From contig JAPYYK010000144.1 of assembly GCA_028534125.1 (NCBI GenBank), forward strand, positions 496,001 through 560,000: a DNA stretch of 64,000 nucleotides, written 5' to 3'. The position numbers and the translations under genes are program-made. Positions within the stretch are counted from its first letter, which is position 1. Each line of letters starts with the position of its first letter. The notes under the pieces were generated by a model. The model did not search any database and was not told the origin of the DNA. It worked only from the letters and a program-made list of their open reading frames with translations. Below are positions 1 to 64,000 of this stretch, in pieces. The stretch comes from Lama glama. Its lineage: Eukaryota.

Positions 1-129
1 GTTTGAACACAACCTCTGCCCAATCATTGCCTGAGTGTTACATTATATAGACAGAGCTGTGGCATCTATATACCCAGGACAAAAATATAAATTAGCGGAA
101 AAAAATGAGCAGAGAGAATACCAACCATA

Positions 130-1850
130 TACACTTAATTAACACTTATAGAATACTCCATTCAAAAGCAATATTACACATTTTTCTCCAAGTATACATA
201 AAACATTCCTCAGAACAGACCACATCCTAGTCCACAAAAAAAAGTCTCAATAAATTTAAAAGTATTGAATGATTTAAAGTATGTTCTCCACAATGAAATT
301 AAGTTAGCAAACAACAGAAGAGATTATAGGAACTTATCAAATATTTGGAAATTAAGCCATACTTTTAAAAATACTATATAAATAAAGAAGAAGTCACAAA
401 GGAAATTATAAAGTGTTTGAAGGGAATTAAGAAAAAAATCATATATATTAAAACCTATTAGATGTAGCTAAAGTAGCACTTAGAGGGTAATTTATAGCTC
501 TAAAGATCTACATAAGAAAAAAGAAAGGTCTCAAACCAATAATCTGTTTCCAATATTATAAATAAGAAAAAAGAAGAAATTAGATTCAAAGCCAGCAGGA
601 AAGAAACCATAATGATCATAGAGGAAATCAATCAAATGGAAAATAGAAAAACAATAAAGAAAATCAATCACAAACCTGATAAATTTCTAGTCAGTTTGGC
701 CAAAAAGAGAAGAAACAAATTATCAAACTCATGAATGAAAGATTGAATATTACTACCAATTCTAGCGAAGTTAAATGAATATACAAAATTATGAACAAAT
801 TTATACCAATGTATTATGTAAATAAGTTTAAATAGACAAATTCTTAAGAAGCTATTTCAAGGATAGACCTAAATGTAAGAGCTGAAATTAAACCTAGGAG
901 AAAACATAGGAGAATACTGTTGTGAAGTTAAGTTAGGTGGTGATTTAATTACATGGAGGCATAAAAAGCACACAGTATAACAAAAATTGGTAAATTGGAC
1001 TCAAGCAAATTTCTGCTCTACAAAAGGCATTGTTAAAAAGTGAACAAACACTCCACAAATCTGGAAGAAAATATCTCCAAGACACATCTATTAAAGGGTT
1101 TGAATCTAGGGCACATAAAGAACTATTACTACTCAAATAAATGAGATGACAAGAAGACATTTGGATGGAAAATTAATACCATAATGTTATACAACTACAC
1201 ATCTCCGAGAATGGCTAAAATGAAAAAGACTGAAAACATCAAGTGCCAATGTGAATATGGAATAACTGGAAATCTCATTCATTGTTAATGATGTATCTCC
1301 AATGTGATGCAGCTACCTTGGAGAATAATTTAACATGTTTTAAAAGCTTAAATATACATCTAATATATATCTCAGAAATCCCACTCCTAGATAATTATTC
1401 AAGGGAGATGAAATCACATGTTAAAAAGACCAGCAAATTAATATTTATAATAAATTTATTCATAATCAGTCAAAAACTGAAAATGCAAATACCCTGTCAA
1501 CTGGTGAATGAATAAATAAACTGTAGTACATCCATACAATGAGATACCATTCGGTAATAAAAAGGAATAAATTACTGATACATACAAAAACATGGATGAC
1601 TCTCAAAAACTTATGCTAAACTAAATCCAAAAGGTCAAACACCATTTGCTTCCAATATATCATACACTGGAAAATGCATAGTAAGGACAGAAATCAGATC
1701 AGGGCCAAGGGCGACAGGGAGAGGAGACAGGTGTAAAGGAACACGAGGGACTTTTTGGCATGATGTAAATGTTCTAAATCTTGACTGTGATGGTGGTTAC
1801 ATGACTGTATACATTTGTCAAAATATACCTTAAATAAATAGGTACAAAAG
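130..1850 (+). mobile_element. Decayed old L1 (L1M/L1ME-type): ORF2 endonuclease C-terminus joined at ~860 to ORF2 3' end and 3' UTR; RT region missing
   Basis: ttatagaatactccattcaaaa...acatttttctccaagt...gaccacatcctagtccacaaa resembles ORF2 YRTLHP..YTFFSS..DHILGHK; downstream gacctaaatgtaagagctgaa and the 3' UTR motif tgtaaatgttctaaatcttgactgtgatggtggttacatgactgtatacatttgtcaaaat. Confidence 0.85.
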
Positions 1851-2019
1851 GGGAAAAAAAGATTATTGACAAATATCATCCTCATGAGAAAACAGGTTCA
1901 GAAGTAGGTCTCCTCATCCTCTCAGAGTAAAAACTCTAACAATTCAGCTGAGAACACTGGAGAAGGACCTAGAAGCTCAACAAGTCAGTGCACTGCCTGT
2001 GTGAGGAGAAAGAGCTGGT

Positions 2020-2112
2020 GTAATTTATCTGTATAGTCCCAGTACCCAGCAGAGGGTCATAATCTCATAGCTTCTTAAAACACATTTGTAAAACAAATGG
2101 ACAGATAAATGG
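2020..2112 (+). mobile_element. L2 3' terminal fragment
   Basis: tctgtatagtcccagtacccagc...acatttgtaaaacaaatggacagataaatgg resembles the L2 3' end. Confidence 0.5.
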
Positions 2113-2739
2113 CTTCTAATGAAGATATTTAGCTAAACTCAGATACTCTGCCAGGTGTGGGGGTGAAATATTAAATAGTGAAATATGAAAACAGGAGCCT
2201 ATAAATTCCATCTAATTCCCCACACTACCATGTCAATGATGCCTGGATGGCTGTTTGAGAATCTTTGCGCATAATCATAATGCCAAGTCAGTAAACAGAT
2301 AAATACTTTTTTAAAAAAAGGGATCATGTACAAAGAACAAAATGTCTTTCAGATGACTCATTTAAAGATTAAAACAGATAGACAAATCACAATAAAGAAC
2401 TCTATCCAAATCTTACAATTCTATGCAAGTAAAATTGATCTGTGTAAGTTAGATAATGCCTGAGCCGAAATAAGGTTGTGTAACAAATTTGTTTCACTTG
2501 AAGTAGGCAGCATTTCTTATTTTTATTGCATTTTGCAATAACGAAGCAAACTCAAAGTCTTCTCTGCAAACTGTTCATTTCTTAGCTCTAGATTGTTTTC
2601 AAAAAATTCAAATCAATTCACATTATTTCTAAAGAAATGTCAAAATCTTCTCAACTGTTTGCAATGATATTGCCATTTTCTCTTGTTCAAATTTTTATTT
2701 GGCAAAATCCCCTAATAATATCCTTTACAGCAATTTTTG

Positions 2740-3130
2740 TTTTTCTAATCCAGATGTAACTCTAGTTGTCACGTCTCTTCAGACCCCTTCAACCTGGAGC
2801 AGTTCCTCTGCCTTTCTTTCATGATATTTCCATTTTGGAGAGGTGGGGGGTGGTCAGTTTCTTTGTAAAGTATCCCTGCATCTGGGTTTGTCAGATGGTT
2901 CTCATGATTAGTTCCTGGTTAAGCATTTTAGGCAGGTCCTCCACAGACATAATATTGTGTTCTTCGTGCTGTATCACATCAGAAGGAAGGGGATGTTCAT
3001 TTGTGCTAGTAGGAGGGGTGTCAATTTGGATCATTTAGCATAGGTGGTATTTGTCAGCTATCTCTACAGTAAAGGGATCTTTTACCCTTTGTAATTAATA
3101 CATAACCGACGTAGAAACACTTCGACAGTT
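2740..3130 (-). mobile_element. L1MC4/L1MC5-like 3' UTR fragment
   Basis: tagttgtcacgtctctt...catctgggtttgtcagatggttctcatgattag...ccctttgtaattaatacata is the reverse complement of an L1MC-type 3' UTR. Confidence 0.75.
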
Positions 3131-3708
3131 CATAACTTAGTTCCATTACATACATTTTAATGTTAAAATATTATGACATTGTAAAGTATAATTTCTGTAA
3201 AAATAAACACATTTAGCCACTATTAACCTCATCAGATCTAGTTTTGGAAGAGTAAGATGTGTGTACTTATTCTACAGGTTTTCAGAGGCTATCCTATATT
3301 CCTATTATTTTTAAGGCATAGATTTAAGTAAATGTTGATAGATGGGCGCTACAGAAATTGCCCATTTTCTTCCTGTACCAACATGAAGCTTACTGTTTAC
3401 GCCTTGTTCCCATGAGCCCTGTTAGACAGTGATTTCTTCTGTTTAAAATTCAAGAGCAGTGTTCTGCATTCTGGAGGAAACAAAATGCTTTTCCAATGTA
3501 CTGACAAATGTACCATCTCACCAAATATCAAGAATCCCAAGAGGGTGGACTGGATCAATAAATAAACTTTCAGCCCCTGGCTTAAGCCCCAATGATTCAG
3601 TCCCATTTATAAAGTGTTAATCTTGAAATATAGTTTGAGATCAAGCTGGATACTGTTTGTTACAATACAAACTGGTAACTCACTAGAAACCCCACTTGCT
3701 TAAAGTTA

Positions 3709-3932
3709 GCATGTTATAACAGAAAGATCCCTACAGTTTAAGACAACCAGTGTTTTTATCTTACCTCTATCACTTAAATCTAGCTTTTCATAATTCACTT
3801 TCCTTTCTGAAAATTCATTTATTCATCTTTAAATTGGGGCTCATAGTACCAAGTCCGTGGGGTTGTATAAACAATAAAACATATCATGCCTGAAAGAGCT
3901 CTGGAAGCCCATAAAGCACTTACAAATGTCAG
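3709..3932 (+). mobile_element. MIR SINE
   Basis: MIR core-like ttcatctttaaattggggctcatagtacc...ggttgtataa and tail aaagcacttacaaatgtcag. Confidence 0.65.
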
Positions 3933-4729
3933 TCAAAGCGGGGAAAATGCCCTCCAAAATACAATTATTATTATTTCCCACATGAAAAATCATTCAACTT
4001 GGATTTGATGCCAAAAAAAATCTATTTATTACAGAATTTCCAAAGCTTTGAATGTCTGAAAATAGAGCATCCTGATTGTACAAATGAAGCAACACTGAAT
4101 AGAACAGAATTTTAATGATGCCAAGAACCAGGCATAAACTGATCAAGAGACTGACTACTTTTCATGCTGATTTCAAGGAGTGAAGTACAGTTTCAGGAGG
4201 AACAGCTGCCAACTGCGGTTGTCAGCCTACTGCATACCTTTTACAGTGATGCTGGAGCTGCCTACACACAAGGCTATGGGAAACGCTCAAGCACTGGCTG
4301 CTTTTTTCAGTTGCGGGTACACATGCACACATATGCACATATGCACACACACACAACAGCCTGGCAAAGAAACAGATGAATTAACTAAAGTGTAACTCCC
4401 TTCAAGTAATGCCTCCATGCTATTTTATGAGTTGTCTCATCAGTTCTTGAAGAAACTACCAGAATGGTGAGTGAGTGTACCTTCCCAGTGAAAGAACCAG
4501 AAAGGGTGGAGGCAAATGGGCAGCTGTAATGGAATCAGTGCTCTATTCACAAGTGCTAAAATAAGCATTGGTACAGCTAGCGACTGCACTTGAAGCTTCA
4601 CGTAAAATAGGATTATGTACCAGATGAAAATGTTTTCAGCTAAATCAACTCCCAGCCTAAGGAAGAAGCAGGAGGCAAGAGCTAGATGGATTGGGGCTGA
4701 GAATGAAGGCTAAATAAGAGGAGTACTGA

Positions 4730-5060
4730 TCTCCTTATCCATCACCCCTCATCCTGTTGTCACTTCCTTCTCCATTTAATATATAGTTATATGGACATTT
4801 ATTCCACAACACCCTTCTTTCACTCCCCCCCTCTCAAATCTGCTTGGCTAAATCTTAGTCCTAATAAACCCAATTCTGCATTGACACTGCCTTTACCAAG
4901 ATGCTGACAACTGCTGGAGAGAATTCAAAACAGAATGGATTTGTGGTACCATATTGAAAGTAGCCAGTCTTAAAAGGGCCTCAGAATTCCTTTGACTAGT
5001 AATCCTTTGTGATTCTCTGGTCATACCTCTTCTAATTCCCACAGCAGCAACTGCCAGAGG
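4730..5060 (+). mobile_element. L2 ORF2 fragment
   Basis: aactgctggagagaattcaaaacag...gggcctcagaattcc...tctctggtcatacctc resembles L2 internal consensus. Confidence 0.55.
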
Positions 5061-5729
5061 TAAGTGCTATGTCTGACATTCCAATAAAGTATTTAATGCA
5101 TAAAATGCCATGAATGTGCACTGTATAGAAGGGATACGCAATAATAACTTACATATTAATAATCCAGGTAGTTTTTGTTAAAAATGATTAGAAACTCTAT
5201 AAAGCAAGGAGGTTCTTTGTGTCTGATTATGAGAAAATCATATATATGAATACATGTATTCACATATGTGAATGATAATTCATTGTAAATGTAAGAAGAA
5301 AAGCAAAACCAAAGAAAATAAAGATAAAACTATTCTAGCTATCATGTTCAAATTCTCAAAAATCATGACTGAGCTTCAAGTTTTGTCCCAAATTTCCTGG
5401 CTACTAAGGCAAAAAGAGAAAGAAAATCTACTATATGGATCTTGTTGAACAGGAAATGTGTGGAAATTCCTCAGCAAAGGGTAATCTTTTTTTCTACCAG
5501 CAATGAAATTAACATTAAATGTGTCATGTAGTTGATGAACAATATCTTTTTTAAAAGTACAAATGCCATGTTAAATTTTATACATTTATTTGTAGTGACC
5601 TCTGACAAAGGTTAAAAGCAAAACATTGTACACCTCTATGATTTCATGAGGGGCTAAACTAACATACATTTGTGGATGTAGCATTTGCTGGTTCAGCTTG
5701 ACCCAGTAATAGAATTAAAACACCGAGAG

Positions 5730-5955
5730 TAGGATTTCACACCTTGCCACTGTTTACCTTCAGGGCCAGATCATTCCTTTGCAGTGGGCGCTGTCCTGTG
5801 CACTACAGGATATTTAGCGGTAGCCCTGCCCTCTACCCACTAGATGCCATGAGCACCGCCTTTCCTCTCCCCGGGTTACGACAGCCAAAAGACATCTCCA
5901 AACATTGCTAAATGCCACCTGAGGAGCAAATTCACCCCCTAGTTGAGAACGACTG
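5730..5955 (-). mobile_element. MER20 (hAT-Charlie)
   Basis: Near full-length reverse match: ctgtcctgtgcactacaggatatttagc...ctctacccactagatgcca...ctccaaacattgctaaatg...gttgagaacgactg; degenerate 8-bp flanks accgagag/acgtagag. Confidence 0.9.
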
Positions 5956-6454
5956 ACGTAGAGTGATGGAAAGCAAAAGACTCCTCGTTTTTCGCCCTCC
6001 CAGCTCACTGTCTACACTAATCATTTCCACCTTGCCATTGGCCTCATGGGAGATGCACCACCATAGACATTACCACCTTTTGTTTTTACATTCCTCTGTC
6101 CCTCCATGTTTCTTCTTAACCTGCCAAATATTCCTTGCAGGTTTAATTTCAAAAGATTTTTATAAATAATTCTTTGCTCTGAATAGCATTCATCATACAG
6201 ACACAGATAATACAGGCTTCTATTCATTACAAGTTTCGACCAGAAAACTGATCACCTAGGGGAAAGCACAACCACTTCTGTTACTGAAAACTGACCAGGC
6301 ATGTTGAAACATGCTTTTCTATATTCACTCCTCTTCTCCCCAATCCTATTGTAAATTACTGTGAACACTGGTGTTGGTACTTTATAGTTTTTCCCTCTAG
6401 GGAGATTGTACTGTAGACCACTCATACTATTCCTTCTAGAACTACTACAAGTTA

Positions 6455-6560
6455 GCATTTGTTACATGCATTCATTGTTTGCCAGGCATTATGGTAGGTA
6501 CTTTACAAATGTTATCAATGTTCCTCACCCAAATTCATCTATAGAGGCATTACTGGCATC
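6455..6560 (-). mobile_element. MIR fragment
   Basis: gcatttgttacatgc...tgccaggcattatggtaggtactttacaaatgttatc. Confidence 0.6.
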
Positions 6561-6659
6561 TACTAGGGTATCTTAGAAAAGGAGATGCTTAGTTGGATTT
6601 CAGGAGAGAAATAATAGGCACTTAGCTTAACAGGAAAATGTCTACTGTCAAAACATAGC

Positions 6660-7300
6660 CTTCACTTCTCACCTTTTTGCTTTGTTTCAACTGACATTCT
6701 GTCTTTCCTTGTCTCTAGTAAGTCAATGGTTAGCTCCAGCCTGATTTTTGGTTTCCTTTTCTTTTTTCTCCTTACTAGTGCTAATGAGTAGTGCCTTCTC
6801 TAATGACTTTCATGACCGTTTCTCTTAGAATGGTCCAGATTCCTTTTGGAATTAAGGAATGGTTAGATATCTGTGGTTTTCTGCCATTTCCAGATTTGCC
6901 ATAGAAAATATGTGCTATTTTCATTGTCTGTCTAATCAATTGGTGGTGGATTTGCAGAGATTTCAATTACCAAGAAATAAGGCCTCACTGAGTAGCTTAA
7001 GATGAGTCTTTCCATGTTGATGGCCATAATCAAGAGACCTCAAAACAAGCAGAAAGGACCCCAACCACCAACAGGTCCACCTGAGGAAGAAGGTCTCATT
7101 TGGAGGTTTACTCCATTATCCCGTATGTGGGTATCCCTTCTATTAACTGTGGGGTATTGTGCTAATGGTAGTGGCATTGAACATGCTTTCTTAGAGGACT
7201 GTGAAAGACTCCACAATGTTGGTACTAACTTTTCTGGAAAGCCTGTTCCTTTGAGATGATCTAGAAGATTAACATTCTCCTTCGAGGATGCCAGTGTGCC
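6660..7300 (-). mobile_element. Probable very old RTE-clade LINE fragment (L4/MamRTE-like EN-RT linker)
   Basis: Minus-strand translation WTILRETVMKVIRE...RRKKKRKPKIRLELTIDLLETRK resembles the RTE linker pattern; highly degenerate. Confidence 0.3.
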
Positions 7301-7629
7301 TCATGTCTGGTAAGTTTCCTATGATTCTCTAAGTCAGACTATCCTCTATCTTTAAGATATCTTTATCTCTCTCTGCGATCTATCAAAAATCAGCCCTTGA
7401 CACAAGGATTTGTTAAAAATAAAAAAAAGAGAAAAAAGGAAGAAAATAAAAGTTAAAAAAAGATATCTCTATCTCTATTACTACGACAGCATAAAGAGAA
7501 AGACAGAGTTGCTGCTAAGAGTGGGATCCTAACAGCTATAACAATTCTCATTTGATCTGTAACAATTTTCATTTGACAGATGATCAAATGAGGCTGAGAG
7601 ATATTAGGACCAGATATGAGCAAGTGGAA

Positions 7630-8265
7630 TATAGTAGGCAGAATTCTAAGATGATCCCCCAAATTTCCACTGCCCTGGTGTACATGCCCTATGTAATTCC
7701 CTCCCCTTAGATGTGGACACGACCTGTGAATATGATAGGAGAGTTATCCCATGATTAAATTATATATGTCAAGGGTGTTGGGATTTTCAGATGTAATTAA
7801 AGTCCCTAATCAAGTGATGTTAAATTAATCAGAAGGGAGATTTTCCTAGGTGGTCTTCACCAAAAAGGTGAGACCTTTAAAGAAAGTGTAGAGATCAGAG
7901 AGATTCTCCTATTGGCTTTGAAGAAGTAAGCAGACATGTTGTAAGAAAGTCAAGTGGGAGGGAAATACAGGGGTCTCTAGACACTGAGAGCAGCACTCAG
8001 CTGACAGCCAAGAAGAAAGTGTGGTCATCAGTCATACAACTGCATGGAACTGAATTATGTCAACAATCACATAAGCTCAGAAGTTGACCCTAAGCTACAG
8101 AAAGAAACACGGCCCAGCCAACATCTTGCTTTCAACCTTGTGAGACACTGAGCACAGAACCCCGCTAAGCCATTCATGGACTCCTGACTCATGTAAACTG
8201 TATATTTTTTAAGCCATTAGCTAAGTTTGTGGCAATTTGTTATGCAGTAATTGAAAACTAATGCA
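7630..8265 (+). mobile_element. MaLR solo LTR (MLT1E-like)
   Basis: Starts tatagtaggcagaattctaagatgatcccc; ends aagtttgtggcaatttgttatgcagtaattgaaaactaatgca, typical MLT1 termini. Confidence 0.9.
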
Positions 8266-9741
8266 TCCTTAAAGTTGAGAAATAAAGTGCAATGTTTGAC
8301 AACAGAAGGAGACTAGTGACCTATTTAATAAACTTGCTTTTTCCATATTATGGGAACTTCAAAGATGTGGCCAATAATCTAAACACCAACAGTAGAAAAA
8401 TACTATAGTTTATAAGCAAATGATTCCTATGCATTTAAGACTACACTGATCATTAATCAGGAATAATTTTATCTGCACAGGTAACATATCCCAGATATTA
8501 GCTTTACTAATATTTCTTTTGACTAGAAAAAGAAGGCACAATTTAGTTCAAAATAATGCATTAGATATCTAGAAATGCATCACAAAGTCCAATTTACAAG
8601 AAGCAAAGGTTGAGAGGTATCTGTTTGACTTTTTCTGCATTGGGACTATTTTTCTTACTTATTTACTGCTGATCTTATTTATACCCCAGCAAATTTGTTT
8701 TCAGAAAGCAAGGACTGAAGAATGAGTGTTGACTTCTATGAACAGTTTTTGCTGATCACTCTGTCACACTCCATGTAACAGGAAGGAATTGTTTCAGGTT
8801 GATTCTAGTTTTCCTCACATAGACTGCTTGCTCGCATTGGATGATTACATCAAATGTCTATGTGATCGAGGAAATTATAGTTTCTCACAATTCAACATCT
8901 GAAGATTGTCTCTTGCTATAAAGAATCCATTGAACTGATGTGAGAACAAATTAAGTTAACTTTGAGGACCTAAAAGTTATAAGCCATTGCAAAAACCTTA
9001 GTCATGAGGGGTTTAAGTTTTTTGATATGAATTTACAAAGTAGCAATGAACCCCAATTTAGAATTACTCAGTCTTGCTAGAAGTAAACAGGCTAGAAATC
9101 AAAAGGAAGTAGAATTCAAATCAATATAAGAGGTTATAACAATCTCATCTTTGTAACAATTAAATGAGCTGCCTTATGTGATAATGAGTTGCCAATTACT
9201 AGAAATGATTATGCAGACGTTGGAAGATCACTCTGTAGAACAAATTCTCACACTAGTTGGGAGAGTGGGCCCAATGAACAATAAAGTCCCCACTTCAATT
9301 TCAAGAGTTTTTATGATTCTAAAGAAAAAAAGATGTAATAATTTAAAGAGATATCCTACACCATTAGGTGCTTGTAATGGGACAAGATTTATGACATGAT
9401 ATACACATCAGTTACTGTATATTACAAGAACAAATTTATGTCTTTCTTCCTTAGGTATAATGCAATCTTGGCAATTTGCTCAAACTCTTTAATGGTGAAG
9501 AGAGGAAGAACACCCAGGTACAGTTTCTGGTATTTAAGGACTCACCCCTAGAGATTCATATATGGGGAGGGTAATTAAGGAAAAAAAGAGAATAATTAGT
9601 CAGATGATGTAATACAATGACACGTGTATAACTTTATCAACCATCAAGTTCTGCACCACACTGGAAAATTCTGTCTCAAATAAGTTGGAAAGCACCTCTG
9701 ATCAAGAATGATTAAAAAACCCCACAAAAACATTATTTCAA

Positions 9742-10340
9742 TAAGATATATGCACCCCAATGTTCATAATAGCATTATTTACAATTGCCAAGGTATGGAA
9801 GCAACCTAAGTGCCCTTCAACAGATGAATGGATAAAGATGTGGTATGTGTGTGTGTGCGCACGTGTGCGCGTGTGTGTGTGTATATACACACATATACAT
9901 ATACAACAAAATACTACTCAGCCATAAAAAAGAATAAAATTTTTCCATTTGCAGCACCATGGATGGACTTGGAGGGAATTATGCTAAGTGAAATAAGTCA
10001 GAGAGAGAAAGACAAATGCTGTATGATATCACTTATATGTGGAATCTGAAAAATACAACTAGTCAATATAACAAAAAAGGAGTAGACTCACAGATATAGA
10101 GAACAAACTAGGGGTTACCAGTGGGGAGAGGGAAGGGGAGATGGGTAATAAGGGGTAGGGAATTAAGAGGTACAAACTATTAGGTATAAAATAAGCTACA
10201 AGAATGTATTGTACAACATGGGGAATATAGCCAATATTTAAAAATAACTATAAATGGAGTATAACTTTTAAAAATAATGAATCACTGTATTGTATACCTG
10301 TAACTTATATAATACTGTACAAGAACCACACTTCAATAAA
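9742..10340 (+). mobile_element. 5'-truncated laurasiatherian L1 3' end with internal (TG)n microsatellite
   Basis: gatatatgcaccccaatgttcata...ggatggacttggagggaattatgctaagtgaaataagtcag...acttcaataaaa; ORF 9828-10049 carries FAAPWMDLEGIMLSEISQ. Confidence 0.9.
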
Positions 10341-10384
10341 ATTTTTAAAGACTTTTTTAAAAGATATCTTTAGTTTGAACCTGA

Positions 10385-10755
10385 CTGGCCTCTGAGTTAC
10401 CCAAGAAGTGTCAAATAGGCAGTTATCATGATTCCTAAGTCTAGAGCTCAGAGATGTGGGGAGAGATGGCACTTTGAGTATTGTCAGTCTATATTTAAAG
10501 TCATAGGAATAGATGAGACCGTACAGGAAGAAAGTGGGAAGGAGAGAAAAGGAGAAATGGCTTGATACCAAGTTTGGGGGAACCCCCAAATTTTTAGGGT
10601 AAGTAGAAGAGGGCAGGAAGGGAAAGAAAACTCACAAGGAGTGACCAGAGGAAAAGGAAAAAGACAAAGATTCTTGGTGTTGCAGAACCAAGAGAGAAAA
10701 GTGTAGAAGAATAAAGAATGGTTAACTATGGAAAATGTTGCTGAGAAGTGGCATA
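10385..10755 (-). mobile_element. L2 fragment
   Basis: gtgtcaaataggcagtt...agtcataggaatagatgagacc...gggggaacccccaaatttttaggg. Confidence 0.75.
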
Positions 10756-10877
10756 CATAAAGACAGAAAACTGACATGATAGTTTTAAAAATCAAAGTAT
10801 GGAAACAACCTAATTTTATATCAACAGGAGGCCAGGTAAATAAATTGTGGTATATTCATGCAATGGAAGACTCTGAG

Positions 10878-11366
10878 TGTAGGCCCCCGACTGTGGGAAC
10901 AAAGGAACGAGCCGTGGGCCGGAATGGTAAACAAGTTAAAAAAAGCTGCAGACTCAGAGGTGAGAAGGCTGGTTAGCCAAGGACGGGTAAGATCCCCAGA
11001 GGGGGGAACCTAAGACACACACAGCCGCCTGAGTCCAGGACGAATGTTGTGAAGCAGCCGTTTCTCATACATTCCACCCTGATAAGCTGTAAGGCTCGCT
11101 GGTGCCAACACGAACATGATTTACCAAAACATAAAGGGTCTTCTGACCTCGAGCCAGATGCTGCCTGTTAACCATTTCCCTTGTCATTCTTCTTTGCTAT
11201 ATAAGACTGTGTAACTTAATAAAGCTTCAGAGTAGCCATCAGCTCTCTCCGCATACGGTGTGTATGTGTACATGGTATCGTGACACTGACATTTGGTGAC
11301 CCCAATGTGATATCAGCGCGGTGAACTACATGTAAGTAAGGGGATAATTTATATCGGGGGCCTACA
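10878..11366 (+). mobile_element. LTR-like retroelement insertion with 13-bp terminal inverted repeats, 5-bp TSD and internal tRNA-Trp PBS
   Basis: TSD CTGAG (10873-10877 and 11367-11371); TIR TGTAGGCCCCCGA (10878-10890) / TCGGGGGCCTACA (11354-11366); TATATAA 11198-11204; AATAAA 11218-11223; CA-TT then PBS at 11290-11311. Confidence 0.9.
11294..11311 (+). other. Retroviral primer-binding site complementary to the tRNA-Trp 3' end
   Basis: TGGTGACCCCAATGTGAT vs canonical TGGTGACCCCGACGTGAT: 16/18, both mismatches are CpG-decay transitions. Confidence 0.85.
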
Positions 11367-11965
11367 CTGAGCAATGAAAACGAATGAGAAGGACAGACGC
11401 TCCCATCAACATGGAAAAATCTCTAAAACCTAATGTTGAACTAAAAAGAAGCAATTGTTACAAAGACAGATATTACTGAAAAGTTAAAAAACATCTAAAA
11501 CTAATATCTATATATTTTTATAGATGCATCTGTATTTAGGAATAATGTAAAAGCAGACAGGAATTATTTTTAAAAAATTGATGAAAGCAGTAACATCTGG
11601 GGAATGTGTAGGGGAAAGTGATCAAAGAAAAGTACATAATAGACATCACCTTATCTAGAATGTACTATTTCTTTTAAAGTTTGAAACAAATATAGGATAA
11701 TACATGAACATTACTGATACAATTTTCCCTTTTTGTCTATATGTTTGAAATATTTCATAATGAAAATTTTAAATGAACAAAATGGACAAGATTTGGCAAC
11801 TTTTTAAGAGTAGTTTTAAATGGAGTAGGTTAAAATGAACTAAAGAGAAAATGAGAGGTAAGGAAGGGTAAATTCTTCTTTTGAGAAGTTTGACTTCCCC
11901 CTCTGAGTGATCTTGGAGAGGTTATTTAACCTCTCTGAAACTCAGTTTTCTCATCCATAAGATGA

Positions 11966-12061
11966 TGTGTGTATGTGTGTATATGTGTGTGTGCACACAT
12001 AAGTGTGCATGTGTGTGTACATATATACACATTCATACATGCACACACATATATGTACACA
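11966..12061. repeat. Imperfect (TG/CA/TA)n microsatellite following a MIR core fragment (~11905-11965)
   Basis: tgtgtgtatgtgtgtatatgtgtgtgtgcacac...; upstream cctctctgaaactcagttttctcatccataagatg. Confidence 0.7.
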
Positions 12062-12639
12062 TTGATGAATGTATTGCAGGCAACAAATAAATCATAGCTA
12101 TAATTCAACCTTTACAGTGAGGGCTGAAAAAAGACAATCTTTCAGAGCTCAGCTAGAATGCAGATTACAGAGAAAAGAAATGAAAATGGAAGGGGAAAGA
12201 AAATGGCAGGGAATACTGCCAAATGGTATTCAGATCTATCTGTGTTAGCAAAAACAAACTAGAAAAAAGATCTTCACAAGCCAGCCAAACTTCATGGCTT
12301 GACTGTAGTAATGAGACTTTCAAAAGCAAGCAGTGTTCCAGCCCTACCCTTTCCACTGCTGCCCTCCACAAAAAAGCATAAAGGAAAAAAAGAGAAAGGA
12401 CATCTCTTCAACAATTGCTTAACTAAAAAAACCAGGCTGACAGAGGAGCCTAAAGAAGATGATCACTGTAGTCATGACTAGGATGGGAAAGGCAAATTAA
12501 GCTCAGAGACCCTAAACAGAAATTTAAAGGAAGTTGATGCTGAAAGGAGGAATGGAGCAGAATTCCTGAAGGTGGATTCAGGAACATAAAAGTCCTAAGA
12601 ATATTTCCCCCAGTACCATGTGTCCGTTACTGGTAGAGA

Positions 12640-12800
12640 GCCATTCAACAATTCTCTTTCAAGTTCCTGCCACGTGCCAGGCACTGTTCCTGGCACTAGG
12701 AAAACATGGCGAACAAGGTGAAGTCCCTGCCTTCATGAAGGTTATATTCTAGTAGGAAGAGACAGGTAATGAACAATGAAAGAGATTATAAGCAGTGGTA
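12640..12800 (-). mobile_element. L2 3' end
   Basis: cattcaacaa...tgccaggcactgttcctggcactagg...gtccctgccttcatgaaggttatattctagtagg. Confidence 0.8.
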
Positions 12801-13914
12801 ATTTTGAAAAATTAAGCAGATGAGCACTAGGGGGGAGGGGTTGGAAATTAAAAATCCCCTGAGCAGGGAGACACTCACTAATAAGGTGACGTGCGACACA
12901 TGATAAGTATGGGGATGGGAGTCCAAGAAACGAAGGAAGACTTGAGGAGCCTAGCTTCTTCTGGTGACTCCCAGTTCAAACAGGGACAAAGGACAAGATG
13001 AGATGTGATCCAATGATTTCAAGGCAGTATGATAGTGGCACCAAGGCTGTGACTGTGAGGAGGGAAGGAGGATGGGTGGAAGCAGAGTGATCCAGCCAGC
13101 CACACACAGAGCCCAAGAGCTCCCTCTTGACTCTGACTTACTCTTATAAGGAACTCGAGCTGAATGACCTACTGAAAGCCAATAATGAACTGAAAGAAGA
13201 AATATGTTCTTGGTTCCTGACTCTTGCTTGAGTCATGAGAAACGATGAGGAACGCTGTAATTAAAGGCATCAGCACAGGTGAGAGACTGAGTCCTAAGGG
13301 AGATGACCAAGGAGACAGATCTGGGCTTTCGGAGACATAATAATGCTGATGGGGTCTTGAGCATGGGGTGAGAAGGCCTGGTATGCTGTGTCCTGGCATA
13401 GCTCTGTGGTGATTTAACAATACAGAATGGCCCAGAAGCGAGCTGCTCCTGGTAAGGCAAAAGACAAGATGCTGAGTAAATCCACAAGTATTTCACCCTC
13501 AGGTCCATTTCTGAGAGAAATCTGTGTTGAAAATCTTGGATGTGTGTCGTTTAGCATGGAATGAGTTGGGCCCACCTACCAACAAAGGTTCAATTCAGCA
13601 ACTTTCCTATGCTACCAAATGGGCTCAAGACATACACGCTACATGCATTTTTCATGAATGCAGATGGATTTCTAGCTAAAATAATAGCAAACAATTGCAC
13701 AGTGCTTATGTTGTATAAGACACTTTCCAAAGTACTTTATAGGTATTGATTCATTGGGGTTTTTTTTCATTTATACATTCAGGAGAAGATTAGGACCTGC
13801 AGATTTGAATTTGAACTAGCAACAGAGAATCACATAATCTTTAGTTTCTATTCCCTAGGAATAATAAAAGCATTGTCAATAGGAAATAAATTACAAAACA
13901 AAACAAAAACATAT

Positions 13915-14570
13915 AGGCTACTATATACCTATTAGAATGGCCAAAATCCGTAACAGCGACATCAAATCCTGGCAAGGATGTGGAGTAATAAGAACTCTCC
14001 TTCATTGTTGGTGAGAATGTAAACAGGACAGCCACTTTGGAAGACAGTCTGGCAGTTCCTTATAAAACTAAACAGACTCTTACCATATGATTCAATAATC
14101 ACACTCCTTGGTATTCATCACAAAGAGCTGAAAACTTATGTCCACACAAAACCTGCACAAGATGTTTATAGCAGCTTCAATCACATTGCCCAAACTTGGA
14201 ATCCATCAAGACGTAGATGAATAGATAAATAAACTTTGGGACATCCAGACAATGGAATATTATTCAGCGCTAAAAAGGAATGAACTATGAAGCCAAGAAA
14301 AAACATGGAGGTACCGTAAATGCATGTCACTAAGTGAAAGAAGCCCATCTGAAAAGGCTACATCCTGTATGATTCCAACTCTATGACATTGGGTGGTGAT
14401 GATATATCGATGTAGGTTTATCAATGATAACAAATGTACAACTCTGGTGAGGATCCTGATAATGAGGGAGGCTATGCATGGGGGTGGTATATGGGAGATC
14501 TCTGTATTTTCCCCTCAATTATGCTATGAACCTAAAAATGCTCTAAAAAAACAAAGTCTTAATACAAAAT
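13915..14570 (+). mobile_element. L1MC1/2-like 3' end with internal UTR deletion near 14390
   Basis: acctattagaatggccaaaatcc...gaaaaggctacatcctgtatgattccaactctatgacatt...gaacctaaaaatgctctaaaaaa. Confidence 0.9.
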
Positions 14571-16644
14571 ATTTTTTTAAATGTAGGAGAAAGTAATAGT
14601 TTTGTACCATAATCCTCTCCCTTATTTTTGGACAACAGAACTTTGACCCTTCATTGAGCATTTATTTGGTGTAAACAAGCTCTTCTATGAAGGGCTGAGT
14701 TTGATGTTCTTTTGAAATAAAAGTGTTAAAGAAAAAGAAAAGGAATCGATTGCTAAGGGCTTGAAATGTGGCCATCTGAAATGAAGCCTGCCCATAAAAT
14801 CAGATTCCAGGGATTAACCAGTTCCTGACTGACTAAGAAAGGGATGCTATGAACACAGTCACAGGCAGGAAGTCTGGCTTCTGCCATATGCCTGGGATAG
14901 CACCAGGTTATATGTTCATATCGACTTCCTGCCTAACAGTCCATCCCTTTCTGCTTCTCTGTATTTAACCCTGTAAAATAATTTCATGAGTCACGAGGGC
15001 CCAGACAAGGAACCAGGGAAGTAGAGACAGGGTATTAGTTATTGACGGAGCAAGTACCAGAAGTCAGAACACGAAATGGACCAGAAGCCACAAGGCAAGC
15101 CAGCGAAGAAGAGGCCACAGTTATCCAAGATCACGGCAAGTAAGGATTCCAAAGCTAGGTCAGTCAGCCAGAAGCAGGAGGACATAAACAGGCCTGGTAT
15201 ATGGGGCAAGCACTACTCTAAGGTGAACAAGCCTAGTGAGTGGAGAAAAGAGAGGAGCAGTGTAAAGCTCAGGAGGCCAGATGCAAGCTCTGGAGAAGTG
15301 AGACCAGAGTTTCCTCCAATGAGAGGCTTCGGCCTGCTTCATGGGGAGGCTGAGCCTTTCCCTAGTGTGGGCAAATCTGACGCCCCCAGCTGAAGTTACC
15401 TGGGAAGATCTCTCTGGAGGAAGGAATGCGGAGCGGGGAGAAGTAGAGAGAAAGCCATGCTGTGAGCTGCCTAATATGGACTGTGCTTTGGCCTCTAGAT
15501 AACTTACCTTCCAAAACCAGAGTTTTCTATTTTGGGACAGCGTACTCTATATATTTGGGAATGGAAAAAAGATTGACCTAAATAGCTGATGTTGTAAGGA
15601 TAGTGCTCAATAGAATTTTTTTTAAGCTAGCCTTCCTTTGACTAATGGCCAAAAGTATAGTTCTTAAGGTCAAATAAGTATACTAAGAAATCTGTAACAG
15701 ATGAAAAGGATTAGGTAAAATAAATCTCCCTTTCCCAAAAGATTTTCTGGAGAAACACATTTGCAGGTTTGCATTAGTCATTATTTTGCAAAAAAGATGG
15801 CAGAGGATAGTGGTATAAAATCAATCTGCTCTGCACTTAATGCACTCTGGTCTGCGTAATGCACCACAATACATATACTAACCACACTGAGCGTCTCCTC
15901 CAACTCAACCACACTTAACAACAGGAACATTAGACAGCCCACAGACCCCGGCGATTACCCTTCCATTTCCTGTGACTTAACGCATTCGGTGAGCACTTTT
16001 CCCTTTTCTCTCGTGAGGTCTTGGCCTCACCCTCAACTTTCTTCTACTGACTTCTTCAATCACAAGTTCCCAAGAAGGGGTATAACTTTCCAACACCTCA
16101 CACTTCAGTCTAACAAAACTCAGCTCTCTTCTCTAGGTAAAACAGTCAACAGTACTCCTTCTTTGTTTATCCTTCTAAACTACTGCAAGAGAAACTGAAA
16201 AAAACCAAAAAAACAAAAAACGACGAGCATCAGCAAAGCGGTTATTTTTCTTGTGTGAAAGTCCCAAAGCGTATGGTGGCTCTGTGACGCCACTGGGGAA
16301 TCCATGCTGCACGTCTTTTTCCGCAGACCCAGCGTAGCACGTGGCTTTCACTTAATGCTTGTTGCCTTTTGGTTGCAAAGCGGTTGCTTCTCTTCCAATA
16401 TTGTAACTGTGCCCTAAACAGGAAAAGAGGGAGTATGACAAGCAAAAGCCACCCAAGTCAGCTGTGTTGGTTACCATTTTAAAGAACATCCTTGAAGCCT
16501 TATCATATAACTTACCTACAACTTAATCATCCATTCACATGACCAGCTATAAATGCATAGCAGTCTAAGAAATGCATATTTTAGATGGGAAAATTTCTAC
16601 CCCAAACAGAATACAGTTATTTTAGATAGAATAAAAGGGCAATA

Positions 16645-17828
16645 ATACAAGCAACAGAAGCAAAGAACCAACACGTGGGACTACATCAAACTCAAAAGCT
16701 GCTGCACAGCAAGAGAAGCAATCAACAAATTGAAAAGACAACCTACAGAATGGGAGAAAGTATGTGTAAAGTATACNNNNNNNNNNNNNNNNNNNNNNNN
16801 NNNNNNNNNNNNNNNNNNNNNNNNNNNNNNNNNNNNNNNNNNNNNNNNNNNNNNNNNNNNNNNNNNNNNNNNNNNNNNNNNNNNNNNNNNNNNNNNNNNN
16901 NNNNNNNNNNNNNNNNNNNNNNNNNNNNCATGACTAATCATCAGCGAAATACAAATCAAAAGCACAGTAAGATATTACCTCATAACTNNNNNNNNNNNNN
17001 NNNNNNNNNNNNNNNNNNNNNNNNNNNNNNNNNNNNNNNNNNNNNNNNNNNNNNNNNNNNNNNNNNNNNNNNNNNNNNNNNNNNNNNNNNNNNNNNNNNN
17101 NNNNNNNNNNNNNNNNNNNNNNNNNNNNNNNNNNNNNNNNNNNNNNNNNNNNNNNNNNNNNNNNNNNTGCGTATATATCCAGAGGAAACAAAAATAGGAT
17201 ANNNNNNNNNNNNNNNNNNNNNNNNNNNNNNNNNNNNNNNNNNNNNNNNNNNNNNNNNNNNNNNNNNNNNNNNNNNNNNNNNNNNNNNNNNNNNNNNNNN
17301 NNNNNNNNNNNNNNNNNNNNNNNNNNNNNNNNNNNNNNNNNNNGAAAGAAGGAAATCTGGCCATTTGCAACAACATGGATGGACCTTGAGGGCATCATGC
17401 TAAGTGAGATAAGTTAGACAGACAAAGACAAATACTGTATATTCGCCCTTATATGTGGAATCTAAAAAAGCTGAACTCACAGAAACAGAGACTAGAATGG
17501 TGGTTACCAGGGCCTGAGGAGTGGAGGAACTGGGTAGATGTTGGCTAAAGAGCACAAACTTGCAATTAGCAGACGAGGAAGTTCTGGGGATCTGACATAC
17601 AGTGTGCTGGTGATAGACAACAATACGGTACTATATATTTCAAAGTTGCTATGAGACAAGATCCTAAATATTTTCACCAAAAAAGAAGTGATAATTATGT
17701 GACATGATGGAAATGTTACCTAAGGCTATGGTGGTAACCACATTGCACAATAGAAGTGTATCCAATCAACATACTGTCTACTTTAAACTTATCCAATGTT
17801 CTTTGTCAGTTATATCTCAATTTTAAAA
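16645..17828 (+). mobile_element. L1MA9-like 3' portion interrupted by three assembly gaps
   Basis: gggactacatcaaactcaaaagc...aagacaacctacagaatgggagaaa; 3' UTR gctgaactcacagaaacagagactagaatggtggttaccaggg...ttatatctcaat. Confidence 0.9.
16777..17343. other. Assembly gaps (N runs 16777-16928, 16988-17167, 17202-17343)
   Basis: Runs of n in the sequence. Confidence 0.99.
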
Positions 17829-19534
17829 AGGGGAGGGTAAAAAATATCAGCCATCTGATGAGAGACGAAAGAAATAATTACAAAAATACACAAGACAAGC
17901 TTTGATAAATGGTAAAATGAAAAAGGTCAGGTTGGTAACAAGCACATATGATGAGGCAGTGTGACCTAGTGCGGGGAACATGAGATGATCCTGAAAAACC
18001 TATTAAGTGAAACCTGAGAAATAAATAGGAATTAAGTAGATGAGGGGGCGCTGTGTTCTCTCCTCGCTACCTTCAAACCAGAGTCAAAATGGGAAACTAA
18101 AGCTTTTAAAGTTTACTATGAAATGAAGTATAACATGGATGGGGAGGGAACGTATTTTTTGAATTTCTGAACTTGGAGATGACACTCTTTCCAAAGCTAG
18201 TCTACATAAAGATCAATCCCTTTGTCTGACCTCACTTCTGGAATGAAAAATAGAAGCCAAGATTTTTTTCTTCGTTTTTCAAAATCCAGCATAGTGCTGC
18301 CAGTTACAGAAATGCAGCAAAGAAAACTCACCCATTCTTGGTCTTCCTTATACATCTTGGGATCCAACCACAGAGCCCTGATTAAGCTAACTTATTGGTC
18401 CTTTACCATCTAAAGTGTGATTTTACATTGTTAACTATTGGGAAATCGAGGGAGATTTGCAATTTCATCACAACTGCCCCTTCACATCCTTTATCCCACT
18501 TCCCTGTCACAGCCTGCAGTACTTGCACGGTTATTGCTTCCACGGAAGCTTACACTCAATAAAATCACAGAGCACTTGATGTTGTATATTTTCAGCAGCG
18601 ATTCTAGCACAGCTCTCTCTCTAGAATTCCTTAAACATGCATACACCCCCACATCCACACCACACACGCACACAATCAAGTGTGCATATATTTCCGGGTT
18701 TTTGTGTCCATAGACTTTTAAAATTACGTTCTTTTCTCTTCAGAGTACTGAAAACTCTGATGGAAGACTACTATCTTTTGCTTTCTTTCTTACTTTCCAC
18801 AATATTTGGCTTACTTCTCTGCAAAATAGGCACCAAGCAGACAGGGATGTCTATATCCTATCACGCAACTCAGACCCAGTCAAACATTTGCGTTTACGGA
18901 CGTGAGCTTCCAGACTCACAAAAACAACTGGAATGCAGCATTCAGAATAACTTGTAAACAACTATTAAGTTGGGTAGCACCCACTTGGCACTGTCAAATC
19001 TAAATGGTAATAAAAACAGGTCATTTAATATTCATAGAACAGAATGAAGAATTTCACTAGTTAAAGGGACGGCAGTGTGGTCCCTCCTGGACAGCAGCTG
19101 TCCTCTCTCTTGTTTAAGCAGAGAGAACAAAAGACCTTAAGAAGCTCCTGCCACCCCACCCACTCCGTTTCCTGTCACTGCTTCCTATCTGCATTGCTGC
19201 ACTGCTGATGGCCAGGACTTGCACTGCCAAATCTCAGCCTTGGCATCCTCTGGATGAAGGTGTGGGGGAAACATGGGCAGACACCTTTCCATGCTTGGCT
19301 TGGGGAACATGCAGGAGAAAAATGAGACCTGGGTCTAGTAAGACTTTTGATAAGCACATTTCATGCTTCTCAAAAAAAAAACTGGGAAATATAGTTTAAA
19401 TATCTGATTTGAGAATCATTTTCAAAGAAGTACTAATACGCGATCTGTATTAAGTCGGTTCCAAAAGGATTAGCTCTCAGTGCACCGTGCTGCTTTCTTT
19501 GTGATTTAGGGAATGGGGCTGAAGAGCATACTCA

Positions 19535-19800
19535 CACTACATTTTCCTAATAATGCCAAGTTGGGGGATGTTGCTGATACTCAAGAGAAGCAGATGAAAT
19601 AATTCTGACAAGTTGGGAAAATGCAGGAGGACAAAGTTGGTGCAGTTCTATGCCAACATACCTGGGTCAAATTATAAAGGAAAGAATAACTAATAACCTC
19701 AGAAACTGGCCTACCTCAGGTTCACATACTAATGGTAATTGTAATTGAGCAAAGCAAGTCCTAAGGAGTTGATTATTATGGATTGTAAGGTCTTTAGCTG
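19535..19800 (+). mobile_element. CR1/L3 LINE RT fragment
   Basis: tttcctaataatgccaagttgggggatgttgctgatactcaagag translates FPNNAKLGDVADTQE, matching CR1 FADDTKLGGVANTLE. Confidence 0.65.
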
Positions 19801-20899
19801 CTACCAGTAGAGATGACCTTATGTTTAAGAAGAGTAGGCAGCAGTCTCCACGGGGCAAAGCCAGAGACAAGCCTTTCCTCCGAAATAGTGCCTTTCCTGC
19901 TTCTGGATATCTGGATGTTCACCATTTGGAATTCATTACTTTGGAGCAGGTATTGTCCATTTGTATTAATTATCTATTCCTACATAACCCTTACTCTGCT
20001 GCAAACACCTGCTGTCAGAGTTCGGCTTTCTGTGCCACAGGCACACTAGCCCTTGTGCCCCAGACCCAAGGGGAGGGAATCACACAAGTGAGTGAAGACC
20101 AGGAGACGGAGTTCACTGGGGACCAGGTCAGAAGCTGCCTACCACAGCACTTCTTGCTGTCCTGTTTTAACACGTCTGCCCTCTGGGGAGAGAGAACACA
20201 TGAAGCTCCTTGTACCTTAGCGTAAGTATATTTGTCAGGTTCCTTAGGAATCAAGAGGAAGCTAGGTGAAGGCAGATACCCAGGAGGTAGAGGGAGCTGT
20301 AAAAATGGTAAACGTCTCAGAAAGGAGAGACGGGCAATGAAGAAGCTGATTCCAGTCTTCCACTGATACAGGAGTTAAGAGAATAGGACTGACATCACCA
20401 GAGCTTGAGAAAATAGCCTGGTCAAGTAAATTAAATATCAGTCAGCAAATTGGCACTGCAACTAAAACAAAGAAACCTTGACACTGAGTCGGATAAAGGA
20501 ATATAATACATAAAGGCCCTGGAGATGATGCTGGCCATGTACCCTGCAATGGTGAGATATCTGGGAAACTATAAAGTCTCTCCTGGACCACGGATGTAAA
20601 GGACTTGATGGCTCTTCAGACTCATATGCAGAAAATGAGGGAAGGTTGGGGATAAAATGGGAGAAGGCCACAATAAAACCTGTCTACCTTTCCTGAAGAA
20701 AAAGGCATTGAAACACTGAAATACACTGCTAAATTTGTGATGATAAAGAACTAATAAGTTTTTTTTTGTTCTATTAAGAGATAATTTCCTCAGACTCCAT
20801 GAGAATGTTTAATGACTCTCTCTCAACCAGGAAACCATCATAAACAATGAGGTTCCAGATCCAGAATTAGATCTGTCCACAAATTGACGTTTTATGGTT

Positions 20900-21095
20900 G
20901 GACCTCTAGGACTCACATGCTACCTACTTGAGCTGCAAAAACACCTGCATCAGCTCAGTCTCATCACTCACTTGTTCTTGAACATTCCTTGATCATTTCC
21001 ACTTCCACATCTTGGCTCATGCAGTTTCCCCAACTTAGAGTTACTTCCTTTCCCATGCTGCATCTTATTTTCATTCTTTTATCTCCCTCTTCTCC
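20900..21095 (+). mobile_element. L2 fragment
   Basis: ttcttgaacattcc...cttggctcatgcagtttccccaacttag. Confidence 0.55.
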
Positions 21096-21449
21096 CCTAT
21101 AGCAGACTACCATATCGATAAATAAACTCCATTGTTTTCCATGTCAAAAAATCAATTGTAAACATTAATGGTATACAGTTCTGCTGAGACATAATGTTTC
21201 CCACTGTGGTAGAACATGAATTCTGCATTGGCTCTTCAGCAGTAGCCTTAACATAGGTGCCATGGATTTGTCTAATGCATCCATATACTCTTGTCTGGCC
21301 TTCCTGGAAAGGAAATTCTTTAGGGGATGTTAGGTACAACTGGTCACATGGCTAGTTTCCATTCTTATAAGGAGGTAAGACAGAAAAAAATAGTAAAGGA
21401 GCTAAGAAAAGGTGATAGACAAATTGAATGAGCAGAAGGGAGCAAGGAC

Positions 21450-21752
21450 CAACACATCTTCATGATAGAAAAACAAAACAAACTCAAGAGACTTAGAAAA
21501 GAAGGGAACTTCCTCAACCTGAGAAAGGACATCTACGGATAATCTACAGATAACATCATACTTAATGGTGGAAGACTGAAAACTTGCCACTTAAGATCAT
21601 AAATGTCTGCTCTAACCATTTCTATTCAGTGCTGTACTGGAGATTCTAGTCAGAGGAATTAGGCAAGAAAATGAAATAAAAGGCATCGGAAATGGAAAGA
21701 AAAAAGCAAAACTATCTCTATTTGCAAATGACATGATTTTGTACATGGAAGC
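21450..21752 (+). mobile_element. Isolated L1 ORF2 reverse-transcriptase core fragment
   Basis: Degenerate [35 protein letters not shown] (FADD motif region). Confidence 0.9.
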
Positions 21753-21804
21753 AAACAAGGAAAATAATGGAAATTGCCTGAAGGCACAGAGATAGTACCA
21801 CTGA

Positions 21805-22020
21805 AATAACAGCCATGCTATAGATTTATGTAGTGTTTTACAGCTTCCAAAGAGCTATGCATTGTTTTATCTTCATAACTACTTGTAAGATAAGTACTAT
21901 TATTGCCCCATATCACAAGTGACAAAACCAATACTTAGAAAGCGATGTATTTGTTAATGGAACCAGTTACTAAATGTCAAAACTGTCACCCATATCTCCA
22001 GCTCCAGGACTCTAAATCAA
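21805..22020 (-). mobile_element. MIR
   Basis: atttatgtagtgttttacagcttccaaagag...gtaagataagtactattattgcccca. Confidence 0.65.
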
Positions 22021-22057
22021 TGCATAATTGTTGCTTGGTTTCTCATCTCTTAAGAGG

Positions 22058-22251
22058 AACATTGGTCCAACAGAACTTTCTGTGATGGTGAAAATATTCC
22101 ACATCTGCACTGTTCAGTATAGTGGCCACTAGACACAAGTGGGTACTGGACACTTGAAATGTGGCTAGTATAACTGCATGACTTAATTTTTAATTTTATT
22201 TAAATTTAAATAACTACATGAGGCTAGTGGCCACGATGTTGGACAGTGTAG
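22058..22251 (+). mobile_element. MER3 (hAT-Charlie)
   Basis: gtccaacagaactttctgtgatggtgaaaatattcc...cacttgaaatgtggctagt...gctagtggccacgatgttggacagtgtag. Confidence 0.9.
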
Positions 22252-22599
22252 CTCTAGAGAGTTAGTCTCTGCTCTGAATCAGATACTCCTCCTCATGGTT
22301 CTAACCTCATAGTGGCCAACCTATGTGTAATTCTTCACTGATTGATGAGGAATGTATATAGAAGCATGAAGATAGACAAACCACCCTTGGGAATAATTAC
22401 AAGTTGCAGTACATCCTTAGAAATACCTACAATGATTCTGCAACATAGAAACATTTAAGAGTGTTCTAACCAACCAAAAATAGAAGAAATGCTTTCCTAA
22501 CAACTATAGCTTAGTATTCATTAAGGGGTGTCGGGTAAGGTCAGAAAAAATATACCTATGTTTAAGTCATTATATGTTTTTCCTCTCTCACACGCACCC

Positions 22600-23240
22600 C
22601 AGTGAATTCTTGCTTCTAAGTCCACCGACACAGATTTGCCAAACAAATTGCTTGTTCTTCTTTAAATACCTCCTTCATGCTTCCACTTTATACCTTTTCT
22701 TAGGCTACCTTTTCTGCTGGGAATGTCTTCCTCTATCTTACAAATCCAAACATAACCACATCTTTAAAAGCTGAATTCAAATCTATAATCTCCTGGAAGA
22801 CTTTCTTGTCTCAGCTAGATGATGTCCTTCACTCTTCATCTATTTCGTTTGTAACACTTAGTACTCTGACCACATATTATAGTTTTATGTGCGTATCTTC
22901 TGATTAGACCCAGTGTCAGTAAACCACAGCTTGTGGACTAAATCTAGTCCATTGCATGCTTTTGTAAATAAAATTTTACTGGAGCAGAGTCATGACCGCT
23001 ATTTTACATATTGTCCATGGCTGCTTTTGCCCTGTAATGGTACAACTGAGTAGGTGCAACAGAGACAATCTGGCCCTCAAACTCTTATATATTTCCTACT
23101 TGGCTCCTCACAGAAAGTTTGCTGATCCTGTTTTACTATAAGCTTTTGGAATGAACTTTAGAAACCATATCTGATTTTTTTTTAATCTTCACAAGACCTA
23201 GAGTATTGTCCTACATATAGTGGTAACATCAAAAATACTT
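22600..23240 (+). mobile_element. L2 3' region interrupted by MER58A
   Basis: tttctgctgggaatgtcttcctc...ctcctggaagactttc...tgattagac, resuming actataagctttt after the MER58A. Confidence 0.65.
22911..23130 (+). mobile_element. MER58A (hAT-Charlie)
   Basis: cagtgtcagtaaaccacagc...tttgtaaataaaattttactgga...acagaaagtttgctgatcctg. Confidence 0.9.
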
Positions 23241-23369
23241 TAAAAAGAATTTTTTGTTTATAAGGAATTAACAGTAGTGTCTGCTTATGTATATCAATTT
23301 TCTATTTGCAAACATTATCCCACTCAATTTCTCATTTACTCATCAAGATAAATTGATGACACAGAGAAA

Positions 23370-23510
23370 GGAGGTCTCTTTATCTACATTTTACACCATG
23401 AGAAATTAAGGCACAAAGAGACTTTTGCCTATGGTCACAGCTAGTAAAGAGAGTTGCAAAACTGGGTCATAAACCCAGATTTTCTGATTCCTGGCTCTGA
23501 GCTACTTCAT
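23370..23510 (-). mobile_element. MIR
   Basis: cattttacaccatgagaaattaaggcacaaagag...ggtcacagctagtaaa...aacccagattttctgattcc. Confidence 0.75.
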
Positions 23511-23661
23511 TCTGTCTCTCTGTGCTTACCTGCTTTCCCCTGAATTGAACCAAGATGCTGATGGGACCCAAAATAAAAACATATATATATATCTGCTTAG
23601 CAAATTAATAATCATGGTCCAGGTAAGCCATGTTTATTTTTAATAGAATTGCAACTGTTTT

Positions 23662-23759
23662 TAAATTGAAGTACAGTTGATTTGCAATGTTGTGTTAGTT
23701 TCTGGTGTACATCATATTAATAAAGAATATGAAAAAGAATATATATATACATATATGTA
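23662..23759 (-). mobile_element. Tiny 5'-inverted (twin-primed) L1 3'-end insertion with ~21-bp TSD
   Basis: Flanks taatagaattgcaactgtttt (23641-23661) and taacagaattgcaactatttt (23760-23780); antisense L1 terminus followed by a sense upstream UTR piece. Confidence 0.75.
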
Positions 23760-24974
23760 TAACAGAATTGCAACTATTTTTTTGTGAATCATTTAAAGAT
23801 ATAAAAAAATGTTCATTTCCCACGCTGCTCACACTTCTTCTTCCTGCTGTTTGTCCTCCTTACAAAGGCAGTGGCTTTTTTCATTCAACATCTCAAAGCT
23901 ATTGACTTCAGATTAGTAGCAATCAGATTAAACCATAAGTAAGACTCATATGCCCCACCAGTATGTTCAGTCTGCCCATGCCAAGTTGATCTAATTCAAG
24001 TCCATTATCTGCTCAGCAACACCTCCTGCCTATTCAGTATTGATTGTTTACACAGCTGATGTGAAACACTGGGAAAAAGCAGAGTGGTGAGAATACAGGA
24101 CATTTGTTTTATGTATTCCTATAAAAACCCTCTGACTTTATTCTGCATATATTAAACACTACACTCATGAATTTTTTAACAGTATTTGTAATGTCTTTGC
24201 ACTTAGATAACCACATTGTTTCTGATACACAAATAGGATTCTTTAAAGAAATACCCCTTTCTTTGAAATGGGTCATATTCTTTACAGTTATAGAGAGCCT
24301 ACTTATTTCTGCCCAGTGAGAAAAAATGGATTCCTTTTTGAGCCTCTTTGAGGTGTTACAGTCAGCTTAAATTATGCATGCAATTTAATGCAAATGAAAG
24401 GTTTCAATACAAGCAGGTGGTTCTCAGCTGAAGGCTATCTAACTGGCAAAATATATATCATGAAGTATGTATTCAACTCTCTGTGGGCAACCAATGAATT
24501 TAGACTAAAAATAAATCTATATCTACTTTTTTTAAAAAAAGCAAAACTAATATGTTTTTAAAGCCACTGTAATAAGGGTTACTAGAATGTCTGTAAACTC
24601 AGGAAAACATGCCGAATGCATATGTGACCTAGTTTCCTGGGTACATCATGGCCCACTGGGCTAGATGGGTGATGGGCTGGACCCCAAAATCTTAATTCTT
24701 CTCACATGGAGCTACTCTATTGTTTTTTACATCTGCCTTTGTAACCAATCTTTGCGTATTTGTTTATTTTTACTCTGCCTTCTGAGAATGACTTCAAGCA
24801 GCCTACAAAGGCACATATGATATATCTGAGATGAAAATATGTTTAAAATAAGAAAGATAAAGCATCTCTTAGCCTGTGTGACATGGTACATGACATGAGG
24901 CAAAGACTAAAAGTGTATTGTGAACTCAAACTGGGCTCACCAAAGCCTCTATGCCTAGAGTTCTGATGTCAGCC

Positions 24975-25112
24975 CTGACAGATAATGGAGCCAGACCCCC
25001 TGCGATTGAACCCTGGTTCTGAATTTGGTCATGTACTGCCATGTCAGTGTCCTCTCCTCTCGATGCCTCAGTTTCCTCAGGCATAAGCCAAGGATACTAA
25101 TAACACCCATCT
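24975..25112 (+). mobile_element. MIR
   Basis: tggagccagacc...gaaccctggttctg...tgcctcagtttcctcaggcataa. Confidence 0.75.
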
Positions 25113-25861
25113 TAATTCAGACAGGGTGTTGGAACATCACCTAGCATAAAGAAAGCCCTACTATGTCATCAAGTGGAAGGAGAATTAGTATCAATCACAG
25201 TGATGGTTCCGCATCAGCTTGGCAAGTACTGACTCAGAAGTAGTCTCCCTTAGTCAGGGGAAACCATCTAAGTGTATTTTTGATGCCCTTTCCATTTCCT
25301 GTTTCCTTCTCAGCATAGTTCTCCTTCCTCTTCTCAATGGTGAGTATCCTCGCCCTTCCAGCACTCTTCAGGGGGAGGGTCTTGTCCTGCGGCCACTGAC
25401 AGATCAATCTTTACTCTTAGCTGACTGTCGCCAATCCCTACTCAGAATTAAACAATATTACAAAATTACAGATTGTAGCTATACCCTTAAGGACATATTT
25501 ATGTCACCTAAGGGAGGATATAGAAGACTGAGCAGCTTTTAACCTTGATGAAAACTTTCTATTGCTATGATGACTAACAGTGGGTTGGAAATCTCCAGTT
25601 ACTTCTTGCTCTTGACCCCAAACATATTACTTAGTTAATCAGTGGGCTCTGAAGGAGAGACGGCAACACTGTGTGGATGATGGAGCTGGGGGAAGGTACA
25701 GAGATCATTTTGGACAACAGCATTGCCATGGAAAAGAACTGGGAAGACACATATAAGGGAATTCTGGGTTTTGGAAACTCTGGCAGGACCGTGTCTGAAA
25801 GGCTCTAGCATGAGAGCAATTGCCTCTTGGGGAAGCAATGGTAAGGAGCACAAAAAGGAGA

Positions 25862-26367
25862 TGCTAATTATCCTGGATATCTATTGCTGCCTAGAGAATG
25901 ACTTCAAAACTTAACAGTTTAAAATAATGACAATCATTTATCTTGCTCCTGAATCTGCAAGGCAGGTAGGGCTTAGCAGGAAGGATGGTCTCTATACCAC
26001 ACAGTAGCAGCTGGGCAGTTCTACTGAAGCTGGGGGACCCAAGTCCAACACAGCTTATTCATATGGCTGGAAGTTGGTGCCAGCTGTAATCTGGCCTCAG
26101 TTCCTCTCCATGTGAGCTTTTCCACAGAGCTGCTCAGGCTTCCTCACAGCATGGAGGCTGGGTTCCAAGGATGGGTGTTCCAAGAGACAGAAAGTAGAAG
26201 CTTCATGTCTTTTAAGGTTCAGGCCCAGAAACTGGCACAAGAACATCCCACTGTATTCTACTGCTTAAGCCATCACCTCGCCCACTCAGATACAAGTGAA
26301 GAGGACACAGAATCATCCTCCAATGAGAGGTGTGCCAAAGAATTTGTGGCCATCTTAACTTGCCACA
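25862..26367 (-). mobile_element. MaLR solo LTR (MLT1F/G/H-like)
   Basis: tatctattgctgcc...caaaacttaacagtttaaaataa...ggcctcagttcctctccatgtgagc...gaatttgtggccatcttaacttgccaca. Confidence 0.9.
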
Positions 26368-27966
26368 CCCAGTTGTCTGAAGTAGAAGAGAAGACTGAGA
26401 CTCAAATAACTGCTCTCTGCTCCTTCTCCATCACTTCAGCAAAGCAAAGGAGCTGCATCTGGCTACCTCATCATGATGTGGCCCTTTTTCTAGTCTCGAG
26501 ACCAGAGAAACCCTCTAGACTTTGAGTTGTCATACATTAGTATCCCTTTCCTTGGGTTCCTGATACCCCTTTGCAAAATCTACTTCCTGCTTTCCTAAAA
26601 TTGATGGTCTCTGTCTCACTGAGTCAAATTAAACTGTAAAAATAAAATGTTATAGCTGTGGGGAGGGAGGGAGAGATGCAATGAAATGTACGATGTCCTC
26701 TCAGGGTATCCTGGGCCTTATCAACCACCAGGTGATTATGAATTTTTGATATGCTTCAAAATGATAACATTCTCAACTACACATTTACAGATGAAGCTTA
26801 ATTAAAGACAAAAACTGGCTATTTTGACGTATTTTCTGCTAGTAAAGCCATCAACATGACATTTATTTAGTCCGTGGCAATGGAAACATGCTAAAAGTTC
26901 TTGTAATATAACCCTGAATTTAAAGATATCAGAGAAATCTTGTTTTCAGTTATTTCTGCTTCAATATAGATTGTATCTATTAAATCCTTCTGTTATTAAT
27001 TGAAACTATGCACATATGTAAGCCAGAGGGCTATTTTGCTTAGAACCAGCTTCCATTATGAGATTTTATAATGGGCTTAAAGAGCAAATGTTCAGTGTAC
27101 GATAAAATTAGTTTTTGAAATCCTAGGTTTGAAAGGGCCAGGAAATCAAAAGAGTCAGGGGATTCTCAAATAAAGTCAAAAGATAAAGTTGATTTAGATG
27201 TAGGGACTGAGAGTGGTGACTCCAGTGAGAAGTCTGCCTTTGTCTCGAAGAGAGGCAAATGGGTTCATTGTACCAAGGCTATAATCATTTTACCATTTTT
27301 CTTCCTAACAGCCTGAAAATTTTCTTATAAAGATCAGGTTCTTAAATTTTACCCAAAGGGAAAAAAGAAGCATGAGAGAGTTTAATGACTAATGATTTCT
27401 TCTCTAAAAATAAATCCCACTTTTGAATGTGGCAGCCTGGGAGGAGACAGACCTGCTCCCACAAGCATGGAGGTAGGAGGCTTGAGTAATAGGGTCACAA
27501 GCCACCCCTTCCCCACTCGGCACCAGCCACAGGGTTTTTTGTCACACTTCTGGGAACCCTCCCAAGTCAGAGATGCTGCAGGATGGGCACACTGAAGCCA
27601 TCATTTCACATCAGACCTAAAGGCGTATCAATTCTTCTCTCTGCACAGCTCAGAAGGATGACATAATGCATTGGTGAAGGCTCACATGTCTGTTAAAAGA
27701 TGATTCATCAGGGTAAAAACTAGGACAATAAAATGCTACAGAATGGTTCTGCATCTCCAGGTACTTAGGGATTAAAGGAAACAAACATCAGAAATAAAAT
27801 GGACTCTGTCTAGACTGGAAAATATATATAATAGTAAAATAAAGAGAACCAAGTAAATGGTTAGCTTGTCACAAGTTCCTCATGCTGGGGAGTCTCAATA
27901 ATGGTCAAGCTGAAGTTCAAATATAAACTGTCAACCCAAGATGTCCCATGATGCCTGTGATTTAGC

Positions 27967-28152
27967 CAATGCCACACAAAGTGTGGTCCATGGGATTAGC
28001 AGCAGCAGCATCACCTGACTTGTTAGAAATGTAGATTCTGGGGCTCCATCCCAGACCTACAGACTCAGAATCTCTGGGTGTGGAGTACAGCAATCAGCGT
28101 TTTACTAGCCCTCCAGACGATTCCTAAGCATGCGATTGTGTGACAAGCCCCA
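27967..28152 (+). mobile_element. MER5A (hAT-Charlie)
   Basis: caaagtgtggtccatgg...agcatcacctgacttgttagaaatgtagattctgggg...ccagacctacagactcagaatctctgg. Confidence 0.9.
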
Positions 28153-28974
28153 ATTCAGATTGTGGATAAAGTAAAAATTATACAGCAGGCATCTGATTGA
28201 CTTAGGCTTAACTCTCAAGAATGCATAACAAAATGAGGCCTAATTTATATGTTATTTAGATATTTAGGAAATTGCCTAAAGTTTGATAGGATCTGAATAA
28301 ATACTAATAGATGAAACTTGACAAGTTCACAAATGAGATCTAAACAATCTGAGGAAGAAGTCAAGCAGAGCACTGGACCAGCAGAACATGGTTCCTGCTC
28401 CTGGGACAGAAGAATACCTGGCCCCAGTACAGTGGCCAAAAGGCGGGGTTGAGCTGGATAGAACAGGTCCCCCTGGCAGTGAGAGTGCCAGACAGTCCAC
28501 ATGGATATAAGGGGACAATTGTAGATCATGGACAGCAAGCAGAAACAGACAATCAGAAGCTTAATATCCGACCTGTTCTCAGTTGTCCCCGTTTTTAAGT
28601 GGCTCAACACCAAGGTGACAAACAATATACAGGTTTGGGGGCCTACCCTTATTAGGCGCTGGCTCATAGTGTGGTGTGGGCCAGGCCTGATGGTGAACAT
28701 AACCACAGAAGTGCCATGGGTGCTGTGTGGAGATGAAATGTGGTGATGCAAATCAGAGGCCATCTTCAAAATTGCTCAATATACTGCTAATATATCCAAA
28801 GCAAGGAAACTGCCAATGGTGAATTCCACCAGTGACTGAGCAACTGCCAAGTGCCAGCTGAATCTGAATTCTACCGCTCTGGGTTGGAAGTAGTGTTCAC
28901 CGGAATCACACTGGTCTTGGCTCTAGGAAGACGTCCTCCATCCACCAAGACCTAAATGGAGTCCTGCTTTAGAG

Positions 28975-29107
28975 CAGTGGCTCTCAGTTTCTGAAGCTTT
29001 TAATACATGATGTCCAGGCTCAGATCAATTGTATAGGTGAAGATGGGACCCAGGAGCATTTTTAGAAAGCTCACCAAGTCATTCTATTACAGGCAGTACT
29101 GAGGACC
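28975..29107. mobile_element. MER5-family fragment
   Basis: cagtggctctcag...atttttagaaagctcaccaagtcattct...tgaggacca. Confidence 0.5.
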
Positions 29108-29944
29108 AAGGGGAGGGGAAGAGTGGGAAGAAGAAGCCAATTCCTGCCCAGCTTTCCCTGGGGAAGGAGGGGAAGGAGGGATAGGACAGATTCATGACTG
29201 GAACCTCAGGTGAGCTAATTATGTGAGGAACTCACGTGCCTGAAACACCCCCACTCAGTCATTTGTCTGCAACCTGAGATAAAGTGTAATGAAAAAAATC
29301 ATGCATTTCATAATGTTAATGATGTATGTTTGGGTGATGATGGGCAGATAAAAAAGGAACAGTGAGAGGAACCAGTGAAAGGAACCAGGTGACAAATGGG
29401 GAAGGAGACTAACAGTTCCTCAGCTGAATCTCAATATATACTTGTTGAAATGAATGAAATTGATGGGTGTATATGTACCAGGCTCTAAGTTCAGTCTGAT
29501 GACTGTCCATGTTAATCCTATTATAACCCTATTTTACAGATTAAGAAATTTAGGCTTACAGAGGATAAAGTCAATCAACCCTTTCAGATCTCAGACATTG
29601 TTCCACTATCTTAAAGTGGCTGCATCAGGTAGGAATGCCAGGAGGAACCCAGATCAATGCTGCTGCTGCTCTTGGGCTATTGCAGTTTGTTTCTGAGTTT
29701 GAGTTCCTGGAATGGGTGGGGTTGGAGAGTCTTGAAAAGACTAGCTTAATGTCAAAGCAGCTTCTAGAATAGTTGGTAGACACCTACTCAGTCCCTGCTT
29801 ATTTTACTAAAACTCTACCCAGTAGTGTCTCAGGGCCTGGGTCTTTGGGAGACAAACTCTCACCCCAAACTGCCCCCGTCAGTGGGACTACTGAAATACA
29901 TGTCTACCATAGCAACTTTAGTAGGTAGGTATTATGTCAGTGTG

Positions 29945-30220
29945 TCTATATGTTTCAAATCCTACCTCTCTAGGCTTGAGAAAACTCAGTCTTGCATCTC
30001 CAATACCTAATACTATGAGATACCTAGTAATTTCTTAGTAATGGTCTGTTGAATGAATGAATGAATGAATGAATACAGAGCTGACCCCACAGGGGATTCC
30101 TCCTCCAGTTTCCAAGAAATTTTTTTTGCATTCATTCAACAAACATTTATTGAGAACCAACTATGTACAATGCACAGTTCCAGGAAGGGGGGATATAGCA
30201 ATGAACACCAGCAAAGGCTC
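29945..30220. mobile_element. Two L2 3' ends tail-to-tail (+ to ~30073 with (GAAT)n tail; - from ~30128)
   Basis: gtctgttgaatgaatgaatgaatgaatgaat, then cattcattcaacaaacatttattgagaaccaactatgtac. Confidence 0.8.
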
Positions 30221-31499
30221 TCAATTATCAACACTACTGCAGCCAGATGAAGGGCTTAAAAATTGGGCATAAGGTAGAGAGGAACAAACATACTGTGACT
30301 GCTTTTGATCTCTAACATTATTTAATTTTACTTGGCTTTTCTGTTACATACTTGCTTTAAATGAGTCCATTGCACTGTCCTGTGATTAGAAAGACAATTC
30401 TAGGAGTAATGCTATCGAGTTTCTTAGAATTGCTGGCTTGACATACAACCAAAGCTGCCTGCCTATGAACAAACCTAGGAAAATAATGGATTCCCATACC
30501 CACATGAGCAGAAGCAGGCAGGCTATTGCTCCTGGGTATCATTCAAGCCACATAAAGGGGAGTGACGGGTCTAAGAACTCACTGGAGAGACAGAAAGTTA
30601 ATGAAAACACATTCTTCGTTGTCCAAAATTTGGGTAATAAACGCTCCACAAAATGCACTGAGAAGGAAGTCCAATGCTCTGTGGCCACATTTTGCATCTT
30701 ACTTTCCAGCATTATAAGAACAGGCCTCCAAGGAGCCATCTAATCCTGTGTTTAATGCGGAGCTTTGTATGTCATTGGATGCTCTGCAGACCCCTGGGAA
30801 GTGTGAGAGCCACAAATATAATTATTTACTTCCTAGATTCTGGTTACACACAGACATCACATTCATGCCCCACTCCAGATCATGAAAGCCCAGGCACTGG
30901 TTCTAGTCTGCTGAGGATGGCAAGTCAATTTTTATTCAAAATCAATAATCTTTGGAAAAGGATGATGGGGAGATAATTAATTCAATGGCCATTCTGAAAA
31001 ATTCATTCACAGGGAAGAATTCCAAAAGTCTCGTTTAATTACAAAGATAAAAATGCATCAGTTTCGCAGGTCAAGTCATTCCAGCAAGCCTCTAACTCAG
31101 GGGAAAAATTCAGAATTGAAAATGAGTGTTCTGAGTGTACGAGATGACTTCCCCCCTCCTAATAGCATGATTGTTTTGTTTTGTTTGTTTGTAACAACGT
31201 CTCTTTGTGTTTCAGGCTACTATGGCCCCTAGGAGATGGTATGGCACCACTGCTCTCCTAAATCATTATTTGTCCACACTTATAAAATATCTGAGAAATA
31301 GATGGTCATTTATACAGTCTCCTCTTTCTCCAGATTGTCTTCTTTGTTAATGCAAATGATCTATCACCTATCACCTTCCTGTATTTTCAATTATGCTTCT
31401 GTGTGATTGTCAAGTAAATCATCAGGAAAGACAACTAACTGAAAATCCTGCATTTCCAATGCAGTTCAATTTCAAGTGGTCCACCTTAGAGGAATGTTA

Positions 31500-31690
31500 G
31501 GAATCACATATTGGCTGTGCTTGTCTCTCAGTCTGTATTGCAGCAGCTAGCACAGCCAATCTTAAGTAATGCAAATGCCCGCCCACTGAGTGTAGGTGCT
31601 GTGCCCCGGAGCAGCGTGCGTATGGAGTGAAACTCTTAGGGTGGCATGCATGCCGGAAGTCATTCTTCTGTTTGAGAAAGGTGAGCAGTA
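31500..31690 (+). promoter_or_regulatory. Candidate compact promoter/first exon (CCAAT x2, octamer, GC box, ETS, 5' splice donor)
   Basis: ATTGG 31510, CCAAT 31556, ATGCAAAT 31569-31576, GCCCGCCC 31577-31584, CCGGAAGT 31653-31660, AAG|GTGAGC at 31680/31681; locally CpG-enriched unique sequence. Confidence 0.45.
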
Positions 31691-31889
31691 CATATACCAT
31701 TTATCACATAACCCATCAGCAGAGTCTAGAAGAGCACCTGATAATCGAGCATACTTGTATTTCTGCAGCTAAATGCATGAATATTCACACTGGGCAAGAG
31801 ACACAAAGACTATAAATAGATTCATGTCAGTTTTTTAAATGCATGCAATGAGTTACAAACTGTATCAAGCAGAAAAGTAAGATTTACAG

Positions 31890-32180
31890 AACCATTTATT
31901 CAACAAACTTTCATGAAGCTAGGGGTTTGAGAAACGAGACACAATTTTTTAGGGAAGGGGCTCACAAGTGCAGAAAGAATAACACAGCGTGACAAGCAGC
32001 TAAGGGTGCTAAGCTCTGAGAGACAGGTGCTAAGGCCTCAGAGAAAAAAGACACAAAATCTAGTTTGGGAAGACTTTCCAGGGGAGGGCGATGCCCAATC
32101 TCAGTCTTGAAAATTGGGATCATAATCTGAAGAAGGGAGGAGAGGGAAGAATGTTCTGGGCAAGGAAAACACTCCAAGGC
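31890..32180 (-). mobile_element. L2 fragment
   Basis: catttattcaacaaac...gggaagactttccaggggagg...ggaagaatgttctgggcaaggaaaac. Confidence 0.7.
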
Positions 32181-32799
32181 AGCTACTGTGGTCAGGAAGG
32201 ACCGCCCAGAGGATGCTCAGAACAAGCTGGACTCAGCATCCTGTTTGACAGTTTCTCTACAAGCAAACCATCCATTTCCAGTCTATTCTGATATTGAACT
32301 TTTCTTCTGTTAAACATTGCTATATACTGATGTCAAAGTTGCCTTTTATTAGACTCTTACTGGACTTCATTTTTGCCTGCATAATTCTAATCACTGTTCT
32401 GGAGCTATTTTAAAACAAGAATTGTAACTCAGACATGCTTCTTTGGCTTATGTGTCATTTTATCTCTATGTAACTCAAAACCTTCACAGATATTTTCACA
32501 GCTCTGCTCTATGTCAAATTAATTGGAGAAAAATAATCCAAACTTGTATAAAAACCTACAGAAAAGATTTCTTGTGGTAGGAGCAGAGAGAGGGCAGGGC
32601 AGAGATGGTAAAAGAACTCAAGTAGGTAAGATAAAAAGTAAAGTGGGTTTTTAAAACTATCATTGGAATGTGATTTGGTGTAATTCAAAAATAATAAATC
32701 TGAGGAGGTATATCATTTTAGCACTTCAAGCTTAACTCTCAAACATGGACCTTTTAAATGTCAGTAAAAGTTGAGTTCTTTTTCTCAAAGAGTAGAAGA

Positions 32800-33300
32800 G
32801 AATTCAAAGCATAGACCATCTTCTCAGGATGTGCTCTGAGTGTTGACAAGGAAAGGCTTCTCTTTACCACTTTCTGAATATCACTGATGGGCTCCAAAGA
32901 CAGACACAGCCATCAACGGCATGCACAGATGCTCATAATCATTTGAAGAAGAGGTTTTTAGTTGGGGGAGCTGGTGTGCTCCATTTGCTAATTGCTTCCT
33001 CTGCCTCTTTCTCTATAATCTCCGATTCAGATTTGCTTTTTGCCTTTTGAGTCTCTGATGTGATGCAGACCCAGTTCCCATGTGATTGTTACAGGTGCAC
33101 ACATCACTTTGCATGTACGAACTCATCTTGCCGGGGTGAATTTGTCAGTAACTTCTATTACTTCCCCCATCAAGTTTCAAATATGCTTTAATGATATCTT
33201 CAGGGGATAGCTGCCATACACCCAATGTTATTACTCTTCATATACGTTCTTTTGTCGGTTGCTAAGAAACATTTATTCAATCTGAAAGTTTTCTGATTTA
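32800..33300 (-). mobile_element. Ancient RTE-clade LINE fragment (MamRTE1-like), post-RT region
   Basis: Minus-strand translation with frameshifts gives LKLDG/EVIEVTDKFT, EIIEKEAEEAISKW and QHSEHILRRW, in the order of RTE motifs G..LE.VDKFTYLGS, EI..RI.KA..AF.KL and FHQRCLR.IL.I.W. Confidence 0.55.
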
Positions 33301-34414
33301 ATTGTTAATGTTAGCATTTTAGGATTCAAACTCTATGTTAATTTATGGGGTTGGGTCATTTCTGGATCTCTTCTTTGAGTTTCTTTGGAACACTTATCAT
33401 AGAGAAAGCTGAACCATTCAGTTTTGGTCTGGTGCAGCTAGCGATGTCTTTATTGCTTTTGGATTGAATGGCAGGTTATGGACAAATATGACAAGTCTAA
33501 AGGGAGCCTTGTAGACGTGGGTAGAGGCAGGAAATGTACACCCGGGATAAAGTGATGTGGTACATGGGGCAGTTCCACAGGCGACCATCTCCCAAGGTCT
33601 CAGAAGCAGCATGTGGAAGGGCTTTCTAGATGAAATCTGTATACACCAGTGGTCACATGATCAACTATTATTTACTGTGGGTCCCACAGACATATGAAAT
33701 TATACAAAGACTCATAGCCCATTTAGGTAGGGCTCCTGAGCTATCCCTGCTTTAAAAAAAAAACAACGCAGATTTCTTTTTTATTAAAAAAAGGAAAAAC
33801 ATCTTCCCATGACTGAAAAGCATTAGTCAACTAGTTTTTTAATTGACTGTGCAGCTGTTCCTGATGCCAGCTGTTTGGAAAGAGAAGTTGTTTCCTAAAG
33901 AAGCATTCAAAGTTTGCATGCCTTTTCATCACCACTAAGAAATAAAAGTTTTGGAGATAGGAAATGTCAAGTTGATGAAACAATCATTTCTCCTCTGAGT
34001 ATGAACAATCACACATTTCCTATGATTTAGATATGATGTATGGATTAACCACAAAAAAGCTTTTTAAAAAATCTCCTTTTATGGCAGAATTTTCAAAAAC
34101 AGGATTTTAGAGGACAATTAGGCAGAAAAGACCATATTCCCATAGTCAAGATTTCAGTACAATTTTAATACAGATGGTTGCCAAAATGGATTTTCTATCC
34201 CAGACCTTTGCCTCAGCCCCACACTTTCAGCTATGGAGAGCCACCTGGACACCCTGTCTTCATCTCAAACCTGAAAAGGTCCAAAGGGAAAACTTCATTT
34301 TCTTGTCCCTCAGCCACCCATATAAAAAGAGCAACAAAAATAAAACAAAGACAACCTTTGGTTCTGCTTCCCAAGTTTCCAATTCCTTCTAAAGTTAACA
34401 CCAGTATCCTAGCC

Positions 34415-34860
34415 TCATTCAGTCAACACACATGAGGGAGTTATGGATGGATAAGCCACATGTCCAACCTCTAGGGTACAGCATTAAAATGTGATAGGTG
34501 TTGTGACAGAGTTATGCATAAAGTACCAGGAATAAAGGTTAGTAGCATCAATCATGGCCTTTCAAGGTGGTCAGAAAATCCTTTGAGAGAAGACAATCCT
34601 TAGGTTGAGACTTGAAGGATTGAAAGGACAGGAGGAGCACCCTAGGCAGAAAGGAACAATATGTGAAAAGGAGGCATAAAATTTCATGAGGAAGTGCAGA
34701 TAGGTCATTGGGATCAAAAGGCAAGATCGTTGTGGGAATGTAGCAGAACAGGGATGTGATTATGAGCAGATCATGAAGTACTCTATTTACTAAGAAGTTT
34801 GACCTTTATACCAGTAGGGAACCACTTGAATGACCTGTTCAGATGCATTTCAAAAAAATT
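34415..34860 (-). mobile_element. L2 fragment
   Basis: ggtcagaaaatcctttgag...ttgagacttgaagga...ctaagaagtttgacctttatacc. Confidence 0.75.
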
Positions 34861-34884
34861 ATACCAGTTTTGAAAGCTTGGATT

Positions 34885-35300
34885 ATTGCTTAGAAAATAC
34901 TCACTTAACTTCCCTTCTATTTGGAGCATATACCTCCCTACCCCATTGACTTGGGCTTTGCTGTGTAACTTATTTTGACCAAAGGAACATAACTCTAACA
35001 GAAGCTTTAAGTATATTTTGTCCTATGATGGCAATGAGAAGAGCATGTTCTAGGTAGCCTCTGTCCCTTCAGCCTCGACCCCATGAGATCTATGCTGTAG
35101 ATATGAAGCTTGGAGTTCAAAGCCTGGTCCATGGGCTCCAAAACAAGGAACCAAGCCTCACTAAGTTGTAGCCTAAAAAAGAGCTACTTTAGCCAACCCA
35201 AAGACTTATAAGCAAGAAAAGTAAATGCTTATTGTTATAAACCACTAAATTTGGGGGTGTTTGTTACACAGCTTTACTGCAGCAGTAGCTGACTAATATA
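34885..35300 (+). mobile_element. MaLR solo LTR (MLT1H/I/J-like)
   Basis: Ends aaatgcttattgttataaaccactaaatttgggggtgtttgttacacagctttactgcagcagtagctgactaatata. Confidence 0.85.
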
Positions 35301-35499
35301 TGCATGTTAGGAAATATGACAACAGTTTTTGCCTCCCATTTAACCTTGTACTCGTTCTTCCAAATCCAAAATACCAAGGAGATATTCTTTCAGTCCTTCT
35401 TTAGAATTGTATTACTGGAACACCTTCATAATCAATATTCCTGAATCTGATTTTGCTCAGTTTCCATCTATTCTGAAGTCTATGTCTAGACTATTCTTA

Positions 35500-36130
35500 A
35501 ACACCATCTTCATGTCATACTTGCAAGACTTCCCATCACACAGCATTTCAGATTCAAATGCAAATGTTTCCAAACACTACCAAATAGTTTAATCCCTTCA
35601 CTGTTTGCACCCCAAATTAATTCTCTGTGCCACCTTTGTTCAGGCAGTAGAACTTATCCCCCTCAACCTCATTTAGAATATTCACCACTTCTGTTCACCT
35701 CATTTATAAAGTTTCATTTTAAGCCACTTTTCTTTCATGCAGTAATCACCGTTCCCAGACTTCTTAGAGCTTCAAGGACTGTATGCTCCTATGACATTTT
35801 TAGTCTATATCCCAGGAGCATCTATTCAAGTACTGCTTTTTATATATGTATATCTTATTTTCCCAACTACCTTAAAATCTCCTTGAAAGACAGAACTACA
35901 TCAAATTTTATAACATTCTCTTGTCCCCCCACCCCTCCCAAATTCATTGCAGAATGGCTGGACACAATAAGCAATGGATATTTGTTTGACACCCTAAAAT
36001 AAGTTTTTATTTGTTCAATGAATATTGATTAAGCCCCTACTATGTGCCAGGCACTGCGATATGCAATGGCTGAAAAAAGATGACTAAATTGTTCCCTATG
36101 GCCTCTCAAAAGCTCTACAATTTACAGCAA
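35500..36130. mobile_element. L2 fragments (+ to ~35990, - from ~36010)
   Basis: ctccttgaaagacagaactac...ggatatttgttt; ttcaatgaatattgattaagcccctactatgtgccaggcactg. Confidence 0.6.
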
Positions 36131-36359
36131 CAACAAATAAATATATAAAAGGAAACATCACTGTTTTCCTCAGAAGAAATTTCATTCTATTTGCTGCATA
36201 TATTTTAAATGTTCATATCTATTGCCAGACTAAAAAGATGAAAGAGGAGCATGATAGATGCCCTTTCTGAAGTCACAATCATTTCTTACCCAGAAAACTG
36301 TCTTAACCTAATTGCCACCACTCTGGGAACATGATGGTCAATCCTTACTTTCTTCACAA

Positions 36360-36580
36360 AGGCAGTGAGGAAGAGCCAAAAGGGCATCTGGGGAGGGAAT
36401 TTTCTGTAAAGCACACTATTTATAGTTTTCCAGTTTACCAGAAACAAATATTTAAATGCATTTTCTTAATTTTCCCCTTGTCATCTGACAGCAATGTGGC
36501 AACTTCCATAATTTATCAGAGGCAGCGTATTACATTACAGAATCAATGCACTAACTAATGGAATTGCATTTTCTAGGTAC
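36360..36580. promoter_or_regulatory. Candidate conserved enhancer (MEF2, MEIS/TGIF palindrome, FOX)
   Basis: CTATTTATAG 36416-36425; TGTCAtcTGACA 36479-36490; AAACAAATA; non-repetitive. Confidence 0.35.
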
Positions 36581-38100
36581 ACTGTCTGCTCTTTTTCTGT
36601 TTGTTTTTATAAATGGAGAGCCTATCTAAATAACTGAATCTTGATACCTGGCACATTTGGGGGAAAATTTAAAGTCCTATTATTGAGTATGAAATAGAAC
36701 TCAGTAACATAATTTTAAAGTAACACTGCCAAAAGATTCTGAAAAATAGCTTTGATGCATTTATCAAAAGTGAAATTTAATTGAGGACCACTTCCAGCCT
36801 CTAGTATATCAGCCACACCATAATGAACATCAGAGTTGGAGTGCTGGACATTTCAAATGCAATTTGATGTTTACCCACTTAAGTGAATAATTCTGCCCAC
36901 ACTTTTAGTCCAAGTCCGTGACGGTCCCCGGTTATGACAGATGCCAAATCAGAAGACGAGTTGATATTGCTATTGGGTAAAAGCCTTCAAATGACCAAGA
37001 AGGATAAATACATTAATATACGGTGACAGACAGTGAGATTTTAACAAATCAAAGTATTAAGTTTCTCTTAATACTTCAAATAACTGCATGTTTAAACATC
37101 TAACTGGTGAAAGAGCAATCAAAAATTCATTGTCTTCAATTCTCAATGTTTCAGTTTGAAGGCGTATTTTCCAAGAAAAGTAGACTCTTCCCTTGCACCT
37201 GTTGGTGGGGGGAAAAGTCTGAAATGTTGAAGACTGAACTCTATTTACAGCTCACTGGCAACGAAAATGGGAAACCTAACGAATATAAAGATAGCAGGAC
37301 CTAGGCGAGAGTGGGAAAGATTGGGATGACAAAATTACATTTCTCTGGGACCTCTTCCAGGCTGATCTGTGACTGAAAAAAAATTAAAGTGCTACAGTAT
37401 GCCACTGTGAAGAAACAGATGTCAGGAAACCCAAATTTTAAGGAAAGTTGTGCCTTAAAGTACCACACCATAGTGTGACAGTCTTGATGATCATCTTTGA
37501 TCTTCAGATACTTTTGAAAGACTCTGCTAAACTCTTAATTAAAGCCAACCTTCATTGTAAAGAATTATAGCTTAGCAGTGAGAAACATTTCTGTACAAAG
37601 ACAAAATGCATAATCCAGGGGAAAAAGAAAAGGTCCAAAGACCACATATTCAAGCTGTTCTGAGAGAAAAAGAAGAGCTGTTGCAAGTATTTTGGAGTCT
37701 TAAGTGGAAAAGGGACTGGGGAAAAAGGATTTCTTTAAAGTGATACCAGTATTTTAAATTATTCTGGGCCTACTTCAGAGCAGACATATGGCATTAAATA
37801 TGCCATGATGAAAAGAAAGAACATAGACACAAAACTGAAATGAAGGACTAAGCACAGAGCTTCCTACAGACTTGATGCCTTCTAGAAGTCTATGAGCTAA
37901 ATGTAAACTTTGGGGTGCTTGAGTTATCAGGGTGAATATGCCCCATTATCACTCATTATCTGAACTAGTGAGCATAGAAGTTCCATTTTATAGGAATCAT
38001 CTTTTAGATTTACTCTAAAATAAACTCCTATACACACACACACACCACTGAATACACTTTGCCATTTTGTGTATTCGTGCATTTAAGAATGCTCCTGAAG

Positions 38101-38245
38101 AGGGGAAGGTATAGCTCAAGTGGTAGAGTGCATGCTTAGCACGCGTGAGGTCCTGCGTTCAATCCCCAATATTCCATCTAAACATAAATAAATAAATAAG
38201 TCTAATAACTTCCCTCCCCAAAATAATAAAAATAAATTTAAAAAA
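38101..38245 (+). mobile_element. Camelid tRNA-Ala-derived SINE (vic-1 type)
   Basis: ggggaaggtatagctcaagtggtagagtgcatgcttagc...gttcaatcccc with A and B boxes, A-rich tail; TSD taagaatgctcctgaa/taagaatgtttcagaa. Confidence 0.9.
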
Positions 38246-38625
38246 TAAGAATGTTTCAGAAAACAATGAAGCAACAAATAGAATCCAACCTTACAGACTC
38301 CATTGCCCCTTTCAGCCACTTCTCCCTCATTTCAAAGACCTCTTCCACTCCCAAACAGTCCCCAAAGTTGTATACTTGCTCTGTTCCACCATCTTCTCAC
38401 CATAAGAACAAACCATCTGAGGGTTCTGACTACATTTTAGCAATTCAACATCTTACCTCTTCCAAGACTGTCTGCCTTTCAAAAGAAGAGAATGAGAGGT
38501 CTGTGCTAGATTCAAAGGAATGAACTCCATAAGCTAGTAGGGGAGGAATTTGGGGGGAAAAATAACTTTCCTCTGACCCTCAAGTCCTCTTATGTGATGA
38601 CGCCTTCCTTTCCCAAATATATAGG

Positions 38626-38835
38626 CCAGGGTCTCTTAACCTTGGTGCTGCTGATGTTTGGGGTGGAGAATTCTTTGTTATGGAAGACTGCTGTGCATTG
38701 TAGGATGTTTAGCATCCTTGACATCTACACACCAGATGCCAATAGCATCCCTTCACTCCATTTTCAAAGTCAAAAATCCCCAGATACTGTCAAATGTCTC
38801 CTGGGGGCACAAAACAACCCAGTTGAGAAGCACTT
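38626..38835 (-). mobile_element. MER20
   Basis: gtgcattgtaggatgtttagcatcc...ccagatgccaatagca...aaatgtctcctggggg...gttgagaagcact. Confidence 0.9.
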
Positions 38836-38857
38836 GTTTACGTAAAGACAGGCTTTA

Positions 38858-38962
38858 CTTTTTTTTGTTGTTGCTGTTGTTAATGAAGGTACTGGCGATT
38901 AAACCTATGACCTCATGCACGCTAAGTATGCGCTCTACCACTGAGCTATTCCCCCCACCCCT
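38858..38962 (-). mobile_element. vic-1-type SINE
   Basis: tgcacgctaagtatgcgctctaccactgagctattccccc; T-rich tail; TSD-like acaggctttactt/ataggtcttactt. Confidence 0.9.
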
Positions 38963-39545
38963 AACATAGGTCTTACTTGCAAAGACCAATAATCTTAAAT
39001 TCATTGCCTCAGATTTTGGTTTTTATTCCTGTACAGTTGCTGTTAGTATATAATCACTCTATAGAAAACAAAAACAAAACAGGAAACCTGCTCATCACAA
39101 AATAACCAGAATAACTGGACTCCAGTAAAGAGCTTTTGTTCTTGTTTCAACGAAGAAAAATTTACACATGAAAATGTTCTCAAGCAAGGACTCAATACAT
39201 CATCACATTCTTTGCCCTCAGACTTATTCACAAATACCTGCTTGAAACTAAATTAAAGGGCAAGCAACTGACTATGTTCCTTTAGACTCACTGTGGCTTT
39301 TGAAATGACTGCATCACAAAAACAGATGGAATGAAAAAATAACTTTTTAAGAACATATGAAGAGGCAGAGCTTTGTTTTTACAAAAATGCTAATATTAGA
39401 TCCCTGAGTGTACAATACATGTCTCTGGCTCAAGTTAGACACTCTGATTTATAGAACATATTCATTTTTAAATAAATGTTTATTTTTGCTTAATCTTTTT
39501 TTTTTTTGGTACTCCCCATCTCCATTCCTTATGGTTTCTTGAGAT

Positions 39546-39782
39546 CAGTGAGACTGTACTGGGGAATATTTTATCCTCCCCCTGCCTGGGGGTGGTATTT
39601 GTCAGTATTTGGAGACATTTTTGGTTATCACAACTTGGAGGTTGGGGCAGGGAGAATACGGCTGACATCTAGGGGTGGGGAACAGGGATGCTGCTAAACA
39701 TCCTACAATGCACGAGACAGCTCCCACCACAAAGAATTACCCAGCCCCAAAAGTCAATAGTACCGAGGCTGAGAAATCCCAG
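39546..39782 (+). mobile_element. MER20
   Basis: ttggagacatttttggttatcacaac...gggatgctgctaaacatcctacaatgcac...gtcaatagtaccgaggctgagaaatccc. Confidence 0.9.
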
Positions 39783-41597
39783 TCTAGAGACATAACTAGA
39801 ACTCCCATACACAGTCCCTGATTTGGTTACAAGCTATGGGAAAGACATGGTACTCACATCTTCTCCATTTGTTTAATGACCATGATGCCTAGGATAGGGA
39901 TATATCTACTGTAGGTGCCCCATTTAACTATTACCTGAAAAATCCAATTTTGGGGGAAGAAAAGACAAAGAAATAACTTTATTCTTCTCGGTTAAAGCAT
40001 TCTTGGCGAACTAAAAAAATTAAAGTATGGTTGGGATAAAATCCTATTTTTTAAATGGATGAACTGTAACATTTGCAAAAAAAAACAAGGACCTTTTTGG
40101 AACACAGTATCCGTTGGTTGTGTATTTGAACCTCCAGGGTCGCTAAAGGCTCTTTTCCTCACCCTCTACCCCTTCATCCTCCACCAAGAGGAGGCAGCTC
40201 CCTGAGGGGCAATAATGCTGAAGGGCTTTCCCAGGGCACAAGGAGGCCACCATGCCAGAGAGTGGGGACAAGAAGTGATCAATAAAGAGAACTCAAGTGA
40301 GGCTCTAATCTTTCTCTTCCTTTAAGTAAATCTCTTCACCATGAATTTATTTTCCCTTTGCATCTCTTTTCAGGAATTCCAGATAAAAATTTGAATGAGA
40401 GCTCTGATCTGACTTAATCTTTTTTGAAGATTTATGTAAACATATCCCATTGTTCCAAGTTCTCCAAAGGCAATGGAACCTAACAAAAGGGGGCAATCAA
40501 AAGATTAAGGTACAAAACACAGGTGGTGGTGAAATATCCCACCAAATGCAGGCATCTCCTGAGAGACTAAACACGTGGCTGCAGCAATAACATGTTAGTT
40601 TTTGTAATAATCCTTGAAAGTATACAAATAAACCAAACCTTTGCAAATAGAAATCCCGTGAGCTCTTCTTGTGATTAAGAATTTAAAGCACCAATCTCCT
40701 CCTGGGCTTGGAGACTTTAAGAACAAAAAGTTTTAAGTGGAACTGGAAAACAGTTATATATTACAAATGCACCCATATTGCTCATGTAATATTTATGAGC
40801 CTCAGAATGATCATTCTGATTATTCCCAGCTGATTTTAACAACGGATTTTTTTCCCCTCTCTTAATTAGGTGCCTGCGTGCAAACAAAAGCCTATTATAG
40901 CACTCAGAAAGAACACATTGAATAAAATTAGATAAGATCCATCTTCTAAATCGTTGGATAGTAGTCTAAATATAAAAATAAAATGGTTCCCTGTGATCTG
41001 GATGTGTGTGCACTTGCAATAAAACTTCAATACCATTTCAGTTGCCACTCTTTGCAATCAGGGCAAGCAAACCCGAAATCAACTCTAAGTCTGTATAATG
41101 CATCTCAACCAAGATACCCGCTTTATCAGTGTCAAAGGTAGGGCTGCCTCTTTCTGTTTAGAGGAGCAAATTTCTAAATGTTCTCAGGTGACTGTACAAT
41201 AAATGACTGAAATTTAAAGGAAATCATTTTTTCTACTGCTCAAAGCACAGAAGAAATACTTCAGATTCAAAAGGATGTAAGAAGGGTGGAAATTTTAGAA
41301 GCAATCGCTATTCTTAAGCTTGACTTTGATAGTCTATTCAACTACAATTAGTGTCTAAATTTAAATCCCTGTCTGTGGTTGGATTAGAGGTACCAAGTTA
41401 GGTCTTTTATTGAGGCATCTTATCATTTGTGTTTCAAGAAAAAGATAAAATAGATTCAAAGGCATGGGATCTTCACAAGCAACAATAAAAGTGTGGCTCC
41501 TTGTTCTACATGATAATTTGTTTATGAAATCATTACTTGGAAGTGTTCATACTTGAAACATTGGACCTTATTTTGAAATGCTGCTAAGGATTAGACC

Positions 41598-41662
41598 CTG
41601 TGACAGACAGACCCTAGGGTGACTCCCCAATGAGTCCCACCCTCCTGGTATGCATACACTTC
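41598..41662 (+). mobile_element. MLT1 LTR 5' fragment
   Basis: tgtgacagacagaccctagggtgactccccaatgagtcccaccctcctggtat. Confidence 0.6.
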
Positions 41663-41867
41663 ACCATAATAAATTTTTGAAGATAGTAATAACTACAAAA
41701 GTGCTTAGTGCTACAAAAAATAAGGTACTATGGGAATGAAAAGGGACCTATTCTGGGGTGAAGTGTTGAAACAGTGAGGAATGGGGTGAAGACAGGGTAC
41801 ACAGCAGTTCTACATACACTTGAGCTTCAAAAAAAAGCACTGACCCTAAAGTGAATTAAGATCTTGA

Positions 41868-41930
41868 AGATGCCAAGATATGGAAACAACCTATGTGCTT
41901 GTCGACAAACAAATTGGTAACCAAAATGTG

Positions 41931-41968
<38 letters not shown>

Positions 41969-43385
41969 CTATCCCTTGAACAGCACGAGTCTGAATTGCA
42001 TGAGTCCACTTATATGCTATTGTTTTCAATAAACATACAAAAATATACATGTAGAATAAATACTATGTGCAAGATTTGTATTGGAGGAGATAGTCTATCC
42101 TTACATAGGTATAAAGTATCTTCAATCTAAAATTGAGTATGTTAGTCTTCTTACTGCTTTATAACTTTGCTTTCAAAAACTTACATTACCGTACAGTATG
42201 TCTGTCTTCTGTCTGTCTCTCCCTCTCTCTCTCGTGCATGAGCCTATCATCACAAGTGTTTAAATGTAATAATGTTCCCAGTGCTATGTTATGAATGTGA
42301 CTGTTATACCTTATGCCACAAAAATGTTATAATGATTCATTCATTAGTGTTTAGGCTAAGCTACCACATGGAAGCAATGTATCAACTGCGCAAGGCAACC
42401 ATAAAGCAATCATATTGTGGCTTCTTCATTATCAGTGCATGAATTGCTACACCTATAAATAAATATGAATTTCTTTTTCACATTATCTTTTCATTTTAAT
42501 GGCGACTGTTAGTAATATATATAATATCTACAGTATTTTGCACCATATAAGACAATTCTGATGTAGGAACTGACAGATAATTCATCTTGTAAACAGATGA
42601 TGTAAACTCACTGTATCAATAAACACAGTACAACACTGAAAATGTATTTTCTCTTCCTTGTGATTTTCTTAATAACGTTGTCTTTTCTCTAGCTTACATT
42701 TTATTGTAAGAATACAGTATATAATACATATAACATACAAAATAAATGTTAATTAACTGTTTATGTTATTGGTAAGGCTCAATGGTAGGGTATTAGTAGT
42801 TAAGTCTGGGGGCAGAGTCAAAAGTTACAGAAGGATTTTCAACTGCACAGGGGTCAGTGCCCCTCACCCCCATGTTGTTCAAGGGTCAACTGTATATACA
42901 ATGAAATATTATTTAGCCTTAAAAAAGGGAAATCCTGCCTTTTGCGACAACATAGATGACAGAGAGGACATTATGCTAAGTGAAATAAGCCAGACACAGA
43001 AAAGACAAATATTGCATGATCTCATTCATATGTGGGATCTAAAAAAGTTGAACTCAAAAGCAGAGTGTAGAATGGTATTACTAGGGGCTGGGAGGTGGGG
43101 GAAATGGGGAACTGTTGATCAAAGAGTATAAAGAATAAATTCTGGAGATCAAATGCACAGCAGATTGATGATAGTCAACAATCCTGTATTGTATAGCACT
43201 TGAAATATAGTAAGAGTAAAGCTTAAGTGTCCCCACCACACAAAAATGGCAACCCTGGGAAGTCATGGATATATTAATTAGCTTGAATGTGGTAACAATT
43301 TCACAATGTATGTCAAAATATCACATTGTACACGTTATATACACAGTGTTTGTCAGTTATATCTCAGTAAAGCTGGGAAAAAATT
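41868..43385 (+). mobile_element. L1MA-type 3' end split by a Tigger2 insertion
   Basis: gccaagatatggaaacaacc...(CA)n, resuming tatatacaatgaaatattatttagccttaaaaaaggg...atctcagtaaagctgggaaaaaa. Confidence 0.9.
41964..42892 (+). mobile_element. Tigger2-derived non-autonomous DNA transposon (TcMar-Tigger)
   Basis: Left TIR remnant cccttgaacagcacgagtctgaattgc; right TIR gttgttcaagggtcaactg followed by TA. Confidence 0.9.
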
Positions 43386-44349
43386 TCAATCTTAAAGATG
43401 TTCTTTTTTGCCCCCTAATTTGCCAATTGCTCCAAAACAAATTTTTGTTTTTGTAGTGTGTGATTCATTCTTTACAAACACACTCTACTCATTAAGATTC
43501 CATTTTTCCTAGCAGCTCTGACTTATGTTACTTATAATAACCATTTCATTACTCCAGTGAATCAGTTGAGACTTCTCCTGCAGTAATTACCAGAAGGATT
43601 TCTTTTTCTTCCCCTCTAAGATGGATAGCATATATTCTTTGAATCGGTTTATATTTCCAAGTGCAGTTTGTTTCCTTTTAATTTTTTTTAAATATGCAAA
43701 ATGCCCCAGATAGCTCAATCCTGCTCAACTAGATACGCTGCAGTGTTCTTGGATATAGTTCTTTTCTCCCATCTCCACTTAACACTATTCAACATCACCT
43801 ATCGTTTTGAATTACAGGGAAGGACATCAGCCTTGGAGAGGTTTTCCCAGGAGGAAAAACCAGTGTGAAGTCCCAATGACATCAGATTGTTCTGAGTACC
43901 CATTAGAGCACCAGAGAATAAAAACACGTGGACTGGCAGATGTCCTTGATTCCACTCTGTACACAGAATCCATTTCTGAGACCCAGGACCATGCTAGAAT
44001 ATTTTGAAAAGCCAATTTACACAAACACAGCCATTTGCTCAGAGTTTGTTTTCTACTGTTCCAGCTACTTTTTAATAAGAAGCAGCAGCAAAATTTATTG
44101 ACCTAAATGCCTTCTTGATATTTTTTACTCATTATACTCGAGAAAAAAAAAACACTATTTGCTTAACAGTCGAGTATAGTTTGCCCCTGTTTCCATGAAC
44201 CTGGATTTATTCTTTTTTTGTTTTGTTTATTTGTTTGACAAGAAAAAGCCCTCTGTGATAAATATGATCTTATACAATGGAAAATTAAACTAAAAATCTG
44301 ATGCAACCCCAAAGAAAGGACAAATAAAGTGGAAATGATCACAGAACTG

Positions 44350-44715
44350 GTCACATCAAAGCTGATGAGTCATGGTAAATAAGGAGGAAGTAACTGGGTC
44401 TAATGAAGACGCTGAATCACAGCCGTTCCGGGTCTTTTTGAGCAAGGTTAATCTCTTAAAGTGGCTAGTCATGGGTAATTCTCATTAGGCAGCATCTTGA
44501 ATAGTGACGGGCTTGTCTAATACACAACGGAAGTGTGTGATGTGAGGAATCACATTATACTCAATCAATTGATCTAATATTTAAAGCTATGTCTTCCAAT
44601 TCCTTTGACAGTTGCAATAAACACATTCAAAGGGTCAACCAGATTGATGCCCTTGCCAGAAAGTAGGTTTTTCTTTCCATTTAAATAAAAATTGGTTCAC
44701 TGATCAAGGTCACAG
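44350..44715. promoter_or_regulatory. Candidate enhancer with dense transcription-factor motif cluster
   Basis: AP-1 TGAGTCA 44366-44372; GTAAATA and TAAACA (FOX); CGGAAGT 44528-44534; AATCAAT 44563; GTTGCAAT 44611; CAAAGGGTCA 44628-44637; TCAAGGTCA 44704-44712. Confidence 0.45.
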
Positions 44716-45519
44716 CTTACCTGAAAATGGATGTGTAGTCAAGAGTGTTATGTTTTAAAAGTTGTTTTTAAAAAGGAAAAAAGAAAAAGACAGCAGCAGA
44801 TCAAGGCTGCATGATTTTTTTAAAGAAAAAAATAGCTTTTAGAGGAAATACTTTTATCTTTTATGGCATGATTCACTATCAAAAGTCCAGAAGGCCCTCC
44901 TCTTTTTGTTCCTTACTTTTTCAAGAAGAATTTGCCATTCAATTTTTTGTGTGGTAAGCTATAGATTATTCAAATAACTCTGCTGCAGAACCAAAAAAAT
45001 CCCAGGCCAGGGAACAGCTTGAGAAGAATCTACTCCCCACCTCAACATCAGGGAAGTTTAGGATTAATCTGGCAGGAGAGGCTCACCGAGCAGGAATGCC
45101 AGGAGCATGAACGAATGACAGGAATATCAAAAAGTCTCCCTGTCCTCAAACTGCTCTCCCACGGCTCTGCCACCGGGTCAACACTTCCCAGTGTAAGAGT
45201 CACTGCTTTGAAGGGTGGCATTTTTCTCTGGAGATCCCTGGTAAAATGCAAATGTCACGTCTGGAGAGGGCAGGGTACTTACCTAGGCCCACCACTAACT
45301 CCCCATAATTTATGAAGTAAATTGCAGCTCCTTGATTCAAGCCGAGGCACTGGGTCGCATTTATAGACATGGATTTTCAGAGCTAGCACCAAAGAGACTT
45401 ACTTTTCCCCCAGCTCTCTGCCCATGGGCAAGGAAGCCGGCAGGAAGTGAGAGCTCTTCCTAGGGTTGTGCTGTGCACAGCTTCTAGGTAGCGTTCAACT
45501 TTCTCTCTATCAATTATAT

Positions 45520-45676
45520 ATATTTTTTCAAGTTTTTTTTTTTTGGTTTGTTTGTCTTTATTTTTAGAGGGGATTAGATTTATTTATTTATTTTTAATGG
45601 AGGTACTGGGGGGTTGAACCCAGGACCTTGTGCATGCTAAGCACGTGCTCTACCATTGAACTATTCCCTCCCCCGC
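45520..45676 (-). mobile_element. vic-1-type SINE
   Basis: ggaggtactgggggttgaacccaggaccttgtgcatgctaagcacgtgctctaccattgaactattccctcccc; TSD atcaattatat on both sides. Confidence 0.9.
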
Positions 45677-47316
45677 CATCAATTATATTTTTAACTATGA
45701 GTTACATTTGTCCTCATCCATTACCCACCAGAAATAGAATCATCATCTTCTTTGTGCAGTAAATGCCAAAAAAATTTAGCACCCCAAAACACAAAAAGAA
45801 GGATGAAATGTTCATAAAGAGGCCAGAGGAGGTAGAAGGTCAGGCCAACTCCCCGACAGTTATTTACTTGGATCTTCTCAGGCTCCCTCTGCATGTTTGG
45901 TGTTACTGAGTTCACTGTTCTACATGTTTGCCTGCAAAGGAGGTAGCATTTTCTCAATGTTATGGCAACGGAAACTAAAGCTGAAAGATGATTTTCCAAA
46001 GCCCCAGTGTGTCTGATTGCAATGCTGGCAAATTTTCTCGATAGCACGCTTCGTCCTATATTCAAAATGGTGTCACCTTTTTTGGATGAGGACTTAAACA
46101 ACTGAAAATACTAAACTGAGGCACAGGCCTCACTGATTTATCTGCTCTTGGTCTCTGCAAGCCTCTGCCCTCCTTTGTGATGTGATATACACTCAGGGTC
46201 ATCCATCCCCATGAGATTCTGTGAAAGAGCAGAGAACCAACAGTCAGATCTCAGCATCCCAGGCCATCAGCCTCACTGGCCTGACTCCTCTCACTTTTTC
46301 CACCCGAGCTGACCTCCTTCTATGATTTTCCTTCACCCATAACAACCCTGCAGGAACTCTGCTCCTCCATTAACCTTTCCTGCTCCAGCTTTTCTGACCT
46401 CATGGACTGCATCTTTCCGACCCAGCCTCGCCCTGTGGCCACCTACACCACAGAGGTCAGCCTGGGTCAACAGCTCCCGGTCAACAGCAGCCTCTCCAGG
46501 ACCCTCTCTCCTCACTCCAGCCAGGAGCTTCCATTTAATAATAACCTAGATTCCTGGAGAACCACACGCAGGGCTTGATAGCCTGCACTTACCAACAGCG
46601 TATCGCTGGCTGAGAAAGAGATGCTCATTTGCAAAGCTGCTAGAGGGCTGCTGCCCACTATCTCCCAAGGGACTTTTCCTACCTCTTCAATTCCCGGGGA
46701 TCTTCTGGCTTCTGATGATTGCTTTGGGCATTTAACCTTTCCCTTTGCTCTTTCCGAGGCCGCCTGCACCTCTGTCTCTTGACTTTGACCTTTTCTCTCT
46801 GTAAGCTTTTCACTTTAGTGCGGACCTGCGTCCCACTTCAAACTGCTCACGCCAGATCTCTAGTTCAAGCCTGATTCCCAGCTCCCAGCTGCTCCTGGGA
46901 TCCGGCTTGACAGGATCCTTGAGCTGTGCCCAGGGCCTGTCATGCCCAACTCTCATTCATCTCAGGGTGCAGAGGAATCTTTGATCACTGTCAATTGCTG
47001 CTGGACCGAATCCTGATTCTCCTCAAGACTTGAGTAGCATTCATTAACTGCCATCCTTATGGCCTTTGTGCTTTCTTTGGTAGCAGACAAGTTTTATTGC
47101 CTATTCCCTGGTGTTCTAGAGCATTCCTTATCACCAGCGGGTCTCTCTCAGTCCAGGTTCTTTGTTAGGAAGTGGTGAGCCTTCTCTCTTAGTGACAAAG
47201 GAGGATAATACAAAAGATAGAGAAAGCAAAGAATGAACCTTTATCCACATAAAATCACACAGAGGCCTTCTTCCAATCAGAAGATAAACTTTACAGTCCA
47301 GATATGCCCTGGAGAG

Positions 47317-47462
47317 CAGTGCTTTTCCAACTTTCATGATCACGGGAGGTACTTGTTAAAGGCAGATTCTGGTTCAGGAGGTCGGGAGGAGGGTGTGTTT
47401 CTAACAGGCTCCCAGGTGATGCCCTGGCTACAACAAGGCCCGTGATCTGAGCAGTGAAGCCC
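47317..47462. mobile_element. MER5-family hAT element
   Basis: cagtgcttttccaactt...cttgttaaaggcagattctggttcagg...tttctaacaggctcccaggtgatgcc. Confidence 0.75.
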
Positions 47463-48104
47463 TAGATCTACCACGTGGAGCTGGGTTTATACCTGGCCTC
47501 CTCCTGAAGCAGTACACGCATTAGGTAGCCCTGTCTCCGATTCAAACCATAGCCCTTTTCTTTGAAACATCACATTTTACTGAATACATTTAAGCAAAAC
47601 CAAATGTTTTCAAACATAACAATGATTTATTTATTCCTAGCTATGGATGAGAGCCTGAATTAACGGACACAAGTTGTTTCTTTCAACAAAGGGAGGAGAA
47701 AGGACAGAAAAAGTGTGAATTAGAAAGAGGCACTGAAGTGGAGGTTACTGGGTGATCAAGCAAAAATAAAGTTCCTGAATTCTGCTGCGGAAAGAATAAA
47801 AGACCCCCAAAGACATGAGCCCATGGGGGAGGGAGGCAAAGCCAAGCTTTCATTTCAGAAAGTTACGCTGGACCAACTTCAGAGAGGACTTGACTGAATC
47901 TAGACAGATAAGAATCTTACTTGTCTATTGTCTATCTTGAGGTCTGGCAGCTTTTACTGGCTGAAAAGTCCCCCCCCTCCCTTTATCAACCTAAATCTTT
48001 GAACTTTAATATTAAACTAATTTATTCTTACATACTTATAAGGCCACCTGATTATTGTTATCTGGACACAGCATATACTTGAAAAGGATTTCTAAATTTT
48101 TTCA

Positions 48105-48325
48105 ATATTAATGACTAGCGTTTGTAAGGCATTCACTCTGTGCTTTATGGGAATCAATCTCACTTATATCTGTTAAAGATGCAAAGGGTAGGCACTCTAC
48201 CAGTCCCATCTGACAAATGAGGAAAGAAGACAGGGAGCAACGTGCCTGAGGTCTTAGGAGGGAGCGACAAAGCCAAGATTCGAACTCAGGCATCCGACTC
48301 TGGTTGGAAGCTTTCCACAAGACCA
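48105..48325 (-). mobile_element. MIR
   Basis: cccatctgacaaatgaggaaa...aagattcgaactcaggcatccgactc. Confidence 0.8.
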
Positions 48326-48634
48326 GCCTGCCTCTCTGTAACTACTTTTGTTTTGTTTCCAAACCACACAATTCCAGTTTGTTTTCTCAGAAACTTTTCC
48401 TGGAAGACTCCTCTGGAATTCCAATGAAAAGTCCTCCAAGTGGACTTGAGTGCAGGAACTAATTATGATCCAAGAATCTAGCTAAAGTGAGAACGCAGAA
48501 GGGACATTTTACTCCTCCTACAAGTGGTTCTTTCATTCACATTCTATACTGTGCTATGGTTTGGATTTCTTTCCCTACCATTCTAACTGCTGCTACTATA
48601 TGGTCTGTCCCCTCTGAACCCAGCATCCTTTATT

Positions 48635-49220
48635 AAAAGTCATTCTCAGGATGCTTTAGGTTCCAAATTTAAAAAATAAAACTGGGACTGGCTTAAATAA
48701 TAAAGGGAATATATTCATCCACATAACTGAAGAAGTAGGACAGGGTCAAGAATCCAGTTTCTTTTCAGCATTTCACACTGTCATTGAAACTGTAGGCCAC
48801 ATCTGGGGCCAGCTCCTCTCAGAGTCCTAGGATGTTGATAGCTAGGGACTCTCGTACCTACTTGCTTCCTCATGTGCACTTGAGAGGAGGTCCTCCTCTC
48901 CCCCAAACTATCAAATACAAGTCCTGAGCTTCAGTCTGATTGAACCAACTCCTCATTGGATCCATTGTGAGATGCATGTTTTTCATACTGTAACGTCTCT
49001 GAAGGAAAAATACATCTTAAAATTGATGCATAGCAGTCAGGGTTTTTCCTCATTTTCCTTAATGGTACCTAAAATAGTGTGTCCTTTGTGGTACCTAACA
49101 ATGGGATAATAGGCCTAGATCACGCAGGAATTCACCCGAGAGGTGGGGCAGCTCCAACCCCTGTACCAAATGCATTACTGCTATTTCCCACACGGCAAGG
49201 TGGAACCAATGTTGGGAAGA
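48635..49220 (-). mobile_element. Old MLT1 (K/L-like) LTR with a MER104-like DNA element at ~48958-49085
   Basis: gactggcttaaataataaaggg...cataactgaagaagt...agtctgattgaaccaact; insert tccattgtgagatgcatgtttttcatactgtaacgtctctgaa. Confidence 0.55.
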
Positions 49221-51435
49221 CAATTAAAAATATTCTTTAAGTTACTAGGCACGCACTAATGTGGAAAAATCTAGTGCAAAGTCGTTCATTCTTTTATTTC
49301 ATCACTTGTTTATCCATTAAAATGGAAGTATTTATTGAATTCCAACTATGAGCTGGTACTTACTTACTCTTTGAGGGGCTAGAATATACGTATTTGAGAT
49401 ACAGACCCTGCCAGTGACCAGCTCACACTCTATACTGATACTTTACATTGTTAACTTTTATATATACATATGTTTCTACCTAAGTAAGACAATTATAATA
49501 CTGTAATAACTCCTGAGTCATGTTCTAGGAATAATAACCAGACAATAATCTGCTATAGGAAATGGCTAGGTCATAGACAATGTGTCATATGGGATCTTCA
49601 CTCAAAAAGCTTTGCTGCAAGTGAAGGAGGCTTGTTTCCTTGGCCCTGACAAAACCTGCATGTCAGGCAGCGAGTCAGAGTCCGATTTTGGAGTAAGAAC
49701 GGCAGGCCGGTCCATGGCTAAGACGCAGTCAGTGACTCAAGATTCCAGAAAGAGAGGAAATAAACACTGGGGATCAGATCATGACCTGCAGAAATCTAGG
49801 AAGCCGAGTGGAAAAACCCCTGACAAATTCAGCCATTATAAACCATGTGAGACACACAAATGATCTGGAAGAGGGCAAGAACAATTGCCAATTACACATC
49901 CTGACCACCAGATCAATACTATATTTATTTGTAGGGGAGGCTTAAACCAGGGGACAATCAAACAGAATTGGATTGAACCGAAGGATGATTATCCAATTTC
50001 TATGAGTTCTTGGCTGCGAATAAATTCTCTGCCTCAGCTGTGTGTAGTATGAGATAAATAACAGGCATTTGTGATGAGAGCCCCAGTGAGGTCAAACCAC
50101 ATTAGCAAAACTAGCAACTGCTTTAGGCAATCACCGAAACCTTCCGGGAAAAAATCATTTCACCCAGCCAAAGTGGCAGAGATTTGCAGTCAGCAGAAAT
50201 TTTACTCCTGACACCTACTCTTTCTGTTCCCCTGGTGGTTCTTGTCTAGCTCCTATCTATGAAGAACAGTGACATCCTGCAGCTCATCTGCTTAGAGCAT
50301 GATTAGTTAATTTTTGTGATTGGGACATTGTCTGTGCCGACACCAAGCCCTTCTCCCCCTGTTTCCTAGGTAGCCAGTGTGATTGGGCATTTATCCTGAT
50401 CATGATATGTGGATGCTCAGCAACAGAGAGACAGAAATGATCAAAAAGGTCGCACACAGCATGGCAGCATCAGACTCCATCTGGGAAGGCAAGTCTAATG
50501 GATGCGATCATCTCTATCACAAAGTGCAAAGAGCCAGCAAGAAGATCAGATCACCAGATGGGCCCTAGGAAGAGAAAAAAAAAAAGACACCAGGAAAAGC
50601 TTTCTTCTTTAGCCTCTCCTGATAATCACTGCTTATTATGGGATGAAGGTTGTTATGGTGACAGGAGGGGTAAAGGTTACTGAGTTGACAGGGAAACAGA
50701 GAAGAGCCTTGAGATACACTTTTGAATAAGTTGATCTCTTTGATGTGGGCTGCAGACCCAAATTGCCTACTCTCTTGGTGCCAAGAGGCATCTTAAAATT
50801 AGTAAGGTTTCCCACAATATGGCAAATTATATCTGTCTATGGTTTGGCTACAGTATTCTACAAATCCCCAAATACCATGGCTATTGGATCTGAGGGTGGA
50901 GGGGGAATGTGCTAGGAACAGTTTATTACTGTAACTCAGAAGGCTACCTGTACTTTGAATATTCCAATGAGAGCTGGTGGGAGTGGGAAAAGGTAGAAAT
51001 GGGGACAGGGAGGTTAAAGCAAGCCTTTAAGTCTATTAAGCTAATTACCTTGAGAGATGTTAGTAAAAATGAATTCACATGTTACATATTTTTAAATAAC
51101 AAAGACAATGATGTTTTATTAAATTACATAGATTCCAGGCTCTCTGCATCTTTCTAACCCTAAACTTAGCCAGCCTTTCACAGACCACAGCATTTTACAC
51201 AAATTCATCAGTGGATTTATAGAAAGACAGCCTTGGGCTCCTAACTATTTGATCTTGATGATCATAGCCACTTATCAAGGTAACTTTAAACTTGAACCCA
51301 ACTTCCAAGCTGCTGGGCAACCCCTACAATTGCTTTAAGGCCATTTGGGATCTTAATACCGGTGATTCTTTTATTCCATTATCCAGGTCATTTATGGAAG
51401 ACTCCTTATTTTCAGATCTAAGGCATAACCCCATT

Positions 51436-51530
51436 TGGTTGTTGTTTTGTTTATTTTTGTTTGTTTTTTTAATGGAGGTACTGGGGGCACGCTAAGCATG
51501 TGCGGTACTGCTGAGCTACACCCACCCCCT
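51436..51530 (-). mobile_element. vic-1-type SINE with internal deletion removing the B-box region
   Basis: aatggaggtactggggg joins directly to cacgctaagcatgtgc...ctgagctacaccc. Confidence 0.8.
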
Positions 51531-52629
51531 ATGCTTTCACACTTGGGATGGAACTGCACCAACAGTAATGTTCTAGGGGCATGCTTCTCCACTGCCGAAT
51601 TCATCAACATTGATGAGCAAGTTCAGTAATTCAGCCTGGTTTCAGTAAATGGATTGGGGCTGTGCTAGAGGTGACAAGAAGACATTCAAGGCACTTTGCC
51701 ATCCTGAGAGGGCTGAAAAGGGGCCCCTCTTAGTAGTCCTGTTGCAAAGAGGAAACGCTGATGACAAATAACCTCTGTTTTTGTCAGTCTCCACTGACAC
51801 AATACGGCTGGAGATAAGATCCAATTATCCAGATTGTTCAGGCCAAAGTTTACTGCCTTCACATCCATTCATAGCCTGCCTGGCTGTAAATTCTACTTTG
51901 ATAATAGACTTGCCTGAAATTGTCTCATACACTGTCTTCCCACCCCAGCATCCTGTTAGAAGTTTCTTTACAGCCTCAAGGCCTCTACCTGTCCCAAAAT
52001 GTGATGCAACCTCTATGACACTCTTGGTTGGGGATATATTGCTCTCTTCAATGACTGCTGTATGAGATAAATGATAGGCATTTTTGACCAAAGTGCAGTG
52101 AATTCAAAACAAGCAAGTGGTTTACGTAATCATCAAAAGTTTGAGGGGAAAATCATTTCAACAATCCTAAACTTCTTCATGGAACAGCTGAGTTTCCTAT
52201 CCCTCATCAGGCATCCTTCTTCCTGCCAACAAACTCATGGTTATCTTGTCTTCCTCAGGACTGCCCACCACCTTTTTAAAATACTTCCCTATAACAACCA
52301 CACAATAGCTAATAGCACCCCCAGGAAACTCCCATTTATAACAATAGTTACGAAGGTAGCAAACGTCAGTTGAAAAAATACCTACACTGGAATGAATGAG
52401 ATATAGACAGGAGATACTAAAACTTTACTAAGCTGAAATATTTGAAAGTAAACCCCCCACTGGTTCCTTATTTTCTCCGACCAGAGAATAAGAAAGGCGA
52501 AATAAAAGCTAATGGGTTTTGGTTGGTCTATTTCTCAGGCCTCATGAGGTTACAAGTGGCAAAAATAAGTACCTTTACTGCTTCCCCAAACTGGGAAGGA
52601 CAGGGCAGAGATGGCCTGTAGCTTAACTG

Positions 52630-52850
52630 AGTGACCAATGGCTTGCTGGTTGAAAACATAGGGGCTGGAACCAGGTTGCCTGGATTTGAACCCTCTCTGC
52701 TACCCATTACCCCAGTTTAACTTTGGGCAAGTTACTTAACCTCTCTGTGCCTTGCTTATCTTGGGAAAGAAGAGGGAAGAGGAGAAAATGTTAGTATCTC
52801 ATTGGACTGTTGCAAATATTAGTACAGTACCTGGCAGGAAACAGTAGCTT
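52630..52850 (+). mobile_element. MIR
   Basis: ggctggaaccaggttgcctggatttgaaccc...ctttgggcaagttacttaacctctctgtgcct. Confidence 0.85.
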
Positions 52851-54499
52851 TTATTGTGAACTAGACCCAAGGCCCAAACAATGGGAGTTGGGGGGGCACA
52901 GTTAAGGGCTCCCCAGCTGGTCACAGGAAAAGGGAATGCAAGAGCAGAGAAGATGAAATGGAAACACTTGGTGGACCTAGATGGTCAAATAGAGAAAAGA
53001 GGGGACACAGAATTCTAGATGTCAGCTATCTCCTTCAGCGAAGATTTCCTGCGAATCTTCTACTTCTCAGAGAAAACCAAGAGTCAGTGATAGTAGCATC
53101 TGCAACAAACAAACCCACTATAGCTGCCGCTAGTTAATTTCCACACTGCCCAGGAGTCATCCACTTCTCGGTGTGTCCGAGGCTCCTGTTAGTCTGGGTC
53201 TAAGATGAAGCCAGCTGGTGAGCTTCCCCTCCATTCCAGAGCCTATAAGACCAGCATCTGGTCCAGCAACTGCAAGACCAGGTGTTCATTGTAAAAATGC
53301 AAATGATCAGGGCTGATGGTAAGAGCTCAAGGCACTGAAAATTTACAAATTCAAAAGCTTATTGCTATGAATGCATTGTGCAAATAAAAGCCATTCAGAG
53401 ACCCTTGGGAGGCACAGTTCTAACTGAGACAGTAAATTGTGACTCTAAATCTAAACTTAAAAATGCACCCATCAGAGGCTCACAACACACCACCATATAG
53501 CAGCCCTGTCCATGCAAAAACAGTTCATGACTTAGTATGTTTTCAGTAGTAATGGGTAGAGGAGACAGTGTCTCCAATTTCTGAAGGCAGTGAAATGGGA
53601 AATAGCTCCAACGTGGATAAAATATATTTACATTTAAAGTCTTTGCTCAGTTCGAACTCCAGGACAGCAATAGCACTTTTCAAAAAATTGCTTTTAACTT
53701 TTGCCATGAAAAGCATATAGGAAACCCAGAAAAACGATTAAAACTCACACCCAAGCCACTTACTTGCTGATGGCTAGGGAAGTAGGACCTAAAATGAGCT
53801 TAATTAGAAGAGAATCCTCCAGTGTAATCCAAATAAGTGTGGCCACGCAGAATGTTTAACTATCCTACTTAAAAAAAAAATCAGCTGCATTCATACAAGT
53901 TAGTCTCTTAAAAATACATTTAGATGGAGAGTTAAGGGATAAAGCATTCAGGAGGATTCTGGATCAAAGCAAGAGTCCATGAATCAAAGGAATTGTCACT
54001 TGGCATTACTGGAAATGTTAAACAAGAGAAAGAAAGCAAAATCCGACTTGGTGTTACTTATTGATTATGCCTTAGAAAAATAACAGATTCATGAGAAAAC
54101 TCTTGGTTACAACATTTTGAAATCATAGATTATTTTTACATATCTATGCTATCTTTTCAACTCATTGCTATGGTAAATGGAGGCAAATTAAGGCAAAAAT
54201 AACATTACTATGATTAGATGTGAATATATTTCCTCGGCATAGAAAAGGTTTAATTAATTACACTCTTTGTATAGAAGCTTCTTTCTTTCCACCTTTGTAA
54301 ATATTTTCACCAGATTTAAAGCCTCTTTTAGGCGGGATTTGTGTCTTAGATGTCTTTTGTCAAGCACAGTGCTTAAAAAATACCCCGATTGATTCAGTAA
54401 ATACAAAATATGGCGTTCAGGAAGTGTGACAATACTGTGCAAGACTGTGAAATAAAATTCATATTTTATGGCAAGACAAGAAAACTTTAAACAGAAAAC

Positions 54500-54924
54500 A
54501 TTTTCCACCCTTTCCAATTCCTCCCTTTTACTTCAACCCTCCTCTATATTTGGCGTTTCTACTAGAGTCGTGTTGAAAGATTGATTTGCACACTAGGTTC
54601 CTGCTTCTCCAATCGTTGGCCATTGAATAAAGCTGATGCTGTTCCAGGCTCAGCATTGGTTTCATTATTGGCTGCGTGAATCCAATCAGAAAAAGAGTCT
54701 CCTGAGACAAGTGGTCTTGGCCCGGGGCCCAGGCTAGGACCCTGGTGTGGGTCTGGTCGACCAATTGGGTAACATTTCCTTATGAGGGCATTTCCCGAAT
54801 AATAGAAAGGTCATATTAAATACATTTGGTTATTGTTTTTTCCTGTTAATCCCTTTGTCAGTTTAATTTTCAGACCTATTCAGGGACCCTAAGAGGGTTG
54901 AGGAAAACTTTTTCCTCCCCAACA
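54500..54924 (+). mobile_element. Composite of two ERV1-type LTR 3' portions (junction ~54774)
   Basis: AATAAA and end ttgggtaaCA, then ccttatgaggg...tcctgttaatc...gaccctaagagggttgagg...cctccccaaCA. Confidence 0.7.
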
Positions 54925-55412
54925 TCACAATATCACAAATACAACCTGTAATAATAAATAGTTTGGTCTTCTCATTTAAGACTTCTTTTCAGGACACAAA
55001 CTACATTTTTGGGGGCATTATGATTTTTTAAAGCACATTTAATTAAATTTTAATGGAGTCTAAACTACCAAATATATCCTATATTTACATATTGGAATTT
55101 GGTATATTATAGTATAAGGGCAATATAGAGAATTACATTCTATCATAAAATGCCTCTTTCTAAAGTGATGGTAAATGTTGAAATTAATTCCAGATTGGTG
55201 GTGGAGGGAAAAGCTATGCTAATGTGAATATCTTGATTATTTAAATATTGTAAAGATGATAATGAGCCTTACCATCACCCAACAAGTTGCTCAATGACTG
55301 GAAGTAATCCTCAACTCAAGAAAACTCCTCCTCTCCCACCATCCACTACAATATTCAATTTGTCACTAGGTCCCACCAATTTCGCCTCAATGATTCCTCT
55401 AGCTCAACCCTC

Positions 55413-55868
55413 TGTTGCTGAAAAACTGGCCTCTGTACCCCAATAACCAAATTGAGAATCAGAGGCAGAGTTTTGGGAGAATTAGAAAAGAAGAGCTTTA
55501 TTGCTTTGCCAGACAAAGGGAGTCATGGCAAGCTAATGCCTTAAAGACTGGGAGCCCACCTTGGGGTAAGGGTCGTGGGGTTTTGTAGAAAAATGGGAAT
55601 AGGAGGGTGATAACAATCAGTGTGTGAGCAGGGGCTACTTTCCTTTCATCTTGGTAAGAACTTGCTGTTGTTATAGAGGAATTTAGGAAGGTCTCCCATT
55701 TTCTTGAGGTTCAGTGCATGACCTTCTTTCAAGACCTCTAGGGTAAAAGGATAAGTTATTCTAAGAAAAGGGTGCACAGTGGGGAGCGTGTTAGTGGTAA
55801 GATCAGTTTAGCTAAAAGTACAGGCCTGAACAACTCAACAGACATCCTGTTAGTTTTCTACTCTTTCA
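55413..55868 (-). mobile_element. ERV1 solo LTR inserted in an L2 fragment
   Basis: TG...CA termini; 4-bp TSD CCTC (55409-55412, 55869-55872); antisense poly(A) signal tttatt. Confidence 0.9.
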
Positions 55869-56138
55869 CCTCCTCTCCATCAAGACTGACATTTCCCCCT
55901 TTCAGGCCCCTTTGTTGCTAATTCAGAGTATACCCATAGACTCCTAATATGAATTTTGTAAAGATGTATATGTCCTAAAGCACCAACCCTCAAGAACTTG
56001 GATCAGAAAATACAGAGAGGGGCCTGGGTGTCTGTATTTCTGCAAATCCAATTAGATGGTTCTATTCAACCAGGTTTGGGAATTAATATATTAAGTACTT
56101 AATTTTAATTGCACAAAATACCAATCAAGGGTTGTTTT

Positions 56139-56531
56139 CGTTAAAAGAAATAACAAGCCCAAAATGGAGTCATCTGCCCCAACAATAGCATACCAAGATT
56201 TAACTGGAGTTCCAATCCATTCCAGAAATGTTACCTTTAAAACAATCAATATGAAATTTCCTGACCAACTCTAGTGAGGTTACTGGCATGATAAAGACCT
56301 CTGCCATTCCCTTCCCTGCAAAAGAAGACGGCCTGACCTGAAACAGTCCTTTCTTTTCTTTTGCTAATACTTTCTTACCCAGCCCTCTTTCTGCCTATAA
56401 AGATCTTCCATTTTGTACAGCCCCTCAGAGCACCCTTCTCGCTGCTAGATGGGCTGCTTTCTGATTCATGAGTCGTTGAATAAAGACAATTAGATCTTCA
56501 AATTTACTCAGTTGAATTTTGTTTTCTAACA
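56139..56531 (+). mobile_element. ERV1 solo LTR (MER4-group-like)
   Basis: gttaaaagaaataacaagcccaaaatggagtca...ctataaa...gaataaag...gttttctaaCA. Confidence 0.85.
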
Positions 56532-58065
56532 CTCTAAATAATAAAAGCTACTTCCTTAAGGTATATTGTTAAGGAACCTTAGCTGGCCAGTGAAGATGGG
56601 AGGGAAGAAAGGTATCTAAAGGCTAGGAAAAATCAGTTCTACAACTGACCTTCAAGATAATGAATGCCCATCAAAAGATGTCAGACAAGTTTACAAAAAA
56701 AACCAGGAATAAGCAAAAAGATTACTGGGTATCTCCAATGGGAAAACTATGCACTGTATAGAGCACAACCTCCTGGGTTATCTGATTCTAGCCTTTTTCT
56801 TTGAGCTATTTTACAACGGTAAATTGTAGATAATGGCAATGTCAAGTAATTCTTGCCTATAGATATGTAAATAAATTGTCTGGTGGCAGTTGACTCCCTC
56901 AACCACACTCCTTGGGAAAAAGTCAGTTTTGTGTCCATTTGTAAATTCACTTGAAAATTCCTTTACTCCATACAAATCAGCGGTTCATTAAGCTGACTTC
57001 AAACTGGTTGTAACATCTTTCTGGGGCCCTCAATTAATTAATGAATTACATAAAATATTTACACATTCATTTTATATTTGTATGAGTCATGATTTTGCCT
57101 TTTGTTAAAAATTATACATTAAAAGGTTCTATCCAGGACATTGTTAATATTCAAGGGATCTAGAGGGAGATGATGTCAGCCAGTGAGTTCATCTACCTCT
57201 TTTTTGTTCTATTTCTCTGGCTTGCCAAAAGCCACAGCTTTTCTGTAAGGGATAAAATGCAATACCAGATACAAGAGGTATTCTAGTCTTCTTGCAAATT
57301 GGATTTCTCAATGTGGACAAATAAATTATGACTCTGATGATAAACCAGCCTCTTGTGAGTATGGTTAGGCTACATTTAAGGCTGATTGACTCTGAGTATC
57401 ACACAATTCCTGTTTCTGAAACTCCAAACCTGAGGGCCAGATCCTAGAACATATATTAGTAACCAGCCTGCCTCCTTTGGAAAATAGTTCTACCTCAGTT
57501 CTCTAACTTTAACATGGAAAAAGAGTTTTTCTAATGCTCTTGAAACATTCTAAGTTTATTTTCTGAAACGCCAAAGATGAAAAGAGAACAAAGATGCTAT
57601 TTAAAACTGGTACAGGAGAATGTTTCAAAGAGTTTTTGACACAAAAGAAAGCACACTGATAAAAGAGGAATTGTCCCCAAGCAAGGAAGAGCTAGGTCAC
57701 ACTAGAGGCTAATGTAAACTGTGCATACAGGTATCACAGGACCACAGCATCCCTGAATCCCACTAAGGGTTAATCTAACTGTACTAACAATGAAGTTAGC
57801 TCTTGTTACTATATTCAGCATCTTTTTATATAATGGCTTTATGTTATTTTTCAGTAGCTAATGTTCTCTAAAGCAGTCCCCGCTCTCCAAACTTCACGTA
57901 ATAGAATTAATTTAATTAATTAATAATATAATAACACTTAATTGAATTTACCACAATATCACCTTTTGGAAAGCGAGAAATAGAATACAGAGTCAGGACA
58001 GCCTCCAGTCCCAGTACGGAAAGTGACATGCTAATAAGGACACTAGGTAGAACTGGGCAAGAGCT

Positions 58066-58571
58066 TGCCAACTAAAAACTGGCATTTGCTATCTGTCTTT
58101 ACAAGGACTGGATCACGTTGGCACTTGCCATCTAACTATGCTTGGATTAAATCATGAGCCGCTGCAGCCGCTGACCTCCAACACACCCTGAAAGGAGTTC
58201 AGGGTGGAGATCAGGAACGAGGTGCTCTGTGCTCTGGGAAAACGCAAAACAGGCCTTCAGACAGCTAGATAATTTCAGGAGAAGATTTTATGAGCCCAAA
58301 TTCTTGCATCTCCTCACATCTAGAAAAGCACTAAAATAATTAACGGTGACATCTGCTCCTCGTGACTAGCCGCAGTCTCTGCCTAACTGTGGGCTTGACT
58401 GCACGCCCCTCTTCATTAACATCATATCTAATACTGACCTGTCCCCCTACCTCTTCAGAGCAGCTCCTCAGAGCTGTCTGAAATGCTGTCTCCCGGGCTA
58501 TAGTCCTCATTTTGCTCCAAATAAAACTTAACCCACAACTCTCACATTGTGTGGTTTTATTTCATTCAACA
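58066..58571 (+). mobile_element. ERV1 solo LTR
   Basis: TG...CA termini; 4-bp TSD AGCT (58062-58065, 58572-58575); ccaaataaaacttaac poly(A) region. Confidence 0.9.
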
Positions 58572-58686
58572 AGCTCTATATATGCAGAGAGCCGGGGAGG
58601 GTGGAGGCTTGGTGAACACAGCAGAGATGGAGCACATGGCAGGCAGTAAGAACTCTAGACTACGTCTTCCAGCAGCCCTGAGCCAT

Positions 58687-59645
58687 TGTATAGAAAGAAA
58701 AATATCTTTTCCTTCTACCCTTCTAGGTTCTCGGCTGGAGCCACCATAAAAAAAAAAAACAGATTAAAAGGAGAAAAGCACCTAAATTTAGTTAAGTTTT
58801 GTGTGACCTGGAAGCCTTCATAAGGGAATGAAGACCTGAAGAAATGCTGTTGAACCCAAGTTCATGTGCCCAATGCACAGTGAGGCCAAACAAACCCAAA
58901 CGTCAGAGTTTGGAGGAGAGAGAGGTTTATTGCACAGGGCCAAGCAAGGAGAACAAGGGTGGCTCATGCTCAGAAGACCCGAATTCATCGATGGGTTTCA
59001 GGGAAGAAATGTCTATAGGCAAAATTTGTGGGGAGGACTGCGGGGTGTGTGGCCCGCCTCTGACTGGTTGGTGGGGAGCTAACAGGGAGGTGTTCCAGGA
59101 ATCTCTATCATCCGCCTTCAGGTTCCAACCAGTCTGGGGTGCAAGAGCTTGTGCTCAGCCTGAAGTCGCCATCCTCCACCTGGGTGGGGGCCTTAGTTCC
59201 TACAGGAGAACTGTGCGATCTGTATCAGACTGTCGTGCACACCCCCAGGAGGAACCAGGACTAGGCCCTGTCTCAGCAGTCTCGTTTCTTTCTGCTTTCC
59301 CTCACTCCCCTAATTAGTAACTGTTTGAATCTGCCCTTTGGACTCAGGGAAGGGCTAGGAGGCTGAAACCTTTTTCCTATAAACAAGAAATAGGGGACAG
59401 AGAAAGGCCTTTGTACTCGGGAAGGCACCACAGGGTCCTGCTTGGTTTCAGAAACAGTTACACCGGAGTGTTTCTGTACTAGGTTTGAGGAAGAGTGAGA
59501 AGTCATGGGAAAATGTGAAAGGACAAAGGGCATGAGCTAAGGGTCGTCAACTGGGGGAAACCCAGCAAGGCCTCTGTGTTCAGATGTCCCCCAGCGTCCC
59601 TCATCTGCAGAGATAAGGATGCTCCCTTCCTCCGGTGTGGGGAGG
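58687..59645 (-). mobile_element. ERV1 LTR hosting a nested LTR; runs into the assembly gap
   Basis: tgtatagaaagaaaaat...acagattaaaaggagaaaagc...cctgaaGAAA, resuming GAAAcagttacaccggagtg...gggcatgagctaa. Confidence 0.8.
58845..59450 (-). mobile_element. ERV1 solo LTR nested in another LTR
   Basis: TG...CA termini; 4-bp TSD GAAA (58841-58844, 59451-59454); antisense poly(A) signal ggtttattg. Confidence 0.9.
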
Positions 59646-59797
59646 NNNNNNNNNNNNNNNNNNNNNNNNNNNNNNNNNNNNNNNNNNNNNNNNNNNNNNN
59701 NNNNNNNNNNNNNNNNNNNNNNNNNNNNNNNNNNNNNNNNNNNNNNNNNNNNNNNNNNNNNNNNNNNNNNNNNNNNNNNNNNNNNNNNNNNNNNNNN
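59646..59797. other. Assembly gap
   Basis: Run of n. Confidence 0.99.
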
Positions 59798-59999
59798 TAC
59801 CATGCTGCCCACCTGTGTCAGAACTGACTCTGCAACTTGGCGAAGATAACCCTAAAATGTGAAGTCGCTGAGGCCCACATCTGAGAGAAGCTGGAAAGAC
59901 CAGCCCCCTTCACCCCTGCCATGACCCCTTACTCATCCTTCAGAAATTTGGGCTCAAAAGGGGACTCCTTTCTTTGTCATGCATTTTAGAAGTTTCCTG

Positions 60000-60125
60000 T
60001 AGTGCAGTGATAAGACAGAGACTAACCTTTTGGAAATTCAATTTTGCCATCTGTGGAGTGAAACAATATCCACTAAATAGGTTGTGAGGTTTAAATGAAA
60101 TAAAATGTATAAACTGATATTTTGT
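60000..60125 (+). mobile_element. MIR fragment
   Basis: ttttgccatctgtggagtg...taggttgtgaggtttaaatgaaataaaatgtataaa. Confidence 0.6.
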
Positions 60126-61058
60126 AGGGTAAGGTACACTACCTTACCTGAGTTGGAGAATTGTGATTAGTATTAGGTTTCCTTGACCATGAGGCATTTA
60201 CCATAATTGCAGGCTGACTCAGGTTTAGATTTGTGATGGAGACCAGGCCACGTGGGCAGCCTCCATTTTGTGGGTCTCAATAAAAGAATTAATTTTATCA
60301 CCGCTTAAGACACTGTCTGGCTGATTCTTAATAAATGGTTTTATTGTTGCTGTTTGGGAGGAGTTTTAGACTCGTCCCTGGTGATAAGACCTTCTTACTC
60401 TGCTAAAAAGCCCCCAAGGACACCAACAAGCTTAAGAACAAATCCTCAGTGGAAATTAGCAGTTCCTACAATCAATTTATGATCCTATAATGAAAGATAG
60501 AATATTAGAGAACAACAGTGCAAACTGTAGAACACTATGGTGAGACTCCAGGATGGTATTAAAAAGGATTTGCTTTATTTTATAGAAGTTGTAGGCAGTT
60601 GATGGTCATAGTGGACTACAGCACTGAAAAAAGTGGGGTTTAAAAAATTAACCTTTTTTCCTCCCTCATCTCTACTTAAGGATTCCCCTGTTTTTAGGGT
60701 TTTTTTTAATTATTAAGCTTTCCACATAAAAAAAGCACTTCAGCCATGATGATTATTTTTAGGAGGTGCTAATAGGACAACCTGTGAACACCCTCTAAGC
60801 CACACTGTCCTCTCATTACTGTAATTAATGACTGCGCAGCATTTCTTTGTTCACCAAAGTCACATATTGGTGTACACCAGATTTACTGACGTGGGAAAAA
60901 TTATGTAGCATCTTCTTCAATTGCAACTCTTCCATCCAGCTTTAAATAGTTGACTCAATTCTATCTATCCTCAAAGTACCTTTTAAAAAATCTATGCTAT
61001 GTATTTGCATGTGTTTAAAGCTAAGTTTGGTTACTGGTTCCTCTCCTAAAAGAGAAAA

Positions 61059-61190
61059 TTAGCATTTATCCAAAAAAGCAAACTCTCTTTAATTACAAAA
61101 CACATCAGTTTGTAATTAAATCATGTACCAAACTGAAGTCAACAAATGTGTTCTGTATTAAAGAGAATTGCTTTATTAAATAAATGCTAA
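61059..61190. repeat. Long imperfect inverted repeat (fold-back element)
   Basis: Left arm ttagcatttatccaaaaaagcaaactctctttaattacaaaacacat pairs with right arm atgtgttctgtattaaagagaattgctttattaaataaatgctaa; inner cagtttg/caaactg pair. Confidence 0.85.
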
Positions 61191-61252
61191 GAGGTTTGTG
61201 TGTGTGTGTTTTTAAAGAGGTTTATGTTTTAAAATGTTCCAAAGATCTACAG

Positions 61253-61830
61253 TGACAATGTTCAACTTGACCTGAGCCCTGGGGGCATGGAAAACAGCAA
61301 AGATTAAGAAATCCCTCCAACCTGTTGTGTTCTGGGGAATGGCTTCCTTACTACAGAGAACCACCATCCCCATATGACTCCAGTAAGACTGGTGGACTTA
61401 CCTGGACAACACCAGACACAGACCCTCCATGTTCCCACTCATTGCCATGAATGATTAACTGGACTGGTCCCACTGACCAGTCTGGACAAAATGCCTGCTG
61501 ACAGCATCAGAATGCCAAACAGCCAACCCTCTTCACTGACGCCTCACGAGAATCAGCTGACCCTAAGGAAAGACATTTCCCATTCAAACCGTTGGATCAT
61601 ACCACCTGTTCATTCCCCTCCCCAATATCTGGTTCTTTCTAGCCTTATTTACCCCTCCCTACATACGAAAATTCCTTTCTGCCTTTGGGATGCCTGCAGA
61701 TCTTATGGACTGAATGTTCTCTGTGTTGCAGAGTTCTCTCTCCCTATTGCAATGGTCCCCTTCCCTTATTGCAATAATCTTTTTGAATTGTCTTTCCTTA
61801 TCTAAATCTGGATTTAGTTTTTATTTGACA
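61253..61830 (+). mobile_element. Old ERV1 solo LTR (MER90/MER110-like)
   Basis: tgacaatgttcaacttgacctgagccctg...tccctattgcaat...tctggatttagtttttatttgaCA. Confidence 0.8.
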
Positions 61831-62246
61831 ATGGAAATCCAGGTAGAAGTTTTAAATAGTCCCCTGGTCAAGAATCTTTGACTCCTAAATCCCAGGATCT
61901 AAAAATGAAATGAAATGAGAAAACAAATTCAAGTCTTCTTTTTTTCCCCTCGCTCATCACTACTTTTTTTCCTTTCTTAATTTAGTCTATTTGCAACGAA
62001 GTTAACAAAAAAGAATGTCTTGAAGGAAGAAGGATATTAACAAATGATAAAACAACAGAGGCAGGTAGGAGAGGGCAGTCTCATTCATTTTTAGCCTATA
62101 TGAATATGCTACAATGTGTGGGTATTCGTTGTCATGTATATAAGCTTCAGAAGTTTGGAGCTGGTCACTTGATTTTTTTTATTAGTTTTGTACCAGCCCA
62201 TCTCTTTATGTCTTGCACTCTGAATCCCACCTGATCATGGTCTTCT

Positions 62247-62412
62247 CAGTGCATTTCAAATTTTAACGTGCAAAAGAATCTCCTGGAGGGTTTGTTAAAA
62301 CAGAGCTTGCTGAACATCGCCCTCAGTTTCTGATTTTGGTGGAGCCTGAAATTTTGCATTTCTAACAAATTTCAGGGCAATGCTGATGCTGCTGATGGTC
62401 CCCACATTGAGT
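62247..62412 (-). mobile_element. MER5A
   Basis: gaatctcctggagggtttgttaaaacaga...tttgcatttctaacaaatttcaggg...tgctgatgctgctg. Confidence 0.85.
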
Positions 62413-63104
62413 CTATTCTGCCATCCTCAGCCAGGGAGTCCCAACGGCCTTGGCCAGGGCGGCCATCCCAAAGGGAAATGTTGGTGTCAGGGGAGATGCT
62501 ATATGATTTGGGTAGGGTAATGGCTGCAAATACGTCCTCAGGGTTAGCTTTGCCCCTCCTAGAGTCTCTAGGACAGGGAGAAATGCAAAAAATCAGGGCC
62601 TTTCAAATACACTTTTTGAGCTTTGAGTAATTGCTTCAATCTCAAGCATCCACCTCCTGCAATGGGAGGAGAAAGAAGGCATTGGTTGGACAGCTGCCAG
62701 TTCCCACTGTCTTTCAAAGATTACAATTGGGCTCTGGGGAAGGCAGATTAGGTTTTGCTCCCCTGGGATGCAAACTGCAGCATCTGCGATAAATTTGAGG
62801 AGGTGGTTACTCTGATAAACACGACTTCCCTTGTACAGCTCCAGCTGTGATTTAATGCTCCCATCCTGATGTACCAAGAAGTGTTGATTTTGTAGCTTCA
62901 AGAAATAAAAGCGCCAAGCTTAGCCTGACAGGGAAAGAGCCTGCATCTTCTTATTCTCTTAAAGCTCCGCTTAAGAGGATAAGGCTCCCATGGGCCCTGG
63001 GTCCACCCATAACACTGACCAGTTGCCAGAGTATTCATGAAAGCAGGGCTGGCTCACCCACTGGGCACAGGAGGCTCAGTGCCAAGTGCCAGATCTTGTG
63101 AGCA

Positions 63105-63192
63105 TATTAAGTACCACCGAAGTGGACACTTTAAAAGGGTATGTGAATTCATGGTATGTAAATTACATCTCAGTTTTAAAAAATAAATAAAA
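63105..63192 (+). mobile_element. L1 extreme 3' end fragment (L1MB/ME-like)
   Basis: cactttaaaagggtatgtgaattcatggtatgtaaattacatctcag followed by an A-rich tail. Confidence 0.7.
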
Positions 63193-64000
63193 GAGACTTT
63201 AAGAATTACACAAACTAAAAAAAAAACAAAAACAAGCAAGAACCTTCTGGGAGTCTAAAACATGAATATGACATTGTCTCAGCCAGTGGGCAACTCATAG
63301 GCAAGTTGGAGAATCCTCAAATTCTGCCAAACCACAGCCCACCTGCCACACTCGGACTCGGAGTCAGGAGAATGTGACTGCCCCCTCAAGCAACTAGTCT
63401 CCAGCCATTTAGAAACAGCCTACCTGAGAGCTACACCTAGGTCTCAAAAGTTAACTTCATACCCTTTCTCCAATGAGTCCCAGATGGAAGCCTCTTAAAA
63501 ACTCACTTCTCTTAGTTAATTCTGAAGTGAGACTGTGAACAAAACTCACCCTAGAAATAGTAGCCAAACCTGGTGTGACAAAACCAGTCAAGCCTGTGAA
63601 ACGTCTGCTGGATTTCGTTAGACCTGCACACAGAGGATTTGTGATTTCGGTGTTGTCAGGCACTGTACACATCGCTCACAGAATTAGGACAGTTGAAGAG
63701 GCCATATTTCCAGTTGTGTTCTAGACATAGGAATGACGTTCCGGCAGGTGAGGAAAAATGGCAGAACTTAACATCAAACACTTTGAGTTTAAACTAAGTT
63801 TTGTCATTTAGATTCTCAAAGTCAGTTTCATCAACCATTAAATGGCAGTATTATGACCACCAAAGAGACTTCTAGTAAATAAGAGATGTGAAGATTCCTG
63901 TCACTGATTCCTTCCTGCGTGGAACTGAGTGCTTGTTCCTAGAGACCATTCTAAGCCAGTTTGGGCCCAGGTGGCAGTTTTCTTCATCTTTGTCTGAGGC

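Follow-up and report, generated by a model that had tools for sequence, protein, structure and literature searches.

A 489-bp llama insertion bearing a retroviral U3 attachment end on both sides: a likely relic of faulty reverse transcription rather than a new mobile-element family

The closest described relatives of the insertion reported here are aberrant and defective proviruses. Like the aberrant HIV-1 and ASLV proviruses in the accessible text of PMC5041404, it combines one normal end, a truncated other end, short homology at the join and an inverted extra piece of viral sequence. Some defective HTLV-1 proviruses with a normal 6-bp repeat arose before integration, as far as the excerpt of PMC6950816 goes, and our unit resembles them in having a truncated genome within a target repeat of normal length, hence in probably having been defective before integration. 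With class II solo LTRs it shares TG...CA ends, an integrase-type TSD, the absence of coding sequence and a likely origin in recombination between repeats, and with MITEs and TRIMs a short, non-coding body with TIR or LTR ends and a TSD. Finally, vectors with a second PBS or with extended minus-strand DNA have reportedly been studied by Mikkelsen in 1998 and in the dual-PBS work of Voronin and Pathak; these vectors are similar in that priming downstream of the PBS can lengthen the terminal repeat.

The window, which is the whole 64,000-nucleotide stretch of Lama glama DNA that was analysed, reads as a unit of 489 bp (10878-11366) set between two copies of CTGAG (Table 1). The TSD, perfect TIRs, TATA, AATAAA, U5 end, PBS and GTAAGT donor listed in the original prediction were all confirmed in the sequence. 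The unit opens with TGTAGGCCCCCGA (10878-10890) and closes with the exact reverse complement (11354-11366). Because CTGAG is itself nearly palindromic, the inverted arms recovered by a repeat search (10873-10890 and 11354-11371) extend from 13 perfect bases to 17/18 complementary positions. By composition, the chance probability is ~1e-8 for a given 13-mer at a fixed place and ~6e-5 for the 7 bases beyond the contribution of the leader; a chance origin of the inverted repeat is excluded. These last bases, 11360-11366, are the only part of the right end that the leader cannot supply. The unit runs 75 bases beyond U5, and the inverted piece stops exactly at the U3 terminal CA, where the 5-bp TSD directly adjoins. 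The insertion lies in an L1, whose two best left-flank matches place the right flank 45 and 47 bases further on, where 46 bases are expected for a 5-bp TSD without loss; right-flank alignments are no better than shuffles, and an L1 that runs on uninterrupted beyond the insertion is suggested rather than established. A first comparison of the L1 register gave no informative pair, and a right-flank search matched only the studied locus and its mirror.

Table 1. Features of the insertion and its target site, numbered from the first base of the window.
Feature	Position	Strand	Basis
TSD, left copy CTGAG, nearly palindromic	10873-10877	.	Sequence; 5 bp is the commonest TSD length among solo-type copies
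Complete 414-bp LTR (U3-R-U5) of a multi-copy ERV family	10878-11291	+	Bounds from paralogue TSDs
U3 attachment end of normal type, LTR bases 1-13	10878-10890	+	Commonest start among 28 aligned copies
TATA (TATATAA)	11198-11204	+	Sequence
Poly(A) signal AATAAA	11218-11223	+	Sequence
U5 terminal CA	11290-11291	+	Sequence; TT spacer follows
PBS for tRNA-Trp(CCA), downstream of the TT spacer	11294-11311	+	Match to host tRNA-Trp 3' ends
Proviral leader, collinear with intact proviruses to TCGGGG	11312-11359	+	Leader and PBS comparisons
GTAAGT within the leader	11332-11337	+	Sequence
Switch point, 6-bp microhomology TCGGGG common to leader and inverted U3 end	11354-11359	+	Comparison
Inverted copy of the first 13 U3 bases, acting as right end	11354-11366	-	Sequence, repeat search
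TSD, right copy CTGAG	11367-11371	.	Sequence

The LTR belongs to a family with 686 LTR candidates in the same genome, of which 40 were scored (non-self matches at 91-96% identity) and 30 fetched; two self matches and one mirror duplicate were left out, giving 27 paralogous loci (22 solo-type, four 5' LTRs followed by a PBS, and one 3' LTR). Since a TGTAGGCCCCCGA-type end, with a TSD adjoining, is also where the paralogues start, the left "TIR" is the normal U3 attachment end, exact in six of the 28 aligned copies including the unit, and the proposal of an inner LTR from 10892 wrapped in a new TIR shell is refuted. The paralogues end at the U5 CA equivalent to 11291. Among the 22 solo-type copies, an exact 5-bp TSD flanks 16 (two of them probably allelic contigs), a 6-bp TSD four (one counted after correction of a one-base offset), an imperfect 5-bp TSD one, and none was found for one. 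PBS or leader follows U5 in 0/22, which speaks against a family with an extended U5, another of the models first put forward. Where the other copies end had been named as the deciding check: those examined end at the equivalent of 11291, mostly with their own TSDs, which fits a single aberrant integrant and leaves the family reading unsupported. Solo forms dominate the family, with 686 LTR candidates versus 13 PBS-pattern matches. One LTR copy (L011, G000:C94620:506773-507181) has an altered 3' end and lacks a recognisable TSD.

From the column-wise commonest letters the unit's LTR differs at 13/414 positions, or 7/384 outside CpG columns; the median divergence of the 28 copies is 4.1%, or 2.9% outside CpG columns, and the two LTRs of one provirus differ at 15/415. 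Taking a rate near 2e-9 per site per year, LTR divergence would very roughly suggest an age of ~7-15 million years, a figure biased by the choice of copies for their likeness to the query. Rfam returned 0 matches at E up to 1, and the accessible portion of PMC8605555 holds no entry for this LTR family.

In a natural provirus of the parent family (L031), flanked by a 5-bp TSD, the two LTRs enclose remnants of protease, RT and integrase together with gag-like and env-like sequence; the TSD of another provirus, L036, is 6 bp. RVP, RVT_1 (below the Pfam cut-off) and Integrase_Zn were found in 3/7 fragments of L031. Its RT has 7sr6 as best PDB match (E 6.5e-23, with lentiviral RTs at 1e-8 or weaker) and its protease 1nso/3sqf (E 2e-16), which we take to be HERV-K RT and M-PMV protease, respectively; lentiviral enzymes are much more distant from both fragments. 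Judged by protease and RT similarity rather than by a tree, the parent family is assigned to the class II (betaretrovirus-like) ERVs. Class II ERVs typically have a 6-bp TSD and a tRNA-Lys primer, the latter not strictly. The parent family departs from both norms, with mostly 5-bp TSDs and a tRNA-Trp PBS; a betaretrovirus-like family that pairs such a PBS with mixed 5/6-bp TSDs is unusual by these standards. A 15-mer of the intact PBS copies has 15 genome matches, six at the end of ARAGORN tRNA-Trp genes, and the unit's PBS differs from that of the L053 copy at 2/18 positions, both CpG sites. The same 18-mer is used as primer for chicken endogenous proviruses, according to the available text of PMC5029493. 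In a sister subfamily (L047, L048 and L049, also L055, L060, L063 and L064), two successive leader/gag-start-like segments, ~115 bases apart, follow the PBS.

How often does such a unit occur? The junction pattern gave three matches, namely the studied locus, its mirror and one unrelated site, and the two-arm pattern gave two, the locus and its mirror (control 0), with no second element bearing both arms found by this search of the llama's own genome. The inverted U3 end outside a normal LTR start gave six matches versus 16 in the control; two are self, three lie in a longer related LTR and one is unrelated. These searches used exact or lightly degenerate patterns on a fragmented assembly (1.07 million contigs), with 40/686 LTR candidates scored, and on this basis the unit, with its family-typical TSD and a U3 attachment end at left and right, is likely a singleton. 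That fits the third model of the original prediction, a one-off aberrant integrant with an inverted U3 attachment end.

A second copy at 100% identity was rejected as a sign of a family. The scaffold of the window (C121284, 620,897 bases) is its own reverse complement, with 0 mismatches over 8,898 + 9,899 bases compared, a 100-N gap near the centre and the two unit matches at mirror positions, so that the mirror duplicate is a scaffold artefact. Paired inverted matches with matching coordinate sums are also seen on C94620, C33370 and C103508, and the mirroring of all four scaffolds likely reflects assembly artefacts that double copy counts. Likewise, word content of sequencing runs was rejected as a sign of the insert in other animals: a share of 0.83-0.90 of the words is present in 20/24 runs (5 organism labels, 8 studies), and an empty allele could reach ~0.83-0.86, so filled and empty alleles are inseparable. 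Of the insert 31-mers, 258/459 also occur in paralogues, and flank-only words make up 0.665 of the tested stretch.

The junction itself is sharply defined. Over PBS and leader (11292-11359) the unit follows intact proviruses as far as TCGGGG, agreeing with the proviral leaders through TTTATATCGGGG (11359); it then reads GCCTACA and completes the inverted U3 start. All 12 leader candidates were scored, and the 10 non-self ones run on as normal leader, as do the 11 non-self loci among the 13 PBS-pattern matches. TCGGGG, with CpG-decayed forms allowed, occurs only twice in each of two natural proviruses (5.6 and 5.0 kb), and because the word is so rare the switch is taken as guided by homology. 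In copies with CpG intact, the natural leader site keeps the terminal CA in register and matches the inverted 13-mer at 10/13 (L053) or 9/13 positions (L054 and others), and the additional matches beyond the 6-bp word form a weak excess (P 0.07 for 4/7, 0.24 for 3/7). An env site binds the 13-mer at -21.7 kcal/mol versus ~-14.5 for the leader site, in RNA-RNA values that serve as proxy, and leaves its 3'-terminal base unpaired. The CTGAG target also stands out, as both outer pairs are complementary in 0/16 other family TSDs, with ~1 in 16 expected by chance. Look-alikes of the inverted U3 attachment end are present in env, on the sense strand of L031 (5283-5295; 9 bases, then ACA after one extra base) and as an exact 11-base match near 393-420 of L070/L071 in a distant subfamily.

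What could have produced such an end? The unit switches at a 6-bp microhomology, stops exactly at the attachment CA, has a TSD of the family's length and is without further copies in the searches run. We give an even chance to a one-off template switch during reverse transcription that created two U3 ends, followed by normal two-ended integrase insertion; the two-ended reaction is favoured by the U3 attachment sequence at both ends together with the TSD usual for the family. The interior was probably lost through solo-type recombination, and the unit is likely a rare trace of reverse transcription gone wrong rather than a new mobile-element family. In the proposed sequence of events, the nascent plus strand (its first 13-15 bases from the polypurine tract) would anneal to the leader ~42 bases past the PBS and would prime minus-strand synthesis instead of the tRNA. 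The 3' repeat of the resulting provirus would then read U3-R-U5-PBS-leader-inverted U3, integrase would insert the two U3 ends by its ordinary two-ended reaction, and recombination of the two 482-bp direct repeats after integration would leave exactly the unit, as with any solo LTR. Alternatively, in a copy-back variant, the plus strand would fold back on its 5' end, and the 0.5-kb product, with a U3 end on either side, would be integrated directly. By either route no family is expected, because the extra end lies beyond R and is not passed on via the RNA copy.

The more specific version, in which the first 13-15 plus-strand bases of the virus replaced the tRNA as primer and a two-U3 provirus integrated in vivo to become an "extended solo LTR" later, we put forward tentatively and with distinctly lower confidence. 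It would explain why the inverted piece is short and reaches the U3 terminus exactly, why it comes so soon after the PBS and why the interior is missing. In HIV-1, reverse transcription has been described as pausing at a plus-strand fragment of 12 nt (PMC3185654, from its accessible text), and priming from sites downstream of the PBS has been reported with mutant tRNAs (PMC3832253, likewise in excerpt). However, the leader is not the best site for the 13-mer, as env is better by energy and the matches beyond the 6-bp word are weak, and the near-palindromic TSD suits switch-back models better. Moreover, RNase H leaves a DNA primer in place, so that the second strand transfer would need strand displacement, a step that we assume. 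Our literature search found no paper describing such a two-U3-end product.

The main alternative, though unlikely, is a one-ended integration rescued by the host. Integrase would have joined the U3 end only, and the truncated end (TCGGGG) would have primed on the nearby U3 end, followed by copying across the attachment sequence and a switch to the host strand at the near-palindromic target, which would produce the 5-bp duplication. This explanation would account for the near-palindromic TSD, a feature of 0/16 others, and for an inverted match that runs 15 perfect bases into the TSD and 17/18 overall. It also follows a published model (PMC5041404, Varadarajan-type), in the accessible text of which one end is normal, the truncated end uses short homology and viral sequence is appended in either orientation. 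According to the same excerpt, though, such ends usually show much larger duplications, deletions or inversions and not the normal short repeat, and rescue requires that almost all of the viral genome be broken off or resected, up to a point shortly after the PBS.

We regard a deletion after integration as improbable. Here a polymerase, in replication or repair, would have switched from the leader to an inverted U3 end and on to the end of the 3' LTR (ACACT), losing the interior. Microhomology is available at both junctions, TCGGGG (6 bp) and ACACT (5 bp), as U5 ends in GACA before CT and the inverted U3 in TACA before CT; yet two switches are needed, the second exactly onto the LTR end, and ACACT occurs 7 times in a 6.7-kb stretch of L031. 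Still less probable is that one integration complex received its U3 ends from two separate viral DNAs, whose inward-pointing genomes were then joined and trimmed at TCGGGG. From integrase geometry this would yield the exact attachment end and the 5-bp TSD without further assumptions, and it also leans on the behaviour of integrase in vitro, but it leaves the 482 versus 13 asymmetry and the closeness to the PBS unexplained, and the literature search gave no in vivo precedent.

Two further origins seem very unlikely to us. The right end might derive from env and not from U3, by a leader-to-env deletion at GGGG that ended at an attachment look-alike. Indeed, GGGGGCCTAACA is present in the env of 3/4 close copies, with one more change in the fourth, and the distant, probably allelic copies L070/L071 hold GGGGGCCTACA, which matches exactly over 11 bp. 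Against this, the unit's own subfamily would require an additional one-base loss, the inverted U3 matches 13/13 with no env-only base present, and a DNA end exactly at that CA would be unexplained. Just as improbable is a junction made by the assembly: the exact self-mirror of the scaffold demonstrates that this assembly has inversion artefacts, but a misjoin is not expected to yield a 5-bp TSD of family length within an apparently continuous L1. The reading as a new family of TIR-bounded mini-elements, or as a subfamily of LTRs with extended U5, is close to refuted, for despite the clean TIR and TSD, the fragmented assembly with few LTR candidates scored (40/686; 1.07 million contigs) and a related LTR family that did amplify a U5 extension, the TIR-pair pattern is confined to the studied locus and its mirror, the 10 non-self leader matches and 11 non-self PBS loci all run on as normal leader, and an LTR transcript starts at R, so that U3 could not be regenerated from the unit.

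That related family is of interest in its own right. Its LTRs (TGTGGGAGCCC...GAACCCACA, ~605-835 bp, mostly with a 6-bp TSD) have U3 sequence in common with the unit's family, and in a ~800-bp recombinant form the first 281 U3 bases of the unit's family are internal, starting exactly at the attachment sequence (46 pattern matches, including one mirror pair; e.g. L072, L073, L075 and L080-L091). An 18-base 3' extension, AC-TGGTGA(C/T)-GAACCCACA, gave 109 matches in a pattern search (control 0; loci L080-L091 and L107-L136, e.g. G000:C4:91537000-91537527) and is made up of a 2-base spacer, a stretch of 7 bases that resembles the beginning of a Trp PBS, and a repeated attachment end. The 3' end exists in two forms: a TSD after the second attachment sequence bounds the extended form in 17/30 loci examined, the other 13 giving no scripted call, and three copies seen stop at the first. 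Possibly the extension represents an amplified growth of U5 through the PBS, or its middle could instead be a diverged tandem duplication. The related family is nearer to the earlier model of an extended U5, and a better lead for LTR growth, than the unit itself.

As one dead insertion, the unit has little consequence for its host. If our explanation is true, however, it is evidence from nature that integrase can act on a pair of U3 ends in vivo and that a short template switch can rebuild an attachment end, a point of relevance to the evolution of LTR ends and lengths; the same kind of end-rebuilding may have made the amplified 18-bp U5 extension of the related family. Should the plus-strand-primer reading hold, mammalian genomes could be searched for such relics as a class of their own. 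There are also two practical warnings: an aberrant provirus can be taken for a MITE when elements are detected by TIR plus TSD, and mirrored scaffolds in GCA_028534125.1 double copy counts.

In conclusion, the unit is a variant of known aberrant proviruses that is real, unusual and single. MITEs differ in having dispersed copies, whereas the unit has TIR and TSD in a single copy and its TIR is a retroviral attachment sequence; TRIMs differ in that the unit has one LTR only, without a second direct LTR or PPT. Unlike class II solo LTRs, it has a PBS and a leader, and its right end is inverted U3 rather than U5. The tRNA-linked deletions in the accessible part of PMC12220202 have a different structure. 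Second-PBS vectors are engineered and tRNA-primed, whereas the primer proposed for the unit would be the virus's own plus-strand start. The HTLV-1 defective proviruses in the excerpt of PMC6950816 are without a 5' LTR and have an internal join, whereas the unit keeps its 5' LTR and gains an inverted U3 end. Compared with the aberrant HIV-1 and ASLV proviruses, as covered by the available text of PMC5041404, which are drug- or mutant-induced, the unit is germline-fixed, its appended piece is an exact attachment end and its host duplication is a normal 5 bp.

Follow-up and report, generated by a model that had tools for sequence, protein, structure and literature searches.

Does a camelid genome hold the relic of an alpharetrovirus-like element that was primed by tRNA-Trp and possibly acquired across host classes? 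This question was raised by a sequence-only reading of a 64,000-nucleotide stretch of Lama glama DNA (the window; assembly GCA_028534125.1, contig JAPYYK010000144.1, positions 496,001 to 560,000), which had noted LTR-like motifs at 11198 to 11311. The motifs are there, but that interval is merely the 3' portion of a 489-bp insertion, 10878 to 11366, which has CTGAG on both flanks and is bounded by a perfect 13-bp terminal inverted repeat. The TGTAG start (10878), TATATAA (11198), AATAAA (11218) after a 13-nt gap, and CA-TT followed by a primer-binding site (PBS)-like 18-mer (11294 to 11311) were all located, and the distance from the poly(A) signal to the LTR end, put earlier at about 70 nt, measured 68 nt. 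The CpG ratio is 0.59 in the insertion versus 0.19 in the whole window. The flanks (10780 to 10877 and 11367 to 11760) resemble what we take to be a single interrupted L1 3' remnant, so that the element presumably inserted into an older LINE. The features of the locus (10873 to 11371) are as follows.

10873 to 10877, plus strand: left copy of the target site duplication (TSD), CTGAG, 5 bp, from the window sequence
10878 to 11291, plus strand: 5' LTR (U3-R-U5) of a class II ERV family, 414 bp, TG...CA; solo-LTR ends coincide with it, with 5- to 6-bp TSDs
10878 to 10890, plus strand: terminal 13 bp of U3, mirrored at the right end of the insertion as a perfect inverted repeat
11198 to 11204, plus strand: putative TATA box, TATATAA, its function suggested by position
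11218 to 11223, plus strand: poly(A) signal, AATAAA, 13 nt past the TATA box, implying a short R
11292 to 11293, plus strand: spacer TT between the LTR end and the PBS (GA in other subfamilies)
11294 to 11311, plus strand: tRNA-Trp(CCA) PBS, 16 of 18 positions matching, both changes at CpG
11312 to 11359, plus strand: first 48 nt of the proviral leader, matching the leaders of other proviruses through 11359
11330 to 11337, plus strand: splice-donor-like motif within the leader, of putative function
11354 to 11366, minus strand: inverted copy of the U3 end; 11354 to 11359 are common with the leader (6-nt microhomology) and 11360 to 11366 are non-leader
11367 to 11371, plus strand: right copy of the TSD, CTGAG, 5 bp, from the window sequence

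The LTR family and its primer site

A genome search with the insertion gave 686 first-look candidates, and all 40 of those scored matched at 91 to 100%. Most scored matches span query positions 1 to ~414, and their ends set the LTR as 10878 to 11291. The window LTR is a member of a multicopy family, beyond chance. TSDs were tallied at 21 loci (30 were fetched; 4 self-matches or duplicates, 2 loci without a found end and 3 5' LTRs with a PBS were excluded). This revealed 5-bp duplications at 14 loci and 6-bp duplications at 4, with 3 uncalled, one of which is the 3' LTR of a provirus with a 5-bp TSD. The 5-bp duplication previously described holds for this copy; the family makes duplications of 5 or 6 bp.

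The LTR pairs of proviruses L031 and L033 have diverged by 0.037 and 0.050, respectively (K2P), and the median divergence of the window LTR from 24 copies is 0.069 (0.041 without CpG). At a neutral rate of about 2.2e-9 per site per year, these divergences suggest that the family is likely to have spread in the llama genome roughly 8 to 16 million years ago. The scaffold that carries the window (620,897 bases) is a mirror image around a 100-N gap at its midpoint, the compared stretches being 100% reverse-complementary, and matches on C94620 and C404591 also come in mirrored pairs. Copy counts in GCA_028534125.1 are therefore inflated, and a second genomic copy of the locus was rejected as a mirror-scaffold artefact. 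In 14 DNA runs from five organisms, 85 to 89% of the words of 10400 to 11900 were present, a measure by which filled and empty sites are indistinguishable. Four loci (L196, L197, L198 and L071) hold a chimeric LTR of ~790 bp each, in which positions 1 to 281 of the window-type LTR, with the exact TG start, form an internal segment and the 3' end resembles a second Trp-primed family; this is either a nested insertion that was amplified later or a recombinant. We found no description of a Trp-primed camelid ERV in the literature; Repbase and Dfam lay outside the scope of this search, and the LTR may already have a library name. The available portion of a survey of camelid transposable elements counts 410 to 679 ERV2 elements per genome and leaves PBS types unmentioned (PMC8605555).

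Of the 16 proviral 5' ends, 6 have the exact 18-nt Trp PBS after the LTR. Among the 17 PBS substitutions tallied, 12 fall on the two CpGs (one insertion-bearing copy lies outside this tally), and the two mismatches of the window PBS are both CpG transitions. An exact genome search with the 15 gene-encoded letters found 15 places, namely, six host tRNA-Trp(CCA) genes, six proviral 5' ends of the family, one member of a second LTR family and two unrelated-looking sites, and those 15 letters are the exact complement of the six host genes. The initial identification of a Trp PBS is borne out by this complementarity to the 3' ends of host tRNA-Trp(CCA), and the proposal that the family would restore the two CpG positions to the Trp PBS agrees with the tallies above. 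It is well supported by these matches that reverse transcription of the family would have been primed by tRNA-Trp.

The second LTR family (193 first-look candidates) looks unrelated and consists of class II proviruses that likewise have a Trp PBS. Loci of this and a third Trp-primed family are L206, L207, L208, L080, L228 to L233, L237 and L241, with L232 representing the third lineage. Their dUTPase match is weak in some and absent in others, and their capsids group with the window's family. Outside the llama, a search of metagenomes for the pattern CA-NN-Trp PBS yielded 70 stretches of varied make-up, most without a retroviral protein match, and a Trp PBS after CA-NN is thus a common primer choice. 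The elements among these stretches were of avian and invertebrate type, and no close relative was found among the 70. Contigs L149, L145, L169 and L192 hold Trp-PBS elements of class II that are probably avian; dUTPase is also present in L145 and L149. None of the four is close to the camelid family, the L149 capsid being 22% identical.

The LTR layout had also been read as alpharetrovirus-like. In reference genomes identified through their Gag proteins, the TATA box and the poly(A) signal near the 3' LTR are separated by 16 nt in avian leukosis virus (ALV) and in MMTV, by 14 in SMRV, by 15 in DrERV and by 17 in MPMV, SRV-4 and SRV-8. JSRV, ENTV and one ENTV-like genome have a gap of 10 nt; the pattern search gave no match in BoRV-CH15. 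A 2-nt spacer between CA and PBS is common among the reference genomes too, and, as far as the consulted part of its description goes, EqERV-beta1 has a similar TATA-poly(A) spacing (PMC3185775). Since JSRV, ENTV, SMRV, DrERV, MMTV, MPMV and SRV share the spacing, the layout is not diagnostic of alpharetroviruses. The window element matched eight ASLV-type contigs over the PBS only, save for one 15-bp match (E = 0.049). PBS type and TATA-poly(A) spacing are, on this showing, poor guides to retroviral genus.

Genes of the linked proviruses

The window LTR is 91 to 92% identical to the 5' LTRs of proviruses L031, L033 and L034. L031 (5.6 kb) and L033 (5.0 kb) have both LTRs, and these two proviruses, with two partial ones, carry dUTPase, protease, RT, RNase H, integrase and env remnants; no gag was detectable in the window-LTR proviruses. 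Ten loci form one Pol clade (support 100), two of which, L067 and L075, have kept gag. L075 is 65% identical in nucleotides to L031 over 4.5 kb and contains Gag_p10, Gag_p24, zinc knuckle, dUTPase, RVP and GP41 domains; Pfam matches for the family comprise dUTPase, RVP, Gag_p10, Gag_p24, rve, Integrase_Zn, RVT_thumb and GP41. The L075 gag ends after the zinc knuckles and is followed by pro and then pol, each in the next frame, so that three frames are used; as the copy is decayed, these are indicative only. The dUTPase lies after gag in both L067 and L075 (type I order), within pro. A query with this dUTPase matched MMTV, JSRV, MPMV, BoRV-CH15 and one avian Trp-primed element and found no match in ALV or an EAV-like locus. 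The transmembrane protein (TM) has CX7C and lacks CX6CC; it is 38.5% identical to that of JSRV, 31% to MMTV and 28% to BoRV-CH15, its best solved relative is labelled HERV-K, and it gave no match against ALV Env. The capsid scored 91 bits against HERV-K CA versus 38 bits against RSV CA.

A Ty3/gypsy or class III origin was rejected on the basis of top matches to class II proteins and the presence of RVT_thumb, Gag_p10 and a class II env.

These observations allow the family to be set against the known genera. ALV/RSV and EAV share with it the identical 18-nt Trp PBS, the CA-TT junction, the TGTAG start and a poly(A) signal shortly after the TATA box (16 nt; 13 in the window copy), and they differ in having no dUTPase, a CX6CC TM (Avian_gp85, TLV_coat), a capsid of only 24.5% identity and no LTR homology. 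In alpharetroviruses, the protease lies in the gag frame and a single frameshift leads to pol. The family departs from the alpharetroviruses in three of six tests, these being the lack of dUTPase, the protease and frame layout, and a CX6CC TM with a gp85 SU. Its dUTPase, three frames, beta-type TM and distant capsid speak against membership in the alpharetroviruses. With MMTV, JSRV, MPMV, SMRV, BoRV-CH15 and HERV-K, it shares a pro whose 5' end encodes a dUTPase, the use of three frames for gag, pro and pol, and a gap of 10 to 17 nt, and with MMTV, JSRV and BoRV-CH15 also a GP41-type TM with CX7C. The primers of this betaretroviral group are Lys tRNAs. Betaretroviruses are defined, in the part of the source consulted, by a Lys PBS and dUTPase in pro (PMC3621094); the family has the dUTPase in pro, the three frames and a beta-type (B-type/HERV-K) TM and differs in its Trp primer. 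It combines an alpharetrovirus-type primer with betaretrovirus-type genes and, by its primer, is not a strict betaretrovirus.

In life, the element would have worked as class II LTRs generally do. Transcription would have started just past the TATA box, the poly(A) signal in U3 would have left a short R, which other class II viruses also have, and tRNA-Trp would have primed reverse transcription. The gag-less subfamily may have been packaged in trans by its gag-bearing relatives, and most copies would then have collapsed to solo LTRs. The window copy is a dead 489-bp relic.

Several other open frames were noted. L075 retains a 532-codon open gag frame (L075:6240-7838, on C24) that encodes matrix, capsid and zinc knuckles; the rest of this provirus is broken, and its LTRs are 95% alike. 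The related Equus Gag has been annotated as a gene model in three species. An open frame (L031:3-1244) that we take to be MAGE-like lies some 700 bp upstream of the L031 5' LTR. Also present in the genome are a young family of JSRV-related betaretroviruses, whose open Pol frames reach 885 codons, and class II families with Lys priming, which cluster with BoRV-CH15 (loci of both listed together: L078, L057, L058, L061; L079, L239; L234 to L236, L240).

Relatives and possible origins

A database search with Gag, in which only 8000 candidates were scored, gave three matches, and the close ones were an Equus protein and one unnamed ENA protein; with so few candidates scored, closer relatives in other mammals may have been missed. 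The Equus protein cluster covers Przewalski's horse/horse, donkey and zebra, and the horse locus encodes XP_070093070.1/XP_070433844.1. The capsid of the camelid family is 66% identical to the Equus/ENA Gag, 24.5% to ALV and 30 to 35% to betaretroviruses, and capsid trees joined the family to the Equus Gag with support of 100/97 and 100/98. When 14 further class II loci from the llama genome were added, nine rows with a Trp-like PBS and one with an uncalled PBS grouped with the Equus Gag (96/96), revealing two more Trp-primed lineages in the genome. This Trp-primed plus Equus group is separate from the Lys-primed rows and falls on the mammalian beta side at 82/71 and 89/92. The link to Equus runs through the gag-bearing L067 and L075, the window subfamily being without gag. 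A protein atlas search returned generic Gag clusters only, and a metagenome scan for horse DNA of the Equus Gag found no relative.

Pol was analyzed in RT-plus-IN trees under a mixture model, with sets of 21 and 27 rows picked to span the groups (4 and 3 rows, respectively, were dropped for lacking RT or IN); the trees contain no HML, IAP, Hako or EqERV-u1 Pol. The family stands by itself on a long branch (100/100), outside a clade (100/100) composed of ALV and its two nearest rows. In the 27-row tree, a betaretrovirus clade (80/90) also excludes it. RT is 34% identical to ALV and 43% to its best database match, ALV scoring no higher than other class II Pol; Pol identity to betaretroviruses is about 40 to 44%, and among 150 listed HMMER matches no Pol relative exceeded ~48% (~40% for full-length ones). 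Approximately unbiased (AU) tests rejected neither a union with the mammalian Lys-primed set (P = 0.25) nor a sister position to the ALV clade (P = 0.37 with 21 rows and 0.41 with 27). The analysis of full-length proviruses and RT/IN that the earlier reading had called for thus confirms class II and does not place the family within the ALV clade; a sister position to that clade is not rejected. Pol would accordingly be read as a deep class II branch between alpha and beta, unplaced on the backbone, and no more; of the two proteins, capsid tells more. The Pol of the second Trp-primed lineage is another deep branch that does not join the window's family with support. That the relic belongs to an uncommon retroviral lineage was correct, in that the family has its own deep class II branch and is neither gypsy nor class III.

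Taken together, the feature is probably what is left of one copy of a class II ERV family, namely its 5' LTR, tRNA-Trp PBS and a stub of the leader. The genes of this family are of betaretrovirus type, and the nearest relative we found is an ERV of Equus. Cross-class acquisition could still enter in part, if an avian-side pol and tRNA-Trp priming gained across host classes had recombined with betaretroviral gag, dUTPase and env to make an ungulate mosaic. Such a mosaic would fit the PBS and CA-TT junction shared with ALV, the sister position left standing by the AU tests, and the weak lean to the avian side both of the best Pol tree (43/40 and 49/73) and of IN alone in FastTree, which put it beside ALV (82). 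FastTree with RT plus IN put the family on the beta side (86). By IN, the lead of MMTV over RSV is only 120 bits versus 100 (entries whose species we partly presume), a weak point of the betaretroviral reading. Long branches can attract such rows. The confinement of LTR similarity with ASLV-type contigs to the PBS, an RT no closer to ALV than to other class II Pol, and the commonness of the Trp PBS in metagenomes likewise weigh against the mosaic, which we consider quite improbable. A bird origin finds no footing in the nearest relative, which is from Equus, or in the avian Trp-primed elements, which are not sister to the family; it is likely that the family is not a bird virus that jumped into mammals.

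The family is probably the camelid sister of an equid lineage. Zhu, Gifford and Murcia reportedly assigned a Trp PBS to the EqERV-u1 lineage in 2018, and camelids and equids both lived in North America ~8 to 16 million years ago, so that transfer between them is plausible at the inferred age of the family. EqERV-u1 is described, in the part of the report available, as confined to Equidae, with a position between the alpha- and betaretroviruses and a dUTPase, and as active in the last 1 to 5 million years with a possible germline presence of >18 million years (PMC5046194). Given the match in tree position, the Equus Gag (P0240) is likely to be that of EqERV-u1. The two lineages, set side by side by description rather than sequence, are alike in intermediate tree position and dUTPase and differ in that EqERV-u1 is equid-only as reported and has a type II layout (dUTPase upstream of gag) that is absent in L067 and L075; EqERV-u1 itself shows both layouts, type I and type II. 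Excerpts of several reports place dUTPase before gag in some equid ERVs (PMC4133949, PMC5682256, PMC8278194, PMC11089739 and PMC8298818). The camelid-equid pattern is a lead, and sparse sampling of intact ORFs could yield the same. It is conceivable, though we hold this only tentatively, that camelids carry an undescribed sister of EqERV-u1, that a Trp-primed class II virus passed between early horses and early camels in Miocene North America, and that the family lies inside a larger Trp-primed clade with at least three camelid germline invasions and may itself stand, as a mammalian branch, between the alpha- and betaretroviruses. Should the Equus relative be EqERV-u1, a lineage reported from horses alone would gain a camelid sister and a datable cross-order transmission, and the alpha-/betaretrovirus split would gain extra branches for its resolution.

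A published precedent for a Trp-primed class II ERV in mammals is ERV-Hako, which, in the portion of its description consulted, is a primate group II ERV with a tRNA-Trp PBS, 5- to 6-bp duplications and an LTR of ~390 to 400 bp (PMC11905727), and a preprint excerpt gives HML-8 a W-type PBS (10.1101/2022.02.10.479833). The family might then be the camelid branch of the Trp-primed Hako lineage, an old and widespread HML-like group, with the Equus link arising from sparse ORF sampling. The class, primer, 5- to 6-bp TSDs and LTR length of Hako agree with this, as does the presence in the genome of three Trp-primed class II lineages in one capsid clade, as after an old radiation. Against it, Hako has primate hosts and host-gene inserts, and its LTR ends, as drawn in Fig. 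S1 of that report, look by eye unlike those of the window LTR (PMC11905727). Furthermore, the only primate Gag recovered, from Aotus (34% capsid identity; a candidate Hako at most), groups with Lys-primed camelid proviruses. We judge a Hako affiliation unlikely; it is compatible with the anatomy given above and would change only the history.

The right end of the window copy

In the other proviruses, the leader continues past the equivalent of 11359. In the window copy, what follows instead is a run of seven bases, with which the reverse complement of the U3 end is complete, and then the TSD. The six bases before this switch are common to the leader and the inverted U3. With equal base frequencies, the chance of seven matching bases plus a 5-bp duplication is about 6 in 100 million. 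The inverted-end junction was found nowhere else among 12 leader matches or five exact matches to the junction 14-mer: two of the leader matches are the locus and its mirror, none of the other 10 runs into an inverted end, and three of the 14-mer matches are ordinary U3 starts within another LTR. A family of mini-elements with U3-U3 ends was rejected, as no other leader match reaches an inverted end. The junction was seen in the assembly only; contigs from four runs had no cover over 11292 to 11400, a hole that proves nothing.

We infer, as a rather likely course of events, that the window copy arose by a template switch in plus-strand synthesis followed by integration of a DNA with two U3-type ends. 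The plus-strand 3' end would have paired with the U3 5' end through the 6-nt microhomology and copied the last 7 bases, and integrase would have joined the resulting 489-bp DNA to give a normal 5-bp duplication. A normal full provirus could also have lost its interior and nearly all of its 3' LTR later, with a second small deletion in the leader mimicking the U3 end. Beyond a 7-nt gap, the intact leader does contain a motif resembling the inverted end, in which five of the seven terminal bases are present, and part of that end could thus be imitated by deletions. The last letters of the LTR are ACA, and a normal TSD would persist. This course nevertheless needs two deletions to produce a perfect 13-bp inverted repeat for which one template switch suffices, and it appears unlikely. 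An assembly artefact is brought to mind by the mirror-image scaffold with its 100% reverse-complementary halves, where compared. The mirror, however, acts on a scale of 310 kb around a gap and not of 13 bp, and the TSD is perfect on both sides, which makes an artefact very improbable. With the template switch as the preferred reading, the two U3-type ends would illustrate, as a small case from nature, how integrase can accept an aberrant product of reverse transcription.

Elsewhere in the window, ARAGORN called two tRNA-Ala(AGC) genes, at 38104 to 38176 (plus strand) and 45598 to 45671 (minus strand), which may be the heads of tRNA-derived SINEs.
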